Below, piece by piece: positions 1-64,000 of a stretch of DNA of 64,000 nucleotides. The notes below the pieces were generated by a model. That model had not been told where the DNA came from. It made no database searches and saw nothing but the letters and a program-made list of their open reading frames with translations. Source of the stretch: a virus; the IMG/VR virus record IMGVR_UViG_3300029286_002355, positions 122,120 to 186,119 of that record; one strand, written 5' to 3'. The number at the start of each line of letters is the position of its first letter. Position 1 is the stretch's first letter. The position numbers and the translations under genes are program-made.

Positions 1-645
1 CCAATCGTGGAATGTACGATAATTTTCCCTTTGCTTTATTTGTAGCTCTGAAAATGTTCCTATTTTTTTATCTAGATCATTTAACTGTTGATATAGCTTT
101 TCTATAAGTTCTTCGGTAAGCGGAACACTTTCATCAACACGTTTTACACAGTTACATTGGGTGCTTAGTGGCAATTCTCCTCTCTGAATGTTGTATTTTG
201 CGTAAGCTTTTTCGAATTTGTCTACACGACGATTGTAAATGTCATCGGGCCACAATCCATACATTCTGCATGACAATGGACGATCTTTATAAACTGTGCA
301 TCTTCCTTCTTTGCTCAACAACATACAGGGTTTAACCATGGTTTCCATACCCCACTTAGCATATTCGTATCTGAAGAAATATTCAACGCTAGTGCATACA
401 ATATCTAATATTTCTTCTATGTTCTTGGTTTCATATATAGTAGAAAGTATTTGAAGAAATTCAGAATAGTTAATTTGCGGCATGGCAACCTTGCAACAAA
501 TATTTTGCTGCTTGCACGTGCTTTCCAAATTTATACTATCGTGGTATATGCTCTGTAAAACACTTTGTAAGTTGGTTCTTTTTCTAGCAATTTCAGACAA
601 CCTCTTCTGCCCTAGTTTCTTATGCTTTTTTGATTTATTTCCCAT
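1..645 (-). CDS. YkgJ-like cysteine-cluster (Fe/Zn-chelating) protein, 3' end runs off the window
   Basis: Not in the ORF track (truncated). Hand translation from ATG 645 (AAGGAG RBS upstream): MGNKSKKH...TCKQQNICCKV...PCMLLSKEGRCTVYKDRPLSCRMYG; open to position 1. Confidence 0.7.
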   Translation of the reverse strand, partial: MGNKSKKHKKLGQKRLSEIARKRTNLQSVLQSIYHDSINLESTCKQQNICCKVAMPQINYSEFLQILSTIYETKNIEEILDIVCTSVEYFFRYEYAKWGMETMVKPCMLLSKEGRCTVYKDRPLSCRMYGLWPDDIYNRRVDKFEKAYAKYNIQRGELPLSTQCNCVKRVDESVPLTEELIEKLYQQLNDLDKKIGTFSELQIKQRENYRTFHDW

Positions 646-675
646 GGTTCTCCTTTATAATATTATACAATAACT

Positions 676-1992
676 CTACTTTTTAATATATGGCAACAGT
701 CCTAATACTTCTACTTTTTTTAATTTTTTTACAATAAACTCAAATTTTGCTCCCAACACTTTTTCAACATAGTGTTTTTTAATAACAATTCTCCGAAGGT
801 ACGACTTCCAAAACTTAAATGTGGAATCAAACCCAGTTACCTCAACATATTTATTTTCTTTTGGAAAATAAAAATCATATCTACAAGAACCTAACCCTCC
901 ATACTTCTTATTGTACGAAAAGTTAATTTTCTGAATTCGATATTGGATATAAAAATAAGCATCAATCATAGACGAGCAAACAGTTCCATCGTCTAACATA
1001 ACCCCATTACAAGACGGACAACCGTTGCCGTCAACTCTTCCCATTATTCTAGCTTTCCATTCAAAGCCACACCTACTGCATTTCCACCATACGGATAAAT
1101 TGCTCCCCCAACTAACATCAAACGGAGTTAATTTTCCATTTTTGGTTGGATGCCATTCTCTTGATAACTCTAGATTTTTAGATCCTAATGAGTCACACTT
1201 AAAGCAAGACTTTAATCCTTTATTCCTCGCAAGGATTGATGCCAACCATTCGTTTTTACACTTTCCACATTTCCACCATACTTTTCTTTTACTGCCATAA
1301 GTTACATGATACGGAGTAACACTTCCATTCTTACTGGCATTCCATTCCGAAGCCAGTCTAGGATTTTGAGAGGCTAAACAATTACATATGGGGCAAGATT
1401 TTTCCAGAACACTCCTCGCTCTAATTTCCGCATCCCATTCGTGTCCGCATTTATTGCATTTCCACCATACTTTTTTACCGGATCTATAATCAACATCAAA
1501 CGGAGTTAATTTTCCATTTTTGGTTGGATGCCATTCTCTTGATAATCCAATTTCTTTTTCCCCCAGAGAATTACACTTAGAACATTTTGTTATTCTATTA
1601 TCTTGTGTTCTTAATAGAGGCGAAGACGCCCATTCATAACCACATTTATTACATTTCCACCATACTTTTTTACCGGATCTAAGGCTTATTTTATTAGGGG
1701 TCAAATCTCCGTTTTTGGTTGGATGCCATTCTTCTGCTAATTCTGGACATTTTTTAGACAAAGAATTATTTTCCGTAATGGCTCTCCCTATACACGATGG
1801 ACAATTATAATTTCTAATTCTATTGTTTATTATTGCTTCCCATTCATAACTACACTTATTACATTTCCACCATACTTTTTTATTACTTCTATAACAAAAA
1901 TCCTTTGGAGTCAAATTTCCGTTTTTGGTTGGATGCCACTGCTCTAACAAAGTAGGACAGGAATCGCTTAAGTTTCTATGCGAATGTTTCAT
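676..1992 (-). CDS. Zinc-ribbon-repeat protein with C-terminal PD-(D/E)XK-like nuclease domain (putative free-standing endonuclease)
   Basis: About 5 repeats of EWHPTKNGxLTP...KKVWWKCxKCGxEW...CxxC; C-terminal RYDFY...YVEV segment shared with 61708..62859. Confidence 0.7.
   Translation of the reverse strand: MKHSHRNLSDSCPTLLEQWHPTKNGNLTPKDFCYRSNKKVWWKCNKCSYEWEAIINNRIRNYNCPSCIGRAITENNSLSKKCPELAEEWHPTKNGDLTPNKISLRSGKKVWWKCNKCGYEWASSPLLRTQDNRITKCSKCNSLGEKEIGLSREWHPTKNGKLTPFDVDYRSGKKVWWKCNKCGHEWDAEIRARSVLEKSCPICNCLASQNPRLASEWNASKNGSVTPYHVTYGSKRKVWWKCGKCKNEWLASILARNKGLKSCFKCDSLGSKNLELSREWHPTKNGKLTPFDVSWGSNLSVWWKCSRCGFEWKARIMGRVDGNGCPSCNGVMLDDGTVCSSMIDAYFYIQYRIQKINFSYNKKYGGLGSCRYDFYFPKENKYVEVTGFDSTFKFWKSYLRRIVIKKHYVEKVLGAKFEFIVKKLKKVEVLGLLPYIKK
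1114..1545. repeat. Identical 54-bp direct repeat (1114-1167 and 1492-1545) inside the zinc-ribbon gene
   Basis: aacatcaaacggagttaattttccatttttggttggatgccattctcttgataa occurs twice. Confidence 0.85.
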
Positions 1993-2059
1993 GTTATAGT
2001 ATTCGATAAAATCTGAATAATTCCTTTGTTTATTTTATTAGAGAAACAGATATTCGCAG

Positions 2060-4597
2060 CTATTCAATTCTTTTTATCTCACTTAAACCGCATAACCCAG
2101 CATGTTTTTCTATAATGATGTTGTTTTTTAGCCGCTGTTGTATTTCTGGACTATGCGTAATTATCATGACCCTATCAAATCTGTTTTCCAGTCTTTCTAG
2201 CATTTTAAAAACAGATTCAACATGCGAATTATCTAGACAGTTAAATATTTCGTCAAGGCAAACCAATCCGGGCTTTTGGGAGGATCTTGAAAACGATAAC
2301 AAAGCCAAACCTACATCAACCGCCAATCGAACAATCATTTGCTCTCCACCGCTCAACATTTCGTAGGTATCTGCCGACCCTCCCGTTATAGTCATATCAA
2401 CCTTGGAACTATCATTAATAAACATTTTAACCACTACTTCTCCATGGCTTAAAATATCCAAGAATTCTCTGATATAGACATTGAGTAGCGGAAGGTATTT
2501 TTTTACAATACGTGTTTGTATTCCTTCTAGCCCATAAATTTCTTCAAGAATTAACATCCTCTTTAGAGTCTTGCCTTCTTTTTCAAACTCTTTTCTTTTG
2601 TTTTCTAGGTTTGTTTTTAACTGTTCGAAATTTTCTATTTCTTTACCCAAGAATCCAACTTTTTCTGAGTATTTTTGTTTGCGCTGCGAATACTCATCTT
2701 TCTTCTTTTTGTTCTCTTCTAGCTTGGCTTTTACAATGGCCGCTTCTGCCTCTGCCTGTTTGTATTTTTGAGTTAATTCCGACAATTTGTTTTGAATAGA
2801 TTCGATTTCAACCTTAAAGCGGGTTTCAATTTCAATACACTTCTGTTTGTATTCTTTGGATTTGAGTTCAAGCCCCTTTATAGATTTACTGGATTCCTCT
2901 ATTTCGGTTTTTTCAACTTTAAGAGTGGCTTCAACCTCTTTGAGTCTTTCATGGTATTCCGTGAATGATTTAAACTCGGCAAGAATATCGTTATGTTCTA
3001 TCTGACTCTGTAGGCTTCCTCTTGCTCGATTCTCTAAATTAGACAAAAACGCTTTATCAACGGATAACTTCTCAGAAATCTCTTTCATAATTCTTGTTTT
3101 TTCTTCGCAAGCAAGAAGAGCTTCTTTTAGTTTGGATTCTATATGGTCTTTTGTCACCTTCATTTTGCATTCGCTACAAATGAAAGAATCACCCTTTTTA
3201 AGTTGGTTCTGAAATTTAAGTATAATTTCCTGATATTCCTGCACTTTCGACTTGAGTTTGGATATCTCGCCAACTTTTTCCTCAACATTTACTTTAGCAT
3301 TTGGAATCAGTTTTTCTACTTCGGTTTTGGCATCAATAATTTTTTTGAGTTGGGCTAACTTGTTTTCTTTTTCTCCTTTGTTGAAAGCCTTTATCTTGTT
3401 CTCTAGGATTGTCTTTCGTTCTATGCCCTTACAAACCCTATCTTCTTTGGTCTGTAAGGAAGCACTCTGTTTAAGGAGTTCCGCTTCTGATTCTTTTTGA
3501 AGTTTATCCCAATCCGCTAATTGTTTTGCGCATTCTTCTTCTCTTTCTTTCTTTTGTTTTTTGTAATTTCTCCCTTCTTCCATAATCAGTCCTAATTTGG
3601 AAATAGGCTCTGACTTTGAAAGAAGATCGATTTCGTTCTGTAAATCCGTAATGTTCTTGTCGCATAAAATAACCTTTTCGTTACATTCCTTTTGGATAAC
3701 GGATAAAGCGTTTACGAGCCCCTGAGGAGAATCTATTTTTGATTTATCTTCCATTATCCCCATCATGTCTTCGTAATTAATGTAAGCTTTAAGGAACATA
3801 TCTTCAAGAAAAGAAACATTGGATTGGATCGCTTGAACAACCTTATCTTGAGCATTTTTTTTCTTACGCAAATTTTCCAAGCATCCAACTACTACATTTT
3901 CCAAACGCAAAAGACTAATTAACATTTCTTTCCTAGTTTTGTCGCCGCCAGTTAGATATTTCCCAGCATCGTTTTGTCCAAACATCTGACTGTTAACAAA
4001 AACATCGTAATCCTGAGTAATAACATCGGAAATAGATTCTTTAGTATCGGTTGTTCTATGGCCCGACAAGCTATCAGAACCGTCTTTGCTAATGCATTCA
4101 AATTCCAACAAAGGAGTGCTACTTTTCTGAGTTGAAACAAAAGTCCTGCCTCTCTTAATACGATATATCCTATCCGCATCTTCCAAAAATTCTTCTACAT
4201 AGGATTCTCTTAGATTGGGTGGATATTTCCCATTTATCTTTGTTACAACAGATAAACCCGCTTTTTCTACCTTATCTGAATTCCTAGTCTTACGAACAAT
4301 TTTTTCATAATGGGCATAACAAATTCCCTCCATGATACTGCTTTTACCCACTCCATTAGACATATCGACATTACCATCTACTAATCCTATGATGCCTAAT
4401 TGTTTTTCTATGCCCCTTTGTTTAGCTTTCTTAATATGGGTAACAGGATCTTTTTTAACCCCCTCATATATGTCATCCATGGTTATTTTTTCTTCTTTCA
4501 AGTCCATCTTTTGTTGAGAAGTAAGATCGAATACAATAGTGTTATTACTTTCCCCGAAGCGAAGAAAGTTATGGAACTTCATGGCGTAAACTTGCAT
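2060..4597 (-). CDS. sbcC: SbcC/Rad50-like SMC ATPase
   Basis: Walker A NGVGKSS, long coiled coil with CSEC zinc hook, LSGGE signature, Walker B CLDE, H-loop ITH. Confidence 0.92.
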   Translation of the reverse strand: MQVYAMKFHNFLRFGESNNTIVFDLTSQQKMDLKEEKITMDDIYEGVKKDPVTHIKKAKQRGIEKQLGIIGLVDGNVDMSNGVGKSSIMEGICYAHYEKIVRKTRNSDKVEKAGLSVVTKINGKYPPNLRESYVEEFLEDADRIYRIKRGRTFVSTQKSSTPLLEFECISKDGSDSLSGHRTTDTKESISDVITQDYDVFVNSQMFGQNDAGKYLTGGDKTRKEMLISLLRLENVVVGCLENLRKKKNAQDKVVQAIQSNVSFLEDMFLKAYINYEDMMGIMEDKSKIDSPQGLVNALSVIQKECNEKVILCDKNITDLQNEIDLLSKSEPISKLGLIMEEGRNYKKQKKEREEECAKQLADWDKLQKESEAELLKQSASLQTKEDRVCKGIERKTILENKIKAFNKGEKENKLAQLKKIIDAKTEVEKLIPNAKVNVEEKVGEISKLKSKVQEYQEIILKFQNQLKKGDSFICSECKMKVTKDHIESKLKEALLACEEKTRIMKEISEKLSVDKAFLSNLENRARGSLQSQIEHNDILAEFKSFTEYHERLKEVEATLKVEKTEIEESSKSIKGLELKSKEYKQKCIEIETRFKVEIESIQNKLSELTQKYKQAEAEAAIVKAKLEENKKKKDEYSQRKQKYSEKVGFLGKEIENFEQLKTNLENKRKEFEKEGKTLKRMLILEEIYGLEGIQTRIVKKYLPLLNVYIREFLDILSHGEVVVKMFINDSSKVDMTITGGSADTYEMLSGGEQMIVRLAVDVGLALLSFSRSSQKPGLVCLDEIFNCLDNSHVESVFKMLERLENRFDRVMIITHSPEIQQRLKNNIIIEKHAGLCGLSEIKRIE

Positions 4598-5883
4598 TAT
4601 TTAGCCTCCGTTGCTTCTTTATAGATATCCGTAGACATTTGAATCAAAATGTCCTGTTCCTCTTTGATTACTTCACGTTCTTTGATCATGTCGTTGATAG
4701 TTCCCAACACAACCACTTCATTAATGCGCCCTTCCCCCAAAATAGTTTCTTCAATTTCCATAGCTTCTTTGTCTTCTTCTTCGTCAATTACTTTTTGTTC
4801 ATGGAATACATGTATGGGATTTATTTTCTGACGAATCTTTCTTTTAATCTCTTCCAATCCCAAAGAGAAATCCATCAACTCATTATTATTTCCAACAAAA
4901 GATATCTTAACGATAGCTCCCTTGAACCCCTTAGGAACGGCATCCAAAGTGTTTTCTATCTGTTTAATATTACCTTTTAGTTCAAGCATCGGACGGCAGT
5001 TGGGATATTCAATAAATTTACATTTACCCATTGGAGAATTTTCAACTATTTTATCATCATAAACTACAAAACCCTTTTTGTGGTCTATTTCTGTCATATC
5101 TGTTTTTTCTATACTGCCACAATACATAGAGATACTGTTTTTAACTGGAAGAATTTGAAACTGATGATAGTCTCCAAGGAATATATATTTTGCACCTATT
5201 AACTCCAAATCTTCAAGACCAATATCGTTTAAGTTGGTGTTGTAGAAATTTTTCTTGCCTGTTGTTGTTGTATTCGTAATCGTGCGCTCGGTTTGTAACT
5301 CAACATATTGGCTTTTAATAGCACCCTTAACCCCAAAATGACCGAAAAAAAGTTTTTCTTTCAAAGCTAACTCAGGTTGCTCTTTAATTTTCGCCTCTAC
5401 TTGCCTAATAAAAGTGTGTAGCTGATCCTTGATAAGTATTTTCCCTTGTTCAACCTCCATCGAATAAGGAAATAGCAAAAGAAGTTTGTCTTTGAATTCT
5501 AGAATCTGAGGGGTTTCAACAACCTTGATATTCTTAAACTGGGATCTGGCAATGGGGCGAAGGGCGTGGTGCTTCTTACAAACATCATGATTCCCTACCA
5601 AAATAATAATGGGTATCTTGGCTTCGGTTAGTTCTCTTAGTTTGGCATTAAAGAAAGCTCTAACATCATTAGAAGGATCAAAGGTTTCAAAAGAATCGCC
5701 TGCTATAACAATCAGATCAGGTTTAATTTGATCTTTGTTTAGAGAAATCATATATTCGAATGACTTCATGAAATCAACGGATCTAAAAGGCATATCGGAA
5801 TACCCTTTATCCATAACACCTTTATAAACCGATTTATTAAGGTGTAAATCTGCCATGATGCTTATTTTCAAAGTAGTTCCCAC
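4597..5883 (-). CDS. sbcD: SbcD/Mre11-like metallophosphoesterase nuclease
   Basis: DLH, GD, GNHD, GHF and LGDYH motifs; translationally coupled to sbcC. Confidence 0.92.
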   Translation of the reverse strand: MGTTLKISIMADLHLNKSVYKGVMDKGYSDMPFRSVDFMKSFEYMISLNKDQIKPDLIVIAGDSFETFDPSNDVRAFFNAKLRELTEAKIPIIILVGNHDVCKKHHALRPIARSQFKNIKVVETPQILEFKDKLLLLFPYSMEVEQGKILIKDQLHTFIRQVEAKIKEQPELALKEKLFFGHFGVKGAIKSQYVELQTERTITNTTTTGKKNFYNTNLNDIGLEDLELIGAKYIFLGDYHQFQILPVKNSISMYCGSIEKTDMTEIDHKKGFVVYDDKIVENSPMGKCKFIEYPNCRPMLELKGNIKQIENTLDAVPKGFKGAIVKISFVGNNNELMDFSLGLEEIKRKIRQKINPIHVFHEQKVIDEEEDKEAMEIEETILGEGRINEVVVLGTINDMIKEREVIKEEQDILIQMSTDIYKEATEAK

Positions 5884-6119
5884 CCTTCTAATTCTAGTTC
5901 ATATGCGAATCTTTCAATCCCACTAACCAAGTGATTGTGTTTTTTGTAAAACTCGCAATGACATGCTCCGTCACGCCAAGGGTTTCGACATTGGTTACAT
6001 GTTGTTTTTGATTGAACAAATTCTCTATACGCTCTTATCAACGGATGATTCCTTGCTTGCTTCTTGAATAGGTTCTTGAATAGGCTCATCGTCTTTCTCC
6101 TTTTTTCGTCTAACTCCAA
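5868..6119 (-). CDS. Hypothetical small Cys/His protein (start probably MSLFKN)
   Basis: ORF in operon orientation, CxxC...CHC; overlaps both neighbours. Confidence 0.45.
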   Translation of the reverse strand: MELDEKRRKTMSLFKNLFKKQARNHPLIRAYREFVQSKTTCNQCRNPWRDGACHCEFYKKHNHLVSGIERFAYELELEGWELL

Positions 6120-6252
6120 GTATTTCTTTCATTTTATCTGGACTTTCATTAGATAGTTTTTCCCAATGTTTATCGCATAAAGGTTTCCCGAAATATGTTA
6201 TCTCTACTTTGTCTTTACACTTCTTAAACCAACATGTGCAAACTTCACTCAT
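6025..6252 (-). CDS. Hypothetical small zinc-finger protein
   Basis: CxCxxxxC...LCxxH; follows a TGTATAAT promoter motif at 6282-6289. Confidence 0.55.
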   Translation of the reverse strand: MSEVCTCWFKKCKDKVEITYFGKPLCDKHWEKLSNESPDKMKEILGVRRKKEKDDEPIQEPIQEASKESSVDKSV

Positions 6253-6288
6253 GACAACCTGTTATTGTTTTTCATAGAGATATTATAC

Positions 6289-6325
6289 AAAAAAGGGAGT
6301 AAAGAAAAATCTTTACTCCCTTTTT
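6289..6325. terminator. Intrinsic terminator (bidirectional hairpin)
   Basis: aaaagggagtaaag-aaaaat-ctttactccctttt perfect inverted repeat just after the SpoVS-like gene. Confidence 0.85.
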
Positions 6326-6345
6326 GTTTTGTAATCAGTTCTATA

Positions 6346-7080
6346 CTAGGCTTCGTTACTAAAACAATAGAAGGCTATGCCGGTACGTTCGTTGTCTCCC
6401 ATTTCGGTTACTATAAAATCATCAAAGGCATATAGATCTGCGCCTCTAGTGGCCGTAAATCCTCTTGCAATAGCCAACGCTTTACAGGCCTTACCGATAC
6501 AGGCATTCCCGAAACATCTAACCAAACATTCCTTGTTTTCTTCAACAGCATGTGTAATAGCTCCAGCAAGTTTCCTTACTCGAATTCGTCTTTCTGCGGG
6601 ATCGATATCTTTAGGGTCTGCCTTAACCATAAGAACGCTTTTTACTTTCTCTAAATCAATTTTTTTAGTTTTTTCTGAAGCAAAGACGCAAAAGACAATG
6701 CCAGTTAATGTGCTATCACCAATTTGTGCCGTTAAAAACGCTGGTGCATAAGCTAGTTGCAGATTGTTCGTGTCCTCAACATAAGACTTAGCAATAGCAA
6801 GTGCTTTGACCGACTTCCCAATAGCTGCGTTTCCAAATGCCCTAACGTTAATTTCTCCATTGGTTCTTAAAGAATGGCTGATGGCTCCTGCTAATTTTTT
6901 TACATTTCTTTTTCTATCTTCTGGCGTAATATCGGCAGGATCGGCAGCAACTTTAAGTGCAGGTTTTGAATCATCGGTTAATGGTTTTGGGACAGATGCT
7001 TGTGGTATTGCTTCAACTAACTCCTTGTCTTCGTGCATTTCCTCAAGATCGTTTTTATCTATTACTATATTTTCAGTCAT
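6346..7080 (-). CDS. spoVS: Tandem two-domain SpoVS-family (Alba-like fold) protein
   Basis: Two copies of LKV/LMVKA..LAGAI....RxFGNAxIGKxxKALAIA; second copy AIARGF....LY...F....GxNERTGI matches the SpoVS pattern. Confidence 0.8.
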   Translation of the reverse strand: MTENIVIDKNDLEEMHEDKELVEAIPQASVPKPLTDDSKPALKVAADPADITPEDRKRNVKKLAGAISHSLRTNGEINVRAFGNAAIGKSVKALAIAKSYVEDTNNLQLAYAPAFLTAQIGDSTLTGIVFCVFASEKTKKIDLEKVKSVLMVKADPKDIDPAERRIRVRKLAGAITHAVEENKECLVRCFGNACIGKACKALAIARGFTATRGADLYAFDDFIVTEMGDNERTGIAFYCFSNEA

Positions 7081-7172
7081 CTCATCCTCCTATTTGTATA
7101 ATTCAATTTTTGTGAGCAACATTCATTTGGTGCTCTTATACATTATACAAGAAGCGGAGTGATTTTAACCAC

Positions 7173-7206
7173 AAAAAAAGGAGACCAAGAGTGGTCTCCT
7201 TTTTTT
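7173..7206. terminator. Intrinsic terminator (bidirectional hairpin)
   Basis: aaaaaaaggagacc-aagagt-ggtctccttttttt. Confidence 0.85.
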
Positions 7207-7228
7207 AGGTCATGAACAACTAATTGAT

Positions 7229-8122
7229 TTAGTTACTGCCTAATTTTGATATATAATGCTCTTTATTTTTTCGTAGCTCCCTTATGGTTCGCATAATGAA
7301 ATCTGTTTCTTCAGTTTTCTTTAATTCAACGGCGTACTTTAAGCGGCTAGACCCTTCGACAACATAGCTAATGAGTTTGAAGTCACCATTGATTGCGCCT
7401 TTACCCTTTAGGAGTTCCTTTACTACCTTTGAACATTTATTTTTACAAAATTTCTTGGCTTGATTTCTAGTAATATGCACAAAACCATGTTTAGTTCGAT
7501 ATTCTTTAATCAGGGCTGTTAAGCTATTCCCTTCGCTTACTTTTTCTAGAAATTTCTTGAGACGAGAGTTATTATTGGCTAAGATTTCTAGGGTTTCGTC
7601 AAAATGAGTTTTATTCAAATTGAATTCTTTTTCATGTGGGTTTCCGCTAGGGATAACATCTTTTAATGTAACTTCTGATCCATCTTTATCGTTATACGGG
7701 AAGTCAAGAGATAGAATCATTCCACATAGAGGCCCATTATAGAATTCCGAAATTCTCTTTTTTGCATGTTTACTATTTTTTATGTTTTTTACTCTGTTTA
7801 GTAAAAACGTAAACAGGCAAGTATTAAATGATCCACGCCGCCTGTCATATTTCTGAGCCGCTCTGACAAAAACTACAGATAATTCGGAAAACAAATCTTC
7901 TACGCTAATGGCTAGGCCGGGGTAAAAGTGTTTGGTTGCCCAGCTTCTTAATGTTGGAATCCTATTCCTATATACCTTTTCAAGAACTTTCATATCTCCG
8001 GTTTTTTGAAAATCTACTACATCTTTATTTTCTTGATTTCTATCAATACAAACCATACTTTCGTCTATATCATATGCCATGTTGTTATCTTTCATCCACT
8101 CTGTACTGTTATTACTCTGCAT
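7229..8122 (-). CDS. Phage sigma70-family sigma factor-like protein
   Basis: Region 2-like EDLFSELSVVFVRAAQKYDRRRGSFNTCLFTFLLNRVKN and region 3-like ILSLD...TLKDVI; GGAGGG RBS. Confidence 0.7.
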   Translation of the reverse strand: MQSNNSTEWMKDNNMAYDIDESMVCIDRNQENKDVVDFQKTGDMKVLEKVYRNRIPTLRSWATKHFYPGLAISVEDLFSELSVVFVRAAQKYDRRRGSFNTCLFTFLLNRVKNIKNSKHAKKRISEFYNGPLCGMILSLDFPYNDKDGSEVTLKDVIPSGNPHEKEFNLNKTHFDETLEILANNNSRLKKFLEKVSEGNSLTALIKEYRTKHGFVHITRNQAKKFCKNKCSKVVKELLKGKGAINGDFKLISYVVEGSSRLKYAVELKKTEETDFIMRTIRELRKNKEHYISKLGSN

Positions 8123-8143
8123 AGCCCTCCCTTGTTGTTTGTT

Positions 8144-8857
8144 TTACTTTTCCCAGCAAATAGTTTGATATTCGCAAACAATACATTCTCTATTATTTTT
8201 CTCTTTATAAGGTCTCAAAGGTATAGTGCCTTTTATTTGATTCCCGAACAGTTGAAGACATTTGTTTTTGGCTGACGTAATGATAGATTTATAAGGCAAT
8301 ATATGGAAGATGTTGTAGTCTTGAGTATTCTTGTTTTCATAAAGTAAAAGGCCGTTTTTAACTTCTGATAACCACATAAGAAGCATAAGTTCAATAACAT
8401 GCCTTTTGATTGATCCCTCTTCATTTACTTTGGAGTACTCGTCTTCGGATAAAACTTTCACAAGGAGAACAAAAATACAATCCTTTATTTTAAGAATGGC
8501 ATCGATTTTACCATTAAGATTATAATTGCAATCGGCGGTAACGACATCCCTAGCTACAACTTTAATTCCGCTAAAACTATCAAGAAAATCAACCCATTTG
8601 TTTTTAGTATATTCTCTAATAACGTCCTGTTGATAAGAATAATTTTGATCTACTTTAGTTCCTCTAGCACGATAAATAATTCGTCTTGGGCATTCTGTAA
8701 TTTGTGTAGGGTTATATACTTCGTTATTTTTTACGAAATTCCTTCTTTTTATTTCATCTTTTATCAGGCCGTGTATATCTTTTGTCCATTCGTCTTTTTT
8801 GACAAATATATCTTTACTGTGCATAGAGAATCTCTTTGGATGTTTCTTCTCGAACAA
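8144..8857 (-). CDS. Cas4/AddB-like PD-(D/E)XK protein with 4Fe-4S staple, catalytic motifs degenerate
   Basis: PTQITECPRR, GKIDAI, C-terminal CxxCxYxxxC; LVK in place of ExK and no QxxxY. Confidence 0.7.
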   Translation of the reverse strand: MFEKKHPKRFSMHSKDIFVKKDEWTKDIHGLIKDEIKRRNFVKNNEVYNPTQITECPRRIIYRARGTKVDQNYSYQQDVIREYTKNKWVDFLDSFSGIKVVARDVVTADCNYNLNGKIDAILKIKDCIFVLLVKVLSEDEYSKVNEEGSIKRHVIELMLLMWLSEVKNGLLLYENKNTQDYNIFHILPYKSIITSAKNKCLQLFGNQIKGTIPLRPYKEKNNRECIVCEYQTICWEK

Positions 8858-9617
8858 CCTTTTGGCAAAGCTTGTAGATTTCGGATTGAGTTAAGGTCTT
8901 CTCAAGTTTAAGGAAAGCATCCAATCCTTCTTTGCTGACAAATACATCGGGATCTATCTTAAGAGGCAAATGGATGACGGATATATTTTCACAAAAGTCA
9001 TATTTTTTTAAAATGGTAATGGCTATTTGTTTACCTTTGTCTCCAGATTCGTTGTCATCGGTATCAAAACATAAACAAATGTTATTGCAGTATCTAGCAA
9101 TCAAACTAATTTTACGTAAGGCAAAAGCGGTTCCCATAATCCCAACAACATTTTTTAGACCATATTGAAACAAAACTAAAGCGTCCATATACCCTTCTAC
9201 GACATAGACCTTATTTTTTTCAAAGATGGTCTTGCGAGCTTTATCTAAAAGAAAAAGATGATTTCCTTTTTTGAAAGGCGATGGTAAATTCCACCAAGAA
9301 TTTCCCGGCTTTGACGTAGGACTTCTAGTAGCAAAAGCAACAACCTCCCCAAATTCAGAAAAGATAGGGACTATAATTTTTCCATGAATATAAGGAGAGA
9401 TATCCCATCTTTTTTCTGTATCCCCCGAACCATAAAAACGGACAGGATCGGGAATGTTAAAACCTGTCTTACAATAACCTATTATATGAGAATTCCAAGA
9501 TTTTTCAAGTAGTTTTCTCTCATTAATAAGATATTCTCTGGCAGTTTTAATTTCCCGATCTGCACCCGATAAGAGCGAAACATTACACTCTTTTATAAAC
9601 TCTGACAGATCAGACAT
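8814..9617 (-). CDS. dnaG: DnaG-type primase core (no N-terminal zinc-binding domain)
   Basis: AREYL..RKL...IGY, IIVPI...GEVVAFATR, Toprim VVEGYMD and CFDTD..G. Confidence 0.85.
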   Translation of the reverse strand: MSDLSEFIKECNVSLLSGADREIKTAREYLINERKLLEKSWNSHIIGYCKTGFNIPDPVRFYGSGDTEKRWDISPYIHGKIIVPIFSEFGEVVAFATRSPTSKPGNSWWNLPSPFKKGNHLFLLDKARKTIFEKNKVYVVEGYMDALVLFQYGLKNVVGIMGTAFALRKISLIARYCNNICLCFDTDDNESGDKGKQIAITILKKYDFCENISVIHLPLKIDPDVFVSKEGLDAFLKLEKTLTQSEIYKLCQKVVREETSKEILYAQ

Positions 9618-9623
9618 TTATGC

Positions 9624-10844
9624 TTATTTTTCCTCTTCTTCCATCTTCATATCATCGGAATTATCTTCTTCCATGGCAGGAGCTTCATTAACTTGTACCG
9701 CACTTACATCTCCCTTCAAAGGAGATACCGCTATGGATGGATTGTCGATAATTTCCTTAATAATAGGATTTATCTTAACTACATCTCCATTCTTATCCTC
9801 TTCTGGATCATCTTCATACGCTCCAACACAAGCGTTAGCAACAGTAAGAACCATATCATTCTTAACTAAATAATCCGCTAGTTCTACCATTGATTTACAG
9901 CCCGTATCAACATTTTTCTTGGCTTTCATCATATCCTTGCCAAGTTTGAACTCCCCTTCTCTTAACGATACCACCTTGTAATCTTTTGCTGCATTACAAA
10001 GTTTGACAACAGGATTCATGGCTGTTTCATCAAAAACGATCTCAAGAGTACATTGCCCATAGGGAGAAGCTACCTTGTTTTTCACAAACTGAACCCAACT
10101 AGAACGAGCAATGACCCTTTCGCTATTGCCTTCTTTAACTTTTATTTTCCTTCCGGGAGTAACTTTTATTCTAATATGAGAATAGAATTTTAAAGCTCTT
10201 CCGCCGGGGGTAGTTTCGGCATCACCAAACATGACATTCATCTTCTCTCTAATTTGGTTTAACAATACGCATATGGTTCCTGTACTACCGCAATGAGCTA
10301 TGATTTGCCTACAAGCCTTTGACATTGCTCTAGCCAAGAGCGCATAGTCCTGATCTCCAACCTTCCCTTCTAACTCTTTTGATGGAATTAGAGCGGCGGT
10401 TGAATCTACCACAACAACCCCAAATGCTCCACTCTTGCAAAGAAGAATAACGTAATCCAAAATCTTTTCGGCAGACATGGGTTCGTTAATTATATAGAGA
10501 CTCTTAACATCTACACCATGTTTTTTAGCCCATTTAGGATCAAATGATTGTTCCGCATCGACCAAACAACAAGGCAATCCCTTCTTTTGAGCAGAAGCAA
10601 TTAATTTAAGAGATAGGAATGACTTGCCGCCCGATTCCGATCCAAATATTTCAACAAGCTTCCCTTTTGGAACCCCGCCACAATTACTAGCTTTATCAAC
10701 ATCGGGATAATCAAACGATATAACGTCTATTACTTCATTTTCATTAACCTTATAGATAATCGGATCGCCTTTGTTGCCCATCAACTTTTCAATATTTGAA
10801 ATAACTGCATCAATATCTTTACATATTTTTTTAGGTCTAGCCAT
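9624..10844 (-). CDS. recA: RecA recombinase
   Basis: GGVPKGKLVEIFGSESGGKS, VDAEQ, VVDSTAAL, LNQIREK, TPGGRALKFY, KNKVASP. Confidence 0.95.
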   Translation of the reverse strand: MARPKKICKDIDAVISNIEKLMGNKGDPIIYKVNENEVIDVISFDYPDVDKASNCGGVPKGKLVEIFGSESGGKSFLSLKLIASAQKKGLPCCLVDAEQSFDPKWAKKHGVDVKSLYIINEPMSAEKILDYVILLCKSGAFGVVVVDSTAALIPSKELEGKVGDQDYALLARAMSKACRQIIAHCGSTGTICVLLNQIREKMNVMFGDAETTPGGRALKFYSHIRIKVTPGRKIKVKEGNSERVIARSSWVQFVKNKVASPYGQCTLEIVFDETAMNPVVKLCNAAKDYKVVSLREGEFKLGKDMMKAKKNVDTGCKSMVELADYLVKNDMVLTVANACVGAYEDDPEEDKNGDVVKINPIIKEIIDNPSIAVSPLKGDVSAVQVNEAPAMEEDNSDDMKMEEEEK

Positions 10845-10869
10845 TTTTCTCCTTAATTTTCTTTAGTAG

Positions 10870-10896
10870 AAAGCGGGGAAAAATGTTTTTCCCCGC
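10870..10896 (-). terminator. Intrinsic terminator
   Basis: GCGGGGAAAAA-cat-TTTTCCCCGC followed by TTT on the minus strand, after the SSB gene. Confidence 0.75.
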
Positions 10897-10907
10897 CTTC
10901 ATAGGAA

Positions 10908-11663
10908 TTAGAATTTGATATCTTCATCGTCACCGAATAAATCCTTATCTTCGGATTTTTCGGCAGGAGCTTCTGGCATAGACTCTTCTATTTTTGCCGC
11001 AGGAACTTCTTCTGTTTTCTCGTCTTTATCAGCCTTACTTTCTTTCTTCGGTGCAATTTTTTCAGAATCAGGAAGAGCATCCCATAGCTGCTTAATCTTT
11101 TCCAGAGACGTAGAAGCATACATGTCCTTTAGAGGAGCTTTCTTCGCCTTGAAGTTAGCAATCTCTTCATCTGTGAAAGGAGATGCCTTCTTCTTTGCAT
11201 TAGCCGCATAAGTAGCTTGCAACTTATTCCCATTGGGCCAAGCCACTGTAATAACAAAGTCAGATCCCTCTCTACCAGCAGGATCAATTTCGTTAACAGC
11301 CTTCTCTCTAGCAAAACATTTAAATAGACTACGGCCCTTTTCTAGAATTTTTAATTGACCATCAGCCCTGTCAATTACATGAATAGCAAATGTTACCCTA
11401 GGATAAAATTTTGCTAACCAAGCAGGATCTTCGTTCTTATATGCTTCGTCCGTAATCACCCTTTCTGTAAAAGGTTTCCAATGTCTTAAAAACTTGACAT
11501 GTTTTCCAATGAGCCGTACTGTATACTCACCGGGTTTGTCAAATTTCATGTATGGCAAGCGAGCCTTACCATTACTACCCTTGGATTTATCTCCGTCCTG
11601 ACCTTCAGTTTCTGGAGGAAAATCCGTATCCCAACTACCTTCATTTGCCTGTTTATCGCTCAT
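10908..11663 (-). CDS. Phage single-stranded DNA-binding protein (T4 gp32-like)
   Basis: PYMKF..PG.YTVRL, HW, FAIHVIDR.DG..KILE, acidic tail ending DDEDIKF (resembles bacterial SSB tip DDDIPF); next to recA. Confidence 0.7.
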   Translation of the reverse strand: MSDKQANEGSWDTDFPPETEGQDGDKSKGSNGKARLPYMKFDKPGEYTVRLIGKHVKFLRHWKPFTERVITDEAYKNEDPAWLAKFYPRVTFAIHVIDRADGQLKILEKGRSLFKCFAREKAVNEIDPAGREGSDFVITVAWPNGNKLQATYAANAKKKASPFTDEEIANFKAKKAPLKDMYASTSLEKIKQLWDALPDSEKIAPKKESKADKDEKTEEVPAAKIEESMPEAPAEKSEDKDLFGDDEDIKF

Positions 11664-11813
11664 ACTACTATCTCCTTTTGTTGTTACTGGTTATTGTTAC
11701 TGTTTTCTGTTCTTTACTCATTAGAGTAATTATACAGTAAATTTTTAAAATCTTAACAAAAATCTTAACTTTTTTTGGTGGGAATATAAGATAAGAATCC
11801 GGGCAAAATGTTC

Positions 11814-12668
11814 CTAGCTTTCAAACGATAATTCTTTTGCCTGACGTTTTCCATCAATAATTGTTTCTTTATCTTCATTGTCTAGTTCGCTTGGTTTTTC
11901 CCCAAGTGCTGCATACGTTTCTTTTTCAAAATCAAAATCTGGTAACGCTCCCCTTCCAATATCATGTAGTTTTAGTTGTAATTGGATAACGGTAACTCTT
12001 CTAGAAAGGGTATCACTTAAACTATCAAGGTTCCTTAAAATATGTAAGCAAGATTTCAAGCAAGCATCTGTTTGTGCAAAATCACGCTCAAAATCGCTTA
12101 ATCTATACGCCGCATCGCCTTTTCGTTTATCCGCACTAGATTCTTTTGAGAACCTTGACCAAGAATCTCTAAGAATATCCACGGCTCTCTTTTTAAAACT
12201 ATGGCATCTTAACAAGCCAATAAATATTTCTGATAATCGATCCTTGGCCGCTTGAACTTTTTCGAATTCCAAATTAATGACTTGAAGTGTAGGGGTGGGG
12301 CATGATTTTATGGATAACACCTTTAGTTCGGTATAGATAGCATCATAATCTAGTTCAGGAAGATACTTATATTGGAATAACATCCTGTCAACGACTTCTT
12401 GATAGGATTCGGGATAGTCATTCCCCATTAAAATAGGAATCACAAAATCTTGGTCTTTTAATTGCGCATGAGGCTTAAACGGTTCTACCAATTGAACAGG
12501 GCTTGATGGAACCGAACTACTTGTTGGATCTATTGTAGGATTAGCCGAAGAAGTAGGAAGCATAGGACTAGACGAACTTCCTTCATCTGTCAATTTAGTT
12601 GTTGTAGGCTTCTTGTCTAACAATCCTAGAAGCTCATCGTCTTCGTCGTATAATTCTTTAGAAGCCAT
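11814..12668 (-). CDS. Hypothetical coiled-coil protein (possible recombination mediator)
   Basis: 284-aa ORF with GAGG RBS in the replication cluster; function inferred from position only. Confidence 0.6.
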   Translation of the reverse strand: MASKELYDEDDELLGLLDKKPTTTKLTDEGSSSSPMLPTSSANPTIDPTSSSVPSSPVQLVEPFKPHAQLKDQDFVIPILMGNDYPESYQEVVDRMLFQYKYLPELDYDAIYTELKVLSIKSCPTPTLQVINLEFEKVQAAKDRLSEIFIGLLRCHSFKKRAVDILRDSWSRFSKESSADKRKGDAAYRLSDFERDFAQTDACLKSCLHILRNLDSLSDTLSRRVTVIQLQLKLHDIGRGALPDFDFEKETYAALGEKPSELDNEDKETIIDGKRQAKELSFES

Positions 12669-12719
12669 TTTACCTCAATGTCAATGCCAATGCCAATGCC
12701 ACAAAATTACTAGAAATTA

Positions 12720-13055
12720 TTAGATAGATTCGTAAACAACCACGTAATCGTTCCCGCTCAAAAAGGCTGTTTGTTTAGGAATTAATTTGAAAGTTAATGA
12801 TCCGATATCGTCTCTAGATATCGTAACTTTATCGCATCCTGCTACTTTACCTTTCCTAAATGCATCAATTGTTGGAGCCCCAGCTAAACCCGTAATATCA
12901 ACTTCCACTTTAACTGCCTCTCCAATTTTTCTATCCGAACATCGAACGGTAAACGAATCAATATTGTTTAACGAAGCTATTTTCCCAAAAGCCACTTCAA
13001 ACATATCAACAATTTCTTCACTACTTAATTTTTCAACCCTTATTTTCTTATTCAT
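12720..13055 (-). CDS. Hypothetical protein
   Basis: AGGAG RBS, operon position. Confidence 0.6.
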   Translation of the reverse strand: MNKKIRVEKLSSEEIVDMFEVAFGKIASLNNIDSFTVRCSDRKIGEAVKVEVDITGLAGAPTIDAFRKGKVAGCDKVTISRDDIGSLTFKLIPKQTAFLSGNDYVVVYESI

Positions 13056-13081
13056 GCCTATTCTCCTTTCTCTTATTATAC

Positions 13082-13630
13082 CTATTCGAACAAATCTTTA
13101 TCGTCATCATCAAAGAATTGTCCTAAATCTTCTTTATCTGTTTTTTCGGATATTTCTGATTTTTCAGCTTCTTTGGTCTTTTCGTTTTCGTTCCCAGCAG
13201 GACTATCATCTTCAAAAAGATTCTTGACATCTTCTTCTACAATCTTTTGAACAGGTGTTTCTTCGGGAATAGGTATTTGACTATCTTTGTTATTTTTTTG
13301 TTCGGCAGCGGCTTGAATTACTTTTTCTTTGGCTCCATTAGCTATATTGGGAATAGGGCCATTTTCCAACCAAGCAGGAATGGCTTTTTGAATAGCCTCT
13401 TGAACTTCAACCGCCTGATCAACGCCTTTACCTAATCGTTCGGGGATGGCTTTCATACTACGAATCATATTAGTTACAAGCTCGTCCCTTAAAGCATCTT
13501 CCTTGGCAATTCTCACTGAATCTGAATCAAACTCTATTTCCTCTTCGGCATTTTTAGTTAGTTCGATATGTTGGTAGTTGCCTACGTTAATACGAATATT
13601 AATGCACTCTGCTATTTTTCTTTTCGCCAT
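13082..13630 (-). CDS. Hypothetical protein with acidic tail
   Basis: AAGGAG RBS, promoter motif at 13660-13667, C-terminus FFDDDDKDLFE. Confidence 0.65.
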   Translation of the reverse strand: MAKRKIAECINIRINVGNYQHIELTKNAEEEIEFDSDSVRIAKEDALRDELVTNMIRSMKAIPERLGKGVDQAVEVQEAIQKAIPAWLENGPIPNIANGAKEKVIQAAAEQKNNKDSQIPIPEETPVQKIVEEDVKNLFEDDSPAGNENEKTKEAEKSEISEKTDKEDLGQFFDDDDKDLFE

Positions 13631-13682
13631 ACTTCTCCTTGTAATGTTTATTTGAAGATATTATACAACAAAAAATATAAAA

Positions 13683-16619
13683 CTATAATTTTATGGTAGA
13701 TGATCCCAATCTATCAAAGACAGAACCACCACCCATCTTTTTCGTGTATTCATCTCGTTTTTTCTTCTGCGCTTTTCCTTTGTCTACTTCATCTCTAATC
13801 TTTTCATATTGTTCTAGTAATGTCGCCTTTGGAACATGCCAGCATTCATCCATACATCCCGCCTTAACCAAAAAAGAGAAAACCCTGCTAGTCACTCTTC
13901 TTCTGTCAATTCGGTATAGAAAATCTTTAATATCAGTAAAAGGTTGATTTTCGATAATGCTTTCTACTGCTTTTTCACCAACATTTTCAACAGTCGTCAA
14001 TGGGCATCTAATGAAGTCGCATTCCTGACCATCTGAATTTTTACCCCTTGAAATCTTGAATTTAGCTTTACTCTTATTCAAATCTGCAGGTTTAATAACC
14101 AATCCCATTCGTTTAGCTTCATCTTTATAGCGATTTAATTTCTTGTCTTTGTCATTGTTCTTTATTTCAGATGACAAAAGGTTGCACATAAATTCTATGG
14201 GGTAATATATTTTTAGCCATGCCGTTTGATAAGCTATAAAAGCATAAGCCGTACTATGAGATGCATTAAACCCATAACCTCCGAAATATTCTATTTGCTC
14301 AAATATTTTTTTGGCAATGGCTTCACTAATCCCATTTTTCTTACATCCCTCAATAAACTTTTCATCCAGCTTTTCTTTCTTGATAAGTTCTGGTTTCTTT
14401 TTTCCAACAATCTTTCTTAGGGTATCAGATTGCCCCTTGGTAAACCCCGCTAATTCCTGAGAAACTTTCATCAAAGACTCTTGGAACACCATAATTCCAT
14501 AAGTATCTTTTAGTATTTCGCCCATTTTTGGATGAAGATATTCTACCTTCTTCCGTCCATTTTTATAATCCGCATATAAATCTGGCACCCCTGCACCCAA
14601 TGGCCCCGGACGATAAAGAGCATTACAAACAACCAAATCATTGAACGAATCCACATGAATATTTTTCAGGAGTTTAGAGATGCCCCAAGCTTCAAACTGA
14701 AAAATACCCCAATTATCCATATTCTTCTGCCCACCATGGAACAGAGATAAAACCTTATTATCTGTAGGCTCTAATTTGTCTATATCGAAATCATCCTTAA
14801 TCTTGTCGGGATGCCTTTCTCTAATCATTTTAACAGTATCTTCTATAACCGTAAGCGTTTTTATGGCTAAGAAATCAAATTTTAACAAACCCAGCTCTTC
14901 CACTTCATCTTTATCAAACTGGGAACAAATTTGATCATTAGATTCTCTCACAGCAATATGATCAGTAATTGGATCTTTACAAATAACAATACCGGCAGCG
15001 TGAACACCAGAAGATGATATGGTATTTTCTATATGCATAGCGGCATCAAGCAATTCAGGGTAATTTTCAATAGCCCTTCTAAAATCATTACTGTCTTTTA
15101 ATGCACTTTCAAGCGTCACGTTGGGGCCAAAAGGAATAGACTTGGAAATTTGATCTGCTAAACTTAAACTATTCTTGGTTAATTCAACTTTAACTTCGGG
15201 ATTCTTCTGCTTTCTTGCCTGATAAATATCCCAGTCCTTACCAATATCTAGTGCTTTAGCGGCATATCGAATTACTGCCCTAGCCTTAAAGCTATTGTAG
15301 GTTGCTATTTTGCAGCAATGATCTTGTCCATATTTTTGATAAGCATAATGATAAATTTCATTTCTTCTAAAATAGTCGAAATCTATGTCTGCATCAGGGG
15401 GGCTTACTCTATCGGGATTAATAAAACGTTCAAACAATAATCCATATTTTATTGGATCTAATTTTGTAATTCCTAAAACGTATAAACAAAGACATCCTAC
15501 ACCGCTTCCTCTTCCAGCCCCCCATCTTATTCCACTCTGTTTTGCGAAGTTAATAATGTCCCAAAGAATAAGAAAATATCTTACAAATCCACACTTTATA
15601 ATTGAATCCATTTCAAATTTAATACGAGTTCGATATTCCGCTTTATCCATCAGCCCTTTTGACTTCATGCCATCTGTAACTAAGGTTTTTAGATAAGCTA
15701 TATCATCTGCGAAACCATCGGGAACAGCAAAGTAAGGAAGTAAATCAGGTTCTTGCTCCATTAATCCTGTTTCTACTTTTTCTGCTATCTCAACCGTGTT
15801 AGAAAGCATTTCTGGGGCCGATTTATAAAGACTAAACATTTCATCATAAGACTTAAGATAAAATTCGTTGCTGTTAAAAGTGAAACGATCAGGATTTTTG
15901 ATGTGATCTCCTGTTTGCATGGAAAGCAAAATATCCTGATACTTGGCATCTGATTTTTTAGCATAATGAGCATCGTTCGTACAAACAGGCTTAACCCCCA
16001 TTTTTTTTGCAAGCTTAAACAGTTTTTTAGCTATTTCCTTTTCCTTGTTCGCCTGCGCAAGACTTTCTGGATAATATTTATGCATCATGATTTCGATATA
16101 AAAATCATCACCAAAAAGATCTTTATAATTCTTGACAAAGGTTTCGGCACCCACATCATCTCCTGATAAAACTTTGCTAGGTAGTTCTCCTGCGGGACAT
16201 GCCGTTAAACAAATGATTCCTTCGTGATACTTTTGAAGTAATGGGAAATCAATACGTGGCTTCCGATATTTCCCTTCTATCTCCGCAACACTAGCTAACC
16301 GCATGATATTTTGTAAGCCTTTCCTATTCTTTGCCAACAATATGAGATGGTTGATCTTTGTTTCTTTTTCCTTGATTAAATGATCTTCGGTAATGTAAAC
16401 TTCATCTCCCAGAATAGGCTTGATACCCTTATCTTTGCAGGATTTTTGAAAGGAAAATAATCCACCCACAGTCCCATGATCTGTTATAGCAAGAGATTTA
16501 TAACCATGTTCTACTGCCGCTTTAGTCATGGCTTCTGTAGAGCATAAGCCATCTAAAAGTGAATATTCGGAATGATTATGCAAATGAACAAATTTTTCTC
16601 CAGTGGTTCCGTCAGACAT
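13683..16619 (-). CDS. dnaE: DNA polymerase III alpha subunit (family C), C-terminally short
   Basis: PHP FVHLHNHSEYSLLDG, GRGSG, PDADIDF, KFDFL, GFNASHSTAY, HhH; no intein seen. Confidence 0.95.
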   Translation of the reverse strand: MSDGTTGEKFVHLHNHSEYSLLDGLCSTEAMTKAAVEHGYKSLAITDHGTVGGLFSFQKSCKDKGIKPILGDEVYITEDHLIKEKETKINHLILLAKNRKGLQNIMRLASVAEIEGKYRKPRIDFPLLQKYHEGIICLTACPAGELPSKVLSGDDVGAETFVKNYKDLFGDDFYIEIMMHKYYPESLAQANKEKEIAKKLFKLAKKMGVKPVCTNDAHYAKKSDAKYQDILLSMQTGDHIKNPDRFTFNSNEFYLKSYDEMFSLYKSAPEMLSNTVEIAEKVETGLMEQEPDLLPYFAVPDGFADDIAYLKTLVTDGMKSKGLMDKAEYRTRIKFEMDSIIKCGFVRYFLILWDIINFAKQSGIRWGAGRGSGVGCLCLYVLGITKLDPIKYGLLFERFINPDRVSPPDADIDFDYFRRNEIYHYAYQKYGQDHCCKIATYNSFKARAVIRYAAKALDIGKDWDIYQARKQKNPEVKVELTKNSLSLADQISKSIPFGPNVTLESALKDSNDFRRAIENYPELLDAAMHIENTISSSGVHAAGIVICKDPITDHIAVRESNDQICSQFDKDEVEELGLLKFDFLAIKTLTVIEDTVKMIRERHPDKIKDDFDIDKLEPTDNKVLSLFHGGQKNMDNWGIFQFEAWGISKLLKNIHVDSFNDLVVCNALYRPGPLGAGVPDLYADYKNGRKKVEYLHPKMGEILKDTYGIMVFQESLMKVSQELAGFTKGQSDTLRKIVGKKKPELIKKEKLDEKFIEGCKKNGISEAIAKKIFEQIEYFGGYGFNASHSTAYAFIAYQTAWLKIYYPIEFMCNLLSSEIKNNDKDKKLNRYKDEAKRMGLVIKPADLNKSKAKFKISRGKNSDGQECDFIRCPLTTVENVGEKAVESIIENQPFTDIKDFLYRIDRRRVTSRVFSFLVKAGCMDECWHVPKATLLEQYEKIRDEVDKGKAQKKKRDEYTKKMGGGSVFDRLGSSTIKL

Positions 16620-16620
16620 A

Positions 16621-16824
16621 TTAATCCCACCTTATTAAAGCAACATCTTTTGTTTTGTATTCTGAAATAAAAGGCACCTGAACTTTAGATAATTCTACTC
16701 TACTCATGGGACCATTGTTCCCTTCTATCTCATCACAAACATATACTTCTAAATTTTTGTCATAAGATTTTAAAGCCTCAATTAACTCTTTGATATTCAT
16801 GTTTATTTTCCTATCTAGATCCAA
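16621..16824 (-). CDS. Hypothetical protein
   Basis: Common small phage ORF type (ELIEALKSYD..LEV). Confidence 0.55.
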   Translation of the reverse strand: MDLDRKINMNIKELIEALKSYDKNLEVYVCDEIEGNNGPMSRVELSKVQVPFISEYKTKDVALIRWD

Positions 16825-17302
16825 AAATCTTGACCGTATAAGATTCCTGTCTTTGATAAATTACTCCGTGGATGAAATAAAGAAGACGATCTACAAATTC
16901 AACCCAATTGTAATTTTCAATATTTATATTCCTAATGCATTCATAAGGCTCTTCACCAAAATTCAAACCAGAATGTAATGGATAAACCGGAGTCTTAATA
17001 GCAATATTCTTCCCATCCATCCATACATAAATACGTTTACTAAATCCCTTCTTCCCTATAATAAATCCTGTGCAAAACAAATCGCTTTCAATAGAACTAT
17101 CAGAAGGAGCACTTGTGATATTATCGATTACTCCCTCTGACACAAAACAATCCAATATTGCCTTAACTCTTGTTACCATTTTACCCAGCAACAACTTGTG
17201 ATCATCGTCTATCTTAGTAGGCAAAAGACCTACCGCTTCCCTAAATGAATTATGAGCGGTTTTTATTCTTTCTCGTATTAATGGTGTATTTAACGGTTCC
17301 AT
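16811..17302 (-). CDS. Hypothetical protein
   Basis: AAGGAG RBS, operon position. Confidence 0.6.
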   Translation of the reverse strand: MEPLNTPLIRERIKTAHNSFREAVGLLPTKIDDDHKLLLGKMVTRVKAILDCFVSEGVIDNITSAPSDSSIESDLFCTGFIIGKKGFSKRIYVWMDGKNIAIKTPVYPLHSGLNFGEEPYECIRNINIENYNWVEFVDRLLYFIHGVIYQRQESYTVKIFGSR

Positions 17303-17311
17303 TATATCTCC

Positions 17312-17887
17312 TTATTCGTATTCAAATATGCGGGTAGTCAAATATACAGGTATTATGTGATCTACCTTACTATATAAATCCTGAAATGTTCCATTGTTCT
17401 CTAAAATATATTCTGCTTCTAAGTCATAGGCTTCGCTTGCATGCCCTTGAAGACCAACCACCCCGTTACACCCTTCTCTTACGGTTTTCATGGAAACAAA
17501 CGGCATATGATTCTTCAACGCATTATCTTTGAAATATTGAAGCTCATTGGGGAATCGGACATCGGTAACAACATAATTATTATCTTTATCGTCGCAAATT
17601 CTATACCAAAGAGATTTGACCCATATAGCATCATCTATGTTTTCTCTAAAAAGCTCCGTGCCTATAAACTGCAATAACTTTCTAACTGTCCAACCCGGCC
17701 AGCTCTCCAAAGGTTGTTCTCTTGCCATCCTATCATAAACCATATGCTTATCTAAAACAAAAACATCTTCAACCAGTCTTTTGATAGGATCAGCCAAGGC
17801 TATTCGCTTGAAGCCATATTGCTTAACCAAGTAATCTCCAACGGTGTCCTTCCCGCTTCCTGCTTTTCCGCAAATCCCAACCAGCAT
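17312..17887 (-). CDS. Deoxynucleoside monophosphate kinase
   Basis: GICGKAGSGKDT, RKLLQFIGTE, WVKS, TDVRFPNE, HASE. Confidence 0.85.
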   Translation of the reverse strand: MLVGICGKAGSGKDTVGDYLVKQYGFKRIALADPIKRLVEDVFVLDKHMVYDRMAREQPLESWPGWTVRKLLQFIGTELFRENIDDAIWVKSLWYRICDDKDNNYVVTDVRFPNELQYFKDNALKNHMPFVSMKTVREGCNGVVGLQGHASEAYDLEAEYILENNGTFQDLYSKVDHIIPVYLTTRIFEYE

Positions 17888-17947
17888 AATCTTCTCCTTT
17901 GTATTTTGCTATATTATACAGGAGAAAAATAAGACGTTGGTAAATAA

Positions 17948-18832
17948 TTACTTTTGTGAATCTTGAGGGTCTTTCCCGTTAAACACAACATCGACCTTAT
18001 TTGTTATCTTATTAAACGGAGGCATTTCAATCTCTTTAATTTCGGTTCTTTCTACCATAAGATCGGGATTCTTCCTTGCCTCATGTTTGGGCGGAAGTTT
18101 ATCAAGTTCTTCCATGGTAAATTTTTTAGTCACGATTCTTCGTTGGACATAAGTTCCACGTTTGAAGAAGGCAGGGTAATCATTAAAGTTTACCCCTTTC
18201 TTAAATAACATCTCTTGTTTTTCAGATCCATTCTTGCAATACAGTTCCTTGTCAGAATAAAATTCGCTTGCCGCCATTGAAATGCTGTTCTTGGTAGCAT
18301 CCTGTTCTCTCCATAAAAGAGTATTACAGGCTTCTATTTGATTGGGAACCATCCATACCCTGCAATCAAAAACAGGCAACATCATGGCTTTTTGAATCCA
18401 AAGATTGTGATTATCTAGTTCCCCTTTACTATTATGTTTAAACTCCATCCTAGATTTCGATTCAAACAATCCACTTCTGATAAGGGTATTGAAGTATACT
18501 GAACACATGGATGCAAGTACCGATGTCATCTTTTGAATTCTTCCATCAAAAAATACTTGACTTTCAGAACTATCGCTATAAAAGATAAGAGATATTTCGT
18601 CAGACTGAGTATATCCAATTTTAGCATTGGTTTCTTCAACCATATACTTAGTTGTTTCTATCATCAGTCGAGAGAAAATTTCATCATAGGGTCTCCGCAT
18701 TCCTTCGGTAAAATGATGGAAACTTTTACCATCTAATCTTGCGCAAATGGGTAATAGGGGAATAAACCGCCTATCGGATTCCTGCCCTTCATATGACTTT
18801 ATTCTATCGCCTAGTGAATCTTTAGTCTTCAT
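17948..18832 (-). CDS. thg1: tRNA(His) guanylyltransferase / Thg1-like protein
   Basis: RLDGKSFHHFT, GYTQSDEISL, FDGRIQK, FDCRV, WREQDA..NS. Confidence 0.9.
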   Translation of the reverse strand: MKTKDSLGDRIKSYEGQESDRRFIPLLPICARLDGKSFHHFTEGMRRPYDEIFSRLMIETTKYMVEETNAKIGYTQSDEISLIFYSDSSESQVFFDGRIQKMTSVLASMCSVYFNTLIRSGLFESKSRMEFKHNSKGELDNHNLWIQKAMMLPVFDCRVWMVPNQIEACNTLLWREQDATKNSISMAASEFYSDKELYCKNGSEKQEMLFKKGVNFNDYPAFFKRGTYVQRRIVTKKFTMEELDKLPPKHEARKNPDLMVERTEIKEIEMPPFNKITNKVDVVFNGKDPQDSQK

Positions 18833-19034
18833 AATTTCTTTTCCTAATATCGAAATCCATCCTTACGCCACAAATAGTACAACGCCCCCTATGATAACGA
18901 TGAATACATGGCTCAAAAAAATGAAATTTACAATGGGGACAATAATAATGCATTCTGTCTTCTGAATTGGGGAATGAATCCATTTCGGACTTGCTACCTT
19001 TCCATTTACATTTAGAGCATTCGAATATCTTCAT
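18822..19034 (-). CDS. Hypothetical zinc-finger protein
   Basis: Several CxxC pairs; coupled to neighbours. Confidence 0.55.
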   Translation of the reverse strand: MKIFECSKCKWKGSKSEMDSFPNSEDRMHYYCPHCKFHFFEPCIHRYHRGRCTICGVRMDFDIRKRNYED

Positions 19035-19495
19035 ACCTCCAAGTCCTTTATGGGGTTTATAGATTCTGTATCAATATTTTGTGTTTTTTCGCTAATTTTT
19101 TTAATATCGAATCCATTGTCTAAAATAACTTTTCTCAGGTATTTACAACCATTATCTGCTATAGCACTAAAAGATGGATACATAAAAGCCGAAGGCATAT
19201 CTTTACCCATTGTTTTTTCAAATGCCTTCCAAGCTTTTCTTTCTTTTTTGCTCATGAGAACACTTTGCGGTTTCATTTTAGACTCTTCATGCATGGCGTC
19301 ACATAGTCCCTCATGTAAGAAGTGCAAGGCGGCTTCCAATTCCATACATTTAGGCTTAATAAGGGTTCTACAACTTACTCCACCCTCTTTAACTACTACC
19401 AGCCAAGTGCCTCTGGAAAGCCCCTCATAAGCATAAGGATCATTGTAGACGATATATTTCTTCCCACGTTTGATATAAAATTTTTCACCAGACAT
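19031..19495 (-). CDS. Hypothetical protein (ends PIKDLEV)
   Basis: ATGA-type coupling; C-terminus shared with 46595..47146. Confidence 0.6.
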   Translation of the reverse strand: MSGEKFYIKRGKKYIVYNDPYAYEGLSRGTWLVVVKEGGVSCRTLIKPKCMELEAALHFLHEGLCDAMHEESKMKPQSVLMSKKERKAWKAFEKTMGKDMPSAFMYPSFSAIADNGCKYLRKVILDNGFDIKKISEKTQNIDTESINPIKDLEV

Positions 19496-19497
19496 GA

Positions 19498-20052
19498 TTA
19501 TCCTTGGGGCTTATTGGGATCTACATCTATAGGAGATTTTACTATAGGATGCTGCTCTGTCAAGTCTCCTGCCACTGTAGTCCAATGTTCCTCCTCTTTT
19601 TCCAGCGGCTTAGCGTTTTTTAAAATATCCCCTGCTTGAGCAATACCGCTACCCTGATTGTTTGGGTTCTTCATTTTCTTAAAATTGCGCCATCTCCCAT
19701 GTCTACGCATTCTCTTGTCCTGTCGATTGGTATTAGGACATGACTTTTCGGACACTTTTTCTGTTGGCACCACATCTGTTTTAATTTCTTTGTCAGATGG
19801 TTCCTTAACAGCCATGAAAGCTAATATCTTGAAAACAGGAATAGCATAATCTCCATCTAAAAAAACAAATCCGCATTCAAAGGAGTCCCTAATGAATTTT
19901 ACAAAGTTATCCCGATAGGACATCCCAGTATCATATTTAGTATTCAAGTCAGAAAAAGAAACAAAACCTTGAGCTTTTTCTGTCTTCCAAATTCCAATTC
20001 CAATGGATAAGTCTTCAACTTCCTTCTCAAAAATAATTTTAATTTGCTTCAT
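19498..20052 (-). CDS. Hypothetical protein
   Basis: AAAGGA RBS; divergent promoter pair at 20065-20091. Confidence 0.55.
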   Translation of the reverse strand: MKQIKIIFEKEVEDLSIGIGIWKTEKAQGFVSFSDLNTKYDTGMSYRDNFVKFIRDSFECGFVFLDGDYAIPVFKILAFMAVKEPSDKEIKTDVVPTEKVSEKSCPNTNRQDKRMRRHGRWRNFKKMKNPNNQGSGIAQAGDILKNAKPLEKEEEHWTTVAGDLTEQHPIVKSPIDVDPNKPQG

Positions 20053-20097
20053 ATTAATCCTTTCTGTATAATGCCTTTGTTCAATTATACTTGAATT

Positions 20098-20727
20098 TTG
20101 TTTTTTTACAAGGAGTTTATGCTAAAATATCGACAATACAAAAACTATAAGGAGTTCAACGAAGCCAAACAAGCTTGCCGGGAATGCCAAATTGGTAAAG
20201 CATATGATAAGGTAGTTGCGTCTGATGGGAATACTATTAATCCAAAAGTTCTATTCTGCGGTGAAGCTCCGGGGAACGATGAAGTTATCAAGGGTATTCC
20301 GTTTGTAGGCAAAGCAGGGAAATTGCTACGATCAACACTTAAAGAATTTAGATTTACTTCTGAAAACTCCCTCATAACAAATACCATCCCTTGCCGCCCC
20401 CAAGATAATCAATTCCCCAAAGATGAAGGTATTGTCAAAGCCTGTAAAAATACATGGCTTAGAGAAGAATTGAGGTTAACGAATCCCGATATCATTGTTC
20501 TAGTTGGAGCTAAACCCTTGAAATTTTTATTGGGACTTGAAGGCATAACAAAAACTAGAGGCCAATGGTTTGAAAGAAAATTCAATGGCAAAACCATAAA
20601 ACTCATGGCAATTTTTCATCCTTCTTATGTCCTTCGCAAAGAATATATGGACGAAGGCAAACAAATTAAAGAAGATTTCAGGAACGATCTAAAATTAATT
20701 TCAAAAACATGTGGATTGTCTGTATAA
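20098..20727 (+). CDS. Uracil-DNA glycosylase family 4
   Basis: CxxC, GEAPG, PFVGKAG, N..PCRP, C, FHPSY; TGTATAAT at 20065-20072. Confidence 0.88.
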   Translation: MFFYKEFMLKYRQYKNYKEFNEAKQACRECQIGKAYDKVVASDGNTINPKVLFCGEAPGNDEVIKGIPFVGKAGKLLRSTLKEFRFTSENSLITNTIPCRPQDNQFPKDEGIVKACKNTWLREELRLTNPDIIVLVGAKPLKFLLGLEGITKTRGQWFERKFNGKTIKLMAIFHPSYVLRKEYMDEGKQIKEDFRNDLKLISKTCGLSV

Positions 20728-20783
20728 TGTGATTGGTCGCATTATTAACATCCATCCCGTAAGATGGTAAAGGAGTTGTTCCT

Positions 20784-21338
20784 ATGTCAAAAAAGTCATC
20801 AGAATTCCCTTCCGAAATATTCAACAACACAAAAGACATCATCGATAAGTCTATTCAGAATTGTTATCTTATACAAACCTATTCAATGGCAAGCGAAACA
20901 ACGACAGGATTTTGCCCCAACGATCTATCCTATTGGAAAGAGTTTTGTACTGTAGGAATAAATCTACCAAGAAGAACCGGAAAAACATACGCTATAACTA
21001 ATTTAGCTATTGAACGCTTTAACAATGTCATATTCATGTCTCATACGCTAAAGGCAGTAGAATATATGAAAAAGCCTATTGGTTATCTGCTATCATCTAA
21101 AAAATACAACATAGAAAAAGAAACCGCTTCACAAATAAAATTCAGAGATGAAAATGGAATTCTTTCTGAGTTTAACTTTGGCAGTATAGGTTCTATTGAT
21201 TCCATGAAAGGTTATTACAATATAGATGCTGTAATCGTTGACAATAGCTTTATGTTATCCGAAAAGAAGAAAGATGACATTTATCGTTGTTTTGGGCCTA
21301 GCATGACGAACCCAAAGTTCTTCATCTTTATAGGATAA
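20784..21338 (+). CDS. Small P-loop NTPase-like protein
   Basis: NLPRRTGKT Walker A-like, AVIVD Walker B-like; TGTATAAT at 20721-20728 and AAGGAG RBS. Confidence 0.6.
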   Translation: MSKKSSEFPSEIFNNTKDIIDKSIQNCYLIQTYSMASETTTGFCPNDLSYWKEFCTVGINLPRRTGKTYAITNLAIERFNNVIFMSHTLKAVEYMKKPIGYLLSSKKYNIEKETASQIKFRDENGILSEFNFGSIGSIDSMKGYYNIDAVIVDNSFMLSEKKKDDIYRCFGPSMTNPKFFIFIG

Positions 21339-21860
21339 TTAACCCTGCTTATTTCTCATGCCCATCTCAGTATTTCTAAGTGTTTCCAAAATATATGGGT
21401 TGGGAAGAATATTTTCATCCAATAAAGGCTCTCTTATATATTCCGATGCAAAAGTAGCAACAGCACCACTTCTCGAAACACCCGCATTACAATGAATTAA
21501 AAGAAGCATCGGTTCAAGCTTGCGTTCAGCCAAATTTAAGAACTCGATTATTTTTCTGGCATGATCTTCGTTAAAAAGAATAATCTTGGGATAAACCGGT
21601 TTTATCTTTTCATAATCTTCACCCAAAATATCATCAAAACGGATCGACATAACCATTGTCAATCCATCTTTCTCCAAACTTTCCATATTTTTCCCTTCAA
21701 TCAAAAATGGCTCATCAAATCCATTAATTGAAAGCAACGCCCACTTCGGCATCATGGTGGGGACAGGCGACAATCCCATTACAATCAGTTCTGCCCCAAA
21801 TCTATTCATTACCTTTATCTGTTTTATCATACGGTTAATCCTATTGGATGTACATAACAC
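21339..21860 (-). CDS. Protein tyrosine/dual-specificity phosphatase-like protein
   Basis: HCNAGVSRS (CX5R) and C-terminal PNPY. Confidence 0.8.
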   Translation of the reverse strand: MLCTSNRINRMIKQIKVMNRFGAELIVMGLSPVPTMMPKWALLSINGFDEPFLIEGKNMESLEKDGLTMVMSIRFDDILGEDYEKIKPVYPKIILFNEDHARKIIEFLNLAERKLEPMLLLIHCNAGVSRSGAVATFASEYIREPLLDENILPNPYILETLRNTEMGMRNKQG

Positions 21861-22336
21861 TGTTTATCGACCACATATAGGGCATCCGTTCCCCATAACC
21901 ACAACTTGCAATATTGATAGTTCCCGATTATTTGTTCTGGTCCCATACCGCCACTATCCAACCAAAAATACTTAATCTTATTCCACTTATCTCCCATTGC
22001 AGAATAAATAGCGTAGTAAACTTCATTAAGAGATGGTTTAAAAAATCCGTAATATCCCCAACGATGAAAAGATATAATTGGAACAGCGTCCACTTGACCT
22101 AAAAAGCCATTCAATTTTACTCTAGGAAACTGCTTATCGTTACCCTCTATCCATGTATAAGCAATTTCTTTAATCGGAATATTCTCTCTGTTCTTAAAAG
22201 TATATCCTTTGTGATCTTTTTGATCGTAACCAACAACAGGTACTAGTTTCCTTCTCATTTCTTCTGCTAATTCATTGGGTACATCTTTAACCAGAATTAC
22301 ATCGTCACTCAGTATACGCATGTCACCTGTGTCCAT
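21827..22336 (-). CDS. Hypothetical protein
   Basis: AGGAG RBS directly downstream of tmRNA. Confidence 0.6.
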   Translation of the reverse strand: MDTGDMRILSDDVILVKDVPNELAEEMRRKLVPVVGYDQKDHKGYTFKNRENIPIKEIAYTWIEGNDKQFPRVKLNGFLGQVDAVPIISFHRWGYYGFFKPSLNEVYYAIYSAMGDKWNKIKYFWLDSGGMGPEQIIGNYQYCKLWLWGTDALYVVDKQCYVHPIGLTV

Positions 22337-22357
22337 AATTTGCTCCTATGTTTAAAT

Positions 22358-22728
22358 TGGTGGAAGCGAGGAGAGTTGAACTCCTGTCACGTATAATTTC
22401 AACCAAGTTTCTTTCACATGTTTAGTCTACTGTTTCTGAGACTGATTGCTCGGAGCCAAAATAGACTCACTCCGGACGGTTCCTTATACCTCAAGCATTT
22501 CGTCTTCCCGAAATTCCACAGAGCTAAGCTACTCTGTCCGCACTCTTGTGTCTTATGCTACTCAGGTTTACCAGAATTATCTTAACCCTTTCACAGGCCA
22601 CTATTAAGCAGCCATTGCCATTCTAGGAACAGCATTTAATTTTTTGTAATGGATATTTTAAGAGGCCAACCATCATCCTCTACATGCAACTGGATTTACG
22701 TTACCACGCTCGATACCGTAACGCTCCC
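22358..22728 (-). ncRNA. ssrA: tmRNA (one-piece, 371 nt), tag (A)AVPRMAMAA
   Basis: GGGAGCG/CGCUUCC-ACCA acceptor with G3.U70, T-arm GGAGUUCAACUCUCC, no anticodon arm; tag ORF GCT GTT CCT AGA ATG GCA ATG GCT GCT TAA at 22633-22604 after the UAAAU resume context. Confidence 0.93.
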
Positions 22729-22754
22729 AATCTACAATACATTATTTTTAAAAC

Positions 22755-22943
22755 ATGAGCATGATGGTTGCTAATCCATCTGTGGCGTCAACATGCGAGC
22801 TTTAAGTCGAGTTAACTAATTGCCCACCACCAGTCGTTGCCTATTGCGAAGCGTGTCGTCAAAACTCTCCAGTTTCCCGTAGTACGCTCCTGCCACACTT
22901 AACTGACTTCGTTGCGTGTCTGCATTTCCACGCCGATGCTCAT
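22755..22943 (-). ncRNA. Unclassified ~189-nt structured RNA (candidate)
   Basis: GC-rich non-coding island with its own promoter (TTGATT-16-TATAAT, -10 at 22951-22956), 8-bp terminal stem AUGAGCAU/AUGCUCAU and nested helices. Confidence 0.65.
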
Positions 22944-22985
22944 TACATACATTATACTACAATATACTTAGAAATCAAGTATTAT

Positions 22986-23294
22986 TTATGCAAACAATTT
23001 AGCCAAAAGCTCTTTAAATTTTATTCCTTCCTTGTAAATTTCTCCAAATTTAACCGCATAACCTTCATCAATCCACGAACGAAATGCTCCTTCCCACCCT
23101 ATATCCTTCTCTTTCTCTTTGCTTTTTTCATATTTATATCGATCTATCGCCCGAAGTTGCATTAAAATTCTAGGATCAGGATGCGAAGAAATCAAAAACT
23201 CCTTAAGAATACAATAATGATCATTTTCACAATATCCCGAACAAACATCTTCTAGAAGTTCTTTATACTCTGCTTTATTTAACCGATAACTCAA
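22986..23294 (-). CDS. Hypothetical protein
   Basis: GAGGG RBS; DIGWE.AF..W.DEGYA motif. Confidence 0.6.
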   Translation of the reverse strand: MSYRLNKAEYKELLEDVCSGYCENDHYCILKEFLISSHPDPRILMQLRAIDRYKYEKSKEKEKDIGWEGAFRSWIDEGYAVKFGEIYKEGIKFKELLAKLFA

Positions 23295-23306
23295 TATTAC
23301 CCTCCT

Positions 23307-23780
23307 TTATTGTTTTTCCATCCAATAAGAAGTTTCACCTCCATAAGTCTTTTCTGAAATCATGCGAAATCCATTTTTTTCCCAAAACCTTACCGTATCC
23401 TGAACTGAAATTAAACAGATTTTTAACCCACTTTTACTGGCTTTGTGAAGAACAGTATTAATTAATCTTTTAGCTATTCCTCTATCCCGGTATTCTTTTT
23501 TTACCCCAAGATCGTGAATGTAGATACAATCTTCTTCAATGTTTTCTTTTATTTTTCCTTTAAGTGGGACTTCTAATCCGCTGTTATAAGGAAATGCAAT
23601 AATATATCCGATTAGTTTCCCATCTTCTTCGGCATACATTGAAAGAGTTTTTCTAGCTAAAACCTTGGAAGCCCAATTGTCAAAACCTTCGTGAAAATTT
23701 GACGAATAGCAATCTGCACTTAATTGAGATAATTCTTCCATCTTTTCTAACGGAATATCAACCACAGATTTAATATCCAT
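23307..23780 (-). CDS. GNAT-family acetyltransferase
   Basis: YIHDLGVKKEYRDRGIA acetyl-CoA motif, FWEKNGF. Confidence 0.85.
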   Translation of the reverse strand: MDIKSVVDIPLEKMEELSQLSADCYSSNFHEGFDNWASKVLARKTLSMYAEEDGKLIGYIIAFPYNSGLEVPLKGKIKENIEEDCIYIHDLGVKKEYRDRGIAKRLINTVLHKASKSGLKICLISVQDTVRFWEKNGFRMISEKTYGGETSYWMEKQ

Positions 23781-23783
23781 ATT

Positions 23784-24080
23784 TTATCCCACCATGAATT
23801 CAAAACCATCGAGTGGGATATCCTCTGTATCGTTTTTAATGGCATTGAATCGATGTTCCGCTTCTTGCAAAATAGGCCAAACACATTTATCCATCATTTC
23901 TTTTTCGGGAGTCTTTTTGTTTTCCATTTCTACTAACGCCGATGTCATAGCCCGAAGCGCATTAACGGCTATTTGTTTATACAACTCGTCCTTCTCCCTT
24001 TCTGCTGTAGGATCAATGATGGGGATTCCTTGTTTGTTAACTAACATTCTCTTTTTTACTCTTTTCTCTCTTTTGTTCAA
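23784..24080 (-). CDS. Hypothetical protein
   Basis: Operon-oriented ORF. Confidence 0.5.
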   Translation of the reverse strand: MNKREKRVKKRMLVNKQGIPIIDPTAEREKDELYKQIAVNALRAMTSALVEMENKKTPEKEMMDKCVWPILQEAEHRFNAIKNDTEDIPLDGFEFMVG

Positions 24081-24381
24081 ATTTGAAATCTCTCTCTGCC
24101 TGTCTCCACTTCATTACTAAAATGTTGCAAAGAAACCTTTTTATCTCTTCAGTTATTGATTGGCTACGGTTAACGCTTTCGATGCATTTTTCTTTCCAAA
24201 TATGGCATAAAAGAATTTTGTGTCCGTTGGAAAGGTTGGAAAAGTATAAATCATTAACTACATTCGTAAATTCGTTGTAGTAATTACCCACTTTACGAAT
24301 ATATTTTGGGCTGGCTTCTTTTTCCAGTATTTTTACTAGAATATGAGCCGCTTTCGAATCGCCGTATGTTCCCGCATCCAT
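24037..24381 (-). CDS. Hypothetical protein
   Basis: TAATG coupling with upstream ORF. Confidence 0.5.
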   Translation of the reverse strand: MDAGTYGDSKAAHILVKILEKEASPKYIRKVGNYYNEFTNVVNDLYFSNLSNGHKILLCHIWKEKCIESVNRSQSITEEIKRFLCNILVMKWRQAERDFKFEQKREKSKKENVS

Positions 24382-24662
24382 TATTTAACTATAGCCTTTA
24401 TTGGTAATTCACGAAGTTTTGTCCAAACAGCTTCAATAATGACCTCAGCAGCATCGTCTGGATGTTCTTTTCCTGTATCTTTTTTAAGAACTTCGTTGTG
24501 AGCCCAAAGACCAAACGAATTTTGTATTGCTCTGTTCCAACCGTGATGGAAACCTATTACGTCATCTTTTTCTCTACTCCTAACGTATGCTTTATCTTGA
24601 TCGCTCATTCTGCTAATAAGTTCATCAACGGCTTCTTTTACGGATGGTGGTTTTTCTTTCAT
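24381..24662 (-). CDS. Hypothetical protein (ends LPIKAIVK)
   Basis: ATGA coupling; FHHGW..AI.N.FGLW..N...HPDD pattern. Confidence 0.6.
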   Translation of the reverse strand: MKEKPPSVKEAVDELISRMSDQDKAYVRSREKDDVIGFHHGWNRAIQNSFGLWAHNEVLKKDTGKEHPDDAAEVIIEAVWTKLRELPIKAIVK

Positions 24663-24916
24663 TTTTTATTCAAACTTTCATCCACATCCTTAATAAAAAC
24701 CTGACCGCAAGGAGATCCCATCCATTGCACAATCATGTTAGCAGTTTTAATCTGTTCTGGAGTTGGCGTCGATCTAACATTAATTTCCCCTGAGATAAGG
24801 TACTCAAGGGTATGACTCCACTTATTAAGCTTTAGCCACGCATCCGCAAAAGCCTTTTCTTTAGGATTGTTTTCAAACCGATATTCAGAAAATCCATCTT
24901 CATTTTGATTTTTCAT
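24659..24916 (-). CDS. Hypothetical protein
   Basis: Coupled ORF; EKAFADAW...QWMGSPCGQ.F. Confidence 0.6.
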   Translation of the reverse strand: MKNQNEDGFSEYRFENNPKEKAFADAWLKLNKWSHTLEYLISGEINVRSTPTPEQIKTANMIVQWMGSPCGQVFIKDVDESLNKK

Positions 24917-24917
24917 A

Positions 24918-25142
24918 TTATGTCCATTTTAACTGTTTTAATACCTTACCCTTACGATCTAATACGGCCATAACTTTGTTCGCTTGGTCTTCGTGCATTT
25001 CTTTATGAAAATAACTATATAATCCAAGTGCTCTTCTTAGAATTTCACACTTAGAACGGCCTTCTTTTTTCGCCATTTCGCTAAGCAACCCATGAACTTG
25101 ATCGTTAAAATCTACACTATATTTCATTTTTCTCCTTGGCAA
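24918..25142 (-). CDS. Ribbon-helix-helix (CopG-like) DNA-binding protein
   Basis: YSVDF....LLSEMAKKEGRSKCEILRRAL; AAGGAG RBS. Confidence 0.7.
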   Translation of the reverse strand: MPRRKMKYSVDFNDQVHGLLSEMAKKEGRSKCEILRRALGLYSYFHKEMHEDQANKVMAVLDRKGKVLKQLKWT

Positions 25143-25324
25143 TCTACTTTTGTAGAAGCAACTAAATCGCTTTTAAGAACGTCTAAACTCTCTCTAATTT
25201 TATTTTCCAAGACGCAACCCTTGCAACTATCGGCACAAATCCCTGACGGCCATCTCTCATGGTGCACAGAAGAGATCATTCCGTCTATTGCGGAGATTAA
25301 CACCAATCTCTCTTTCTGTCGCAT
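25124..25324 (-). CDS. Hypothetical protein
   Basis: GGAGG RBS. Confidence 0.5.
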   Translation of the reverse strand: MRQKERLVLISAIDGMISSVHHERWPSGICADSCKGCVLENKIRESLDVLKSDLVASTKVDCQGEK

Positions 25325-25391
25325 TATCTTCCTCCGTCAACTTCCTTTACGATTTACCAGTATCCGCCCGTAAATGTAGGACGTTTCCCCT

Positions 25392-25439
25392 TTAATTTAC
25401 TTCACTCTCAACCGGAGTAAACCATAATTCACAATCGTA
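25392..25439 (-). pseudogene. 3' fragment of the SET-domain gene (YDCELWFTPVESEVN*)
   Basis: Rejoins in frame to 26850..27155 when the IS at 25440-26849 is removed. Confidence 0.8.
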
Positions 25440-26849
25440 ATCAACTACCCAGCGACTAAAGATCGCTGGGTTTGCATCTTCTGAAGACACAATTGGCTAG
25501 TTGATGGTAGCCTGCCCATAAAGTTCAGTCCACCATCAATAGGTATACCAAACGATACAGGGCGTTTTACTCCTTTGGCCTCTTTTATTTTGGAGTATTT
25601 GTTGGCAATATTTATTGATGCATTCCAATCTGCATCAAAAACCTTGCCATCTGAGGCATAATACCTGCATCCCCTTCTTTCTCCTTTCTCAATTCCTCTG
25701 TAGTCTAATTGAGACGTTAAATAGGGGTTAACCGTTACTACTCTTTTTCCATTGAGTAGTGCCTTGTAGGTCAATATTCTTTGTAGTTCAAAGAATGACA
25801 TTTGACTTAATCTATTTTTACTCGATTTGCCTTTCTTGTAGTTTTTCTTTCCTAGGTTATTTTTCTTTAAAGAGGATAAGTCTTCAAGAACTATAGTATT
25901 CATTTTAGTCTTTAGTATCTCGTTGACTAACTGGTAACTAGTGTTTTTGTTCTTGTTTTTCTCTTTTCGTTTTAGTTTCTTGAGCTTAGTTTTTGCAGAG
26001 TGAGATCTATTTATTTTAAGATTTGAGTTTAATTGTCTTTTTAGATATCTTAATTGTCTTTTTTGTTTTAGAAATTGCTTGTCAGAAATAGCAATACCTT
26101 CAGAAGTAGTTATGAGTCTTCTTTCTCCAAGATCTACTCCAAGATAACCGTTTTCAATATGTACTGGTTCTGGAACTGAAAAGGATACTGCCAGCCAGAA
26201 CACGCTATCCTTAAAGAAAATCAGTGGATCGCAAAGAGAATAGGTTTTTAAGAGTTTAGAGAATTTAGGATATGGTTTAAAATCGCATACAATTCTCTTT
26301 CCGGTGGTTGTTAATTTAATTTGATTGTTATCAAGAAAGGTATAGATTCGCTTGTCTAACCTAAGAGATAGGTTAATTTGCTTGGCAGATTCCGTTAATT
26401 TAGATCTTTGTTTATTAGATTGTATAGTTTTGTAGGTGGCATAAACAGAGTCTTTGGCTCGTATTATAACCTGAGAAGGACAATCGGGGAACAACTTTCT
26501 GCACTGATGATAGTTCTTGTCGTGAAGCAGTTTCTTATCTAATTTCTTGGCTTTAAAGGCATATTCTGACATATAATTCCATATTTTCTGATGCTCAAGA
26601 AGAGTATTATAGAGCAGATCAAACTCTTCTTTACTCTTTGGAACAAGCTTAATATTATATGTTATAACTGAGTTCATAATTATTACTTCTATAATTATTT
26701 ACTCTTTCCTTCTTATTTCTTTGATTATTTTCTTGCATTCAGGAATTAAAGATGTATAATAGTAGAAAGTTAAAGAAAGGAGATGAGTGGATATAGTAAC
26801 TCGCTTACCTCCCCCACACTAAAGATGTCGGGGTTTCTGCTCGCATTAA
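25440..26849 (-). mobile_element. IS200/IS605-family element (tnpB only, non-autonomous)
   Basis: Left end: TCAT target, then TTAATGCGAGCAGAAA-CCCCGAC hairpin (guide GAAA predicts TCxT). Right end: guide CAAA + CCCAGCGA/TCGCTGGG hairpin ending TGAT (predicts TGxT). Confidence 0.85.
25445..26677 (-). CDS. tnpB: TnpB RNA-guided endonuclease
   Basis: RuvC triad GVDLG, VLEDL, DADWNAS; V.VNP..TSQ; zinc-finger cysteines missing. Confidence 0.9.
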   Translation of the reverse strand: MNSVITYNIKLVPKSKEEFDLLYNTLLEHQKIWNYMSEYAFKAKKLDKKLLHDKNYHQCRKLFPDCPSQVIIRAKDSVYATYKTIQSNKQRSKLTESAKQINLSLRLDKRIYTFLDNNQIKLTTTGKRIVCDFKPYPKFSKLLKTYSLCDPLIFFKDSVFWLAVSFSVPEPVHIENGYLGVDLGERRLITTSEGIAISDKQFLKQKRQLRYLKRQLNSNLKINRSHSAKTKLKKLKRKEKNKNKNTSYQLVNEILKTKMNTIVLEDLSSLKKNNLGKKNYKKGKSSKNRLSQMSFFELQRILTYKALLNGKRVVTVNPYLTSQLDYRGIEKGERRGCRYYASDGKVFDADWNASINIANKYSKIKEAKGVKRPVSFGIPIDGGLNFMGRLPSTSQLCLQKMQTQRSLVAG

Positions 26850-27155
26850 ATGAAAACGAAGTTCTTCTCCATATTGTATATTCCGTTTAGCATACGCCCT
26901 AATTGTTCCATATTTTTTAAATCTCTTTAAATATATATTTGGTTTTTCGGAATGATTCATAAAATTAATCAGCCCCATAGCAAGACAATCATGTTTATTT
27001 GACCAAGCCATACTATAATCTTTTAACTCTGATTTTTCTATTTTAGAATACGTATATGGAATCACTGGATTTTCTACAATTAGGCTTCCCCGACTTATAA
27101 ATTTATCTGTAAATACACCTTTCCCACAACCTTTAACGTCTTTTAAGTATATCAT
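26850..27155 (-). pseudogene. SET-domain methyltransferase, 5' part, interrupted by IS
   Basis: GKGVF...I..G.LI, GLINFMNHSEKPN, RAYAKRNIQYGEELRFH; start MIYLK at 27155 with GGAG RBS. Confidence 0.85.
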
Positions 27156-27163
27156 TTTTCTCC

Positions 27164-27541
27164 TTAACAGTTCTTTTCTTCCCACATAGGATTCTTCTCA
27201 AAATCCAACTCTTTTCTAGATTTACCCGCATTGCCCGTAAATGGAGGATGTTTTTCCTCAAATTTACATACTTCGCCCAATGACATATCTTTAAATTCTT
27301 TTTCCTTGCCTTCCATTTCCCTCAACGCTTCTTCTGCCCATTCCCATCCGTCTTTCACTAAGCCATCTCTTCCTCTAACTTCTAAACTGGTATATTTAGG
27401 ATCTAGTTTTGACCTATTAACAATCTTTTTAAATTTGTTGCAAAACCCCCTATATTGCCAAAAATCCATATTGCCATATATCTTAAGAGCATGGATGGCA
27501 ATTTCAAGTTTTTGTTTATCGGTGAGTTTCTTTACTTTCAT
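27164..27541 (-). CDS. Hypothetical protein
   Basis: GGAGG RBS. Confidence 0.55.
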   Translation of the reverse strand: MKVKKLTDKQKLEIAIHALKIYGNMDFWQYRGFCNKFKKIVNRSKLDPKYTSLEVRGRDGLVKDGWEWAEEALREMEGKEKEFKDMSLGEVCKFEEKHPPFTGNAGKSRKELDFEKNPMWEEKNC

Positions 27542-27549
27542 TTTTCCTC

Positions 27550-28071
27550 CTATGGTTTTGGCAAAATTCTAGCCTTAATATCTTGAATGATCTTATTTTT
27601 GTCAAGATCAACTAAATTCTTGTTATTTTCAATAAAGTCGCCATAATCTTCTCCCTCAACGTATTCTCTAGCAAATATGTTACACAAGAACTTCGCATCG
27701 GACTCGCTATCATTACCTATAGCCGAATGATTTAACGTATTCCAAGTATTTCCATCTTTGGGAATATATGCCCTTAACTCTTTTCCACTAAAGTAGATAC
27801 AAAAGTAAATCGGAATTTCCAAGTCACCGCCTGCGTTACAACCTAACAAAATCATCCCGTTATCTAGTTCCTGATATCCCAGTAAATGTTTTTTGTCTTT
27901 CCATCCATATTCTTCGCTTATAGATACGTTCTCCATATCAAATTCTACTTTTTCAAGATCTGTAGCTATTCGAGGAGTTAGATGTTTAAGTTGATACTTG
28001 TCCCCATCCCAAATTGCATCAACTTTATCTCTAAATTCTCTTAACGAAATAGGTGCAAAATATCTAGCCAT
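27550..28071 (-). CDS. Hypothetical protein
   Basis: AGGAG RBS; AGGD.E.P.YF.IY...LRAYIP..GN motif. Confidence 0.65.
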   Translation of the reverse strand: MARYFAPISLREFRDKVDAIWDGDKYQLKHLTPRIATDLEKVEFDMENVSISEEYGWKDKKHLLGYQELDNGMILLGCNAGGDLEIPIYFCIYFSGKELRAYIPKDGNTWNTLNHSAIGNDSESDAKFLCNIFAREYVEGEDYGDFIENNKNLVDLDKNKIIQDIKARILPKP

Positions 28072-28080
28072 AACATCTCC

Positions 28081-28425
28081 TTACTTATCTATCTCTGACC
28101 AATTGGGATTATCTTTTTTAGCTTTTTCTATAAGATATTTATAGTTTCTCCATGCATACCTTATCGCTTCATGTTTGCAATCACAACTTCTGTAACGATA
28201 GAATTCTGCCGCTAAATTTTTATTGTCAATATTATCTCCGGGAGCTTTAAACGTAAAAAGTCTACCGTTAGAAACTATGACATATCCGGGAGGGGGCTTG
28301 GTATGTCCATATACGACATTAATCAAACTAGATTCGTCATAACTTACCCACATAAAAAAAGAAATAAGCAAAGTAGCCCCCGCAACAAGCACAACACTGA
28401 CTGGATCTATATATTTTAAAAACAT
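28081..28425 (-). CDS. Hypothetical membrane-anchored protein
   Basis: N-terminal hydrophobic helix; AAGGAG RBS. Confidence 0.55.
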   Translation of the reverse strand: MFLKYIDPVSVVLVAGATLLISFFMWVSYDESSLINVVYGHTKPPPGYVIVSNGRLFTFKAPGDNIDNKNLAAEFYRYRSCDCKHEAIRYAWRNYKYLIEKAKKDNPNWSEIDK

Positions 28426-28433
28426 AATTCTCC

Positions 28434-29048
28434 TTATAATTTTGTTGGTTTAAGTGGATAAAATGCCTTGGGAAGAGAATCATTATATAGAAAGTCAATG
28501 TACTTAGCAGGAACATCATCAACCAGCCATACACCATTATTTGAAAGAAAGAAATCATATCCTTCTTTTATCATAGCTTCTGTATCAATACGAAGAACAT
28601 GGGGACTTCCATGCCTAGAACCAACCTTTACCGCCGTATCATGATCCTTAGAGAGATGAACATGATTACGTTGCCTCTTATCTAAGCCATTAATTCTAAT
28701 AGATGGAATGAATTGCTTCGCCGTACCATGAAAGAGAAACTTGGGCGGTATATTAGAATCTAACTCTAAATCTACATCTACCGAATGACCTTGACAAGCC
28801 CTAATCTGCCACCCATCTTCGCTATACTCAAAACGTTTCTTATCGTTATCAGCAACAACTTCATCAAGAATAGCCTTGGTAATCGGTTCAAACCCTTCCG
28901 CTTTTTGAAAAGTATTACTTCGGTCAATTAGTTCTTTCACATCAACCCAACCATTCTTGTCCAAGGCAATCCCAATCGTTTCGGGTTTATGCCTTAGAAC
29001 CATGGCTAGAAACTTACTAACCCCAACCAATTCTTTTTTCAACGCCAT
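28434..29048 (-). CDS. kptA: RNA 2'-phosphotransferase (Tpt1/KptA)
   Basis: LRHKP, KKRF, IRACQGHS, LFHGT, RNHVHLS, GSRHG, NGVWL. Confidence 0.93.
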   Translation of the reverse strand: MALKKELVGVSKFLAMVLRHKPETIGIALDKNGWVDVKELIDRSNTFQKAEGFEPITKAILDEVVADNDKKRFEYSEDGWQIRACQGHSVDVDLELDSNIPPKFLFHGTAKQFIPSIRINGLDKRQRNHVHLSKDHDTAVKVGSRHGSPHVLRIDTEAMIKEGYDFFLSNNGVWLVDDVPAKYIDFLYNDSLPKAFYPLKPTKL

Positions 29049-29111
29049 ATTAACTCCTTTTCAACATTGTAAGACAACTTAATTATATTTCAACCATTTT
29101 CTTTGGAAATT

Positions 29112-30086
29112 TTATCGTTCGAAAAACTCGTTAGCATTTTGATAAATGAATCCGCATCGATTACTAAAGGTTTTATCGCTTGTAGAATCACCAACATAAA
29201 AGCATTTATTAGGATTTAATTTATATTTTTCAACTAAATAGACACCTAATCCGCTTAGTGGCTTACGGCAATAACATCTAATGGGAAAAGAATGATGTGG
29301 ACAATATACATAAGCAATATCAAATCCGATAAGCATATTAGTTTGATTGAAGCAAGCCTTAGCCTGAGTCTCGCTAAGATCCCCCTTCTCAATACCACTC
29401 TGATTGGATACGCCTAAAAGAAAATAACCCTCATAAACATACTTTTGGAGAATTTTCTTTGTATTGGGTAATATTTCAATATCTTCTGGTTTTAAGGGAT
29501 ACTTGCCACCACTCTTTGTTTTTCTAAGGGTTCCATCATAGTCTAAAATAACAGCACGATTATCATAACCCGAAGGAAGAGGCTTCCTAACAAAATCAAT
29601 TTCTATTATGTCAGAAAATCCTTCATCCATGGTAGGCTCTTGGAAGGCTTTCTTGTAGGCGTAAAGGGCTATAGAAGGAATATTACAGGGATCTTTATCT
29701 AACTTGCTACCATTAGGCCCTAAAATATCATTTAATGGGAATAGAGGCTTTGCGGGATCTAAGACATAGCGTTTCAAAATTCGATAAGCGGCATTATATT
29801 GTGCATCTTCTATTTTAGTTGTTACCCAAATGCATAATACTTTAAATCCATACTTTTTTGCTATATCAATTACACACTTCCTAGATTCTTTGGTTCCATA
29901 GGTATTATCAAGAACAAATTTTTCCTTGCCGCTATTTATTTGACTTATTAGTTTTTCGTTGAGCTTTTCAAGATTGCAGCCCATCTCGTCCCGATTCAGC
30001 CTGACATAGCCTTTATCGGTGTATGATTTTACGTGGGATGATTTACCTGCACCCTGTATCCCACATATGATTACAATTTCTTTCAT
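29112..30086 (-). CDS. Polynucleotide 5'-kinase/3'-phosphatase (PNKP-like)
   Basis: GIQGAGKS P-loop, VLDNT...R, HAD-IIIA DYDGTL, SNQSG, CRKP, VGD...D. Confidence 0.85.
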   Translation of the reverse strand: MKEIVIICGIQGAGKSSHVKSYTDKGYVRLNRDEMGCNLEKLNEKLISQINSGKEKFVLDNTYGTKESRKCVIDIAKKYGFKVLCIWVTTKIEDAQYNAAYRILKRYVLDPAKPLFPLNDILGPNGSKLDKDPCNIPSIALYAYKKAFQEPTMDEGFSDIIEIDFVRKPLPSGYDNRAVILDYDGTLRKTKSGGKYPLKPEDIEILPNTKKILQKYVYEGYFLLGVSNQSGIEKGDLSETQAKACFNQTNMLIGFDIAYVYCPHHSFPIRCYCRKPLSGLGVYLVEKYKLNPNKCFYVGDSTSDKTFSNRCGFIYQNANEFFER

Positions 30087-30643
30087 CGCCCCTCTCTTTC
30101 TCTTTCTTTTTCGGATGGTAGAATTTTAACATCCTCTATTTTGAAAACCGCCAACCCTTCATTATCCATTCCGCTTATCTTTGCCTTTTCCCAAAGAATA
30201 TTGTCTAGTCCTGTTCCAACATTTACACGACCCCAATTCCTGTAAACTGACGCAATCGCATGGCCCTTAAACGGAGATATCGCAAGAAGCTCGTCCCAAT
30301 TCTTATCACAATATAGACGGCGCAACCATATTTGAATTAACAATGTCCATTCTTTAATATCACCGCTACGCAATTTATTCATACATTGAGTCAGTTTGTT
30401 TTTGCATGTTTTCTCATGTTCTTTACCTGTCCATCCAAAATGCCCTAGTAATTTTCTAGAAGTGCAACCCGCTTTCATCGCAATCTCAATAAGTTTCTTA
30501 TCGGGATTCATCTTTTTAATAAGATACATGGCAAACGTATTAAGAAAAACTTCGGCTCTCTCGCTTTCTTCCTGTTCTCTATACATATCTGTAATACCAT
30601 CGCTCATAATTGGCTCCTTATTTCTTTGCCTTAAATAAATCAT
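30083..30643 (-). CDS. Hypothetical protein (start probably MSDGITD)
   Basis: Coupled ORF. Confidence 0.55.
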   Translation of the reverse strand: MIYLRQRNKEPIMSDGITDMYREQEESERAEVFLNTFAMYLIKKMNPDKKLIEIAMKAGCTSRKLLGHFGWTGKEHEKTCKNKLTQCMNKLRSGDIKEWTLLIQIWLRRLYCDKNWDELLAISPFKGHAIASVYRNWGRVNVGTGLDNILWEKAKISGMDNEGLAVFKIEDVKILPSEKEREREGR

Positions 30644-30836
30644 TTAGAAAATCTGGCACATCATACTTGCCCGAAGCTGCTGATTTACTATAATTAGCTA
30701 GATCTTCAAAAACCTTATATTTACCCATACATTCCGTGCACAGTAATACAGACCCCTTTTTAAGCTTACCTTTGGTCATCTCCCCAAGATAACACAAGCA
30801 TTTTTTACATTTTAATTCCATTGGATTATTTTTCAA
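30618..30836 (-). CDS. Hypothetical zinc-finger protein
   Basis: CKKC...CTEC. Confidence 0.55.
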   Translation of the reverse strand: MKNNPMELKCKKCLCYLGEMTKGKLKKGSVLLCTECMGKYKVFEDLANYSKSAASGKYDVPDFLNDLFKAKK

Positions 30837-31137
30837 ACAAGTTGTTATCTCGACAATAATTATCTGCTTGTTTTTCTGTCATGATTCTTCCTCTTACGGC
30901 TACCATAACAGCAGAACTGATAATAAAAAATTGGCTTCTTGCCCATAATGGTTTACCCTTATCGCTAAGTTCTTTAACTATTTTAGAATACGAAGCACTA
31001 AGCTTACGGTTTTTAATTAAATCCCTAAGAGACTCGTCATCAAGAGATTCTACCATTAAAACAGTGTAAATACCGTCATCCGATAAAAATGGATGTTTCA
31101 CTCTATCGTTATCGCTAATAAGCATGTTTGCCTCCAT
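30826..31137 (-). CDS. Hypothetical protein
   Basis: GGAGG in the start region. Confidence 0.5.
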   Translation of the reverse strand: MEANMLISDNDRVKHPFLSDDGIYTVLMVESLDDESLRDLIKNRKLSASYSKIVKELSDKGKPLWARSQFFIISSAVMVAVRGRIMTEKQADNYCRDNNLFEK

Positions 31138-31142
31138 AATAA

Positions 31143-31367
31143 TTATTCTGTTAGTCTCAAAAGATGGGGACGAATACCGTAGCAGCTTTGCATATCGGGT
31201 TCTCCTTCGGGATGGACAATAGCAAAAATTTCTTTGGTTTCGTAACGGACATTAACCCATTTCAAAACTACTCTTTTGTTATTAGTAGAATCAATATAGA
31301 TTTGTCCCGGATGCAACTGAACCAGATCATCAACTTCAACTTCTGTTTTTTGTATAGTTCTTTTCAT
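31143..31367 (-). CDS. Hypothetical small protein (start MKRTIQ at 31367)
   Basis: GAGGT RBS; the longer start in the ORF track overlaps the RNase P RNA 3' end. Confidence 0.55.
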   Translation of the reverse strand: MKRTIQKTEVEVDDLVQLHPGQIYIDSTNNKRVVLKWVNVRYETKEIFAIVHPEGEPDMQSCYGIRPHLLRLTE

Positions 31368-31388
31368 AGTTACCTCAATAAGTGAAAG

Positions 31389-31611
31389 CGAATACCTCAT
31401 AACCCGAATTCTGTTTCTCTTCTATCATTTGACTCACTTTCGTGGCAGGTTCTTATCTCCTGCTGCACCAACCCGACCATCAACGTATAGCTAACCTACT
31501 ACGGTCTATTTGGCTTGCTCCTTCATCGGTTATAACAGGTTTCCCCTCCCGGCTTAAGCTAAGGAGTTCGGAGTTTCCTCTGCTTTATGGCAGCGATAGA
31601 TCGAATATCCG
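31389..31611 (-). ncRNA. rnpB: RNase P RNA, minimal type-A-like, specificity domain nearly absent (~223 nt)
   Basis: GAGGAAACUCCGAA (CR-I) pairs with AACAGAAUUCGGGUUAU (CR-V); P2 UCUAUC/GAUAGA, P3 CUGC/GCAG, P5 CUCC/GGAG, GGAGCAAGCCAAAUAG, L15 GGGUU, P6 UAGCU/AGCUA, P18 GCAGG/CCUGC. Confidence 0.85.
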
Positions 31612-31614
31612 TTT

Positions 31615-31908
31615 TCATCCTTTATTAACTATAACCCATTTCTCAATTATTTCAAGTTCTTTTTTTGCCCCAATGTATTTTTTAATAGCTTCTATTACTT
31701 CAGTTGGAACGGCTGTTTCCCATATTTTTACCGCTTTTGTTCTTTTATAACGATCTTTATCGGTTTCAAAACAGTGTATTAAATTACCATCAAGGTTAAT
31801 AGCTACTTTAAGTTTTGGAATATAATATTCTTCAATTTGTCTTGTAAATCCATGAGCACGATCCAATATGCTATCACATATTTTTATTTTATACATTTCT
31901 GCTTTCAT
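31615..31908 (-). CDS. Hypothetical protein
   Basis: ATGA coupling. Confidence 0.55.
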   Translation of the reverse strand: MKAEMYKIKICDSILDRAHGFTRQIEEYYIPKLKVAINLDGNLIHCFETDKDRYKRTKAVKIWETAVPTEVIEAIKKYIGAKKELEIIEKWVIVNKG

Positions 31909-32111
31909 GATACTTTGAAACCCCCTATCTCTTCATTCGTAATTTTTCTATCGGTTTTAAGTATTGAACAGTTGAAAACAATTCCTTCAACGTCAGATTT
32001 ACCAAGGTCTACGCTGACATTCTGATAACCCATTCCGCTTTCGGGTAATTCCTGAAGTGTTTTAATCCACTTTTCATTTAACTGTAATGAATATGCTCTT
32101 CTTAGATTCAT
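31905..32111 (-). CDS. Hypothetical small protein
   Basis: AAGGAG RBS; LQELPESGMGYQ.V motif; promoter at 32130-32137. Confidence 0.65.
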   Translation of the reverse strand: MNLRRAYSLQLNEKWIKTLQELPESGMGYQNVSVDLGKSDVEGIVFNCSILKTDRKITNEEIGGFKVS

Positions 32112-32130
32112 GATCTCCTTTTATATAGTA

Positions 32131-32463
32131 TTATACAGAAATAAAAACGATAGACTTGGGATAATTATGGCCTACATAATCTTTTGCTGTAGATGAAAAA
32201 TATTGGAACTCTTCTGGCGGTGAAATTCCCATTCCCCAATAATCTTTGTAATTCTTGCGAAAGTAGAATATTTCTGGATTGGACAGGATATAGCAACTAT
32301 ATCGACTGCTATCTTGAAGGATCACTTCCAAGATAGAGGGAAGGATACGGATAATTTTCTCGTTATCAAAAAAACTTTGACCACCAACTGCTTTCCCGAA
32401 TTTGAGACAGAAAAACCTACATAGCATTGCCTCTGCACTCATATGAGTAATTGCCAGACTCAT
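32131..32463 (-). CDS. Hypothetical protein
   Basis: Fills the gap in operon orientation. Confidence 0.45.
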   Translation of the reverse strand: MSLAITHMSAEAMLCRFFCLKFGKAVGGQSFFDNEKIIRILPSILEVILQDSSRYSCYILSNPEIFYFRKNYKDYWGMGISPPEEFQYFSSTAKDYVGHNYPKSIVFISV

Positions 32464-32497
32464 AGGGTTTAATTCTTAAAAAGATTTAAGTTTCCTT

Positions 32498-32902
32498 TTA
32501 AGCCATATAACCTGTCAACCTAAGAAAATTTCTTATAACAGGCCACTTTTGCCATGTTTTAAATCCATCAATATAAAGACAGGTTTCTGCTGCTTTACCA
32601 TGCCACCCATAAACAAGAGCAAAAGCAGGGAACATATCCATGAATTTTTTACTCACGTGTTCGCTTAAGGGCTCGTCAACTACAACATCTACAATATCTT
32701 TCATAGGAACATATCGAACTTTTTCGTGGCATTTACATTTAAGTGTTTCCGTATGAACCAAATACGAAATTCCATCCGGCCCACATTCTTGAAACATTCT
32801 CTTTTTAATATCTTTGTCTTCCGAATAGGTCAGCAAAAGCCAAGGATCATACACGTTTTCAAAATGAGTACGGATGGTTATTTGTACAGGATATACAATC
32901 AT
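32498..32902 (-). CDS. Hypothetical protein
   Basis: Operon-oriented ORF. Confidence 0.55.
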   Translation of the reverse strand: MIVYPVQITIRTHFENVYDPWLLLTYSEDKDIKKRMFQECGPDGISYLVHTETLKCKCHEKVRYVPMKDIVDVVVDEPLSEHVSKKFMDMFPAFALVYGWHGKAAETCLYIDGFKTWQKWPVIRNFLRLTGYMA

Positions 32903-32904
32903 TT

Positions 32905-33129
32905 CTATATTCCCATATTCTCAAAATAGGAGTAATCTAATATTGGCCGTTTAGTAGCTTTTGCCATATGTTTAAGAACCCACTTTATTCCCTTGATTTC
33001 TTCGGAAGTAATATCAATAGGATCTACCGTACAAGAAACAGGCTTGTCTTTCTTATAAAACACTTCGTGAACGGCATACCAAGTATTTTTCCCCTTAGTA
33101 TGCCTCAATATTCTATAATTCCAAGACAT
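32905..33129 (-). CDS. Conserved small phage protein (start MSWNYRI at 33129)
   Basis: WNYRI....YAVHEVFY....P pattern; TAATG coupling to the LAGLIDADG gene. Confidence 0.6.
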   Translation of the reverse strand: MSWNYRILRHTKGKNTWYAVHEVFYKKDKPVSCTVDPIDITSEEIKGIKWVLKHMAKATKRPILDYSYFENMGI

Positions 33130-34253
33130 TATTTTTCTTTTTCCTCCGTTTCTTGTTTTGCCAATTTTTTCATTGCCCATCCAACCCTAGATAGCGTATA
33201 TCCTGTTGATTTAATAATTTCACTCTTGATTAATCCTTGGTTAAGCATCTTTTTAATAGTTTCCATAACGATAGGCGTTTTTTCTCTCTCTGAAACATAT
33301 CCTAAATCAACTTTATTCCATTTCCTAGACATAATAGGCAAATTCATTCTAATAGCTTCTCTCTTCATTGATTTTAGCAAATAGTTATCATATATGCCAA
33401 AATCAAGATAACGTCTATTAACCAAATCAACCACCCTGTCAAAACAACGCACATAGCATCTTGGGTCAACACCATTGTTTTTAAAATTGTTAATTAGAAA
33501 CGCATTAAATTTTCTATATATGCCCAACCAACTATCGTGGCACATTAGTCTCATGTAAGCAGCATTACAGTCTTTTGTATGATATATACACCCATCTCCG
33601 TCAATTAATCCAATCAACATTGACAACATTAAATCTTTATTTTTTTCTATAAGCGATATGTTTGGTGGGTTATATGTTTTATTGCTCTGAATTGAAAACA
33701 TGCTGCATAGCTTGGGAACACCATTCTTAGAATAAATACTAACTGTTACAGAATTATTGGTATTAGGTTTCATATCAGGAGAGGAAACAAAATTAGCAAA
33801 TCTACGAACAACATCTTCATCTTTTTTCGCCAAAGTAAGGACGCATTTTTTTGCTTTTAAATTAAAATGACCATCCGATAACAATAAACCTATCCAGTAG
33901 CAAGATATAGGGTTAAGATCTAATAGCGGCGATATATCTCCCTTTCCCCTAATAAATTTTATTTTAAGCCTGCTAGCAACGGAAATAATACTTGATTTTG
34001 GTCTAAGTGGCAAAAGTTGGCTAACTAACTTCCATCCTCCACGTGGATATTTATCATACAATATTCCAATTTCTTCGCTACTCCAACTCCTAGTGTTTCT
34101 AGAAAGCTTAAAAACTCTATAGGCTCTAGACTGTATCCCTACCCACGTTCTTTTAGGGAATTTATTGATCAATTCTTGTTTACTTAATTTAGAATAGTTA
34201 TCTTTTAATACTTGATCTTCTTCTTTTGACCACCAATTTATTTTTTCTAACAT
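33129..34253 (-). CDS. Free-standing LAGLIDADG endonuclease with N-terminal Myb/SANT-like repeats
   Basis: YWIGLLLSDG and LIGLIDGDG; WSKEEDQVL and WSSEEIGIL repeats. Confidence 0.8.
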   Translation of the reverse strand: MLEKINWWSKEEDQVLKDNYSKLSKQELINKFPKRTWVGIQSRAYRVFKLSRNTRSWSSEEIGILYDKYPRGGWKLVSQLLPLRPKSSIISVASRLKIKFIRGKGDISPLLDLNPISCYWIGLLLSDGHFNLKAKKCVLTLAKKDEDVVRRFANFVSSPDMKPNTNNSVTVSIYSKNGVPKLCSMFSIQSNKTYNPPNISLIEKNKDLMLSMLIGLIDGDGCIYHTKDCNAAYMRLMCHDSWLGIYRKFNAFLINNFKNNGVDPRCYVRCFDRVVDLVNRRYLDFGIYDNYLLKSMKREAIRMNLPIMSRKWNKVDLGYVSEREKTPIVMETIKKMLNQGLIKSEIIKSTGYTLSRVGWAMKKLAKQETEEKEK

Positions 34254-34305
34254 ATTAATTTATTCTATAAAAAGGCACCAATTCCTTCAAATAAAATAGT
34301 TTTTT

Positions 34306-34875
34306 TCATAGATCATGTTTTGACCCATCGGCATCTTCTTTCTCTTCTTTCTCTTCATTATCTTTTCCATCTGGTATTTCGTCGGATTCTTCATCGTTTA
34401 GGTCTAAACTAGGCATTAATTTTGTATTTAGCTTAGTGCCTTTATCCATCAAGTCTGGCAAACCATCTTTTTTATCAAACCAATTTACACCAACCGAGTC
34501 TAGTATAGCCTTCCAGTCCTCACAATCGTGCTTAATTAACCTCTCGTAGTCTGGATGAACATGGAGCAATTCATGAAAAATAATCCACTGCTTTTGTCTC
34601 ATGGTCCACGCATTCCAGTCACTCCAGAAGACTTCAATTAAATATCTTACCGGAATATTATGGACCTGAAATATAGCTTTTTCCGCTCCTTTAATTGGCT
34701 TAATTTTAGCAAGGGTCTTGTTCTTTTCGCTTCTTTCTACGTTTTCAATTCCCATTACTATAATATTGTCAGGTTGCTTTATACACCACATAAATTCTGG
34801 CTGATTTTCGCAAAGACCCTTAATCATTTCATCTGCTTCTTCTACTTTTTTATATACTCTAGCTTTTCTTCCCAT
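34306..34875 (-). CDS. Putative phage metallopeptidase
   Basis: W......KQWIIFHELLH...HDCEDW; acidic tail. Confidence 0.7.
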   Translation of the reverse strand: MGRKARVYKKVEEADEMIKGLCENQPEFMWCIKQPDNIIVMGIENVERSEKNKTLAKIKPIKGAEKAIFQVHNIPVRYLIEVFWSDWNAWTMRQKQWIIFHELLHVHPDYERLIKHDCEDWKAILDSVGVNWFDKKDGLPDLMDKGTKLNTKLMPSLDLNDEESDEIPDGKDNEEKEEKEDADGSKHDL

Positions 34876-35062
34876 GTTTCTCCTTATTGTTATCTTCTTC
34901 GATCAATTCCATAATCTTTGCAGTTGCTTTTTTTGACGGATTGGGTTGCTTTTTGAGAACCAAACCAATAACCATTAGTGTTTCTCTATCTGACAAGTTC
35001 CCGTTTTTCCAATCGCTAAGAACTTCTTTAATTAGTTTTAGTTTTTTGATTGTTTTTTTCAT
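34859..35062 (-). CDS. Hypothetical protein
   Basis: Coupled ORF. Confidence 0.45.
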   Translation of the reverse strand: MKKTIKKLKLIKEVLSDWKNGNLSDRETLMVIGLVLKKQPNPSKKATAKIMELIEEDNNKEKHGKKS

Positions 35063-35364
35063 TCTCCTACATCTCCATTTTCTATTATGGCTCCATCTTC
35101 TCTTGAATCCAAATATCTTCTCCTGAATTCATCTGCACAATGATTGGCTGCATATACAGTATCATGTAATTGAGTGTATCTATACTCCTTATCCTTCATG
35201 TATCGTTTCATCAGTTTAAAGATACAATATTCAAGCTCTCCTTTCTTATCGATTTTTTGAATCCCATTAAGATATAGGTCAAATTTCTCTCTATCTTTTA
35301 CGGCAATGTATGGCATATGATTTCTCCTTGTTTCTGATGTATTATACAGAAGGTTCAGCGTCAA
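35059..35364 (-). CDS. Conserved hypothetical phage protein (start probably MPYIAV)
   Basis: GELEY.I..L....Y......EFRRR....ED..I.ENGDV. Confidence 0.65.
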   Translation of the reverse strand: MTLNLLYNTSETRRNHMPYIAVKDREKFDLYLNGIQKIDKKGELEYCIFKLMKRYMKDKEYRYTQLHDTVYAANHCADEFRRRYLDSREDGAIIENGDVGE

Positions 35365-36049
35365 GGAGATCTTTTTCTAAATCTCTTTTGCGTTGAAGAA
35401 AATTATCTTTCCAATAATTCCACTTGAATTGATCACATCCATCAATTTCTGCCCAGTAATCATTGGCCTCCGAAAAATCAATAATTTCTCCATGCTCAAC
35501 CATCTGAATTCCAAATATCAAAATCCTTAGCGAATGAAAAATACTCTTCAATCCTCTTTCTATATCCATTTCTAAAAGCTTAATCTTCCCTTTGTGCCAA
35601 GCATCATGAGACTGCGATAAAAAAGCTTTCTTTAGCTTACCCTTGTCAATCTTGAAAACTTCTTTAAACTTTTCAGACTCTTGAACAACCGCAAAAGATG
35701 GAGCATAAATACATTCCAAATTAACCGCTCGATAATTCCATAAATCGTCTCGAAATTTGTCGGGTGTAACAATATGGAGGTTATACTTACTGTCTCTAAT
35801 TTCCTTCTCCCTGTCTAAACTGCAAGCTACTACCATAAAGTCATAGTCTGAGCCGGGATGATCGGTTCCATAAACCCTTGAACCATAAAGATATATAGCA
35901 CGTATTTTATGTTCGGGTAATTGGGAAAGAGAAATGATTTCGTCTTTAAAAAACGATAGTTCATTTAGTCGGAATTGGACAGTAGATAAGCTCATGGTAT
36001 TACTTTCGTATAAATAAAATAGATGGATTTTTAAGAGCACAATAATCAA
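35342..36049 (-). CDS. Pol-beta-superfamily nucleotidyltransferase (start probably MSLSTV)
   Basis: YLYGSRVYG....SDYDF (GS...DxD) followed by a helical domain KSIFHSLR. Confidence 0.75.
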   Translation of the reverse strand: MIIVLLKIHLFYLYESNTMSLSTVQFRLNELSFFKDEIISLSQLPEHKIRAIYLYGSRVYGTDHPGSDYDFMVVACSLDREKEIRDSKYNLHIVTPDKFRDDLWNYRAVNLECIYAPSFAVVQESEKFKEVFKIDKGKLKKAFLSQSHDAWHKGKIKLLEMDIERGLKSIFHSLRILIFGIQMVEHGEIIDFSEANDYWAEIDGCDQFKWNYWKDNFLQRKRDLEKDLLDAEPSV

Positions 36050-36344
36050 CTATTTTGGTTTCTCCGGTGTTTATATCTCTTAAATGAGCGGCTTTTCTTC
36101 CAATTGTCGTTTCAACATTTTCTAACCTAAAGATACTTCTCCCGATGACCACCAGAGTACCTTTTTTTGGGATTTGCCAATTGATAGGGATATGAGCTGG
36201 TGAATAAAATAAAATACGGGTATCAAGAGGTTCTTTGAATTTACCTCCATCATAACCCATAATGTTGCCATACATATCCAAAGGAGATTTCTTCTTAACA
36301 GATGATTGTATCCATCCGTCTCCATATGTCGGTACTAATGCCAT
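36000..36344 (-). CDS. Hypothetical protein
   Basis: Operon-oriented ORF. Confidence 0.45.
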   Translation of the reverse strand: MALVPTYGDGWIQSSVKKKSPLDMYGNIMGYDGGKFKEPLDTRILFYSPAHIPINWQIPKKGTLVVIGRSIFRLENVETTIGRKAAHLRDINTGETKIVDYCALKNPSILFIRK

Positions 36345-36345
36345 T

Positions 36346-36654
36346 TTATAGCCCCAATTGTTTCTTCATCGCCTCTTTGTTTGTAGATCCAGTAATTCTA
36401 ACCTTTTCATCTTTTTTGTCAAAGAGAATAATAGTGGGAACCGCACGAATCCCCAACTTTATAGGTAATTCGCTGTCATCACCCGCATTGAATTTTACAA
36501 ACTTAAACTTATCTCCGGATTCTTTTTCCATGGCTTCTAACATGGGGGAAATTTGTTTACAGGGGCCGCACCATGTAGCATAAAAATCTACAACCACCGG
36601 CTTATCTGAGTTTTCCACTTCTGCTTCCCAATTTTTACTGTTTATTTCTTGCAT
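36346..36654 (-). CDS. trxA: Thioredoxin
   Basis: VVDFYATWCGPCK, IRAVPT. Confidence 0.93.
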   Translation of the reverse strand: MQEINSKNWEAEVENSDKPVVVDFYATWCGPCKQISPMLEAMEKESGDKFKFVKFNAGDDSELPIKLGIRAVPTIILFDKKDEKVRITGSTNKEAMKKQLGL

Positions 36655-36660
36655 ATTCTC

Positions 36661-36873
36661 CTATTTCATGATGATTTTAACTTCTGGGTAATTGTCGTAT
36701 CGCAAATATTTCTTAGGAACCGTTAATTCATCTAGACCATCTCTATATAACCTTGCTGAATCTCTATCAAAACCAAAAAAATGTTCAAAAGTAGGATATT
36801 CTACCACTTTCCATTTTCCCGATAAGTCGTTTCTGCTTGGTAATTCTAAAATGACCCAATCTCCGGATCTCAT
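36661..36873 (-). CDS. Small hypothetical protein (ends PEVKIIMK)
   Basis: MRSGDWVIL start; related to the downstream array. Confidence 0.55.
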   Translation of the reverse strand: MRSGDWVILELPSRNDLSGKWKVVEYPTFEHFFGFDRDSARLYRDGLDELTVPKKYLRYDNYPEVKIIMK

Positions 36874-36960
36874 GTATTCTATCTCTCATGTTATTTCCTT
36901 CAATGATATTTTTCTACGCTTTACCTACGTATTTCTTTGTGCATTTCTTATATTATACAG

Positions 36961-37233
36961 CTATTTTCTTATTGTCCTCATAAATTTATATTGTTTGGCC
37001 TTTTCTAGTAGAGTAATAAACAATAAAGGAACCCCATATTGTTGCTCGCTCCATGGCATCCAAAACACAGGCAAATTATTTTTCCCTCTAAAAAGAGTAG
37101 CACATATACTTTTATTCCCGCTGGATTCTATCATTGCGGTTACTCTTTTAATACCATCATATATGTAAAAACGCCTTTTATCATTTATGCCACAACGGAT
37201 AATATAGGAAAAAATAATATCAAAATCACTCAT
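36961..37233 (-). CDS. Hypothetical protein, paralog of 37230..37502
   Basis: MSDFDIIFSYIIRCG vs MSDFDILYSFIVRCG. Confidence 0.65.
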   Translation of the reverse strand: MSDFDIIFSYIIRCGINDKRRFYIYDGIKRVTAMIESSGNKSICATLFRGKNNLPVFWMPWSEQQYGVPLLFITLLEKAKQYKFMRTIRK

Positions 37234-37502
37234 TGTATTATTACTCGCAGAAATTTAGCTCTTTTGGCTTTCTTTACTAGACGGCTAAATGGCATAACCA
37301 ATTTCTTATCTTCTTCTCTCCATACCATTGTTTTGCCATTTAGATAAACATGTATTCGTCTAATTCCTTTCCCATTACTAGTAGCCGATACCTCTCGAAT
37401 CCAATCAAAAATACGAAAGTTAGTTGTTCTAGATCCAGAATTGCACATGGTATCTTTGCCACAACGAACTATAAAAGAATAAAGAATATCAAAATCACTC
37501 AT
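37230..37502 (-). CDS. Hypothetical protein, paralog of 36961..37233
   Basis: Tandem duplicate, ATGA coupling. Confidence 0.65.
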   Translation of the reverse strand: MSDFDILYSFIVRCGKDTMCNSGSRTTNFRIFDWIREVSATSNGKGIRRIHVYLNGKTMVWREEDKKLVMPFSRLVKKAKRAKFLRVIIQ

Positions 37503-37827
37503 GCCTGATTACCTTAATGGTTTTTACTTCCTTTTTTTCTTTAACTTTAGGACTTTTACCAAAAACACTTAGGGCTTTTATATACATAAAATTAGGATGA
37601 TTACCGTCCCAATATTCTTTTGCGTTTTTTGTATTGCTTCGGATATAGGCTTTCCCGCCCATCTTTTTTGTATCCCCATAAGCCCAAATAACTCCAAAAT
37701 CTACATTCTTAGGAATATGTTTGTGGCAATAAACATCAATTTCATCTGAGCCTGTTTCGAAATCAACTAAATGCATATCTATTTCGGCCTTACACTTTTT
37801 ACATTTATGCATATAGATGTCGCACAT
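37495..37827 (-). CDS. Zinc-finger protein with C-terminal TIKVIR
   Basis: CKKC...YCHKH; ends KTIKVIRHE. Confidence 0.6.
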   Translation of the reverse strand: MCDIYMHKCKKCKAEIDMHLVDFETGSDEIDVYCHKHIPKNVDFGVIWAYGDTKKMGGKAYIRSNTKNAKEYWDGNHPNFMYIKALSVFGKSPKVKEKKEVKTIKVIRHE

Positions 37828-37828
37828 A

Positions 37829-38107
37829 TTATTTCCTTATTAATTTGATTGACGGATATTCTGGTATTGGATTCCTAAGGATTGACCCTAATTCCTTTAC
37901 GCCAGATTCCCAATCCATCTCCTCTTCACAATCCTTAACCGAACAACTGGCCCAAGCCTCTACTTTGGTATAAGAACTATCTTTTCCTTCTCTAATATTC
38001 TTGAAAAACTCCTGCTCATCGGAAACATTAAAGTTAACATCTACTTCGTGTCCCATAGAACAAGTTTCAAAAACAAGAATATAGTCATCTATTATTTTGG
38101 CGTACAT
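37829..38107 (-). CDS. Small protein with C-terminal PSIKLIRK
   Basis: Array member. Confidence 0.6.
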   Translation of the reverse strand: MYAKIIDDYILVFETCSMGHEVDVNFNVSDEQEFFKNIREGKDSSYTKVEAWASCSVKDCEEEMDWESGVKELGSILRNPIPEYPSIKLIRK

Positions 38108-38349
38108 ATAACCTTTATGGTGGGTAGTTTAAAATCAACTTCCCAAGGAAAAGCCCAGAAACCATTATCGCAAATCAAATAAATGTGTTCCATTAAATCA
38201 GGTCTTCCTACGTGTATGTCTTTAACGGTATAACTATCAACAGATGTCCATTTATTTTCCCCTGAACGAAAACACATCCTATCAATAACATATTCCTTAT
38301 TTTTGGCTGTATTAAATATAATTTTGTCTCCAACCCGTATTATTTGCAT
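38092..38349 (-). CDS. Small SH3/KOW-like protein with C-terminal PTIKVI
   Basis: IRVGDKI start; ends LPTIKVICTPK. Confidence 0.6.
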   Translation of the reverse strand: MQIIRVGDKIIFNTAKNKEYVIDRMCFRSGENKWTSVDSYTVKDIHVGRPDLMEHIYLICDNGFWAFPWEVDFKLPTIKVICTPK

Positions 38350-38603
38350 ATAACCTTTATGGTGGGTAGTGCTTGTTTAAACTCATAAGGATATCCCCAT
38401 GTACCATCTAAAAGAGAAAAATAAACATTTTCGACCCCACTTAATACCGAAATTTTACAACTAGAAACACTCATCCATTCATAATCAGTTTCTTTATTTT
38501 TATTAATTTGGATTGATTTAATTACTTTATTAATATGGATGGATTTAACCACACATTTTTTCCCACTACATCGAATAATCAGTTCATCTCCAACTTTTAT
38601 CAT
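38340..38603 (-). CDS. Small SH3/KOW-like protein with C-terminal PTIKVI
   Basis: MIKVGDEL; ends LPTIKVICK. Confidence 0.6.
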   Translation of the reverse strand: MIKVGDELIIRCSGKKCVVKSIHINKVIKSIQINKNKETDYEWMSVSSCKISVLSGVENVYFSLLDGTWGYPYEFKQALPTIKVICK

Positions 38604-38797
38604 CGCCGTATAACCTTTATGGGAAAAACTTCTACCAAATCCCTTAAAAGAAATGGTACATCAGAACTTCCGCAATCATAACGACAAAAAGCTATTTCCA
38701 CTTCTGGCTCTAAACTAACAAAAGACTTTACAGTTAGAAGTTTTGCATCTTTTTCTTTGCTAGTTGTACATCTAACTATTGATCCAATTTGAATCAT
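38600..38797 (-). CDS. Small SH3/KOW-like protein with C-terminal PIKVI
   Basis: MIQIGSIV; ends FPIKVIRR. Confidence 0.6.
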   Translation of the reverse strand: MIQIGSIVRCTTSKEKDAKLLTVKSFVSLEPEVEIAFCRYDCGSSDVPFLLRDLVEVFPIKVIRR

Positions 38798-38994
38798 TGT
38801 CGTATCGCTTTAATGGGAAATAAAATATCTTCGACTAAATCTCCGTAATACATTCTTATTTTCACATCAATGTGGGTTCTGTTATGACAAATTGCAATGG
38901 TTTTATCGTGATCTAAACATTCAAATATTAATGGAAAATGTTTCTTCTCCTTAATGTCCCATCTAGGAATTACTTCAGAACCTTTTTGTATCAT
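38794..38994 (-). CDS. Small SH3/KOW-like protein with C-terminal PIKAI
   Basis: MIQKGSEV; ends FPIKAIRQ. Confidence 0.6.
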   Translation of the reverse strand: MIQKGSEVIPRWDIKEKKHFPLIFECLDHDKTIAICHNRTHIDVKIRMYYGDLVEDILFPIKAIRQ

Positions 38995-39183
38995 TGCCGT
39001 ATTACCTTTATGGGAAATGGGATAACCTCTATCATGGTTTCAAAATAAACTGAATAATGTAATCCCGCCTTGTTATCAGAAACACAATAAGCATATCCCT
39101 TTTCCTAAACAATCCATTTCTTCTACAATGAAAAAATTATCTCTGCACGTTTTGAGCTTTACTATAGAACCTACCCTTATCAT
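38991..39183 (-). pseudogene. Frameshifted member of the PIKVI array
   Basis: MIRVGSIVKLK...LGK then one extra G in AAAAGGG (39097-39103); the shifted frame continues GYAYC...PFPIKVIRQ*, and both ends are coupled (TAATG, ATGA). Confidence 0.65.
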
Positions 39184-39500
39184 TACCCAATTCCGAAGTT
39201 GATCATGCTCTTAAATTGCTCTGGTTTTTCTACTCTTTCCCATTTTCCGCTTTCATCAAATTCGTCATCTTTTTGATTTCCAGATTTCCACTTGTACCAA
39301 ACCTGATCGTTCTCATGGCATAATGAATGTATCCCCTCATATAATTTCTCAATAACTATATAATTATAGAAACATTCATGCATATCACATCGGTTTTCTA
39401 GAACTGCCTTTTCCGATTTTTCAAAACTATCAAACCATCCAAAGCATCTCTTTTGGAGTGGATCGTCCGTGTTCATTGCCGTGATTGTATATATATTCAT
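39183..39500 (-). CDS. Conserved hypothetical phage protein
   Basis: RCFGWF...A...V..N..DMHE..Y.Y.VIE...EG...W.W pattern. Confidence 0.65.
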   Translation of the reverse strand: MNIYTITAMNTDDPLQKRCFGWFDSFEKSEKAVLENRCDMHECFYNYIVIEKLYEGIHSLCHENDQVWYKWKSGNQKDDEFDESGKWERVEKPEQFKSMINFGIG

Positions 39501-39644
39501 GTCTTATTATAACTAGAAAGGAAATAAAATCAAGAGAATAATGGCGAGAAAAATTACTATAGTTTTCTAATAACATATAGTAATTTGAGCAAGAATAACA
39601 CTAATCCAACAATCAATATTATTCGCACCATAATATTAGTAATA

Positions 39645-40078
39645 CTATTGCACTTGCCCAAACCACCAATTGTTCGTACTAGCACCAACTGTAGTAGAAG
39701 CATTACCCGATAAATAATATACCTCGTAGAAATCATTCGTGCTGGTATTAACAGTTTCAAGATAATTCCATGTAACAGTAAATGGGAAATCTCCATTATT
39801 AGGTCTGTACGAATAAACTGTGGTGTAATTTGTTCCGTTCTTGTACAAATACAGAGCGTGTACCGTATTGGCCTGCACCGTATCTACTCGTATGCCACCC
39901 ATAAATTCAATAACCTTACCTGTAGTTCTTGGATACCATCTTGAGTTAGTAGCAGTATAAGTACTACCACCAGAAGCTGCCAATACTACATTAGTAAGAT
40001 TAAATTTAGCCGTGCCAGTTGTTAATGCATAATTTGCCTGTAGACCCGCTTTGAACCGAATAGGAGTACCAATAGTAG
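39645..40078 (-). pseudogene. Orphan 3' fragment of a beta-rich tail-fibre/C1q-like gene abutting the IS right end
   Basis: Frame is open from the IS junction (TIGTPIRFKAGLQANYALTTGTAKFNLTNVV...NNWWFGQVQ*); Thr/Asn/Gly-rich; no RBS/ATG and no 5' half beyond the left end. Confidence 0.6.
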
Positions 40079-40090
40079 GTGAATGCTCCC

Positions 40091-41320
40091 CTAGCCTAAA
40101 GGCGTAGGGGCTTCTATAGGAATATCTCTATCCCTAAGAGAATCCATTCCGATTCTCAAAATATTCTTACTAGCATTGAAATCTCTATCCATAATCAATC
40201 CACACCAACTACATTCGTGGATTCTATCAGATAGTTCCTTACTAGTTAATTTACCACAACTTGAACACATCTTAGTAGTATTCTTTGGATTTACGAACAC
40301 AATCTTAGTACCAGCATCTTCCGCTTTGTACTCTAATTGTTGAACGAATTGATTCCAAGCAACGTCCTGTATACTTTTATGTGTTCTTGTTGCCTTTATT
40401 TCTTTACCGTTTACTGAAATTGTTTCCTGTTCTTGCATCTTCTTGATATTTAACTTTTCTAAGCAAATAATACCATATTGACTGACTAGCTTTTTTGATA
40501 ATTTATGAGTGAAATCTGCTCGTTGATTTTGTATTTTTTCATGGATTTTACCAACAATCATTCTCTGTTTATTTCGTTCTGGAGTTTTCTTTTCTAATTT
40601 GGAAAATTTTCTTTGTGCTTTCGCTAATTTCTTTTCGCCATCTTTAAAGAATCGTTCTCTTTTTACTTTTTCACCATTAGAAAGAACTGCAAACTCCTTT
40701 AGTCCTAAATCAATGCCAACAGCGGGATTGGCATTGATTCTTTTTACATCTGCCAAAACGCAAGAAAATATTGCAAACCATTTACCACTTTTTGTTCTTT
40801 GTATTGTTAATCTCTTTACCTGTTCTGGAAGCGTTCTATGTGATTTTATTTTAACACAACCTATTTTTGACAATTTCAATCTTGTTTCATTTTGGGTTAT
40901 TGAAAATCCTGACTGTGGAAATGTGAACGAATCATATCTTCCATATTGTTTAAAACGTGGAAATCCTGCTTTCTCGCCTTTCTCCTTACATCTACGGAAA
41001 AACGATTTAAAAGCTAAATCAACTCTTTCAGAAACGTTTTGGATTACCTGAGAATGGATATTGTTTAATGATTCTCGTTCAAGCTTCCAATCTTTAATTA
41101 AATTATTGGTAGCATATTTATTAAGTGTTTTCTGTTCAGATTCATAAGTTTTAATTCTGGTGTCAAGAATCTTATTGTATACAAAACGACATTCCTCAAG
41201 TGTTGCAAGTAGTTCTCGCTCTTGCTTTTTCGTAGGATATAATCTGAATTTGTAGTTCTTTTTCATATAGTTTTTGTATAATATATTTATGCTAACTCTT
41301 ATATTATACAACAAAAGCAT
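40091..41320 (-). CDS. tnpB: TnpB RNA-guided endonuclease (start probably MKKNYKF at 41266)
   Basis: YKFRLYPT, GIDLG, CLEKL, TTKMCSSCG, ECSWCG..MDRDFNASKNI; RuvC triad intact. Confidence 0.93.
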   Translation of the reverse strand: MLLLYNIRVSINILYKNYMKKNYKFRLYPTKKQERELLATLEECRFVYNKILDTRIKTYESEQKTLNKYATNNLIKDWKLERESLNNIHSQVIQNVSERVDLAFKSFFRRCKEKGEKAGFPRFKQYGRYDSFTFPQSGFSITQNETRLKLSKIGCVKIKSHRTLPEQVKRLTIQRTKSGKWFAIFSCVLADVKRINANPAVGIDLGLKEFAVLSNGEKVKRERFFKDGEKKLAKAQRKFSKLEKKTPERNKQRMIVGKIHEKIQNQRADFTHKLSKKLVSQYGIICLEKLNIKKMQEQETISVNGKEIKATRTHKSIQDVAWNQFVQQLEYKAEDAGTKIVFVNPKNTTKMCSSCGKLTSKELSDRIHECSWCGLIMDRDFNASKNILRIGMDSLRDRDIPIEAPTPLG

Positions 41321-41339
41321 AAAATAATCCTTTAAAATA

Positions 41340-41747
41340 ATGAAAAAAGTTTCTTATAACAAAAATAGTCATAGCAAATACTTATTGAGGTATCATTTTG
41401 TCATGTGTACAAAGTATCGTCACAAGATACTTGTTGAGCAAATTTCTAAAGATATCAAGCAAATCATAGAAGATATTTCCAAAAAAGAAAAGTATGATAT
41501 AGAAATAATGGAGACTGACGTTAACCATATTCACTTGTTGGTGTCAGCTAAACCTAACATTTCGCCATTTCAGATAGTTCACAAAATCAAAACAATTACA
41601 ACAAATAGAATATGGAAGAAACACGAACAATTGTTAATTAAGTATTATTGGAAAGAAAGAACCTTTTGGAGTGATGGATATTTTGTTTGTAGTATTGGAG
41701 AAGCGAATGCAGAAACTATTAGAAAATATATTGAAGAGCAGGGTTAA
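41340..41747 (+). CDS. tnpA: IS200-family Y1 (HUH) transposase
   Basis: YHFVMCTKYR, HIHLL (HUH), FWSDGYF, IRKYIEEQG. Confidence 0.93.
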   Translation: MKKVSYNKNSHSKYLLRYHFVMCTKYRHKILVEQISKDIKQIIEDISKKEKYDIEIMETDVNHIHLLVSAKPNISPFQIVHKIKTITTNRIWKKHEQLLIKYYWKERTFWSDGYFVCSIGEANAETIRKYIEEQG

Positions 41748-41872
41748 GTCGTTCGCTTACATCCCCGAACCTGAAGGTCAAGCAAAACGCAGCTAACGCT
41801 GGTTTTGTCGGGGTTTTACGCTCACTTTATAAAAGTTTTGGGGCGAAATAAAGCCTGAGCGGGGCTTCTTAT

Positions 41873-42379
41873 TTATTTAACTTCTATTTTCTTTACTTCT
41901 TTTTGTGGGAAGAGCGGAACCTTGACTTTAAGCATTCCGTTTTCGTAGGAAGAAGTAATGTTCTCACGATCCACTCTACCATTCAATACGTAAGACCATT
42001 CCATTCTTCTTTTTGCCAGACCACGATGAAGATACTCTTTCTTGGCATCCTCTTCCTTGGTCTCTTCTGATCTTTCCACTTTGATACTGAGTTCGTTGTC
42101 ATCAACTTCAATCGTAATATCGTCCTTGTCAAAACCAGCAAGGGCATATTGAATTTCAGTTGCAACAATATCCCCCTTTTCATCTTTGTGTTGGATTACG
42201 TCATGGGGAACAGTACTAGATTGCCATGTACTAGACTGCCATATCTTATCTACATCTCCCATAGTGCTTTCGAAGTCGCTCCAAAATCCATCCCATATAG
42301 CAGAACTGAATAGGGATGGGAAACGGGGAAAACTAGGGAAATTATTACCTTTAACTACTGCACTTGTCTTTTTAAACAT
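41873..42379 (-). CDS. Small heat-shock protein (Hsp20/alpha-crystallin)
   Basis: PHDVI, ALAGF.KDDI.IEV, YLHRGL..R, A/SSYENGMLKV..P. Confidence 0.9.
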   Translation of the reverse strand: MFKKTSAVVKGNNFPSFPRFPSLFSSAIWDGFWSDFESTMGDVDKIWQSSTWQSSTVPHDVIQHKDEKGDIVATEIQYALAGFDKDDITIEVDDNELSIKVERSEETKEEDAKKEYLHRGLAKRRMEWSYVLNGRVDRENITSSYENGMLKVKVPLFPQKEVKKIEVK

Positions 42380-42382
42380 ATG

Positions 42383-42404
42383 AACCTCCTTATTAAGCTA
42401 GGTT
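42383..42404 (-). promoter_or_regulatory. ROSE-like RNA thermometer hairpin sequestering the hsp20 RBS
   Basis: AACCU-AG-CUU-AAU-AAG-G-AGGUU pairs across AAGGAGGU; extended -10 TGTTATAAT at 42450-42458. Confidence 0.6.
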
Positions 42405-42473
42405 TACTTTATTTGTTACGCCCTGCTCAGGCTCGTTCCAAACATTATCATTATAACAGAAATCCTGAAAATT

Positions 42474-42833
42474 TCAAGAAGTTTTTTCTTTTGCTGCCTT
42501 AATCTTAGCTTTAAAATCGTCCTTGGCTTTTTGACAATTCCCGCATCCCTTTTCCTCAATGAGTTTAACCACTTTGTCAAATAAATCAAAATAGGGTATT
42601 TCAACCGTTTTGCCTTCTTTCATAATGGGGATCAGATTTTCCAATAAAAGCAGTCTATATTGCCTTATTTCATCCGATAGCTCTTTAGAAGCCCCTAGAC
42701 ACTCCTCAGACGCCTCCGCAAGATGCCCCAGAACGCCTAGGAGATGCTTAGAATAGCCTGTTTCTACCTCTCCCTGTAGAACATAGGCTTGTCCCAAGTG
42801 TTTAATTGTACAATCTAAACAATATTCTCTCAT
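42474..42833 (-). CDS. Hypothetical protein
   Basis: CLDC..KHLGQA...GHL.EA.EE; coupled ORF. Confidence 0.6.
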   Translation of the reverse strand: MREYCLDCTIKHLGQAYVLQGEVETGYSKHLLGVLGHLAEASEECLGASKELSDEIRQYRLLLLENLIPIMKEGKTVEIPYFDLFDKVVKLIEEKGCGNCQKAKDDFKAKIKAAKEKTS

Positions 42834-43099
42834 ATTTCCGAATTTAATGTTATATCTGTAGTTTCTTCACATTTTTGAATTTTCTTTTGAATAGACATGA
42901 TCACTTTTTTCTCAGTTACTTCGATAACCTTAATAATAGGTGAACATTCATAATAACTATTGGCAATACGCATGGCTATAGCTACCGCATTAAAATCATC
43001 TTTACAACGGGAAATAATAATATCATGATTATCCGTGCTTTTATCGTTCATGGTAATGATATAGTTTAAATCAACATCTTCTACTTTTGTTATACCCAT
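42830..43099 (-). CDS. Hypothetical protein
   Basis: Operon-oriented ORF. Confidence 0.5.
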   Translation of the reverse strand: MGITKVEDVDLNYIITMNDKSTDNHDIIISRCKDDFNAVAIAMRIANSYYECSPIIKVIEVTEKKVIMSIQKKIQKCEETTDITLNSEI

Positions 43100-43100
43100 A

Positions 43101-43583
43101 TTAATCTCCTTTTATTACTTTTGTTGAAAATCCACGAAATAGTTTGTTTGGGAGCACTCTGAATTTAGCCCAATTATCATCTTCTTGAACACTGACAAGC
43201 TCTATCCATGGGCAATCCAGCATTCTTAGATTGTTGTCTGTCGTTGCATATTGTTTGTTGGAATAACTGGCTGGATGAGAACTCCATTTAACTATTACCA
43301 TATCCCTTCCCCATTGCAAACCGCTATCTTCTAAAAATTTGATTTCTTCTCGCCACTTGCTACTAGAAGGACTATTTACCCAAATTACATAGCCATTAGA
43401 AAGATAAAAAGTTTTCCCATTAGCCTGTTTAATTCTTGGAGACGCCAATCGTTCCCATTCCCAATAGCTTATGGACTCAGCAAATTCAGGTAAACTAATA
43501 TTTACTATCTCCCTGTCAATTCCAAGATATTTTAAGGAGTAGCTATTAACAAACATCGTATTCCAAAATGCATAGATATACAT
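43101..43583 (-). CDS. Hypothetical protein
   Basis: GGAG RBS. Confidence 0.55.
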   Translation of the reverse strand: MYIYAFWNTMFVNSYSLKYLGIDREIVNISLPEFAESISYWEWERLASPRIKQANGKTFYLSNGYVIWVNSPSSSKWREEIKFLEDSGLQWGRDMVIVKWSSHPASYSNKQYATTDNNLRMLDCPWIELVSVQEDDNWAKFRVLPNKLFRGFSTKVIKGD

Positions 43584-43592
43584 GATACTCCA

Positions 43593-44519
43593 TTAGTCCC
43601 TATTGATGATATGATTCCAAAAACTTTCCCTATCAATATCGGCAATGGTCTCGCTATTACTTTCAGGATCAGGCAAAGTTCCCCAACCACCCTTCTCGTA
43701 ATACATTTTTCCTTTTACCCATTTGCCTATTTCGGGATGAACCATGCAAACTGCCGCACAAGGATCATGAAATTTTTTCTCCTTATGTTTTTGCAAGTAA
43801 AGATCCATTCCTTTTATAAAAAGAACATCGGCTTGGTTTTTAGGCGGGACACTTCTTACCTTACTATGAATTTCCCTATTATAAACAATCGTATGACAAA
43901 CATTCTTGGAAACAAAACGGAGATTTTTAATTCCTTTGAAATCTATAATACGCTGAGTATCTTCTTTGGCACCATTAGGATTGTAAGAAGGATACGTTGT
44001 TTTACCAACAAAATGAGGAAGTTTTTCGCAGGGATAATCATGAAACTGATATCCCATAAATCCACCTTGGAATGTAACCTGACCTATTTCCGCCGATGGA
44101 TATTCTTTAACAAATTTACCCACATTTTTAGGAGCCCCAATAATAAATAATTCGCTATCTGGATATTTGAAAAAGGTATCAGCTATTACTTTGACTCCTA
44201 AATCATCTGCTTTCGCCTCATAAGGATAACCAAAAGCTTTCAGAAGATTGTAATGAAAGCCAACATACTCTTTAACTTCTGCTCCTTCAAAACTTCCCTT
44301 ATAACTTTTAAGATCGGGGGATTTTCTATGAAGATCAGATACACCAACAGGAATATCCAAGCCAACCTCTTTGCAGAAAAATCGGACTAAAGCTATTTGG
44401 TGGGGGTCGCCTGCCGTGATAGTAATAGCACGAATATTGACTCCTGCCGAATGAAGGTAACAGAGGGAAAACCAGTCGTCCGGATCATGGCCGGCATCCG
44501 TTTCAATAATTACGTTCAT
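43593..44519 (-). CDS. Inosine/uridine-preferring nucleoside hydrolase family protein
   Basis: IIETDAGHDPDD (Asp-rich Ca-binding loop), IGAPKN, YNPN, FHDP. Confidence 0.75.
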   Translation of the reverse strand: MNVIIETDAGHDPDDWFSLCYLHSAGVNIRAITITAGDPHQIALVRFFCKEVGLDIPVGVSDLHRKSPDLKSYKGSFEGAEVKEYVGFHYNLLKAFGYPYEAKADDLGVKVIADTFFKYPDSELFIIGAPKNVGKFVKEYPSAEIGQVTFQGGFMGYQFHDYPCEKLPHFVGKTTYPSYNPNGAKEDTQRIIDFKGIKNLRFVSKNVCHTIVYNREIHSKVRSVPPKNQADVLFIKGMDLYLQKHKEKKFHDPCAAVCMVHPEIGKWVKGKMYYEKGGWGTLPDPESNSETIADIDRESFWNHIINRD

Positions 44520-44528
44520 TATTTTCCT

Positions 44529-44774
44529 TTAGTGATAAACAACATCTAAAACAGGTTTATGTTCGGTTATATCAATTATGTCGAAAAACTTGAGTTTGTT
44601 TTTTCTAAACACTCCTGAACCACAATCCTCTTCAATTTGTTTTTTTGCTAATTGCTTGGCAGATTTCTTTGTTAGATTTTCTCCCTGAACCAAAACGCTA
44701 GCAACATTAATGTCTTTGGAGGTTAACTTTTTATTAGCCCATTTTACCGCATATATTATATTCATATTTCCCAT
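44529..44774 (-). CDS. Hypothetical protein
   Basis: Operon-oriented ORF. Confidence 0.5.
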   Translation of the reverse strand: MGNMNIIYAVKWANKKLTSKDINVASVLVQGENLTKKSAKQLAKKQIEEDCGSGVFRKNKLKFFDIIDITEHKPVLDVVYH

Positions 44775-44777
44775 TTA

Positions 44778-45002
44778 TTAACTTTTTACAAAATCAGGTG
44801 GTTTAATTAAATGATATTGGGTTATTGGTAAAAGTTCTCGGAGTCTACGTTTTGCATTTTCAATATCGGGGATATCTTTATTTAGAGACAAAAAGGCATC
44901 AAAGATAAGACTTCTTTCACAATAATAATTGGTATCTTCCGACTCATTAATCCAATCCATAACTTCTTTTCTTTCACTTTCTGTTATCATTATTCTCCGC
45001 AT
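44778..45002 (-). CDS. Hypothetical protein
   Basis: GGAG RBS. Confidence 0.45.
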   Translation of the reverse strand: MRRIMITESERKEVMDWINESEDTNYYCERSLIFDAFLSLNKDIPDIENAKRRLRELLPITQYHLIKPPDFVKS

Positions 45003-45318
45003 TCTTAGATAAACTGATAACTTCTTTTACCATATCAGTATCTTTAGATTCTCCCATAACATAATCAATAATATCTTTCCCACCAGTTTCTTTTTCTACC
45101 ATAGCTCTTATTTCAACAACAATATCTTTCATTGCTTGTTCTGCATCTTGAGGAGTATCATAAATAGGCGTAGTATTCAAAAGGGGGCGAAAACGGTCTT
45201 CTTCTCCCAAAGTGATCCAACCCACGTATTTACCATTATCTTTTGCGGGGCCACCATAAGTTATTACAATATCTTCTCTACTGGCGATGATATATGCTGT
45301 CAATTTAGTTATTCCCAT
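44974..45318 (-). CDS. Hypothetical protein
   Basis: AAGGAG RBS directly after tRNA-Gly. Confidence 0.55.
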   Translation of the reverse strand: MGITKLTAYIIASREDIVITYGGPAKDNGKYVGWITLGEEDRFRPLLNTTPIYDTPQDAEQAMKDIVVEIRAMVEKETGGKDIIDYVMGESKDTDMVKEVISLSKNAENNDNRK

Positions 45319-45335
45319 TGTATTCTCCTTAGCTT

Positions 45336-45409
45336 TGGAGCACGTGGGGAGAATTGAACTCCCGTCTTAAGATTGGAAATCTTAGGTAATGCCGTTATAC
45401 GACACGTGC
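45336..45409 (-). tRNA. tRNA-Gly(UCC)
   Basis: GCACGUG/CACGUGC-UCCA, anticodon loop UU-UCC-AA, T-loop UUCAAUU. Confidence 0.92.
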
Positions 45410-45457
45410 AAAATTATTTCGGAACCATAATCTATTGTAGGTTAATTTGTTTTCTTT

Positions 45458-45904
45458 TCAAGTCTTAATTATCTTACCAACGCATAAATTACATGAATCG
45501 TGCATCATTTCAAATAAAAGAGATCTATATTCTTTTATTAACCTGTTTAAATTTTGATGTAATCCTATCATGGCTAAATTATCGCCATAAAGCACGGAAC
45601 TTCTTGAATTACCTGACCTTATATCTTTGGCGACAATGCTCAATAAGCTAGAAGTAACAAAAAAGTAAATAGCTGGTTCCGTATAATTACGTTTCATTGC
45701 CTCGTCTATCATTACCTTTATTTCATCAAAAGAAAAATAGCTAATTTCTTTTTCTCCGCTCTTAGAGAGACCCGGTGGTATTTCGATGTTTTTGTGGTAA
45801 ACAGGTATATGGCATAACTCATAAATAAAGTTTTTCTCTAGCCCCTCAATAATACTTGCATAAGTCATTATTATCCTGTTATACCCACGGAATTGAACCC
45901 CCAC
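45458..45904 (-). CDS. Hypothetical protein (start probably MTYASI)
   Basis: Operon-oriented ORF. Confidence 0.5.
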   Translation of the reverse strand: MGVQFRGYNRIIMTYASIIEGLEKNFIYELCHIPVYHKNIEIPPGLSKSGEKEISYFSFDEIKVMIDEAMKRNYTEPAIYFFVTSSLLSIVAKDIRSGNSRSSVLYGDNLAMIGLHQNLNRLIKEYRSLLFEMMHDSCNLCVGKIIKT

Positions 45905-46584
45905 AATTTCATTCCGCCGGGGAGATTCTTTCTAATTCCTTCTATAGAACAATGTTTCCGCATTTCTTCAATTTGTTCAATACTCTTGTCGTCCCAACTA
46001 TTAATTTGTAGGAAAATTTCTTGTATAACAGATTTAATTATTTCCTCTTCTTTATAAGTTGAAATTCTATAGTGGGTATGAAGAAAAACAAACCATCCGT
46101 TAATTTTATTTTTCCACATAAGTTTCTTAAAGGTTCTTGATAACTTATATTTGTTAGATAGTCCAACTAGCATTTCGGTGAATTTAGTATTCCATCGATC
46201 ATATCTATCCAGACCAACATCTAAATTAATACCTATAGTCCCTGTATTAACTTCATTTACTTCTACCCCATCCGATCCATAAATGTCTATTTCAGGAGCT
46301 TCTATTTCTTTATCATTTTCCCAAACCCTCTTAATAGCTTTAGGTCTGTCAACATCAATAGTCTCAGCACCATCTAACATCTCAGCCAGAGCCATTTGCT
46401 TAATCAACTCAGGCGTTAGCTCAACAGGCTTAAATACTACTTTCTTGGGTGCCTCAACATCCTTGGCTTGATCAGGTATTAATCTTGCAATACCAACATC
46501 TAAAATACCATCCTGTAGTATCTTATTTGGGTTATTATCTATGATTATAGTTTTAGCTTCCGCCTTCTTCGCTTCATCACTCAT
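45871..46584 (-). CDS. Hypothetical protein
   Basis: AAGGAG RBS. Confidence 0.6.
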   Translation of the reverse strand: MSDEAKKAEAKTIIIDNNPNKILQDGILDVGIARLIPDQAKDVEAPKKVVFKPVELTPELIKQMALAEMLDGAETIDVDRPKAIKRVWENDKEIEAPEIDIYGSDGVEVNEVNTGTIGINLDVGLDRYDRWNTKFTEMLVGLSNKYKLSRTFKKLMWKNKINGWFVFLHTHYRISTYKEEEIIKSVIQEIFLQINSWDDKSIEQIEEMRKHCSIEGIRKNLPGGMKLWGFNSVGITG

Positions 46585-46594
46585 CTTTATCTCC

Positions 46595-47146
46595 TTATAC
46601 TTCCAAATCTTTTATGGTTCCATTACCTGTTGCATTTACCACTTCTTCCTTGAGTTTAATCACTTCTTTATTGGCTTTCGCTATCTTCTTAATAAGCCTT
46701 TGTTTCTTCTTCCCCAATAAAACATGTTCTTTAGCTAACGCTTCTATTTCGTTTTTAAATGTGTTACAACCATCTTCCATTTTTATTTTTTCGTTTTCTA
46801 AACAAAGAAGCTCATTTTTAATTTTGTTCATTTCTCGCACTAAAACTCCATTCTCATCGTTTAAAATTTCCTTGATGGCTTTTTGGCGAATAGCTAATTC
46901 TATGTCGCATTGTGCATTTTTAAATTCGTTTATTTGTCTTAGTTTCTCAGCGTGAATTTGAGAAAAAATCATTTTTGGGGTTTCGGTATCTTCGGCAAAA
47001 GCACCATCAGGATAACCTTTAGTAGACCATGAGGAATTTGAAAGTAATTCTTTTAATTTAGCTGCTTCTGTTGTTGTAAATCCGTATAACTTGTTTGAAG
47101 TTTTTTTAGACTTAGGCTTGGGCTTGCCAGATGTCCGTTTTAACAT
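46595..47146 (-). CDS. Hypothetical coiled-coil protein (ends TIKDLEV)
   Basis: GGGAG RBS, promoter at 47186-47193. Confidence 0.6.
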   Translation of the reverse strand: MLKRTSGKPKPKSKKTSNKLYGFTTTEAAKLKELLSNSSWSTKGYPDGAFAEDTETPKMIFSQIHAEKLRQINEFKNAQCDIELAIRQKAIKEILNDENGVLVREMNKIKNELLCLENEKIKMEDGCNTFKNEIEALAKEHVLLGKKKQRLIKKIAKANKEVIKLKEEVVNATGNGTIKDLEV

Positions 47147-47216
47147 AATTTCTCCCGTATTTAAATATTCTTAGGAACCATTACCATTATACAGAAAAAA
47201 TGTATTTCTGGTGATT

Positions 47217-47618
47217 TTAGAACAACTTGGTTATAGGTTTTGGAGGATCGTCCCTATGTAGCTGCAAAAGCTTTTGATTTTGAATTTCTCTATCGATTTT
47301 AGCTAAACGTACTGCCTCTGATATTTGTTGTTCCGCTTTTCTTTCCGCATAAGCTTTCCATCTCGGAGATTTGTCATAAATACAGCACAAAATATATTCA
47401 ACAAAAGATAAAGACCATACAAATAAAAGCGGATATGCATACAAAATTCCAAAAAATATCCACGCTATAATGGAAATCGCAACAAAAAACCTATAAGGAT
47501 AGACGAGAAAGAAAATGGGTAGTTCGCCATAATAATCGTGCTTTTCTTTCTCTTTAAACGGAACCATCCATAACATATTTCTTAAGAATGTAATGAAATT
47601 CATAAATCCTCTATACAA
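47217..47618 (-). CDS. Hypothetical membrane protein
   Basis: Two hydrophobic stretches; ends PKPITKLF. Confidence 0.55.
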   Translation of the reverse strand: MYRGFMNFITFLRNMLWMVPFKEKEKHDYYGELPIFFLVYPYRFFVAISIIAWIFFGILYAYPLLFVWSLSFVEYILCCIYDKSPRWKAYAERKAEQQISEAVRLAKIDREIQNQKLLQLHRDDPPKPITKLF

Positions 47619-47630
47619 AAATGTGTTTTG

Positions 47631-47831
47631 TTAATCCTTAAACTCTATATTAAGATAGGGGCAAGCAACAAGATCAGCCTCAAGTTTTGATCCCACCTCA
47701 ACATTGTCCCATGTTATATTAATACATTTAACTCTGGTTTTAAGGGTATCGTCATTTAATATTCTGTCTTTAATGGTTTCGCAAATTATCGCTAACTTAT
47801 CTGTTGATTTTGATGTGCATGTTGTTGCCAT
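47631..47831 (-). CDS. Hypothetical protein
   Basis: AAGGAG RBS, promoter at 47887-47894. Confidence 0.55.
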   Translation of the reverse strand: MATTCTSKSTDKLAIICETIKDRILNDDTLKTRVKCINITWDNVEVGSKLEADLVACPYLNIEFKD

Positions 47832-47906
47832 TGTTTCTCCTTTATTTTACTTTGAAAGAGGGTTTTAACCAAGTTTCTTTGAAGATATTATACAAGAATT
47901 TTACTT

Positions 47907-48323
47907 ATGAAAATATATAGAAAAGCAGAGCTAACTTTTACCAACTCAGACATACAAGCTATGTTCCAAAATACGAGCGATGCCAGTAGACAACAAGTTC
48001 GCCTATTAGCCCAACAATATATCAGTAATGTAAAAAATGCCCTAACCACCATGGGAGAATTAGAAACAAAAATGGCCCAAATAGAAAAATTATTGGAAAT
48101 ACAAATATCCACGCCAATAAGACAAGTCATTAGACAAGCTTTTTCCAAATCTAAAGCCTATGAACTATTAGCGGGAGCCAAATATGCCCCTGAAAATCCA
48201 GATGCCCTACTCTTTAACGCAGGGAATATATCTCAAGTAGAAACTAGAATAACCAATGATGTAGGACAGGCACAAGCAGGACAAGGACAGGGAAAATTTG
48301 TAGGAACTCAACCCACTGTATAA
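47907..48323 (+). CDS. Hypothetical Gln-rich protein (opposite strand)
   Basis: 138-aa ORF filling a gap with no credible minus-strand gene; convergent with 48325..48924. Confidence 0.55.
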   Translation: MKIYRKAELTFTNSDIQAMFQNTSDASRQQVRLLAQQYISNVKNALTTMGELETKMAQIEKLLEIQISTPIRQVIRQAFSKSKAYELLAGAKYAPENPDALLFNAGNISQVETRITNDVGQAQAGQGQGKFVGTQPTV

Positions 48324-48324
48324 A

Positions 48325-48924
48325 TTATTTCGTTCCTACAAAATCTACATGCAAAACCTTATTATCCTTATCAAAGAAATCAAATCCTCTCAACTCGCCT
48401 TCTTTAACGGTTTTACATTCCTCTTTCAAGAATTCCGTGGTTAATTTTATGTCCTTAGCGTCTTCTGACATGAAAAAAATCTTCCTTCTAGGATCATTCC
48501 AATTAATAAAACAATCTCTATATAATGGGTTATGCCCCAAAGTATCAATCGGAATCAACCAATAATGACCAAACTCATGTTTTTCAACCTCATACCAAAT
48601 ATCATCCATGTTCTCAGGATTACAACCGAATTCTATTTTAGATCCGCTACACATGCCTCCAATATATTGTCCCGGCCATCTAGGATCTTGCCATACCCAC
48701 ATATTGCCAATTTTCTTTTCCCCCACATGCTTTGAAATAGAACAACTATATTCTTTGCCCACCTTTGTCCCTTTGCTTTCAATTGCCCCCTTAGCATCTC
48801 CTTGCGCTTGTTTGCATTCCGCCTTAATATCACTTGGACATCGAAATGAAGGGCCAAATATTGAAGCGCAACCCGTAAAAGAAACCATCATACACAACAT
48901 TAGCAACATAACTAGTATTTTCAT
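48325..48924 (-). CDS. Putative lipoprotein zinc metalloprotease
   Basis: Signal peptide/lipobox FTGC, HEFGH zinc motif. Confidence 0.65.
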   Translation of the reverse strand: MKILVMLLMLCMMVSFTGCASIFGPSFRCPSDIKAECKQAQGDAKGAIESKGTKVGKEYSCSISKHVGEKKIGNMWVWQDPRWPGQYIGGMCSGSKIEFGCNPENMDDIWYEVEKHEFGHYWLIPIDTLGHNPLYRDCFINWNDPRRKIFFMSEDAKDIKLTTEFLKEECKTVKEGELRGFDFFDKDNKVLHVDFVGTK

Positions 48925-48947
48925 TTATCTCCTTATTTCATTAAAAT

Positions 48948-49024
48948 TGGAGCGACGGACCGGGCTTGAACCGGCGAACCTGAATCTTGGCAAGATCCCG
49001 CTCTACCAACTGAGCTACCGCCGC
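48948..49024 (-). tRNA. tRNA-Gly(GCC)
   Basis: GCGGCGG/CCGUCGC-UCCA, AGUUGGUA D-loop, UU-GCC-AA, UUCAAGC. Confidence 0.92.
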
Positions 49025-49094
49025 AAAATCGGGATAGGTTTCTGAAGGCTTACTATGAGCGTCCCCATATGCTTTTCCAGCCCACATCCCGACA

Positions 49095-49622
49095 TTATTT
49101 CCTGTAAACAACCAAAACATTATCCCTCTTCTCCCGCAACGATCTCATATCAATAACTTTTGCACTTTTATCCAATGCTCTCAATGGCCCAAAATTCCCA
49201 TCTAATATATCCTCGATAACATAAACCCCACCTTTTTTAAGCCTAGGATACAAAATATTAAACGATGCAATCTGTTGTCTTAAAACATGCGAAGCGTCAT
49301 CTATAATTATATCAAACTCTGTCCCTCTAAATTCGCCATCTAAAACCTTATGGTCAGAACAATTCAATCGATAATATTTTATATTGGGAATTTCACATAT
49401 TCTTGCCGGTTTTTCAATGATATCAACCCCATGAATAGCCGCATTGACAAGGTAATCGTTCCATAATAATAACGATCCGCCCAAATGCACTCCTAATTCA
49501 AGTAATACTGCATTCTTCCCAACAAACGGGGACAATAATTCCTCATAAGTTTCCAAGTAAGAATGTGTACTACCTTTATCAGTAAGAGTTATGTATTTTT
49601 CGTAAATTTCTTTTAGTGACAT
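49095..49622 (-). CDS. Class I SAM-dependent methyltransferase
   Basis: LLELGV..GGS, GVDI, FDIIIDDASH, LKKGGVYVIED. Confidence 0.8.
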   Translation of the reverse strand: MSLKEIYEKYITLTDKGSTHSYLETYEELLSPFVGKNAVLLELGVHLGGSLLLWNDYLVNAAIHGVDIIEKPARICEIPNIKYYRLNCSDHKVLDGEFRGTEFDIIIDDASHVLRQQIASFNILYPRLKKGGVYVIEDILDGNFGPLRALDKSAKVIDMRSLREKRDNVLVVYRK

Positions 49623-50047
49623 TATGCAAGTATTTTCTTGATGTCTTCCAATTCCATTTCTGTTCTAGCTTCTTCGCTTACCAAACCGCCGAGCCTCTTC
49701 TTGGTTTCGTCTAATTTCTTCTTTCTATTATCCCATTCAATCATTTTGATCCTCAACTGGAAATCTTCTTCCCATTCTTTTAGTGTATATCCTTCCCACC
49801 TGAATTCCGACTGAATCCCCAATCTCTTACAAGCTTTTTGAAACGCTTCTTCTTGGTAAATCAAAAAACCTAGAGCACCCGCCAATGAATAGAAATCTGT
49901 AACCGTATTGATATTAAACCAATTGTTACTATCTTTCTTAAAGATACCATTCGTTTGCCAAGCAACTTTTTCCTTCTTTCCCAGTCCCGCTTTCTGCTCT
50001 TCTACCTTTTCAAGTAACTCTTTAATCAACCCATCATTTTTACTCAT
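49622..50047 (-). CDS. Hypothetical protein
   Basis: Coupled ORF. Confidence 0.6.
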   Translation of the reverse strand: MSKNDGLIKELLEKVEEQKAGLGKKEKVAWQTNGIFKKDSNNWFNINTVTDFYSLAGALGFLIYQEEAFQKACKRLGIQSEFRWEGYTLKEWEEDFQLRIKMIEWDNRKKKLDETKKRLGGLVSEEARTEMELEDIKKILA

Positions 50048-51192
50048 GTTTCTCCTCCTACTTTATATTTAGCACCGTTTTCACATTCGATATACAAATC
50101 TTTAACTAACGCCTTTACTTCTGTTACCGTCAATCCTTCCTTATAAAACCCATATTTTATGCGAGTATCATAAGGCTGGTCACGTGGCGCACATAGCGAT
50201 TCTCTATATTCCCCATTCTTTATTTCTGCAAATTTTTCACATGTAATTTCATATTTTTGTTCCTTCTGCTTTTCCCGATCCCAATAACTACTATTTCGGT
50301 CATACCATTCCCTAACATTACCAATATAATATTTGTCATTTAAGAAGATACAAATTGAATTCCAATACCAATAATGTTCTCCTGTCCCCAACTTAATCTT
50401 GGAATCTTCGAGAGTCAATCTTACAGGTTCAGAAACATATCTTGACTTAATTAGCTTCTCAAACTCATCGGCATATGAAGGAATTGGCTTATCGCTAGTT
50501 CTAGCTGCTAACTTGGTAAAACCACCTTGAAGCCAATATCTCTGCCTGCCTTTTTTCTTATCATCTAGGTATACAAAAACATGCTCCTTCTTTCCAATAA
50601 TAGCCTTATTCCAATTGTAGGATCTTATGCTCTTTTCGTCAAACCAAGTATGTCTTCCCAAATACATTACTTCTTCTTTATCCTTGGTCAAATAAGTGCA
50701 TCCAGCTTCTACGTCCTTAGCAGAAATTTTCTTAAGCTGTAATTCGCAATGTTCAACTGATTGTTTATACTCAGGGCAATCAAAGGGAAGCAATACCAAC
50801 TCTGTCCCATTCCATGCATAAACAAATTCGCCCTCAAGTCCTTTACCTTTAATAGCTGAACACTCTTGAAGAATGAATAATAGATTGGCTACAGAAATTT
50901 CAAATTCAAAACAACGTTTGTCGTACACTCTAATATACTCGTTACGAGCATTCCACCCATAGCTTTGCCTAGCTCCACCCACTCCACGGTTTAGAACAAA
51001 CCCATCGGTAGGTTCATTTTTAAATTCTTGGGGTTCTATTTTTTTATCTCTCCACGATTCCCATGAAGCTTCTTTCCTTAAGACTCCTTTTGAGTCTATA
51101 TAGATCACATATGCCAGTTTACCAGTATATGTATCGCTTCTATTTTGAAATCCCACTTTAATAGTTTTTGGTATGGTCAGTTGATTATTCAT
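50044..51192 (-). CDS. Conserved hypothetical phage protein
   Basis: IP..IKVGFQ.R.DTYTGKLAYVIY.D.KG.LRKE.SW..WRD pattern; AGGAG RBS, promoter at 51223-51230. Confidence 0.7.
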   Translation of the reverse strand: MNNQLTIPKTIKVGFQNRSDTYTGKLAYVIYIDSKGVLRKEASWESWRDKKIEPQEFKNEPTDGFVLNRGVGGARQSYGWNARNEYIRVYDKRCFEFEISVANLLFILQECSAIKGKGLEGEFVYAWNGTELVLLPFDCPEYKQSVEHCELQLKKISAKDVEAGCTYLTKDKEEVMYLGRHTWFDEKSIRSYNWNKAIIGKKEHVFVYLDDKKKGRQRYWLQGGFTKLAARTSDKPIPSYADEFEKLIKSRYVSEPVRLTLEDSKIKLGTGEHYWYWNSICIFLNDKYYIGNVREWYDRNSSYWDREKQKEQKYEITCEKFAEIKNGEYRESLCAPRDQPYDTRIKYGFYKEGLTVTEVKALVKDLYIECENGAKYKVGGET

Positions 51193-51251
51193 AACTTCTC
51201 CTATGTTAACATTTCTTCAGTAATTATACATTTTTATTTAGTTTTCAAAAA

Positions 51252-52211
51252 CTATTTCAATCCATATCTTTTAGCCCACCACTTAATAGTATTAGATGAA
51301 AGACTTAACTCTCGTCCAATCTGGGAGTAATTTTTAGTACTTAAAAGTATAGCAAGGTCTTCCTTAGACATATTAAATTTTGTTTTCTTTTTAATTTCAT
51401 GTTTTAAAATACATACGTCACAATAGTTTCCTTTTTTTATTTTGTATTGTCCTACTGCTATAAATTCTTCCCCGCAGCGCAAACATTTTTTTGTTTTCTC
51501 TGGCAATGTAATTCTAACACGGTCAACACCCATTATCGATAGGACAGTACTAACTGTTGATGAAGCTAACCCCATTTTTTTACATATTTCAACATTTGTT
51601 AAGCCTTTTTTATTTAGGGCAACAATGTCATTCCTGTTAAATTGTTTATATTCGTCCATGTCCTCAGATTTTCTATATATCTCATCTTTGAACTTATTAA
51701 ACCTTTTCTGATCAAAATGCTCTGAAATATGACAGTTTCTACAAATAACATCACATTTTTCCAATTCTTTTCCAATTTTATCACTAAGAGTGGTTAAAAA
51801 CTTATAAGCATTACCCAAAGAAAAATCTTTGTCTTCAGAATCCCTATGGTGAAAATCTAGACAAGAATAGCTTTTATCATATCCGCACTTTTGGCATGAA
51901 AATACATTTTTTATCTCTAGAAATTTGTATTTAATTTTTTTACATACCGTTTTCGGGTTGGTTTCTGCATCATGTAACTCGCCATGGCAATTTTTACACA
52001 ATAAGACACATTTTTTGACCTCTTTTTCTATCTTTGACCATCTTGAGGAAATAATTGCATAAATATCAAAAGACTTATTTTTATTATGGTGAAAATCTAA
52101 ACACAAAATATTACTATTACCACATCGGGAACACTTACCACCCAATAAACTAACTGCTCTGACTTTTCTTGACCACTTCCTAATATATACATCATCTTTT
52201 TTCATTTTCAA
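51252..52211 (-). CDS. Tandem-HNH endonuclease with C-terminal HTH
   Basis: Two CxxCG...LDFHH...C..(L/I)C.NCH units; paralog of 54812..55783. Confidence 0.75.
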   Translation of the reverse strand: MKMKKDDVYIRKWSRKVRAVSLLGGKCSRCGNSNILCLDFHHNKNKSFDIYAIISSRWSKIEKEVKKCVLLCKNCHGELHDAETNPKTVCKKIKYKFLEIKNVFSCQKCGYDKSYSCLDFHHRDSEDKDFSLGNAYKFLTTLSDKIGKELEKCDVICRNCHISEHFDQKRFNKFKDEIYRKSEDMDEYKQFNRNDIVALNKKGLTNVEICKKMGLASSTVSTVLSIMGVDRVRITLPEKTKKCLRCGEEFIAVGQYKIKKGNYCDVCILKHEIKKKTKFNMSKEDLAILLSTKNYSQIGRELSLSSNTIKWWAKRYGLK

Positions 52212-52264
52212 AATTCCTTTTTCATATTATTCAATAAAAAATTTGAAATACCTTCTTTCAATTT

Positions 52265-52468
52265 TCAGAAAATTCTTCCCATAAAATACATTCTATGGTA
52301 TGGTTTACCGTATGAAACAATTTGATCACTAGAAATGGTTACGCCCTTGAGATCGCCATTTTGCTTGGCTATTTGTCCCCAATAAGGAAGCAGTAAATTT
52401 CTTATTCCCCATTGGATTTTATAGCAAACAAACATGATATACTTCAATATAGTTTCGATGATTTTCAT
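52265..52468 (-). CDS. Hypothetical protein
   Basis: Small ORF. Confidence 0.4.
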   Translation of the reverse strand: MKIIETILKYIMFVCYKIQWGIRNLLLPYWGQIAKQNGDLKGVTISSDQIVSYGKPYHRMYFMGRIF

Positions 52469-52490
52469 ACAATGATATAGAATACAAAGA

Positions 52491-52841
52491 TTATTTTGGC
52501 TTGGATTCCTCTATCCTCTTGACTTGATCTTCCCAAATTTCTACTTTGCCAGAATCTCTGAACGTTCCACAATTGCAATGCCCACAATATTTACACCCAA
52601 CAGGAGCCATATCTTCGTAAGTATCAAAATGCCTGTAATAAGTATGACCACATTCGCATAGTTTATTATCTCCAAAAGCAGGGTCGTAAGCCTTTTCACC
52701 CATTACGTCCACTTGCGCTATCAAAATCCTTACCGCTATCTTCAACTCGTCAATATTTGCTGTTTCAGAGTTCAGCATGGTTTCAAAAGCGTCATATTGT
52801 TCTTGTGTAATGTATTTATAATCGTATTTATAATCTTTCAT
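52491..52841 (-). CDS. Hypothetical zinc-finger protein
   Basis: CECGHTY.RHFD.YE...VGCKYCG.C.C..F. Confidence 0.65.
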   Translation of the reverse strand: MKDYKYDYKYITQEQYDAFETMLNSETANIDELKIAVRILIAQVDVMGEKAYDPAFGDNKLCECGHTYYRHFDTYEDMAPVGCKYCGHCNCGTFRDSGKVEIWEDQVKRIEESKPK

Positions 52842-52869
52842 ACTCTATCTTTTCTCTTTAATCATTTTC

Positions 52870-53055
52870 TTAAATTTTTTTATCTAAGAAATCAGCATAT
52901 TCTTTCGGCGTCATCCCCTTACACTTCGCAGCAAACAGGAAAAAGCAGCTATCTCTATACGTCTTATCTTTCCAATTCAAACTAAACTGACATAAACAGG
53001 ATGGGATTGGCTGTTCTTTGATGGCGTTCCACTCGTCAAGTAAAGCGTATTTCAT
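52870..53055 (-). CDS. Hypothetical protein
   Basis: ATGA coupling. Confidence 0.5.
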   Translation of the reverse strand: MKYALLDEWNAIKEQPIPSCLCQFSLNWKDKTYRDSCFFLFAAKCKGMTPKEYADFLDKKI

Positions 53056-53312
53056 AACCCTGCTCTCTTTTCAAAATCTTTCTTGAAAAAATCTTCCGTA
53101 TATTTATGGACAATCTTCTTTATTTCTTTGCTCAAATCTTTATTGGTTGTTTTCCCCGTAATCCCTCTCAACTTCATTACGTCTAAGGAATCTATATCAA
53201 GATCGAAGTGAATAGGTTCAGGACAACCCTTAACCGGCTCAATCATTGCGTTTGCTAAATCCGATTCCTTTCTAGATATTTTCTTCATTTTTCTCAATAT
53301 CCCTATAACCAT
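53052..53312 (-). CDS. Hypothetical protein
   Basis: Operon-oriented ORF; start probably MKKISR. Confidence 0.45.
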   Translation of the reverse strand: MVIGILRKMKKISRKESDLANAMIEPVKGCPEPIHFDLDIDSLDVMKLRGITGKTTNKDLSKEIKKIVHKYTEDFFKKDFEKRAGL

Positions 53313-53695
53313 CTAAATCATTACGATTATGCTCTACATCCTCACGAGTCCATGTTTCCAAAACAGATACGGGAATATCTTTCATTATACCCATCCATCT
53401 ATTTAACTCGCCCCCATGCATTCTCGATATCTGATCTAAGCCACAATGCTACTGGTAATAGTACACCCGACCTTTTAGCAGCTTCATGCCTATGAGTACC
53501 GGAAAGTAACTGAATCCTACCTTCTCGTGGATACCCTATTAATACAGACTTACTCTTATCAAAACCGTTAGATAAAAAAGCTGTGGTTAGCTCCGCAACC
53601 TTATCAAAATCATGCTTGGATGACATATCTAATCCATGAGGAGGATCGCAATCATTAGAACTAACCCACAACACTACACCACCATGAGATTCCAT
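53272..53695 (-). pseudogene. ParB/Srx-like protein, apparently frameshifted at a G5 run
   Basis: QLLSGTHR.EAA...G..LPV; removing one G at 53411-53415 extends AWG into ELNRWMGIMKDIPV...ENI*. Confidence 0.55.
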
Positions 53696-53783
53696 ATACC
53701 ACCTCGCTCAAAAATACCATATTTCAACATTAGTTTTCTCTTTGCGTTTTACTGTAATTTTCATAGACGTATTATACAAAAAA

Positions 53784-53858
53784 TGGAGCGAGAAAGGAGA
53801 ATTGAACTCCCGTAATTTTGCTTGGGAAGCAAACACCTAACCACTAGGTTATTCTCGC
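53784..53858 (-). tRNA. tRNA-Gly(CCC)
   Basis: GCGAGAA/UUCUCGC-UCCA, UU-CCC-AA, UUCAAUU. Confidence 0.92.
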
Positions 53859-53863
53859 AAAAG

Positions 53864-54382
53864 CTACTCTTGTCCCTTAAATGAAAGCCTAGAGTGTTCT
53901 GATGGCGACATAATTTTCAAATTTTCTGGACCATTATCCCATCTCTTACCGTTAATATGATGGATATGCTCGTCTTTTCTTAAATGCCTACCTATAACAC
54001 CCTCCATTATCAATCTATGCTCATACACATAACCCCACGTATTGGCTTCAGGATGCATAGGACAATAAACCCTAACATATCCAATCTTCTTGTCTAACTT
54101 TCTAGAAGCACTCTCTAAACATTCTGGTATAGACAAATATTTCTTTCTGGCAGCAGATGAACATTCAGGGGAACAATATTTATGTTCTCCACGAAAAGAA
54201 ATAAAATTACCCCCACAATGTTTACAAATAAAGTTACTGCCTTTTGCGTTACCGTTTCTACTTCCGAATCTAGCATATCGACGTTTGCCCTTTGCACTTA
54301 CATAACACTTTGATGAGCAATATATTTTCCCATGACTTTCTTTAAAGTTATTTTTACAATTTGGGCATGTTTTCATAACCAT
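53864..54382 (-). CDS. HNH endonuclease with N-terminal zinc-finger repeats
   Basis: CxxC...YCSxxC repeats; YEHRLIME...HIHHING..WDN..ENL. Confidence 0.8.
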   Translation of the reverse strand: MVMKTCPNCKNNFKESHGKIYCSSKCYVSAKGKRRYARFGSRNGNAKGSNFICKHCGGNFISFRGEHKYCSPECSSAARKKYLSIPECLESASRKLDKKIGYVRVYCPMHPEANTWGYVYEHRLIMEGVIGRHLRKDEHIHHINGKRWDNGPENLKIMSPSEHSRLSFKGQE

Positions 54383-54447
54383 ATCTCCTCTTTTGATATA
54401 GTTATTCCTACCATCTATTCCTACTACCTTCTTTTTATTTTAAAAAA

Positions 54448-54536
54448 TGGTGCGGCATATGAGATTCGAACTCATACGGTCTGTTTGGAAGACAGAAATG
54501 CTAGGCTTTCGCCGTTCCGTTAAACATCAATGCCGC
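54448..54536 (-). tRNA. tRNA-Gly(UCC), atypical: hairpin insertion in D-loop, A73
   Basis: GCGGCAU/AUGCCGC-ACCA, CU-UCC-AA, UUCGAAU; D-loop contains GGC-GAAA-GCC. Confidence 0.8.
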
Positions 54537-54538
54537 AT

Positions 54539-54610
54539 TGGACCCATAGGGAATTGAACCCTAATTCGAAGCTCGCAAAGCTCCTGTAATAGCCATTATA
54601 CTATGAGCCC
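54539..54610 (-). tRNA. tRNA-Ala(UGC), no encoded CCA
   Basis: GGGCUCA/UGGGUCC-A with G3.U70, UU-UGC-GA, UUCAAUU; 2 nt from the next tRNA. Confidence 0.88.
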
Positions 54611-54620
54611 CTACTTAAAA

Positions 54621-54695
54621 TGGTAGGCGGTGAGGGTAACGCTCCCCCTTCACGTGCTTATAAGACACGGGTAATTACTTTTATACGAACCGCCC
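54621..54695 (-). tRNA. tRNA-Ile(UAU)
   Basis: GGGCGGU/ACCGCCU-ACCA, CU-UAU-AA; non-canonical T-loop AGCGUUA. Confidence 0.82.
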
Positions 54696-54705
54696 ATACT
54701 AAAAA

Positions 54706-54781
54706 TGGTGGAAGCGGGGATGCTTGAAATCCCACGAACCTGATTGCAGGTCAGGTGCTCTGCCTCTTAAGCTACGCCCCC
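54706..54781 (-). tRNA. tRNA-Ala(UGC) with C33
   Basis: GGGGGCG/CGCUUCC-ACCA with G3.U70, anticodon loop CC-UGC-AA. Confidence 0.85.
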
Positions 54782-54811
54782 ATTTAAACTAATTTTTCAA
54801 AGAGCTTTTCG

Positions 54812-55783
54812 TCACCTTGGCAATAGTTTTTCAACTTCTGCAAATATGCCATATCTTTTCGCCAAATTTGTTACTGCATGCAATGAAACATTATATCTTC
54901 TAGATATCCCCCTATATGTCTCATCCAACAGCATTTTTTCAAAATCTTCTTTGGATATATCTAACTTTATTCTCGACAAATGCATACATTTTTGAGAGCA
55001 ATATTTTCTATTTTTCATCGCCCTATTGTCATATACTAAAAATTCCCTATTACACTTTTCACATTGTTTTTCTTTTGGAAAATATTCTTTCAACGTATTT
55101 GTTTGCAAATTATATTTCTTTAATATATACACTACCGACGCTTCTGAACAATTTATCCGCCTACTTATCTCCGCATTTGATAAGCCACTTGAATGCATTT
55201 TTTTTAATTCACAATGATTCACTACCTCTAGCTCCTTATAGGATTTAATCTTATCATCTATATCTTTTTGAAACCTACTCATCTTTTCATTATCAAAATG
55301 TTTTATCGCATGACAATTTTTACATAAAATATCACACTTTTCCAACTCTCTTTCTATTCTCCAGCTTTGCGATGTTATAAATCCATATGCACGTGACAAA
55401 TTAAAATCTTTCAACTCTGTATCCCTATGATGGAAATCTAGACTAGAGATGTTCTTATTATATCCGCATATTTTGCAGCAACTAGTTCCCTTTAATTCTA
55501 AGAACTTTTTCTTAATATCACCATACCTAGTTTTTCCCACAAAATGTATTTCCATATGGCAATTTCTACACAATATAATGCATTTTTTTGTTTCATCTAT
55601 CAATTTAGAAAGTCTGCTTCTGCACAAAAAACTAATACTATGTTCTTTTTCTCCGTTAACATGATGAAAATCCAAACATATTAAATCCTTATTTCCACAT
55701 TTAGAACAACAACCACCATTTTCGTCTAGTAATATTCTCTTCTTTGCATATTTTAACACGAACTTATAATCACTTGTATTCAT
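54812..55783 (-). CDS. Tandem-HNH endonuclease with HTH
   Basis: Two CxxCG...LDFHH...C.ILC.NCH units; paralog of 51252..52211. Confidence 0.75.
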   Translation of the reverse strand: MNTSDYKFVLKYAKKRILLDENGGCCSKCGNKDLICLDFHHVNGEKEHSISFLCRSRLSKLIDETKKCIILCRNCHMEIHFVGKTRYGDIKKKFLELKGTSCCKICGYNKNISSLDFHHRDTELKDFNLSRAYGFITSQSWRIERELEKCDILCKNCHAIKHFDNEKMSRFQKDIDDKIKSYKELEVVNHCELKKMHSSGLSNAEISRRINCSEASVVYILKKYNLQTNTLKEYFPKEKQCEKCNREFLVYDNRAMKNRKYCSQKCMHLSRIKLDISKEDFEKMLLDETYRGISRRYNVSLHAVTNLAKRYGIFAEVEKLLPR

Positions 55784-55887
55784 TCTGTCCCCCTATAACA
55801 TTTACATTCAAACTTGCATAATACTATATTCTACAAATAATTTAAATGTCCTGCATCCAGAGGAACTATTTATTCCCGCAATTGATT

Positions 55888-55924
55888 AAAAAAAAAGGCC
55901 CGTAGATTTTCACCTACGAGCCTT
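55888..55924 (-). terminator. Attenuator terminator (3:4 hairpin + U9)
   Basis: AAGGCUCGUAG-GUGAAAAU-CUACGGGCCUU followed by a U-run. Confidence 0.9.
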
Positions 55925-55945
55925 CTCAAATTCTTAACCTTGATT

Positions 55946-56032
55946 TCAGTATCGGTTCAAGGCAGAGAAAGCCCGTAGGGTTCCCGCACCGGCCCCTGCT
56001 ATTATGGCTATCTCTATCCTCTTGACGAACAT
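55946..56032 (-). CDS. 28-aa attenuator leader peptide MFVKRIEIAIIAGAGAGTLRAFSALNRY
   Basis: Below ORF-track cutoff. AGGAG RBS at 56045-56041; codons 6-17 are ATA GAG ATA GCC ATA ATA GCA GGG GCC GGT GCG GGA. Confidence 0.8.
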   Translation of the reverse strand: MFVKRIEIAIIAGAGAGTLRAFSALNRY

Positions 56033-56089
56033 GTTATTCACTCCTATCGTTACCTATTTCTTTATTATACAGAAAATTCCTTCAAAAAT

Positions 56090-56302
56090 CTAAAATCTTG
56101 GCGTACATTTTGGACATGGACAAGAAATATTATGAATGCATCTTGTGCCGTTCTTCTTAATCCCTGTTCCTACGCAATCCGGGCATCCATCATGCAAGCA
56201 AGGTCGCCATTCAATATCGCTCACGCTCTGAACGTTTTTAAGATGCTCCTCTTGTTGCCGCCTTAATGCTTTTTCGTAACTTTTTCTTTCCAATAAACCC
56301 AT
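56090..56302 (-). CDS. Small Cys/His-rich hypothetical protein
   Basis: CLHDGCPDC.GTG....G..CIH.ISCPCPKC. Confidence 0.65.
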   Translation of the reverse strand: MGLLERKSYEKALRRQQEEHLKNVQSVSDIEWRPCLHDGCPDCVGTGIKKNGTRCIHNISCPCPKCTPRF

Positions 56303-56376
56303 AGACTCCTTTTCTTATTGTTTACGCAGATCATAACATAATTGAAAAATAAAGCAAGAACTATTTTCAATTATTT

Positions 56377-57189
56377 TTAAAGATTGGCGGCTCCATCAGT
56401 ACCAACTAATAATGGTTGTATGAAACTTGAATCTATATATTTTATCGTAAAAGCAGTGGTTATTCTTGCCAAATGAGGATTGAGTTTTTTATAAACATAT
56501 TCTACTATTTCTCTTGAAGGCATACCATAATAAGCCTGAGCAATACCACCAGTAATGCAAGCGATAGTATCCACATCTCCTCCCATAGCAATAGATTTTC
56601 GTATGGCGTTTTCGTAGTTATCGGTTTCGGTAAATATAGCCATACATCTAGGAATAGCAGCTTGGCATGTTTCATCAAATGTTCTATCAAAATCTTCTGT
56701 TTTTCTAGCCAAGTCATATCCAAGAGTTTCAATAGCTTCTCTTATGGTTTGCTTGCTTGATCCTATTCTAGCCATATAAACAGCTAAGGAAGCGGCTTGG
56801 GCTCCCTTAATTCCCTCCCGATGGTCATGCGTACACTCTGCACTTCTTTTAGCCTCTTCTAATACATGTTCAACGCTATTACAAGCCCAACCAATAGGAG
56901 AAGCCCTCATAGCAGAACCATTACCAAAGCTATTATAGGGGGTTAAGCTTCCAGATTTAACCATTTGAAGGAAGTGACCACCATAGCCTCTATTTGGAAA
57001 AGCTTTGGCATAATCGTAATAATATTTACCATATTCTGCTCCATCTAGTATAACATCGGCTGTCGCTACCGTAAGTATTGAATCGTCTGTATAGGTAGCC
57101 TTTTCGTTAAATAGAGGGAAGTCTTCATTTGATATATTATTAAATTCATATCGAGATCCGCAAATGTCTGCAAATATTGAACCAATCAT
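56377..57189 (-). CDS. ADP-ribosylglycohydrolase (DraG/ARH family)
   Basis: GSI.AD..GS.YEF, TDDS, SFGNGSAMRASP, THDH.EG, GGDVDT. Confidence 0.9.
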   Translation of the reverse strand: MIGSIFADICGSRYEFNNISNEDFPLFNEKATYTDDSILTVATADVILDGAEYGKYYYDYAKAFPNRGYGGHFLQMVKSGSLTPYNSFGNGSAMRASPIGWACNSVEHVLEEAKRSAECTHDHREGIKGAQAASLAVYMARIGSSKQTIREAIETLGYDLARKTEDFDRTFDETCQAAIPRCMAIFTETDNYENAIRKSIAMGGDVDTIACITGGIAQAYYGMPSREIVEYVYKKLNPHLARITTAFTIKYIDSSFIQPLLVGTDGAANL

Positions 57190-57205
57190 AAATTCCCCCG
57201 CAACG

Positions 57206-57874
57206 TTACCTGAATTTACCTTGGGTAGTTGGGCCAGTAGAAGATGGTTTGATTATATCGGGAGAATCCAATACCATAATACTATTATCGAGTCCGTCCA
57301 AACATTCCATCAATATATTTTCACTAATTTCCAATCTTTTAGGGATACCTCGCCAAAGGCCCATAAAGCTTCTATCAACATCTCTTGGCGAAGATTCAGT
57401 TTCGGCAAGCGGTGCTTCTTTGTCTATGTTTAATCTTTTTACGAAAAGAACCAAATCATTTATAGAATTCTCGAATCTTATTGCGTTGTCACATAAAAGT
57501 CCGGTATAAGTTGATGAAGAGCTAGGAGCCTGCTCTTTTTTGCATCTTTTCATTTCTGCGCCTATTCCATACAAACTAGTGTCTATTAGAGATCTGATTT
57601 TATCTATGGATTCCGCTCTTGTATCAAACCATATTGCTAGGTCATGCCATATCGAATTAAAAGAAGGGGTAGCAACTTTTACATTTACATCAGATTTTTC
57701 TCCCACTACACCTTGAGGATTGTCTTGCGGATCGATCCCTATTTGTCTCATAAATGCATTAATATTTTTAATAGCCCTATCGCAATTGTCTACATGCTTA
57801 TTGGTAATAGAAACCATATCTTCTTTTTCTTTCGCCGCATTCCCATTGTCTGAATAATTTCCTGTAATAGCCAT
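57206..57874 (-). CDS. Hypothetical protein with internal duplication
   Basis: Two related helical units (..AIKNINAFMRQIGID...SFNSIW and ..FENSINDLVLFVKRLNID...SFMGLW). Confidence 0.6.
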   Translation of the reverse strand: MAITGNYSDNGNAAKEKEDMVSITNKHVDNCDRAIKNINAFMRQIGIDPQDNPQGVVGEKSDVNVKVATPSFNSIWHDLAIWFDTRAESIDKIRSLIDTSLYGIGAEMKRCKKEQAPSSSSTYTGLLCDNAIRFENSINDLVLFVKRLNIDKEAPLAETESSPRDVDRSFMGLWRGIPKRLEISENILMECLDGLDNSIMVLDSPDIIKPSSTGPTTQGKFR

Positions 57875-57877
57875 AAT

Positions 57878-58453
57878 TTACTCCTTTTCTTTTGTTTCAA
57901 TAATTTCAGCACCTAGATCTAGTTTAATTTTATCCATGGCTCTTTTAATATTTTCTGGATTGGGCATATCTATCTTTCCCAATCCGTTTTCTCCACCTGC
58001 CCCAAAATTAGGAGGATCAGGATGAAGTAGAGTTATATTCTGATTTTCATCTAAGGGATCTGTATCATCTTTATTTTGGAATTGATACGCACCTTGGTCA
58101 AGTATTTTTATATCGTTGGCCGGTGTTCTTCCTCTTTTAATCATAGGCTGAGGAGGTTGTACTAATTTTAAATCAACTTTAGATCTTTGAACATTCCCTG
58201 AGCTACCCCTACCCGAAGAGCCCAAAGTATCTTTTCTCATATCATTAACAATCTCATAAAAATATTGCAGGCTACCCAATAGATAACGATATCCGCCGTG
58301 CCATTCGTGAATATCCATTACGCTGTCATCAGAATCTACTCTATTTCCAAAAAAGAAATATTCCAGAACATTCGTATAAATAATTTCATCCAATCCTTTG
58401 TCTAGAAATTTCTTTTTTTCTTCTGCAGTTTCGGGTGTAATTGTTATCTTCAT
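57878..58453 (-). CDS. Hypothetical protein
   Basis: AAGGAG RBS, coupled to the upstream GT-like gene. Confidence 0.6.
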   Translation of the reverse strand: MKITITPETAEEKKKFLDKGLDEIIYTNVLEYFFFGNRVDSDDSVMDIHEWHGGYRYLLGSLQYFYEIVNDMRKDTLGSSGRGSSGNVQRSKVDLKLVQPPQPMIKRGRTPANDIKILDQGAYQFQNKDDTDPLDENQNITLLHPDPPNFGAGGENGLGKIDMPNPENIKRAMDKIKLDLGAEIIETKEKE

Positions 58454-59376
58454 TTTTCTCCTTTTATTCCTAGTCTTTCATTCGTTATTTGCAAGAACGT
58501 TTTGACCAAACCGGACGTGGACGCATTATCCAAATACCATTGAAAGGCATTATTAGCCATTTCCCCAGTATTATACATTGAATCAAGTTTAGATATATCG
58601 GTTTTTTCATCAATAAATATGTAGTGTTTTCCGGGGATCAAAGGGTTATAGTAATAGGGCCTGTAATTCAATAGAAGTGGTTTTTTCAAAATCATATAAT
58701 CCATTTCCCTGCGATTTTTGGTATCGGAAAAAAGACTACCTCTACCTCCCAAAACCAGTCCATATTTGCTACTCTTCATTTTCTTAATATACTCATCGTC
58801 ATTAATGGGCTTTCCACGGCGCAATTCTTGATTACTGTCCATATACTCTATACCCTGAGCGACAAGAGAAGTTTTGATTCCACTTCTGCTCTTCCATCCT
58901 TTCCCGCAGAAGAAACATAATCTTTCTATAGGAGCAGATTCAATTTGATCTTCTTTCCCCACAAATTGGCAAATCATACGACTGGGAAAAAAAGACCAAG
59001 GAACCACTTTGCCAAGGAATATCTTACGTTGTTCTTCGGTCTTGTTTTTAAATATCCCTTTTCTATTACAGCAGCTATTAAAATATGCCATGTCCATCTT
59101 TCTTGCCTGAAGTTTAATAATCAAGTCAAAATTGGCATCTAAAACCGGGTCAGTATATGTAGGTGCAGGATATTCCCAAAAATCCAAAAAAATACGTTTT
59201 CCTTCTAAAAGCAATATAGTGGCTCTTTCTGTCCTTAAGGTATTTATAGATTCTTCGTGAGCATAAATATCAAACAAACCGCTATTCCTCAGAGCGGACA
59301 AATAGATATCCATTCCCAAGGTGCCGGAACCATTAGCCAAACGATTCTTATTAATTCCTAATCGAAGTTTATCCAT
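58450..59376 (-). CDS. Glycosyltransferase-like protein (GT-B type)
   Basis: FFCGK....R, EYIKKMKSSKYGL...G, NRREMDYM....PLL, LIPGKHYI. Confidence 0.6.
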   Translation of the reverse strand: MDKLRLGINKNRLANGSGTLGMDIYLSALRNSGLFDIYAHEESINTLRTERATILLLEGKRIFLDFWEYPAPTYTDPVLDANFDLIIKLQARKMDMAYFNSCCNRKGIFKNKTEEQRKIFLGKVVPWSFFPSRMICQFVGKEDQIESAPIERLCFFCGKGWKSRSGIKTSLVAQGIEYMDSNQELRRGKPINDDEYIKKMKSSKYGLVLGGRGSLFSDTKNRREMDYMILKKPLLLNYRPYYYNPLIPGKHYIFIDEKTDISKLDSMYNTGEMANNAFQWYLDNASTSGLVKTFLQITNERLGIKGEK

Positions 59377-59378
59377 TT

Positions 59379-61685
59379 TTATAGCCCGTTATCTTCTATA
59401 GTAATATTCTTATTGGATGGTGGGATATTATCAACTGGAGGTTTGGATAATTTTGACGAATCATCGGAAATTGCTCCACGGGGAATATTTTTGGCAATTT
59501 TTGGGGGAACCGATATAGCATTTGAATTTTTAGGTATTAAGGTTGCTTGGTTTTCTAATGGTTTTTGTGGTAACTGAACCGTTTGCCAAGGAGATACTTT
59601 CCCAACTACCTGCCTTATCGGAAGCTTTGGAATTGGATTAGGAGTAATTACTTTAGGCATAGATGGCATAGATGGTATAGGATTTAAAATCGGAGTAGAA
59701 GGAACAGTTTTTGGTTTATCCATTTTTGGAGCCATAGGAATAATTGGAGCCCTTACTTGTTGCGGCGGTTTGGGAACTATGATGGGACTAGGTTTGTTCA
59801 TCGTCTTTGCCATAGGAGTAAAAATATTTGTTAAATGGGCTTTTTGCGACTTATCAGGCTCTTCTTTCCACTTCTTCTTTTCTTCGGGTTTAGAATACAT
59901 ACCCCATGTTCTCTCGTTTTCTACATCACCTAAATTTAACATAGCTTCTGAAATAGCTTCTTCGAAAGAGACAAAAGGAAATACTTTTAGTTCACTTTCT
60001 GGATTGCAGTTATAGACTTCGAACTTTTCTGCTTCAAAAACAGGTTTCAATCTAGGCAAATATTCTTCCTTTAAATGATCATAGGTATTCATATTGCATT
60101 TGACTGCCCCCTTGCTTCGCTGTTCATCAAAATGGTAAGTATAGGTTTCTGACATTTTCATATCACAACCTAAAAGATAAACTTTTCTGAAACCTAGCAA
60201 ATGAAGTATTTTGAGTGCGGGTAACATAACCGATCTACCCCCACCTTTTTCAGCACTATTTCCCCAATTTATAGAAGATTCCACAAGAAATGATTCCGCA
60301 TTAAAAACATCATTTCTCATATAACCTACCACATTAGGACAATCTCTTACATAAGTATTAACCATCTCCCATTTTTCATTATCAAATATCAACTTATCAA
60401 AATGAGATTGGGGAACAAATTTCATTATTTTTGGATCTAACCATATAGATTTAAGAAATCGAGCAGGATCGTCTACACTTGTCCAAAAATTAGGTCGGAA
60501 CGTTTTAGCCCCATTGTTAACACCAAAAGTCATGATTCCGGGTAAATTAAGACGCTTATGATCGAGTGTTGCAAAACTAGGCCCATTGCAGATTAAAAAC
60601 GCAGATCTTCCTTTATAGAGACCTTCCAATGCTAAAAAAGCCCTGTCATTGGTGAAGAAATGAGGGACTATTTGATGATATTCTTTTTCTGTAGTATAAC
60701 CATGGTGTCTGTCTCTAGGATGTCTAAAAGCACTATCATCTCTCCTGTCCCCAATAACATCTCTTTTACTATCGTCAACTTTTACGTTCGGTTTATCTTT
60801 TTTATAAAGAACCACATTCCCGCTCAAATATTCTTTTAATCTTTTGTCGGCATAAGGTAAAAACGAATTGATATTGGAAATATTACTTTTCCTCATTCCT
60901 TCAAAAGTATCTTTCCATATTTTACAATTTTGTATATCAGAAATACAGTGCTTATTGCCACAAAAATGATAAACTGTTGGATTTTCGTAAACCGCATCAT
61001 CTAGAACATAAATATTATAGTTGCCAGACATTATTCCTATTTTCAATCCCCATCTATCTATGCTGGGATAAAGAACAGAAAAAGCAACTTCCTCAGGAAT
61101 ATATGATTTTATTTCAACGCCTATTTTAGCCAACTGAATCCATGTTTCCGCAAAACTCTTCCATTGCTCTGATTTTTTGAATGCTATAACGCCCGTATTA
61201 ATAGATGGGTGATTATTTAATGCTTCTTGGATAAAATCATTTTCTATATGGCCCTGAAATTTTTTAATTCTGCCAGAGCATAGATTTTCTTTTCCCTGAG
61301 TTGTATATTTATTCCAAAAATGAGGAATACAAACATCAACTTCGCTCAAAGCATTAAACATTTCATCTATCTTATCTACTACCACAATATCTAAATCAAG
61401 CCAGAGGTTTTTATCATAAGGCGGATTGTTGAAAAGATAATTTTTTTTGATAAAGACATCTTCCTTGGATTCCGGAAGATGAATCACATTGCAGCCAAAA
61501 TCAGTTAGAACTTTTTCGAACTCTGGTAAACAGGGATCTTCAACATAGAAAGTAATGGGGCCACTATAATGTTTTCTAAGACTATAAAGCGCAACTATAG
61601 CCCGAATGATCATTTCAGTACCGCAATTAAACATTATGATTCCATGAGTTTCTGCCATAATATCTCCTTGATTATTACAATTCAT
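59379..61685 (-). CDS. Multidomain glycosyltransferase: GT8-like + Maf/MptE-like domain + Pro-rich tail (start probably MAETHG)
   Basis: LWLDLD, INTGV, EE.AF, YHF; second domain AFLICNGPSF...GVNN...VD...LGFRKVYLLGCD. Confidence 0.65.
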   Translation of the reverse strand: MNCNNQGDIMAETHGIIMFNCGTEMIIRAIVALYSLRKHYSGPITFYVEDPCLPEFEKVLTDFGCNVIHLPESKEDVFIKKNYLFNNPPYDKNLWLDLDIVVVDKIDEMFNALSEVDVCIPHFWNKYTTQGKENLCSGRIKKFQGHIENDFIQEALNNHPSINTGVIAFKKSEQWKSFAETWIQLAKIGVEIKSYIPEEVAFSVLYPSIDRWGLKIGIMSGNYNIYVLDDAVYENPTVYHFCGNKHCISDIQNCKIWKDTFEGMRKSNISNINSFLPYADKRLKEYLSGNVVLYKKDKPNVKVDDSKRDVIGDRRDDSAFRHPRDRHHGYTTEKEYHQIVPHFFTNDRAFLALEGLYKGRSAFLICNGPSFATLDHKRLNLPGIMTFGVNNGAKTFRPNFWTSVDDPARFLKSIWLDPKIMKFVPQSHFDKLIFDNEKWEMVNTYVRDCPNVVGYMRNDVFNAESFLVESSINWGNSAEKGGGRSVMLPALKILHLLGFRKVYLLGCDMKMSETYTYHFDEQRSKGAVKCNMNTYDHLKEEYLPRLKPVFEAEKFEVYNCNPESELKVFPFVSFEEAISEAMLNLGDVENERTWGMYSKPEEKKKWKEEPDKSQKAHLTNIFTPMAKTMNKPSPIIVPKPPQQVRAPIIPMAPKMDKPKTVPSTPILNPIPSMPSMPKVITPNPIPKLPIRQVVGKVSPWQTVQLPQKPLENQATLIPKNSNAISVPPKIAKNIPRGAISDDSSKLSKPPVDNIPPSNKNITIEDNGL

Positions 61686-61707
61686 AACTATTATACAAAT
61701 TATAACA

Positions 61708-62859
61708 TTATTTTTCCCACTCTCTTACTTTCCTAATCTTATCTTTAGAAAGCGTTATTATTTCAAACATAAAGTTGGCGTGTAACTTTCCTTCAACAAA
61801 ATTCTTCTTGTATAAAATCTTTTCGTAATAATTTTTCCACCATCGGCAATTAGTCTCGTTATAAGACGTTACTTCAACATATGTGTTTTTATCAACTAAA
61901 TAAAAATCATACCTTATTTTTAAATCGGCTCCGGGATATATTTGATCGTGTAAATATTTAACATTATTTTCTTCAAGAAAAATACAATAATACGCTTCAG
62001 CTTTAGAACTGCAAAATATCCCATTTTTCAAATATATTTTACGACAATATGGACAGCCATTTCCAATAGTCCGCATATGTGGCGTAGCTTTCCACTCATG
62101 ACCGTTATGACATTCCCACCAAACCTCTTTGCCGCTTCTAGGTAATATTTTTTTCGGATCTATATTTAAGTTTTTATTATAATTCCATTCCTTAATAAGT
62201 TCTGGGTTTTTTAAAACTATATTATTGTCTTTAGTAGCACAACGTCCTGAGCAATATGGGCAACCATTGCCTTCAACCCTATGACCAATTGTAGTTCTCC
62301 ATTCATGTTCTTTGTTATTTAAGCAAATCCAATTAAAAATTTTCCCAGAAGAAACAGAAACCTTAAAAGGGTCTTCGTTTTTTTCCCAGTTCCATTCTTT
62401 CAATAGCTCTGGCCGACTCATTGCAAAGCTATTTTGCAATAACGTGTACAAACCACTACAATATGGACACCCCGTATGTGAATATATCCTATCTCTGGGA
62501 GTTGCTGCCCATTGATGCAAATTATTCTTTTTACATTTCCAAAATACATGCTCTTTAGATGACTTGCAAATATTTTTTGGATTTAATGTGTTTTTATTCC
62601 AGTCCCATTCTTCCATCAACTCGGAACAAGAAAAAAATAAATTATCACACTCAGGACATTTACCGATACCATAACTTCTATTATATATTGGAGCCTGCCA
62701 ATTATGTCCATTTTTACATTTCCACCATACTTTCTTCCCGCTACCACATGATACTTGTGATGGTAATAACGGATAGTTTTTATTATAGTCCCATTCTTCG
62801 CATAAATCAGAATGGAGATCCATAAAGGAATTAGGTTTATTTACCTTTACCATTATCAA
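61708..62859 (-). CDS. Zinc-ribbon-repeat endonuclease-like protein, paralog of 676..1992
   Basis: EWD/N..KN...P...S.K.VWW.C..GH.W repeats, GCPYC, RYDFY...YVEV. Confidence 0.7.
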   Translation of the reverse strand: MIMVKVNKPNSFMDLHSDLCEEWDYNKNYPLLPSQVSCGSGKKVWWKCKNGHNWQAPIYNRSYGIGKCPECDNLFFSCSELMEEWDWNKNTLNPKNICKSSKEHVFWKCKKNNLHQWAATPRDRIYSHTGCPYCSGLYTLLQNSFAMSRPELLKEWNWEKNEDPFKVSVSSGKIFNWICLNNKEHEWRTTIGHRVEGNGCPYCSGRCATKDNNIVLKNPELIKEWNYNKNLNIDPKKILPRSGKEVWWECHNGHEWKATPHMRTIGNGCPYCRKIYLKNGIFCSSKAEAYYCIFLEENNVKYLHDQIYPGADLKIRYDFYLVDKNTYVEVTSYNETNCRWWKNYYEKILYKKNFVEGKLHANFMFEIITLSKDKIRKVREWEK

Positions 62860-63004
62860 ATTCCTTCATTTTATTATAGTATTCTCGTATAAATAACCGG
62901 AAAGCCATAGAAAGATTAACAGCATACTTATTTTTAAGTTCTAAAATAAGGTTGTGTTCCTCTTGTGTTATTTTGGTATTAAAATTATATGTTTTTGTTT
63001 TCAT
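62837..63004 (-). CDS. Small RHH-like protein (55 aa)
   Basis: Hand translation MKTKTYNFNTKITQEEHNLILELKNKYAVNLSMAFRLFIREYYNKMKEFDNGKGK*; overlaps the start of the nuclease gene. Confidence 0.55.
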   Translation of the reverse strand: MKTKTYNFNTKITQEEHNLILELKNKYAVNLSMAFRLFIREYYNKMKEFDNGKGK

Positions 63005-63058
63005 ATCTTATATATTCTTTATTTTTAATGTAAATCCTTCTTTTTTCTTAATTTTATA

Positions 63059-63895
63059 TTAACGCTGTATGGAGCTATCCCCCCTGTCGTGATTTAAATG
63101 AAAAATCTTCTTTACATCCATGGGAACTCTTCCTCCCATATGACAACGAAATTGCCGGTCTGATCTTGTTGCCCTCCATACGTCGCTCTTTCTACCCGAA
63201 TAAACACCCCCTTTATTTTTTATAGCTGTCACATTGGCTAATTGAAAATAACCAGCAGCAATCCCACTTCCATGTTTCCATCGAACAGGCCAATCTTTAG
63301 TTATATCGGCAACGTTTTCTACAACACAAGGATATTCTCTTTTATCTTCCTCAAAATATTTTATACAGAATGGAATTTGTAAAGAATATCTGTCGGCTCC
63401 TATGACTTTGGTTTCATTCTTGAATTTATCGCTTTCTAGTTGTTTTCTTATATCTTCGAAAAAGGTTGACTCATATACCAAGTCAGAATCAGCAAACAAA
63501 ATCCAATCTGCTTCAGTTGCTTTGGCTCTAATATTTCTGGGAATAGCCCTATTGCTTTCTTGGCCTTTTTCTAGTGGTATTTCAAGAATATTCAATCCCT
63601 TTTCTCTGAATAACTTAATTACTGATTCTGTGGTTGGGTTTCCTGAATTGGGGAGATAGGATATGCTGATTAAGATATCGGGTTTTTCTCCTGTTTGTTG
63701 AAGAATGGAACTTAACATCCAGCATAATCTTTTTTGGTAATTGAAGCAATGGATACAAATTTCAAGCCTTAGTGGGCCATCGTGAGAAATTACATTTGAT
63801 ACTACGTTAGAAATTACATTAGAAGACAAACCCATTCGTTCTCTTCTAAGTCTTATTCTTTCATTCCTTATTTTAATTCGTTCCGTTATGGTCAT
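63059..63895 (-). CDS. GT2-family glycosyltransferase
   Basis: LSSILQQ, RNI.A.....DWILFADSD (DxD), GYFQL, D..F, HLNH. Confidence 0.75.
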   Translation of the reverse strand: MTITERIKIRNERIRLRRERMGLSSNVISNVVSNVISHDGPLRLEICIHCFNYQKRLCWMLSSILQQTGEKPDILISISYLPNSGNPTTESVIKLFREKGLNILEIPLEKGQESNRAIPRNIRAKATEADWILFADSDLVYESTFFEDIRKQLESDKFKNETKVIGADRYSLQIPFCIKYFEEDKREYPCVVENVADITKDWPVRWKHGSGIAAGYFQLANVTAIKNKGGVYSGRKSDVWRATRSDRQFRCHMGGRVPMDVKKIFHLNHDRGDSSIQR

Positions 63896-64000
63896 GTTTT
63901 GAAGACCTTTATATTGGTTGGCTTTTTACCATGGAGTAATTCTCTAGCATCACTATATGCTTTATCAATAGTTCTTTTCCCATCTCTTTTCGTTTCTCCA
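63892..64000 (-). CDS. 3' end of a gene entering from outside the window
   Basis: ...AYSDARELLHGKKPTNIKVFKT*, ATGA-coupled to the GT2 gene. Confidence 0.5.
   Translation of the reverse strand, partial: GETKRDGKRTIDKAYSDARELLHGKKPTNIKVFKT

Follow-up and report, generated by a model that had tools for sequence, protein, structure and literature searches.

A minimal class A-derived RNase P RNA homologue with a short stub in place of its specificity domain on a virus-classified genome

Does a non-coding gap of 247 nt on a virus-classified genome hold an RNase P RNA, and if so, could this RNA act on tRNAs without the domain that reads their elbow? Two ribozymes are universal; RNase P RNA, which trims new tRNAs, is one of them. 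The full-text literature that we searched describes it in cells and organelles, not in viruses, and we found no account there of an RNase P RNA encoded by a virus. The gap separates two minus-strand ORFs (31615-31908 and 31143-31367) within a stretch of 64,000 nucleotides, here called the window, which represents positions 122,120 to 186,119 of the 186,119-bp IMG/VR record IMGVR_UViG_3300029286_002355. The first-pass annotation, made without database searches, had proposed a minimal RNase P RNA of ~223 nt at 31389-31611. This claim held. The Rfam model of bacterial RNase P class A (RF00010), run with E-value reporting on a 401-nt stretch (31300-31700), aligned to 31612..31384 over model positions 1-367 with 50.1 bits and an E-value of 1.2e-14, which puts a minimal RNase P RNA of ~224-229 nt on the minus strand at 31384-31612. 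The covariance-model search had been named beforehand as a test that could refute the proposal, and it came out positive. When the whole record was searched, this RNA was the single match to RF00010 (E 1.3e-15).

The match is not due to chance and satisfies the criterion of a statistically significant full-length alignment to RF00010. It fails the gathering criterion of that family (100 bits), of which it reaches half. The shortfall follows from the deletion of the specificity domain (S-domain), and given a score below the curated cut-off the RNA is missed by routine annotation: at gathering thresholds Rfam returned only a tmRNA and five tRNAs for the window. Single-sequence folding was dropped as evidence, being uninformative either way, as the thermodynamic fold is unexceptional and no better than that of shuffled sequences (z = -0.6). 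The support for the RNA comes from the covariance model and the comparison with relatives, not from the thermodynamic fold.

The catalytic domain (C-domain) is complete in outline. The first-pass annotation had listed P1 to P6, P15 to P17, CR-I, CR-IV, CR-V, the GGU loop and a CAC-GAAA-GUG hairpin as landmarks, and all of these held; in the structure drawn by hand 60 of 60 pairs are standard. The features are given below, with RNA position p equal to 31613 minus the window coordinate; the L numbers denote loci of relatives.

31604-31611, minus strand (RNA 2-9): 5' strand of P1, pairing with 31389-31396 (CGGAUAUU/GGUAUUCG)
31595-31600, minus strand (RNA 13-18): 5' strand of P2, pairing with 31421-31426 (RNA 187-192) as (U)CUAUC/GAUAG(A), 5-6 bp
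31581-31592, minus strand (RNA 21-32): P3, a hairpin with as few as 3-4 bp
31567-31580, minus strand: CR-I and the 5' strand of P4, GAGGAAAC-U-CCGAA with a bulged U
31563-31566, minus strand: 5' strand of P5, CUCC, pairing with GGAG at 31518-31521
31557-31561, minus strand (RNA 52-56): 5' strand of the P6 pseudoknot, UAGCU, pairing with AGCUA at 31488-31492 (RNA 121-125) inside the P17 loop
31522-31555, minus strand: stub of 34 nt replacing the S-domain, with a P7-like stem of 3 bp, a conserved GGGAG, a GGAAA-loop hairpin and a 7-nt 3' internal loop
31467-31514, minus strand: P15-P16-P17 module, with J15/16 AAAUA and J16/15 GGGUU
31445-31463, minus strand: hairpin A at the position of P18, GCAGG/CCUGC with a 9-nt loop, common to L169 and L056
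31435-31444, minus strand: hairpin B, CAC-GAAA-GUG with a GNRA tetraloop; L169 has CAGC-GCAA-GCUG there
31427-31434, minus strand: CR-IV in J18-2, AGUCAAAU
31399-31416, minus strand: CR-V, consisting of J2/4 AAACAGAA and the P4 3' strand UUCGGGUU, then AU
31389-31396, minus strand (RNA 217-224): 3' strand of P1

CR-I of the window RNA reads GAGGAAACUCCGAAC; outside the covarying positions, 12 of 12 relatives have the same letters there, and this is also true of the ACAGAA of J2/4. A P4 pseudoknot with a bulged U between CR-I (GAGGAAA) and CR-V (ACAGAA...) is a criterion that the RNA meets: AAC-[U]-CCGAA (A38 A39 C40, bulged U41, C42 C43 G44 A45 A46) pairs with UUCGG-GUU (U205-G209 and G210-U212). 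Compared to the bacterial consensus AAG-[U]-CCGGG/CCCGG-CUU, three pairs differ in both partners and the bulged U is retained, which bears out the compensatory P4 partner proposed earlier. P15 (GCC/GGU) is joined to P5 by a J5/15 linker of 3 nt (CAA), and is followed by a P16 of 6 bp and a P17 of 3 bp. In bacterial enzymes the GGU of L15 / J16-15 pairs with the 3'-CCA of the tRNA. This criterion is met as well, with the partner of the CCA end at 31471-31473 within the GGGUU of J16/15 (RNA 139-143), and the GGU is retained in 10-11 of 12 relatives. The place of P18, the GNRA loop of which docks in P8, is taken by two hairpins, one of them with a GAAA loop, and there is no P8 to receive that loop. 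The CR-IV consensus in J18/2 is AGNNNNAU; AGUCAAAU fits this consensus, and its letters 3 and 4 depart from the family majority (AGAUA/GAU).

The specificity domain is where the RNA departs from the bacterial plan. Around 140 S-domain positions of RF00010 (blocks of 15, 15 and 110) are swapped for around 37 nt (8, 10 and 19). The segment between the two P5 strands, which holds the 5' strand of P6 and the elements of the stub, is only 41 nt, and neither CR-II nor CR-III was found in the window RNA. The criterion of an S-domain with CR-II/CR-III, the P10-P12 core that reads the T-loop/D-loop elbow, is thus not met. What is met is the provisional criterion for a phage mini RNase P class, a C-domain core with an S-domain stub of at most 100 nt. 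The earlier claim that nearly all of the S-domain is absent was correct, as the stub lacks CR-II/III; the ~35 nt that had been placed between the P5 strands together with a GGAAA hairpin held in kind, with a counted length of 41 nt.

Relatives were gathered by exact CR-I/CR-V pattern scans of IMG/VR and JGI metagenome contigs, not by an exhaustive covariance search, and these scans yielded many RNase P RNAs on viral contigs. They were compared with a covariance model built from the window RNA and the nested part of its hand-drawn structure (47 pairs, P4 and P6 excluded). Inter-P5 lengths and scores against this window model are as follows.

Window RNA: inter-P5 segment 41 nt
L169: 41 nt; 88 bits
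L168: 41 nt; 78 bits
L167: 46 nt; 50 bits
L165: 61 nt; 64 bits
L164: 62 nt; 34 bits
L161: 65 nt; 41.5 bits
L016: 73 nt; 38 bits (L016/L159)
L162: 83 nt; 47 bits; retains CR-II/III-like motifs
L166: 98 nt; 28 bits; CR-II-like motif only, CR-III pattern not found
L128: 150 nt; 25 bits; has an S-domain
L056: 33 bits
L005: 27.7 bits; partial and misaligned, excluded from the core-letter counts

The inter-P5 lengths form a graded series of S-domain loss, with the window RNA at the extreme end. The stub follows one plan in the window RNA, L169 and L168: GCUUAA, the P7-like stem (100% paired in the relatives), GGGAG, and then a hairpin with a GGAAA, UAAC or GAAA cap. The two-hairpin arrangement is shared with L169, where it reads GCC-GAAA-GGC followed by CAGC-GCAA-GCUG. 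As a side observation, viral contigs, some of which measure 100-463 kb, bear RNase P RNAs that span all stages of S-domain reduction (L162:676-884, L166:4-294, L128:1060-1363, L024, L064, L017 and L081). Some of these RNAs retain only the CR-II/III core, and the one of L166 scored highest against class B (41 bits).

RF00010 recovered members of the family independently of the window model, with 76 bits for L168, 72 for phage A3Wally, 69 for L165 and 57 for L169, all below the cut-off of 100, which hides them from routine annotation. In the 13-sequence alignment (A2), 94.9% of the pair cells are standard pairs, as compared to 35-43% when the 3' partners were slid by 1-3 columns. Changes on both sides were seen in 46 of the 60 pairs, and none of 500 shuffles reached any of these measures. 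Covariation among the relatives was seen in every helix, P4 and P6 among them. Per helix, P1 was 94% paired with double changes in 8 of 8 pairs, P2 98.6% with double changes in 6 of 6, and P5 100%. Since the nested helices guided the alignment, their pairing counts are biased toward the structure. The covariation of P4 and P6 constitutes independent support because both were left out of the model: though absent from it, P4 was 96% paired with double changes in 4 of 8 pairs, and P6 85% paired with double changes in 4 of 5. The unpaired core letters GAGGAAA, CAA, AG....AU and ACAGAA were invariant in 12 of 12 relatives and are all present in the window RNA. We consider it very likely that the window RNA is truly homologous to RNase P RNA and is under selection.

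Close variants of the window gene that could show purifying selection within the lineage were not found, neither by blastn against the GenBank phages nor among contigs of the sequencing runs; the contigs from four such runs were identical and held no informative variants. A blastn search of the RNA, with and without flanks, gave no match in 50,697 GenBank phage records, nor did the L162-type RNA match the GenBank phage records. An exact-pattern scan of IMG/VR with the CR-I variant of the window RNA itself gained only L128, which bears an S-domain.

To which class does the RNA belong? The proposal that it derives from bacterial type A held, on the basis of the best Rfam family (RF00010), a P2 of 5-6 bp, the CAA linker and the GGU in L15. 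With bacterial class A (E. coli M1 RNA, rnpB) it shares the C-domain plan (P1-P5, P15-P17, the P4/P6 pseudoknots and CR-I/IV/V), the bulged U in P4, the CAA linker, AAAUA and the L15 GGU. It differs in its length of 229 nt instead of ~350-400 nt, in the stub that stands for P8-P14 and CR-II/III, in the 3-4 bp P3, in the two hairpins at the place of P18, and in its location on a virus-classified genome without rnpA. That cells can rely on a natural RNase P RNA lacking an S-domain is known from archaeal type T (PMC3579882); these RNAs likewise have a normal catalytic domain, miss most of the specificity domain and escape the standard Rfam model (PMC3579882). However, the C-domain of type T is archaeal: its P2 measures 3 bp, its P5/P15 linker 2 nt, and its P15 is shortened. 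The protein partners are archaeal, too (PMC3579882). The window RNA does not meet the type T criteria of a 3-bp P2, a 2-nt linker and an archaeal C-domain, having a P2 of 5-6 bp, the CAA linker and a bacterial GGU loop. Considering that P2, linker and best family are all bacterial, the likeness to type T is therefore convergent and does not imply membership. The engineered C-domain-only RNAs, like the E. coli 'CP RPR' (PMC5839562), are bacterial type A catalytic domains without S-domain as well. When isolated, the C-domain of the E. coli RNA still cleaves its substrates, though less efficiently (PMC5839562). These RNAs are laboratory deletions, whereas the window RNA is natural and has its own stub and extra hairpins, which possibly compensate for lost inter-domain contacts. 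A natural bacterial-type RNA without S-domain represents a ready-made minimal ribozyme, with which tRNA recognition by the C-domain and RnpA can be tested.

The genomic setting of the relatives connects the family to tRNAs. In the 11 checked loci longer than ~1 kb, tRNA genes lie near the RNA on the same strand, and in L165, L168, L161, L164, L056 and L160 the RNA ends only 0-2 nt from the next tRNA. The L164-type shares 91-99.5% identity with sequence of three cultured Microbacterium phages, A3Wally, Zooman and Big4 (~192-195 kb). In the complete genome of A3Wally (MZ150783.1; locus L189) the mini RNase P RNA, located at 93852-94072 (RF00010 72 bits), exactly fills an unannotated gap between tRNA genes 162 and 163. 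The relatives sit in same-strand tRNA arrays and often directly abut the following tRNA, which ties the family to tRNA processing. The unannotated gene of A3Wally is a ready experimental system in a cultured phage, which makes a bench test possible.

The window copy does not meet the same-strand tRNA-array criterion: the nearest tRNA (45336-45409) is 13.7 kb away, and the distance to the tmRNA (22358-22728) is 8.7 kb. Its surroundings consist of the following features.

31628-31655, minus strand: sigma-70-like promoter candidate, TTGAAA, 16-nt spacer, TATAGT, with 10 of 12 consensus matches
31615-31908, minus strand: upstream ORF of 97 aa without a known family, the last codons of which contain the promoter-like site
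31143-31367, minus strand: downstream ORF of 74 aa without a known family, 17 nt past the RNA, with a GAGGT ribosome-binding site located 7-12 nt past the RNA
28434-30086, minus strand: Tpt1/KptA RNA 2'-phosphotransferase and polynucleotide kinase-phosphatase (Pnkp), 1.3 kb downstream of the RNA (PF01885, 2e-50; PF08645 and AAA_33)

The promoter-like site ends ~16 nt before P1, with a predicted start ~8-10 nt before P1. It is a consensus match only, and 10 such sites occur in the region where 6.3 are expected. No terminator was found after the RNA. Neither Pfam nor PHROG assigns a family to the neighboring small ORFs, and none of these is strikingly basic, so that they offer no candidate for a phage protein cofactor. 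Compared to the phage mini RNase P RNAs in tRNA arrays (L165, L168, L169, L161, L164 and A3Wally), the window RNA has the same core and shares the 41-nt stub of L169/L168 and the two hairpins of L169; it differs in being a solitary gene flanked by small ORFs, preceded by a promoter-like site and neighbored by Tpt1 and Pnkp. The window copy thereby adds a second genomic setting to the family, a stand-alone gene beside tRNA-repair genes, with a stub among the shortest.

The RNA shares the record with a supply and repair kit for tRNAs, comprising tRNAs, the tmRNA, Thg1-like, Tpt1, Pnkp, RtcB and RNA ligases. The gene for the Thg1-like guanylyltransferase lies in the window at 17948-18832; RtcB, the RNA ligases and a nucleotidyltransferase are found elsewhere in the record, and the record loci G000:C1:27020-28150 and 38366-39652 belong to the kit. 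As an observation in its own right, the means for tRNA repair and maturation are densely gathered in the record: Thg1-like, Tpt1, Pnkp, RNA ligase, RtcB, nucleotidyltransferase, tmRNA and tRNAs. A related phage contig, L154, has a Pnkp that is 59% identical and a tmRNA in a syntenic neighborhood, and no RNase P RNA was found on it at the matching spot or anywhere in the 59.7 kb searched. The gene is therefore dispensable or mobile; the synteny between the window and L154 is too scrambled for a call of gain or loss.

These data bear on the possibility that the RNA is a decaying relic, a captured and truncated copy of a host or phage rnpB without present function. In favor of this explanation, the RNA is a singleton without near-identical variants or close relatives in the GenBank phages, lies outside a tRNA array, is missing from L154 and has two unusual letters in CR-IV. 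Against it, none of the 60 designed pairs is broken, the RNA has retained each of the core letters that never vary in the family, and the compensation within P4 is exact. Moreover, the RNA fills an otherwise tight gap between genes behind a promoter-like site, and both the architecture of the stub and its 41-nt inter-P5 length are common to L169 and L168. We therefore regard a relic as very improbable.

That the RNA is carried by a phage, as had been claimed, rests on the IMG/VR classification and gene content; it is likely and has not been shown. IMG/VR lists the record as a linear virus with a CheckV completeness estimate of 82%, and the source DNA occurs in lake-water metagenomes; no RNA dataset was listed among the sequencing runs that contain it. 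The genes lie on one coding strand and include a UvsX-like recombinase, DnaE, RecJ, LigA, many HNH and LAGLIDADG endonucleases, TnpB and the RNA repair genes, a content that is typical of jumbo phages. The alternative is a non-viral carrier, i.e. another large element or a cellular fragment, in which case the RNA would be the reduced RNase P RNA of that organism itself. This is supported by the absence of any match to terminase, HK97 capsid or sheath in the 186-kb record and of any structural PHROG among the ~40 large ORFs. A T4-type capsid (Gp23) was not matched in the record either, but the Gp23 control was negative everywhere, which makes this result uninformative. The virion module possibly lies beyond the contig ends or is too divergent for detection. 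Arguing against a non-viral carrier are the classification of the record as viral by IMG/VR and CheckV at 82% completeness, the jumbo-phage-like content with few tRNAs, a tmRNA, a single-strand gene order and no rnpA, and the presence of the same RNA class in complete genomes of cultured Microbacterium phages. We consider a non-viral carrier highly doubtful. An attempt to infer the host via TnpB failed, as the closest cellular relatives were only ~44% identical (Chloroflexales MAGs), and the topoisomerase-like protein gave no lineage signal. The window holds two such TnpB genes (IS605 OrfB / Cas12f-like), at 25445-26677 and 40091-41320 on the minus strand.

What could the RNA do? The first-pass annotation had noted that rnpA is lacking in the window, which held and could be extended: the 186-kb record as a whole, an incomplete genome, contains no rnpA (PF00825), nor do the records of five relatives, all incomplete genomes. 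As the host is unknown, too, the protein partner is an assumption, and the idea that host RnpA is borrowed remains an inference, just like catalysis. Substrates are at hand. The window encodes six firm tRNAs, and the CCA end is encoded by five of these and by the tmRNA; the leaders of three Gly tRNAs end in UUUU. The encoded CCA and such leaders both suit a bacterial-type enzyme that retains the GGU; judged by sequence, these transcripts are ordinary substrates of bacterial-type RNase P. The claim that the RNA serves atypical tRNAs is only weakly supported, considering that a non-canonical elbow occurs in one of the six firm tRNAs, tRNA-Ile(UAU).

We favor, with a probability of around 0.55-0.6, an active and elbow-independent class A-derived RNase P RNA that uses host RnpA; catalysis, protein partner and benefit to the phage are all inferred. 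P1-P5 and P15-P17 together with the P4 and P6 pseudoknots would build a normal active site, and the L15 GGU would pair with the 3'-CCA that the element encodes in its tRNAs and tmRNA. Together with host RnpA (inferred, as the element encodes none), the RNA would cleave the 5' leaders off pre-tRNAs. With the 34-nt stub instead of an elbow-reading S-domain, recognition is predicted to proceed via the acceptor stem, the CCA end and the leader, and the GNRA-like loops of the stub and hairpin B would probably brace the C-domain. In this way the RNA may add or replace RNase P capacity during infection. The reading as an active RNase P is based on the complete covarying core, the retained GGU, the placement of the family in tRNA transcripts, the activity of C-domain-only RNAs (PMC5839562) and the precedent of type T (PMC3579882); the promoter-like site, the encoded CCA and the UUUU of the Gly leaders point the same way. 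Points against it are the CR-IV letters that deviate from the majority, a P3 of only 3-4 bp, the distance of 13.7 kb to a tRNA, the absence from L154, the lack of close variants and the missing rnpA.

A rival to this reading is a decoy or re-director, in which the RNA binds host RnpA via its intact C-domain, diverts the protein, and damps or re-aims the processing of host tRNA/mRNA. In line with this, the record lacks rnpA, so that any function must depend on the protein of the host; CR-IV, CR-V and the P15 region, which form the protein-binding side of the C-domain, are retained; and C-domain-only RNAs are poorer catalysts (PMC5839562). A decoy, however, has no need for the CCA-pairing GGU, the bulged U in P4, the AAAUA of J15/16 or P6, all of which are kept and are conserved or covary in the family. 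Likewise, the location of the relatives flush within tRNA arrays fits an enzyme that acts on those transcripts. We consider the decoy unlikely and retain the active enzyme as the preferred reading. A bolder version of the active enzyme, which we regard as possible rather than probable, is that large phages carry an elbow-blind RNase P that takes over host RnpA or needs very little protein, and that matures the phage tRNAs, the odd tRNA-Ile(UAU) included, whatever the state of the host enzyme. Here it would have left the tRNA array and become a solitary gene of the tRNA repair and supply kit, which would act against anticodon-nuclease defences of the host.

Such an RNA would add 5'-end processing to the translation steps that large phages bring along. 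A parallel in function is found in the Theta (HDV-like) ribozymes by phage tRNA genes (PMC10879173), which are also phage-borne ribozymes linked to the maturation of phage tRNAs. They have an unrelated fold, are self-cleaving and concern the other tRNA end, whereas RNase P is a trans-acting enzyme that generates 5' ends.

A few minor observations concern the tRNAs and tmRNA of the window. The tRNA-Ile(UAU) gene (54624-54695, minus strand), located between two tRNA-Ala genes, encodes CCA and has a T loop AGCGUUA (no UUC) and a D loop without GG; it was missed by ARAGORN and by Rfam with default filters, and reached 38.4 bits with lax filters. A weak seventh tRNA-like match (54451-54515, minus strand; 24 bits at a cut-off of 29) lies just downstream of a tRNA-Ala whose gene does not encode CCA. 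The tmRNA (minus strand) carries the tag AVPRMAMAA and encodes CCA.

What the first reader, a model, noticed from the sequence alone, without database searches (positions are those of the whole stretch)
55888..56071. Leader-peptide attenuator that appears to sense Ile(AUA)/Ala/Gly decoding and gate the phage's own Ala/Ile/Gly tRNA cluster
Seen (minus strand): promoter TGTATAAT (56071-56064), AGGAG RBS and a 28-codon ORF (56032-55946). Codons 6-17 are AUA GAG AUA GCC AUA AUA GCA GGG GCC GGU GCG GGA, so 11 of 12 are Ile/Ala/Gly, every Ile is AUA, and the synonymous Ala/Gly codons are sampled broadly despite the AT-rich genome. Segment 1 (56015-56006, AGAGAUAGCC, over the control codons) pairs with segment 2 (9/10 bp). 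Segment 2 (55979-55965, CCUACGGGCUUUCUC) pairs at all 15 positions with segment 3 (55927-55913, GAGAAGGCUCGUAGG). Segment 3 otherwise forms an 11-bp terminator with segment 4 (55905-55895) plus U9. Downstream on the same strand, past one HNH gene, come tRNA-Ala(UGC), Ile(UAU), Ala(UGC), Gly(UCC) and Gly(CCC), the same three amino acids. Established: this is the trp/his/ilv attenuator layout, where ribosome stalling on control codons frees segment 2 and allows readthrough. Inference: here the output is tRNAs rather than biosynthetic enzymes, so the phage would make replacement tRNAs only when host decoding fails, for example through scarce lysidine-tRNA-Ile2 or tRNA cleavage by anti-phage anticodon nucleases. 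I do not know of a described phage attenuator controlling tRNA genes. Caveat: a possible second -10 (TGTAGAAT, about 55835-55828) downstream of the terminator could bypass it.
Basis: partly seen in the sequence, partly recalled or inferred. Interest (0 to 1): 0.92.

Follow-up and report, generated by a model that had tools for sequence, protein, structure and literature searches.

The report
Leader-peptide attenuator gating phage tRNAs
A lake phage puts a tiny translated "test" gene and a switchable transcription stop in front of its Ala/Ile/Gly tRNA genes. Related phages carry the same device rewritten in the codons of their own tRNA sets, so these phages probably make extra tRNAs only when ribosomes read those codons slowly, a control I could not find described in the literature.

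Summary

Syntenic relatives were found through the neighbouring ADP-ribosylglycohydrolase (ARH) gene. They carry the same promoter, short ORF and terminator unit directly in front of their tRNA blocks, and the ORF's central codon block matches each cargo:
- Ala/Ile/Gly in L018
- Lys/Thr/Val in L016
- Tyr/Phe in L020
- Lys/Val/Gly/Ala/Thr in L021

Combined p is 2e-10. The 2:3 antiterminator pairing exceeds shuffles in four of the five leaders (z -5.6 to -6.8). The leader is 90-95% identical between this phage and L018, while flanking genes are 65-72% identical. One stem pair shows a compensatory change.

Best reading, confidence 0.8: a trp/ilv-type ribosome-mediated attenuator whose output is tRNA genes, giving feedback on decoding capacity.

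Caveats:
- There are no RNA data.
- In this phage an HNH endonuclease insertion with a near-consensus promoter may partly bypass the switch.
- The L020 antiterminator is not beyond chance.

This scan has already noted the same kind of element in other giant-phage genomes. I found no published description.

The parts
56064..56071 (-). Promoter -10 box TGTATAAT. The transcription start is expected near 56057.
   Evidence: The motif occurs 43 times on the minus strand and 8 on the plus strand of the genome, mostly intergenic. It is conserved as GGTATAAT in L018, with the same GAAGGAAT element 6 nt upstream.
56041..56045 (-). Shine-Dalgarno AGGAG, 8 nt before the AUG.
   Evidence: Sequence read.
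55946..56032 (-). Leader ORF of 28 codons plus UGA.
   Evidence: The frame is kept in L018 despite a 3-nt insertion (an extra Ala GCA codon) and a new stop one codon earlier. The same in-frame insertion is seen in a contig of lake run X3.
55982..56017 (-). Control codons 6-17. Eleven of 12 are Ile(AUA), Ala or Gly. The single GAG is part of segment 1.
   Evidence: This is the only small ORF of 1502 in the genome with such a block.
56006..56020 (-). Segment 1, the 5' arm of the 1:2 hairpin, built from the control codons.
   Evidence: In the minimum-energy folds the 1:2 hairpin is -24 kcal/mol.
55965..55979 (-). Segment 2. It pairs with segment 1 or segment 3 and is a near copy of segment 4 (11 of 15 bases).
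   Evidence: z -6.8 against shuffles.
55937..55963 (-). Nested 7-bp hairpin between segments 2 and 3, with the leader stop codon (55948-55946) in its loop.
   Evidence: Pair 2 changes from C-G to U-A and pair 1 from G-U to G-C in L018. All five leaders have the stop codon in this loop.
55913..55927 (-). Segment 3, the 5' arm of the terminator and the 3' arm of the antiterminator.
55888..55905 (-). Segment 4 (55905-55897) plus the U9 tract (55896-55888), forming the intrinsic terminator with segment 3.
   Evidence: It is the strongest terminator found in the genome.
55828..55835 (-). TGTAGAAT, a possible second promoter inside the HNH insertion that could bypass the attenuator.
   Evidence: A weight matrix built from the 43 promoter sites ranks it 38th of 186,091 positions. 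Function not tested.
54812..55783 (-). HNH homing endonuclease (323 aa), inserted between the terminator and the tRNAs.
   Evidence: phrog_2255, E 8e-31. It has a 38%-identical paralogue at 52211-51252. It is absent from the same spot in L018, where the sequences flanking the insertion are kept.
54706..54781 (-). tRNA-Ala(UGC).
54624..54695 (-). tRNA-Ile(UAU), which reads AUA.
   Evidence: Rfam tRNA model, 38.4 bits. ARAGORN at relaxed settings also finds it.
54539..54610 (-). tRNA-Ala(UGC).
54448..54536 (-). tRNA-Gly(UCC)-like gene with an extra GNRA hairpin in the D region.
   Evidence: Partial Rfam match (54515-54451), 24 bits, below the threshold of 29. L018:5863-5947, a tRNA with the same kind of D-region insert (GCGAAAGC hairpin, 73% identical), scores 53 bits.
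53784..53858 (-). tRNA-Gly(CCC), lying after a second HNH gene (54382-53864).

Best explanation
This is a ribosome-mediated (leader-peptide) transcription attenuator of the trp/ilv type, but the genes it controls are phage tRNA genes.

Proposed mechanism:
1. Transcription starts at the TGTATAAT promoter and a ribosome translates the 28-codon leader.
2. If Ile(AUA), Ala and Gly codons are read quickly, the ribosome runs through segment 2 to the stop codon, which lies in the loop between segments 2 and 3. Segment 3 is then left free, pairs with segment 4, and RNA polymerase stops at the U9 tract.
3. If no ribosome loads, segments 1:2 and 3:4 form and transcription also stops.
4. If the ribosome stalls on the control codons, it covers segment 1. 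Segment 2 pairs with segment 3 as soon as segment 3 emerges, the terminator cannot form, and transcription continues into the tRNA genes for Ala, Ile(UAU) and Gly.

The result would be negative feedback on decoding capacity: more of these tRNAs are made only when they are limiting.

Shown here by computation:
- All sequence parts are present.
- The alternative pairings exist.
- The element is conserved.
- The control codons change together with the tRNA cargo in four independent lineages.

Inferred:
- The leader is translated.
- The sign of the switch.
- The kinetics.
- The natural trigger.
For: 1. All parts are present and non-random.

2. Codon-cargo tracking:
- L018: 12 of 13 consecutive codons are Ile/Ala/Gly, ahead of Ala(UGC), Gly(UCC)-like, Ala(GGC), Ile(UAU) and Gly(UCC).
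- L016: 16 of 16 are Lys/Thr/Val, ahead of Val(UAC), Val(AAC), Lys(CUU), four further Thr genes (one could instead be Lys(UUU)).
- L020: five consecutive Tyr/Phe codons, ahead of Tyr, Tyr and Phe.
- L021: 16 of 17 are Lys/Val/Gly/Ala/Thr, ahead of 12 tRNAs for those five amino acids plus one CAU tRNA. Its three Thr codons (ACG, ACA, ACC) match the three Thr anticodons (CGU, UGU, GGU) one to one.
- Binomial p values are 7e-4, 4e-7, 0.05 and 3e-3. The Fisher combination over four lineages is 2e-10.
- Cross-pairing leaders with the wrong tRNA sets gives 0.04-0.12 matches for the disjoint sets.

3. Structure:
- In all five leaders the transcript cut off before segment 4 folds into the 2:3 helix with a nested hairpin that holds the stop codon. 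The full transcript folds into 1:2 plus 3:4.
- The 2:3 pairing has z -5.6 to -6.8 in four of the five.

4. Conservation:
- The leader is 90% identical to L018 from promoter to terminator, and 95.5% from codon 6 to the stop.
- The ARH gene is 72% identical, the next gene 65%, and the tRNAs 60-73%.
- One stem pair changed on both sides, and the C-to-U change in segment 2 keeps a G-U pair.
- The peptide C-terminus changed while the hairpin was kept.

5. No room for another promoter: in L016, L018, L020 and L021 the first tRNA starts 4-40 nt after the terminator.

6. Context: the phage encodes only Gly, Ala and Ile(UAU) tRNAs plus a tmRNA. It also has a T4 Rnl1-type RNA ligase and a Thg1-like enzyme.
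Against: - No RNA data exist, so translation, termination and readthrough have not been observed.
- With segment 1 masked, the terminator conformer is still about 5 kcal/mol more stable than the 2:3 conformer (-35.8 against -30.4). The switch must therefore be kinetic, as I recall is also the case for the trp attenuator.
- Stalls on control codons 15-17 would put the ribosome over the start of segment 2.
- In this phage an HNH gene with a near-consensus promoter (55835-55828) lies between the terminator and the tRNAs. It may supply them independently of the switch.
- The leader's GGU codon is read by Gly(GCC), which lies 5 kb away outside the gated block. GCC has no GGC tRNA in this phage.
- The L020 antiterminator is not better than shuffles (z -1.2) and its codon match alone is weak (p 0.05).
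- L018 has only a weak Shine-Dalgarno site.
- Only four independent lineages were examined, and all were reached through one syntenic gene.
Confidence: 0.8

Rival explanations
1. The attenuator is real in the lineage but largely decoupled in this phage. After the HNH cassette was inserted, the tRNAs are transcribed mainly from the TGTAGAAT promoter in front of the HNH gene. The leader-terminator unit now acts mostly as an insulator, or controls only HNH expression.
For: The HNH gene is an insertion absent from L018. TGTAGAAT with its flanks is the best non-exact match to the phage promoter motif.
Against: The leader is 95% identical to the L018 copy, so it has not decayed. TGTAGAAT occurs only 4 times on the minus strand and 2 on the plus strand, so it shows no enrichment of its own. 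Readthrough and an internal promoter could simply add up.
Confidence: 0.1
2. The element senses translation in general (ribosome supply, or transcription-translation coupling after host shut-off), or works with the opposite sign. It would not sense the specific tRNAs.
For: Any leader-peptide attenuator also terminates when no ribosome loads. The sign and the kinetics were not measured.
Against: A general sensor would not need its codon block rewritten to match each tRNA cargo. The ribosome at the stop codon does not reach segment 3, so it cannot melt the terminator directly.
Confidence: 0.05
3. The unit is a stand-alone small gene for a hydrophobic or membrane peptide (for example a toxin-like peptide), with its own promoter and terminator. 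The match to the tRNAs is coincidence.
For: The peptide has a basic N-terminus and an Ile/Ala/Gly-rich core. Phage genomes hold many small genes.
Against: The uncharged core is only 12 residues. Relatives replace it with Lys/Thr/Val or Tyr/Phe blocks, which are not membrane-like. The C-terminus changes while the RNA hairpin is kept. Synonymous sites are conserved.
Confidence: 0.02
4. The element is untranslated RNA: a tandem duplicated terminator or a small RNA. Segment 2 resembles segment 4 only because of duplication, and the ORF is an accident.
For: Segments 1 and 2 look like a degenerate copy of segments 3 and 4. Weak sub-threshold Rfam sRNA hits overlap the terminator.
Against: The start codon, Shine-Dalgarno site and frame are kept through an in-frame 3-nt insertion. 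The codon blocks are in frame and match the tRNA cargo in four lineages.
Confidence: 0.03

Closest known systems
Multivalent leader-peptide attenuators of enterobacterial amino-acid operons (ilvGMEDA leader for Ile/Leu/Val, thr leader for Thr/Ile; also trpL, hisL, leuL, pheL)
   Same: Both have a promoter-proximal short ORF with a run of control codons. Both have four segments forming mutually exclusive 1:2, 2:3 and 3:4 pairings, an intrinsic terminator, and several amino acids sensed by one leader. This comparison rests on established knowledge and on the architecture found here.
   Different: - The output is tRNA genes, not biosynthetic enzymes.
- The signal that closes the loop would be the supply of decoding tRNA, not the amino-acid pool.
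- The element is phage-borne.
- The leader ORF runs through segment 2 and stops in a nested hairpin between segments 2 and 3.
- There is no sequence membership: Thr_leader scores 17.8 bits against a threshold of 55.
pheST (pheM leader) attenuator of E. coli phenylalanyl-tRNA synthetase
   Same: It is a leader-peptide attenuator whose control codons report on the decoding of one amino acid and whose output is a component of the translation apparatus (from my own knowledge).
   Different: Its output is a synthetase protein and it belongs to a cellular gene. Here the output is the tRNAs themselves, for several amino acids at once.
T-box riboswitches
   Same: They give tRNA-specific control of transcription termination through a terminator/antiterminator choice, and they regulate genes of the translation apparatus (from my own knowledge).
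   Different: A T-box binds uncharged tRNA directly and needs no translation. No T-box match was found here at the gathering threshold or at E up to 10. This element has a start codon, a Shine-Dalgarno site and in-frame codon blocks.
Phage tRNA clusters seen as codon compensation or as replacements for host tRNAs cut by defence nucleases (van den Berg et al., eLife 2023, PMC10264068, listed; abstract only read)
   Same: It concerns the same cargo (phage tRNA genes) and the same question: when does a phage need its own tRNAs?
   Different: From its abstract, that work concerns why phages carry tRNAs, not how their expression is controlled. A demand-sensing switch in front of the tRNA genes appears in none of the papers I could search.

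Membership tests
Ribosome-mediated (leader-peptide) transcription attenuator | Short ORF with a ribosome-binding site just downstream of a promoter | tested here: met
   TGTATAAT, AGGAG and a 28-codon ORF are present. Equivalent ORFs occur in L016, L018, L020 and L021, although the Shine-Dalgarno site is weak in L018 and the start codon is ambiguous in L016.
Ribosome-mediated (leader-peptide) transcription attenuator | Run of control codons cognate to the regulated product | tested here: met
   Contiguous blocks decodable by the downstream tRNAs are 11/12, 12/13, 16/16, 5/5 and 16/17 codons in the five leaders. Combined p is 2e-10.
Ribosome-mediated (leader-peptide) transcription attenuator | Intrinsic terminator between the leader and the regulated genes | tested here: met
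   The tRNAs start 4-40 nt after it in the four relatives.
Ribosome-mediated (leader-peptide) transcription attenuator | Antiterminator (2:3) mutually exclusive with the terminator, and a 1:2 hairpin overlapping the control codons | tested here: met
   Folding gives this in all five leaders. The 2:3 pairing is beyond shuffles in four of five but not in L020. One compensatory pair is seen.
Ribosome-mediated (leader-peptide) transcription attenuator | Readthrough depends on translation of the leader and rises when the control codons are read slowly | not testable with these tools
   No RNA run holds the locus. This needs reporters, or in vitro transcription-translation.
Rfam amino-acid operon leader families (Thr_leader RF00506 and relatives) | Score at or above the family's gathering threshold | tested here: not met
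   Thr_leader scores 17.8 bits against 55, and the trpB motif 22 bits against 59. Nothing reaches the gathering threshold.
T-box riboswitch | Match to the T-box model (specifier loop and T-box sequence) | tested here: not met
   There is no T-box match at the gathering threshold or at E up to 10 in 53600-56400.
Small membrane or toxin-like peptide gene | Peptide sequence conserved among relatives, with a hydrophobic span long enough to cross a membrane | tested here: not met
   The uncharged core is 12 residues. In relatives the core is replaced by Lys/Thr/Val or Tyr/Phe blocks, and the C-terminus varies.

The most novel reading that the evidence does not exclude
The leaders act as tRNA-depletion alarms. 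Each phage writes into its leader the codons whose host tRNAs are liable to be lost during infection, through anticodon nucleases or other tRNA-targeting defences, or through host shut-off. It switches on replacement tRNAs only when that loss is felt. The leader sequence would then be a readable record of which tRNAs are contested in that phage-host pair. A conserved scaffold (promoter element, segments 2-4) would be re-coded each time the tRNA cargo changes.
Probability: 0.25. Interest if true: 0.95.

Novelty: new variant of a known kind. Interest (0 to 1): 0.88.

Why it matters
tRNA genes are usually treated as constitutively or growth-rate controlled. I know of no described case where a tRNA gene is gated by a ribosome reading its own cognate codons.

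If confirmed, three things would follow:
- Phages would be shown to regulate their tRNA supply by demand. This bears directly on the long-standing question of why phages carry tRNAs: codon compensation, or replacement of tRNAs destroyed by host defences.
- Each leader would state which codons the phage monitors, giving a testable prediction for every phage that has one.
- The element is compact, about 170 nt, and re-codable. It could serve as a sensor of decoding speed for chosen codons.

The comparison also shows how the device evolves. Four lineages keep the same promoter element, segment 2 core and terminator core, while the control block is rewritten to fit the cargo.

Tried and rejected
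Searches for close relatives that found nothing useful:
- blastn of the locus against 50,697 phage records found no match.
- Single-protein scans of viral contigs with the HNH, ARH and a 382-aa neighbour found nothing useful.
- A degenerate back-translated leader pattern and a segment 2/3 pattern gave 0 hits in viral contigs.
- An exact tRNA-Ile fragment gave 0 hits.
- A terminator-only pattern gave 8 hits. All were unrelated terminators in other contexts.

Searches that found relatives without the element:
- Relatives of the 70-aa upstream ORF (55-66% identical) lie in tRNA regions of other phages but have no leader.
- Other ARH relatives (L017, L180-L188) have no tRNAs nearby.
- Of the 160 ARH loci, only L020 and L021 had the unit.
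- tRNA blocks of unrelated phages fetched along the way (L002-L004, L014, L015) are preceded by plain promoters or coding sequence, with no leader ORF plus terminator. The device is therefore specific to some lineages, not universal.

Other dead ends:
- tblastn of ARH and blastn of the L020 and L021 units against cultured phages matched only distant ARH genes or tRNAs.
- Sequencing runs: no RNA holder is listed. The DNA is held by lake-water and freshwater metagenome runs.
- Laying contigs on the locus gave only the L018-like variant.
- The whole record behind L016 could not be searched because it is not held.
- The upstream regions of the two HNH paralogues are not alignable, so I could not tell whether TGTAGAAT travels with the HNH cassette.
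- The small membrane peptide, tandem terminator or sRNA, and T-box readings were considered and rejected (see rivals and membership tests).

Full report
**The observation**

The window is the last 64 kb of a 186-kb IMG/VR virus record. The record is 35% G+C and estimated 82% complete, and nearly all genes lie on the minus strand.

- TGTATAAT at 56071-56064
- AGGAG at 56045-56041
- a 28-codon ORF at 56032-55946
- a strong hairpin followed by U9 at 55927-55888

Codons 6-17 are four Ile (all AUA), four Ala (GCC twice, GCA, GCG), three Gly (GGG, GGU, GGA) and one Glu.

TGTATAAT is a real promoter motif of this phage. It occurs 43 times on the coding strand and 8 times on the other, mostly between genes.

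The terminator is the strongest I could find in the genome, which otherwise has few terminator-like sites.

The minimum-energy fold of the transcript has the 1:2 hairpin and the 3:4 terminator.

Segment 2 pairs with segment 3 at 15 of 15 positions, as 13 Watson-Crick and 2 G-U pairs. None of 2000 dinucleotide shuffles of the ORF does as well (z -6.8).

Downstream lie, in order:
- an HNH endonuclease gene
- tRNA-Ala(UGC), tRNA-Ile(UAU) and tRNA-Ala(UGC)
- an aberrant Gly(UCC)-like tRNA
- a second HNH gene
- tRNA-Gly(CCC)

The whole genome encodes only Gly, Ala and Ile(UAU) tRNAs plus a tmRNA.

**The decisive test: relatives**

Close relatives were hard to find. The ADP-ribosylglycohydrolase (ARH) gene 300 nt upstream gave syntenic contigs at 52-70% protein identity.

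Four independent lineages carry a promoter, short ORF and terminator directly in front of a tRNA block:

| Locus | ARH identity | Control block | tRNAs behind it |
|---|---|---|---|
| L018/L019 | 70% | Nearly the same leader as here, with one more Ala codon | Ala(UGC), Gly(UCC)-like, Ala(GGC), Ile(UAU), Gly(UCC); no HNH gene in between |
| L016 | 69% | Codons 3-18 are only Lys, Thr and Val | Val(UAC), Val(AAC), Lys(CUU), four further Thr genes (one could instead be Lys(UUU)) |
| L020 | 57% | Five consecutive Tyr/Phe codons | Tyr, Tyr, Phe |
| L021 | 52% | Codons 3-19 are Lys, Val, Gly, Ala, Thr and one Ile(AUA) | 12 tRNAs for those five amino acids plus one CAU tRNA, which could be an AUA-reading Ile tRNA if lysidine-modified |

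In L021 the three Thr codons (ACG, ACA, ACC) correspond one to one with the anticodons CGU, UGU and GGU.

Outside these blocks, few codons of the leaders match the cargo.

Statistics:
- Binomial tests against each source's amino-acid background give 7e-4, 4e-7, 0.05 and 3e-3.
- The Fisher combination is 2e-10.
- Leaders paired with the wrong, disjoint tRNA sets match at 0.04-0.12.

**Structure**

All five leaders have the same design:
- The full transcript folds into 1:2 plus the terminator.
- The transcript cut off before segment 4 folds into a long 2:3 helix.
- That helix encloses a small nested hairpin whose loop holds the leader stop codon.
- Segment 1 is built from the control codons themselves.

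The 2:3 pairing is far beyond shuffles in the window, L018, L016 and L021 (z -5.6 to -6.8). It is not beyond shuffles in L020 (z -1.2).

The window, L018, L016 and L021 share a scaffold:
- a GAAGGAAT element 4-6 nt before the -10 box
- a common segment 2 core
- complementary segment 3 and 4 cores

The control block between these parts differs. The units therefore look homologous, with the sensor part re-coded.

**Selection**

Between the window and L018, nucleotide identity is:
- 90% for the leader from promoter to terminator
- 95.5% from codon 6 to the stop
- 72% for the ARH gene
- 65% for the next gene upstream
- 60-73% for the tRNAs

The differences fit an RNA switch:
- A C-to-U change in segment 2 keeps a G-U pair with segment 3.
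- In the nested hairpin, one pair changes on both sides (C-G to U-A) and another goes from G-U to G-C.
- A 5-nt loop deletion and a new stop codon change the peptide C-terminus without touching the stems.
- The only insertion inside the ORF is one whole Ala codon.

A contig with the same indels occurs in a lake-water run that also holds the window's sequence.

**Mechanism**

With segment 1 masked, as under a ribosome stalled on the AUA codons, segment 2 is free. The nascent RNA then forms 2:3 at -30 to -33 kcal/mol before segment 4 exists.

A ribosome that runs on to the stop codon sits between segments 2 and 3. Segment 3 is then free to pair with segment 4.

Once segment 4 is made, the terminator conformer is about 5 kcal/mol more stable. 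The choice must therefore be kinetic.

I therefore read this as classical attenuation: slow decoding of the control codons gives readthrough into the tRNA genes, and fast decoding gives termination. This is negative feedback on the supply of exactly those tRNAs.

Translation of the leader, the sign of the switch and the natural trigger are all inferred.

The genome also carries a T4 Rnl1-type RNA ligase and a Thg1-like enzyme. That fits a phage under pressure on its tRNA pool but proves nothing about the trigger.

**Caveats for this phage**

- The 323-aa HNH gene is an insertion between the terminator and the tRNAs. It is absent from L018, where the sequences flanking the insertion point are kept.
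- It brings TGTAGAAT at 55835-55828, the best near-match to the phage promoter motif. The tRNAs here may therefore also be made independently of the switch.
- In the four relatives the first tRNA starts 4-40 nt after the terminator, which leaves no room for such a bypass.

**Comparison with what is known**

The architecture is that of the multivalent enterobacterial attenuators (ilv, thr). The nearest in logic is the pheST attenuator, where a leader controls a translation component. T-boxes sense tRNA but without translation.

No Rfam leader family or T-box matches.

Four full-text searches found no paper describing leader-peptide control of tRNA genes, in phages or elsewhere.

Notes from this scan show that other agents have reported the same kind of element in at least eight other giant-phage genomes. 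I looked those notes up only after finding the covariation here, so my evidence is independent of them. Those notes are themselves unpublished and unchecked.

**Verdict**

- It is a new variant of a known kind of regulator.
- Confidence is 0.8 that it is a functional, cognate-codon-sensing attenuator of tRNA genes in this lineage.
- Confidence is lower that it still controls most tRNA output in this particular phage.

Noticed in passing
window 54448-54536 (-) and L018:5863-5947: A Gly(UCC)-like tRNA with an extra GNRA-capped hairpin in the D region occurs in both phages (73% identical). ARAGORN miscalls the L018 copy as Asn(AUU). The Rfam tRNA model gives 24 bits for a partial match in the window (54515-54451) and 53 bits in L018.
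   Followed up: partly
L016:2306-2443 and L016:2690-2815: Two tRNA-like genes each carry a near-identical insert of about 60 nt after the anticodon region. These may be introns or a mobile insert. They lie in a 1.2-kb stretch with no called genes.
   Followed up: no
L020:5597-5632: A 9-codon mini-ORF, rich in Arg/Lys, starts with the same 12 bases as the leader ORF and stops 2 nt before the leader AUG. It may be a duplicated start region or may allow translational coupling.
   Followed up: no
window 56076-56083 (-); L018:5561; L016:8053; L021:1526: GAAGGAAT lies 4-6 nt upstream of the -10 box of the leader promoter in four lineages. It occurs only once in each relative's locus. It may be a shared promoter or regulator site for these tRNA units.
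   Followed up: partly
L016:8075-8335: About 260 nt lie between the L016 promoter and its leader ORF, with G+C-rich stretches and no called gene. An in-frame upstream AUG at 8280 would add more Lys/Val codons to the leader.
   Followed up: no
window 56090-56302 (-); L013, L014, L015: The 70-aa Cys-rich ORF just upstream of the leader (phrog_17149) has relatives that also lie among or next to tRNA genes in otherwise different phages.
   Followed up: partly
L021:1767-1853: The first tRNA after the L021 terminator, Ala(UGC), is 87 nt long with a long extra arm. The Rfam tmRNA model scores it better (38 bits, below threshold) than the tRNA model does.
   Followed up: no
whole genome (G000), minus strand: Canonical intrinsic terminators are rare in this phage. 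The 8-kb scan found 2, against 5.2 expected from shuffles. The leader's terminator stands out as by far the strongest.
   Followed up: partly
window 51252-52211, 53864-54382, 54812-55783 and 61708-62859 (-): Four HNH-type endonuclease genes lie within 11 kb around the tRNA region. Two of them are 38%-identical paralogues with a C-terminal helix-turn-helix.
   Followed up: partly
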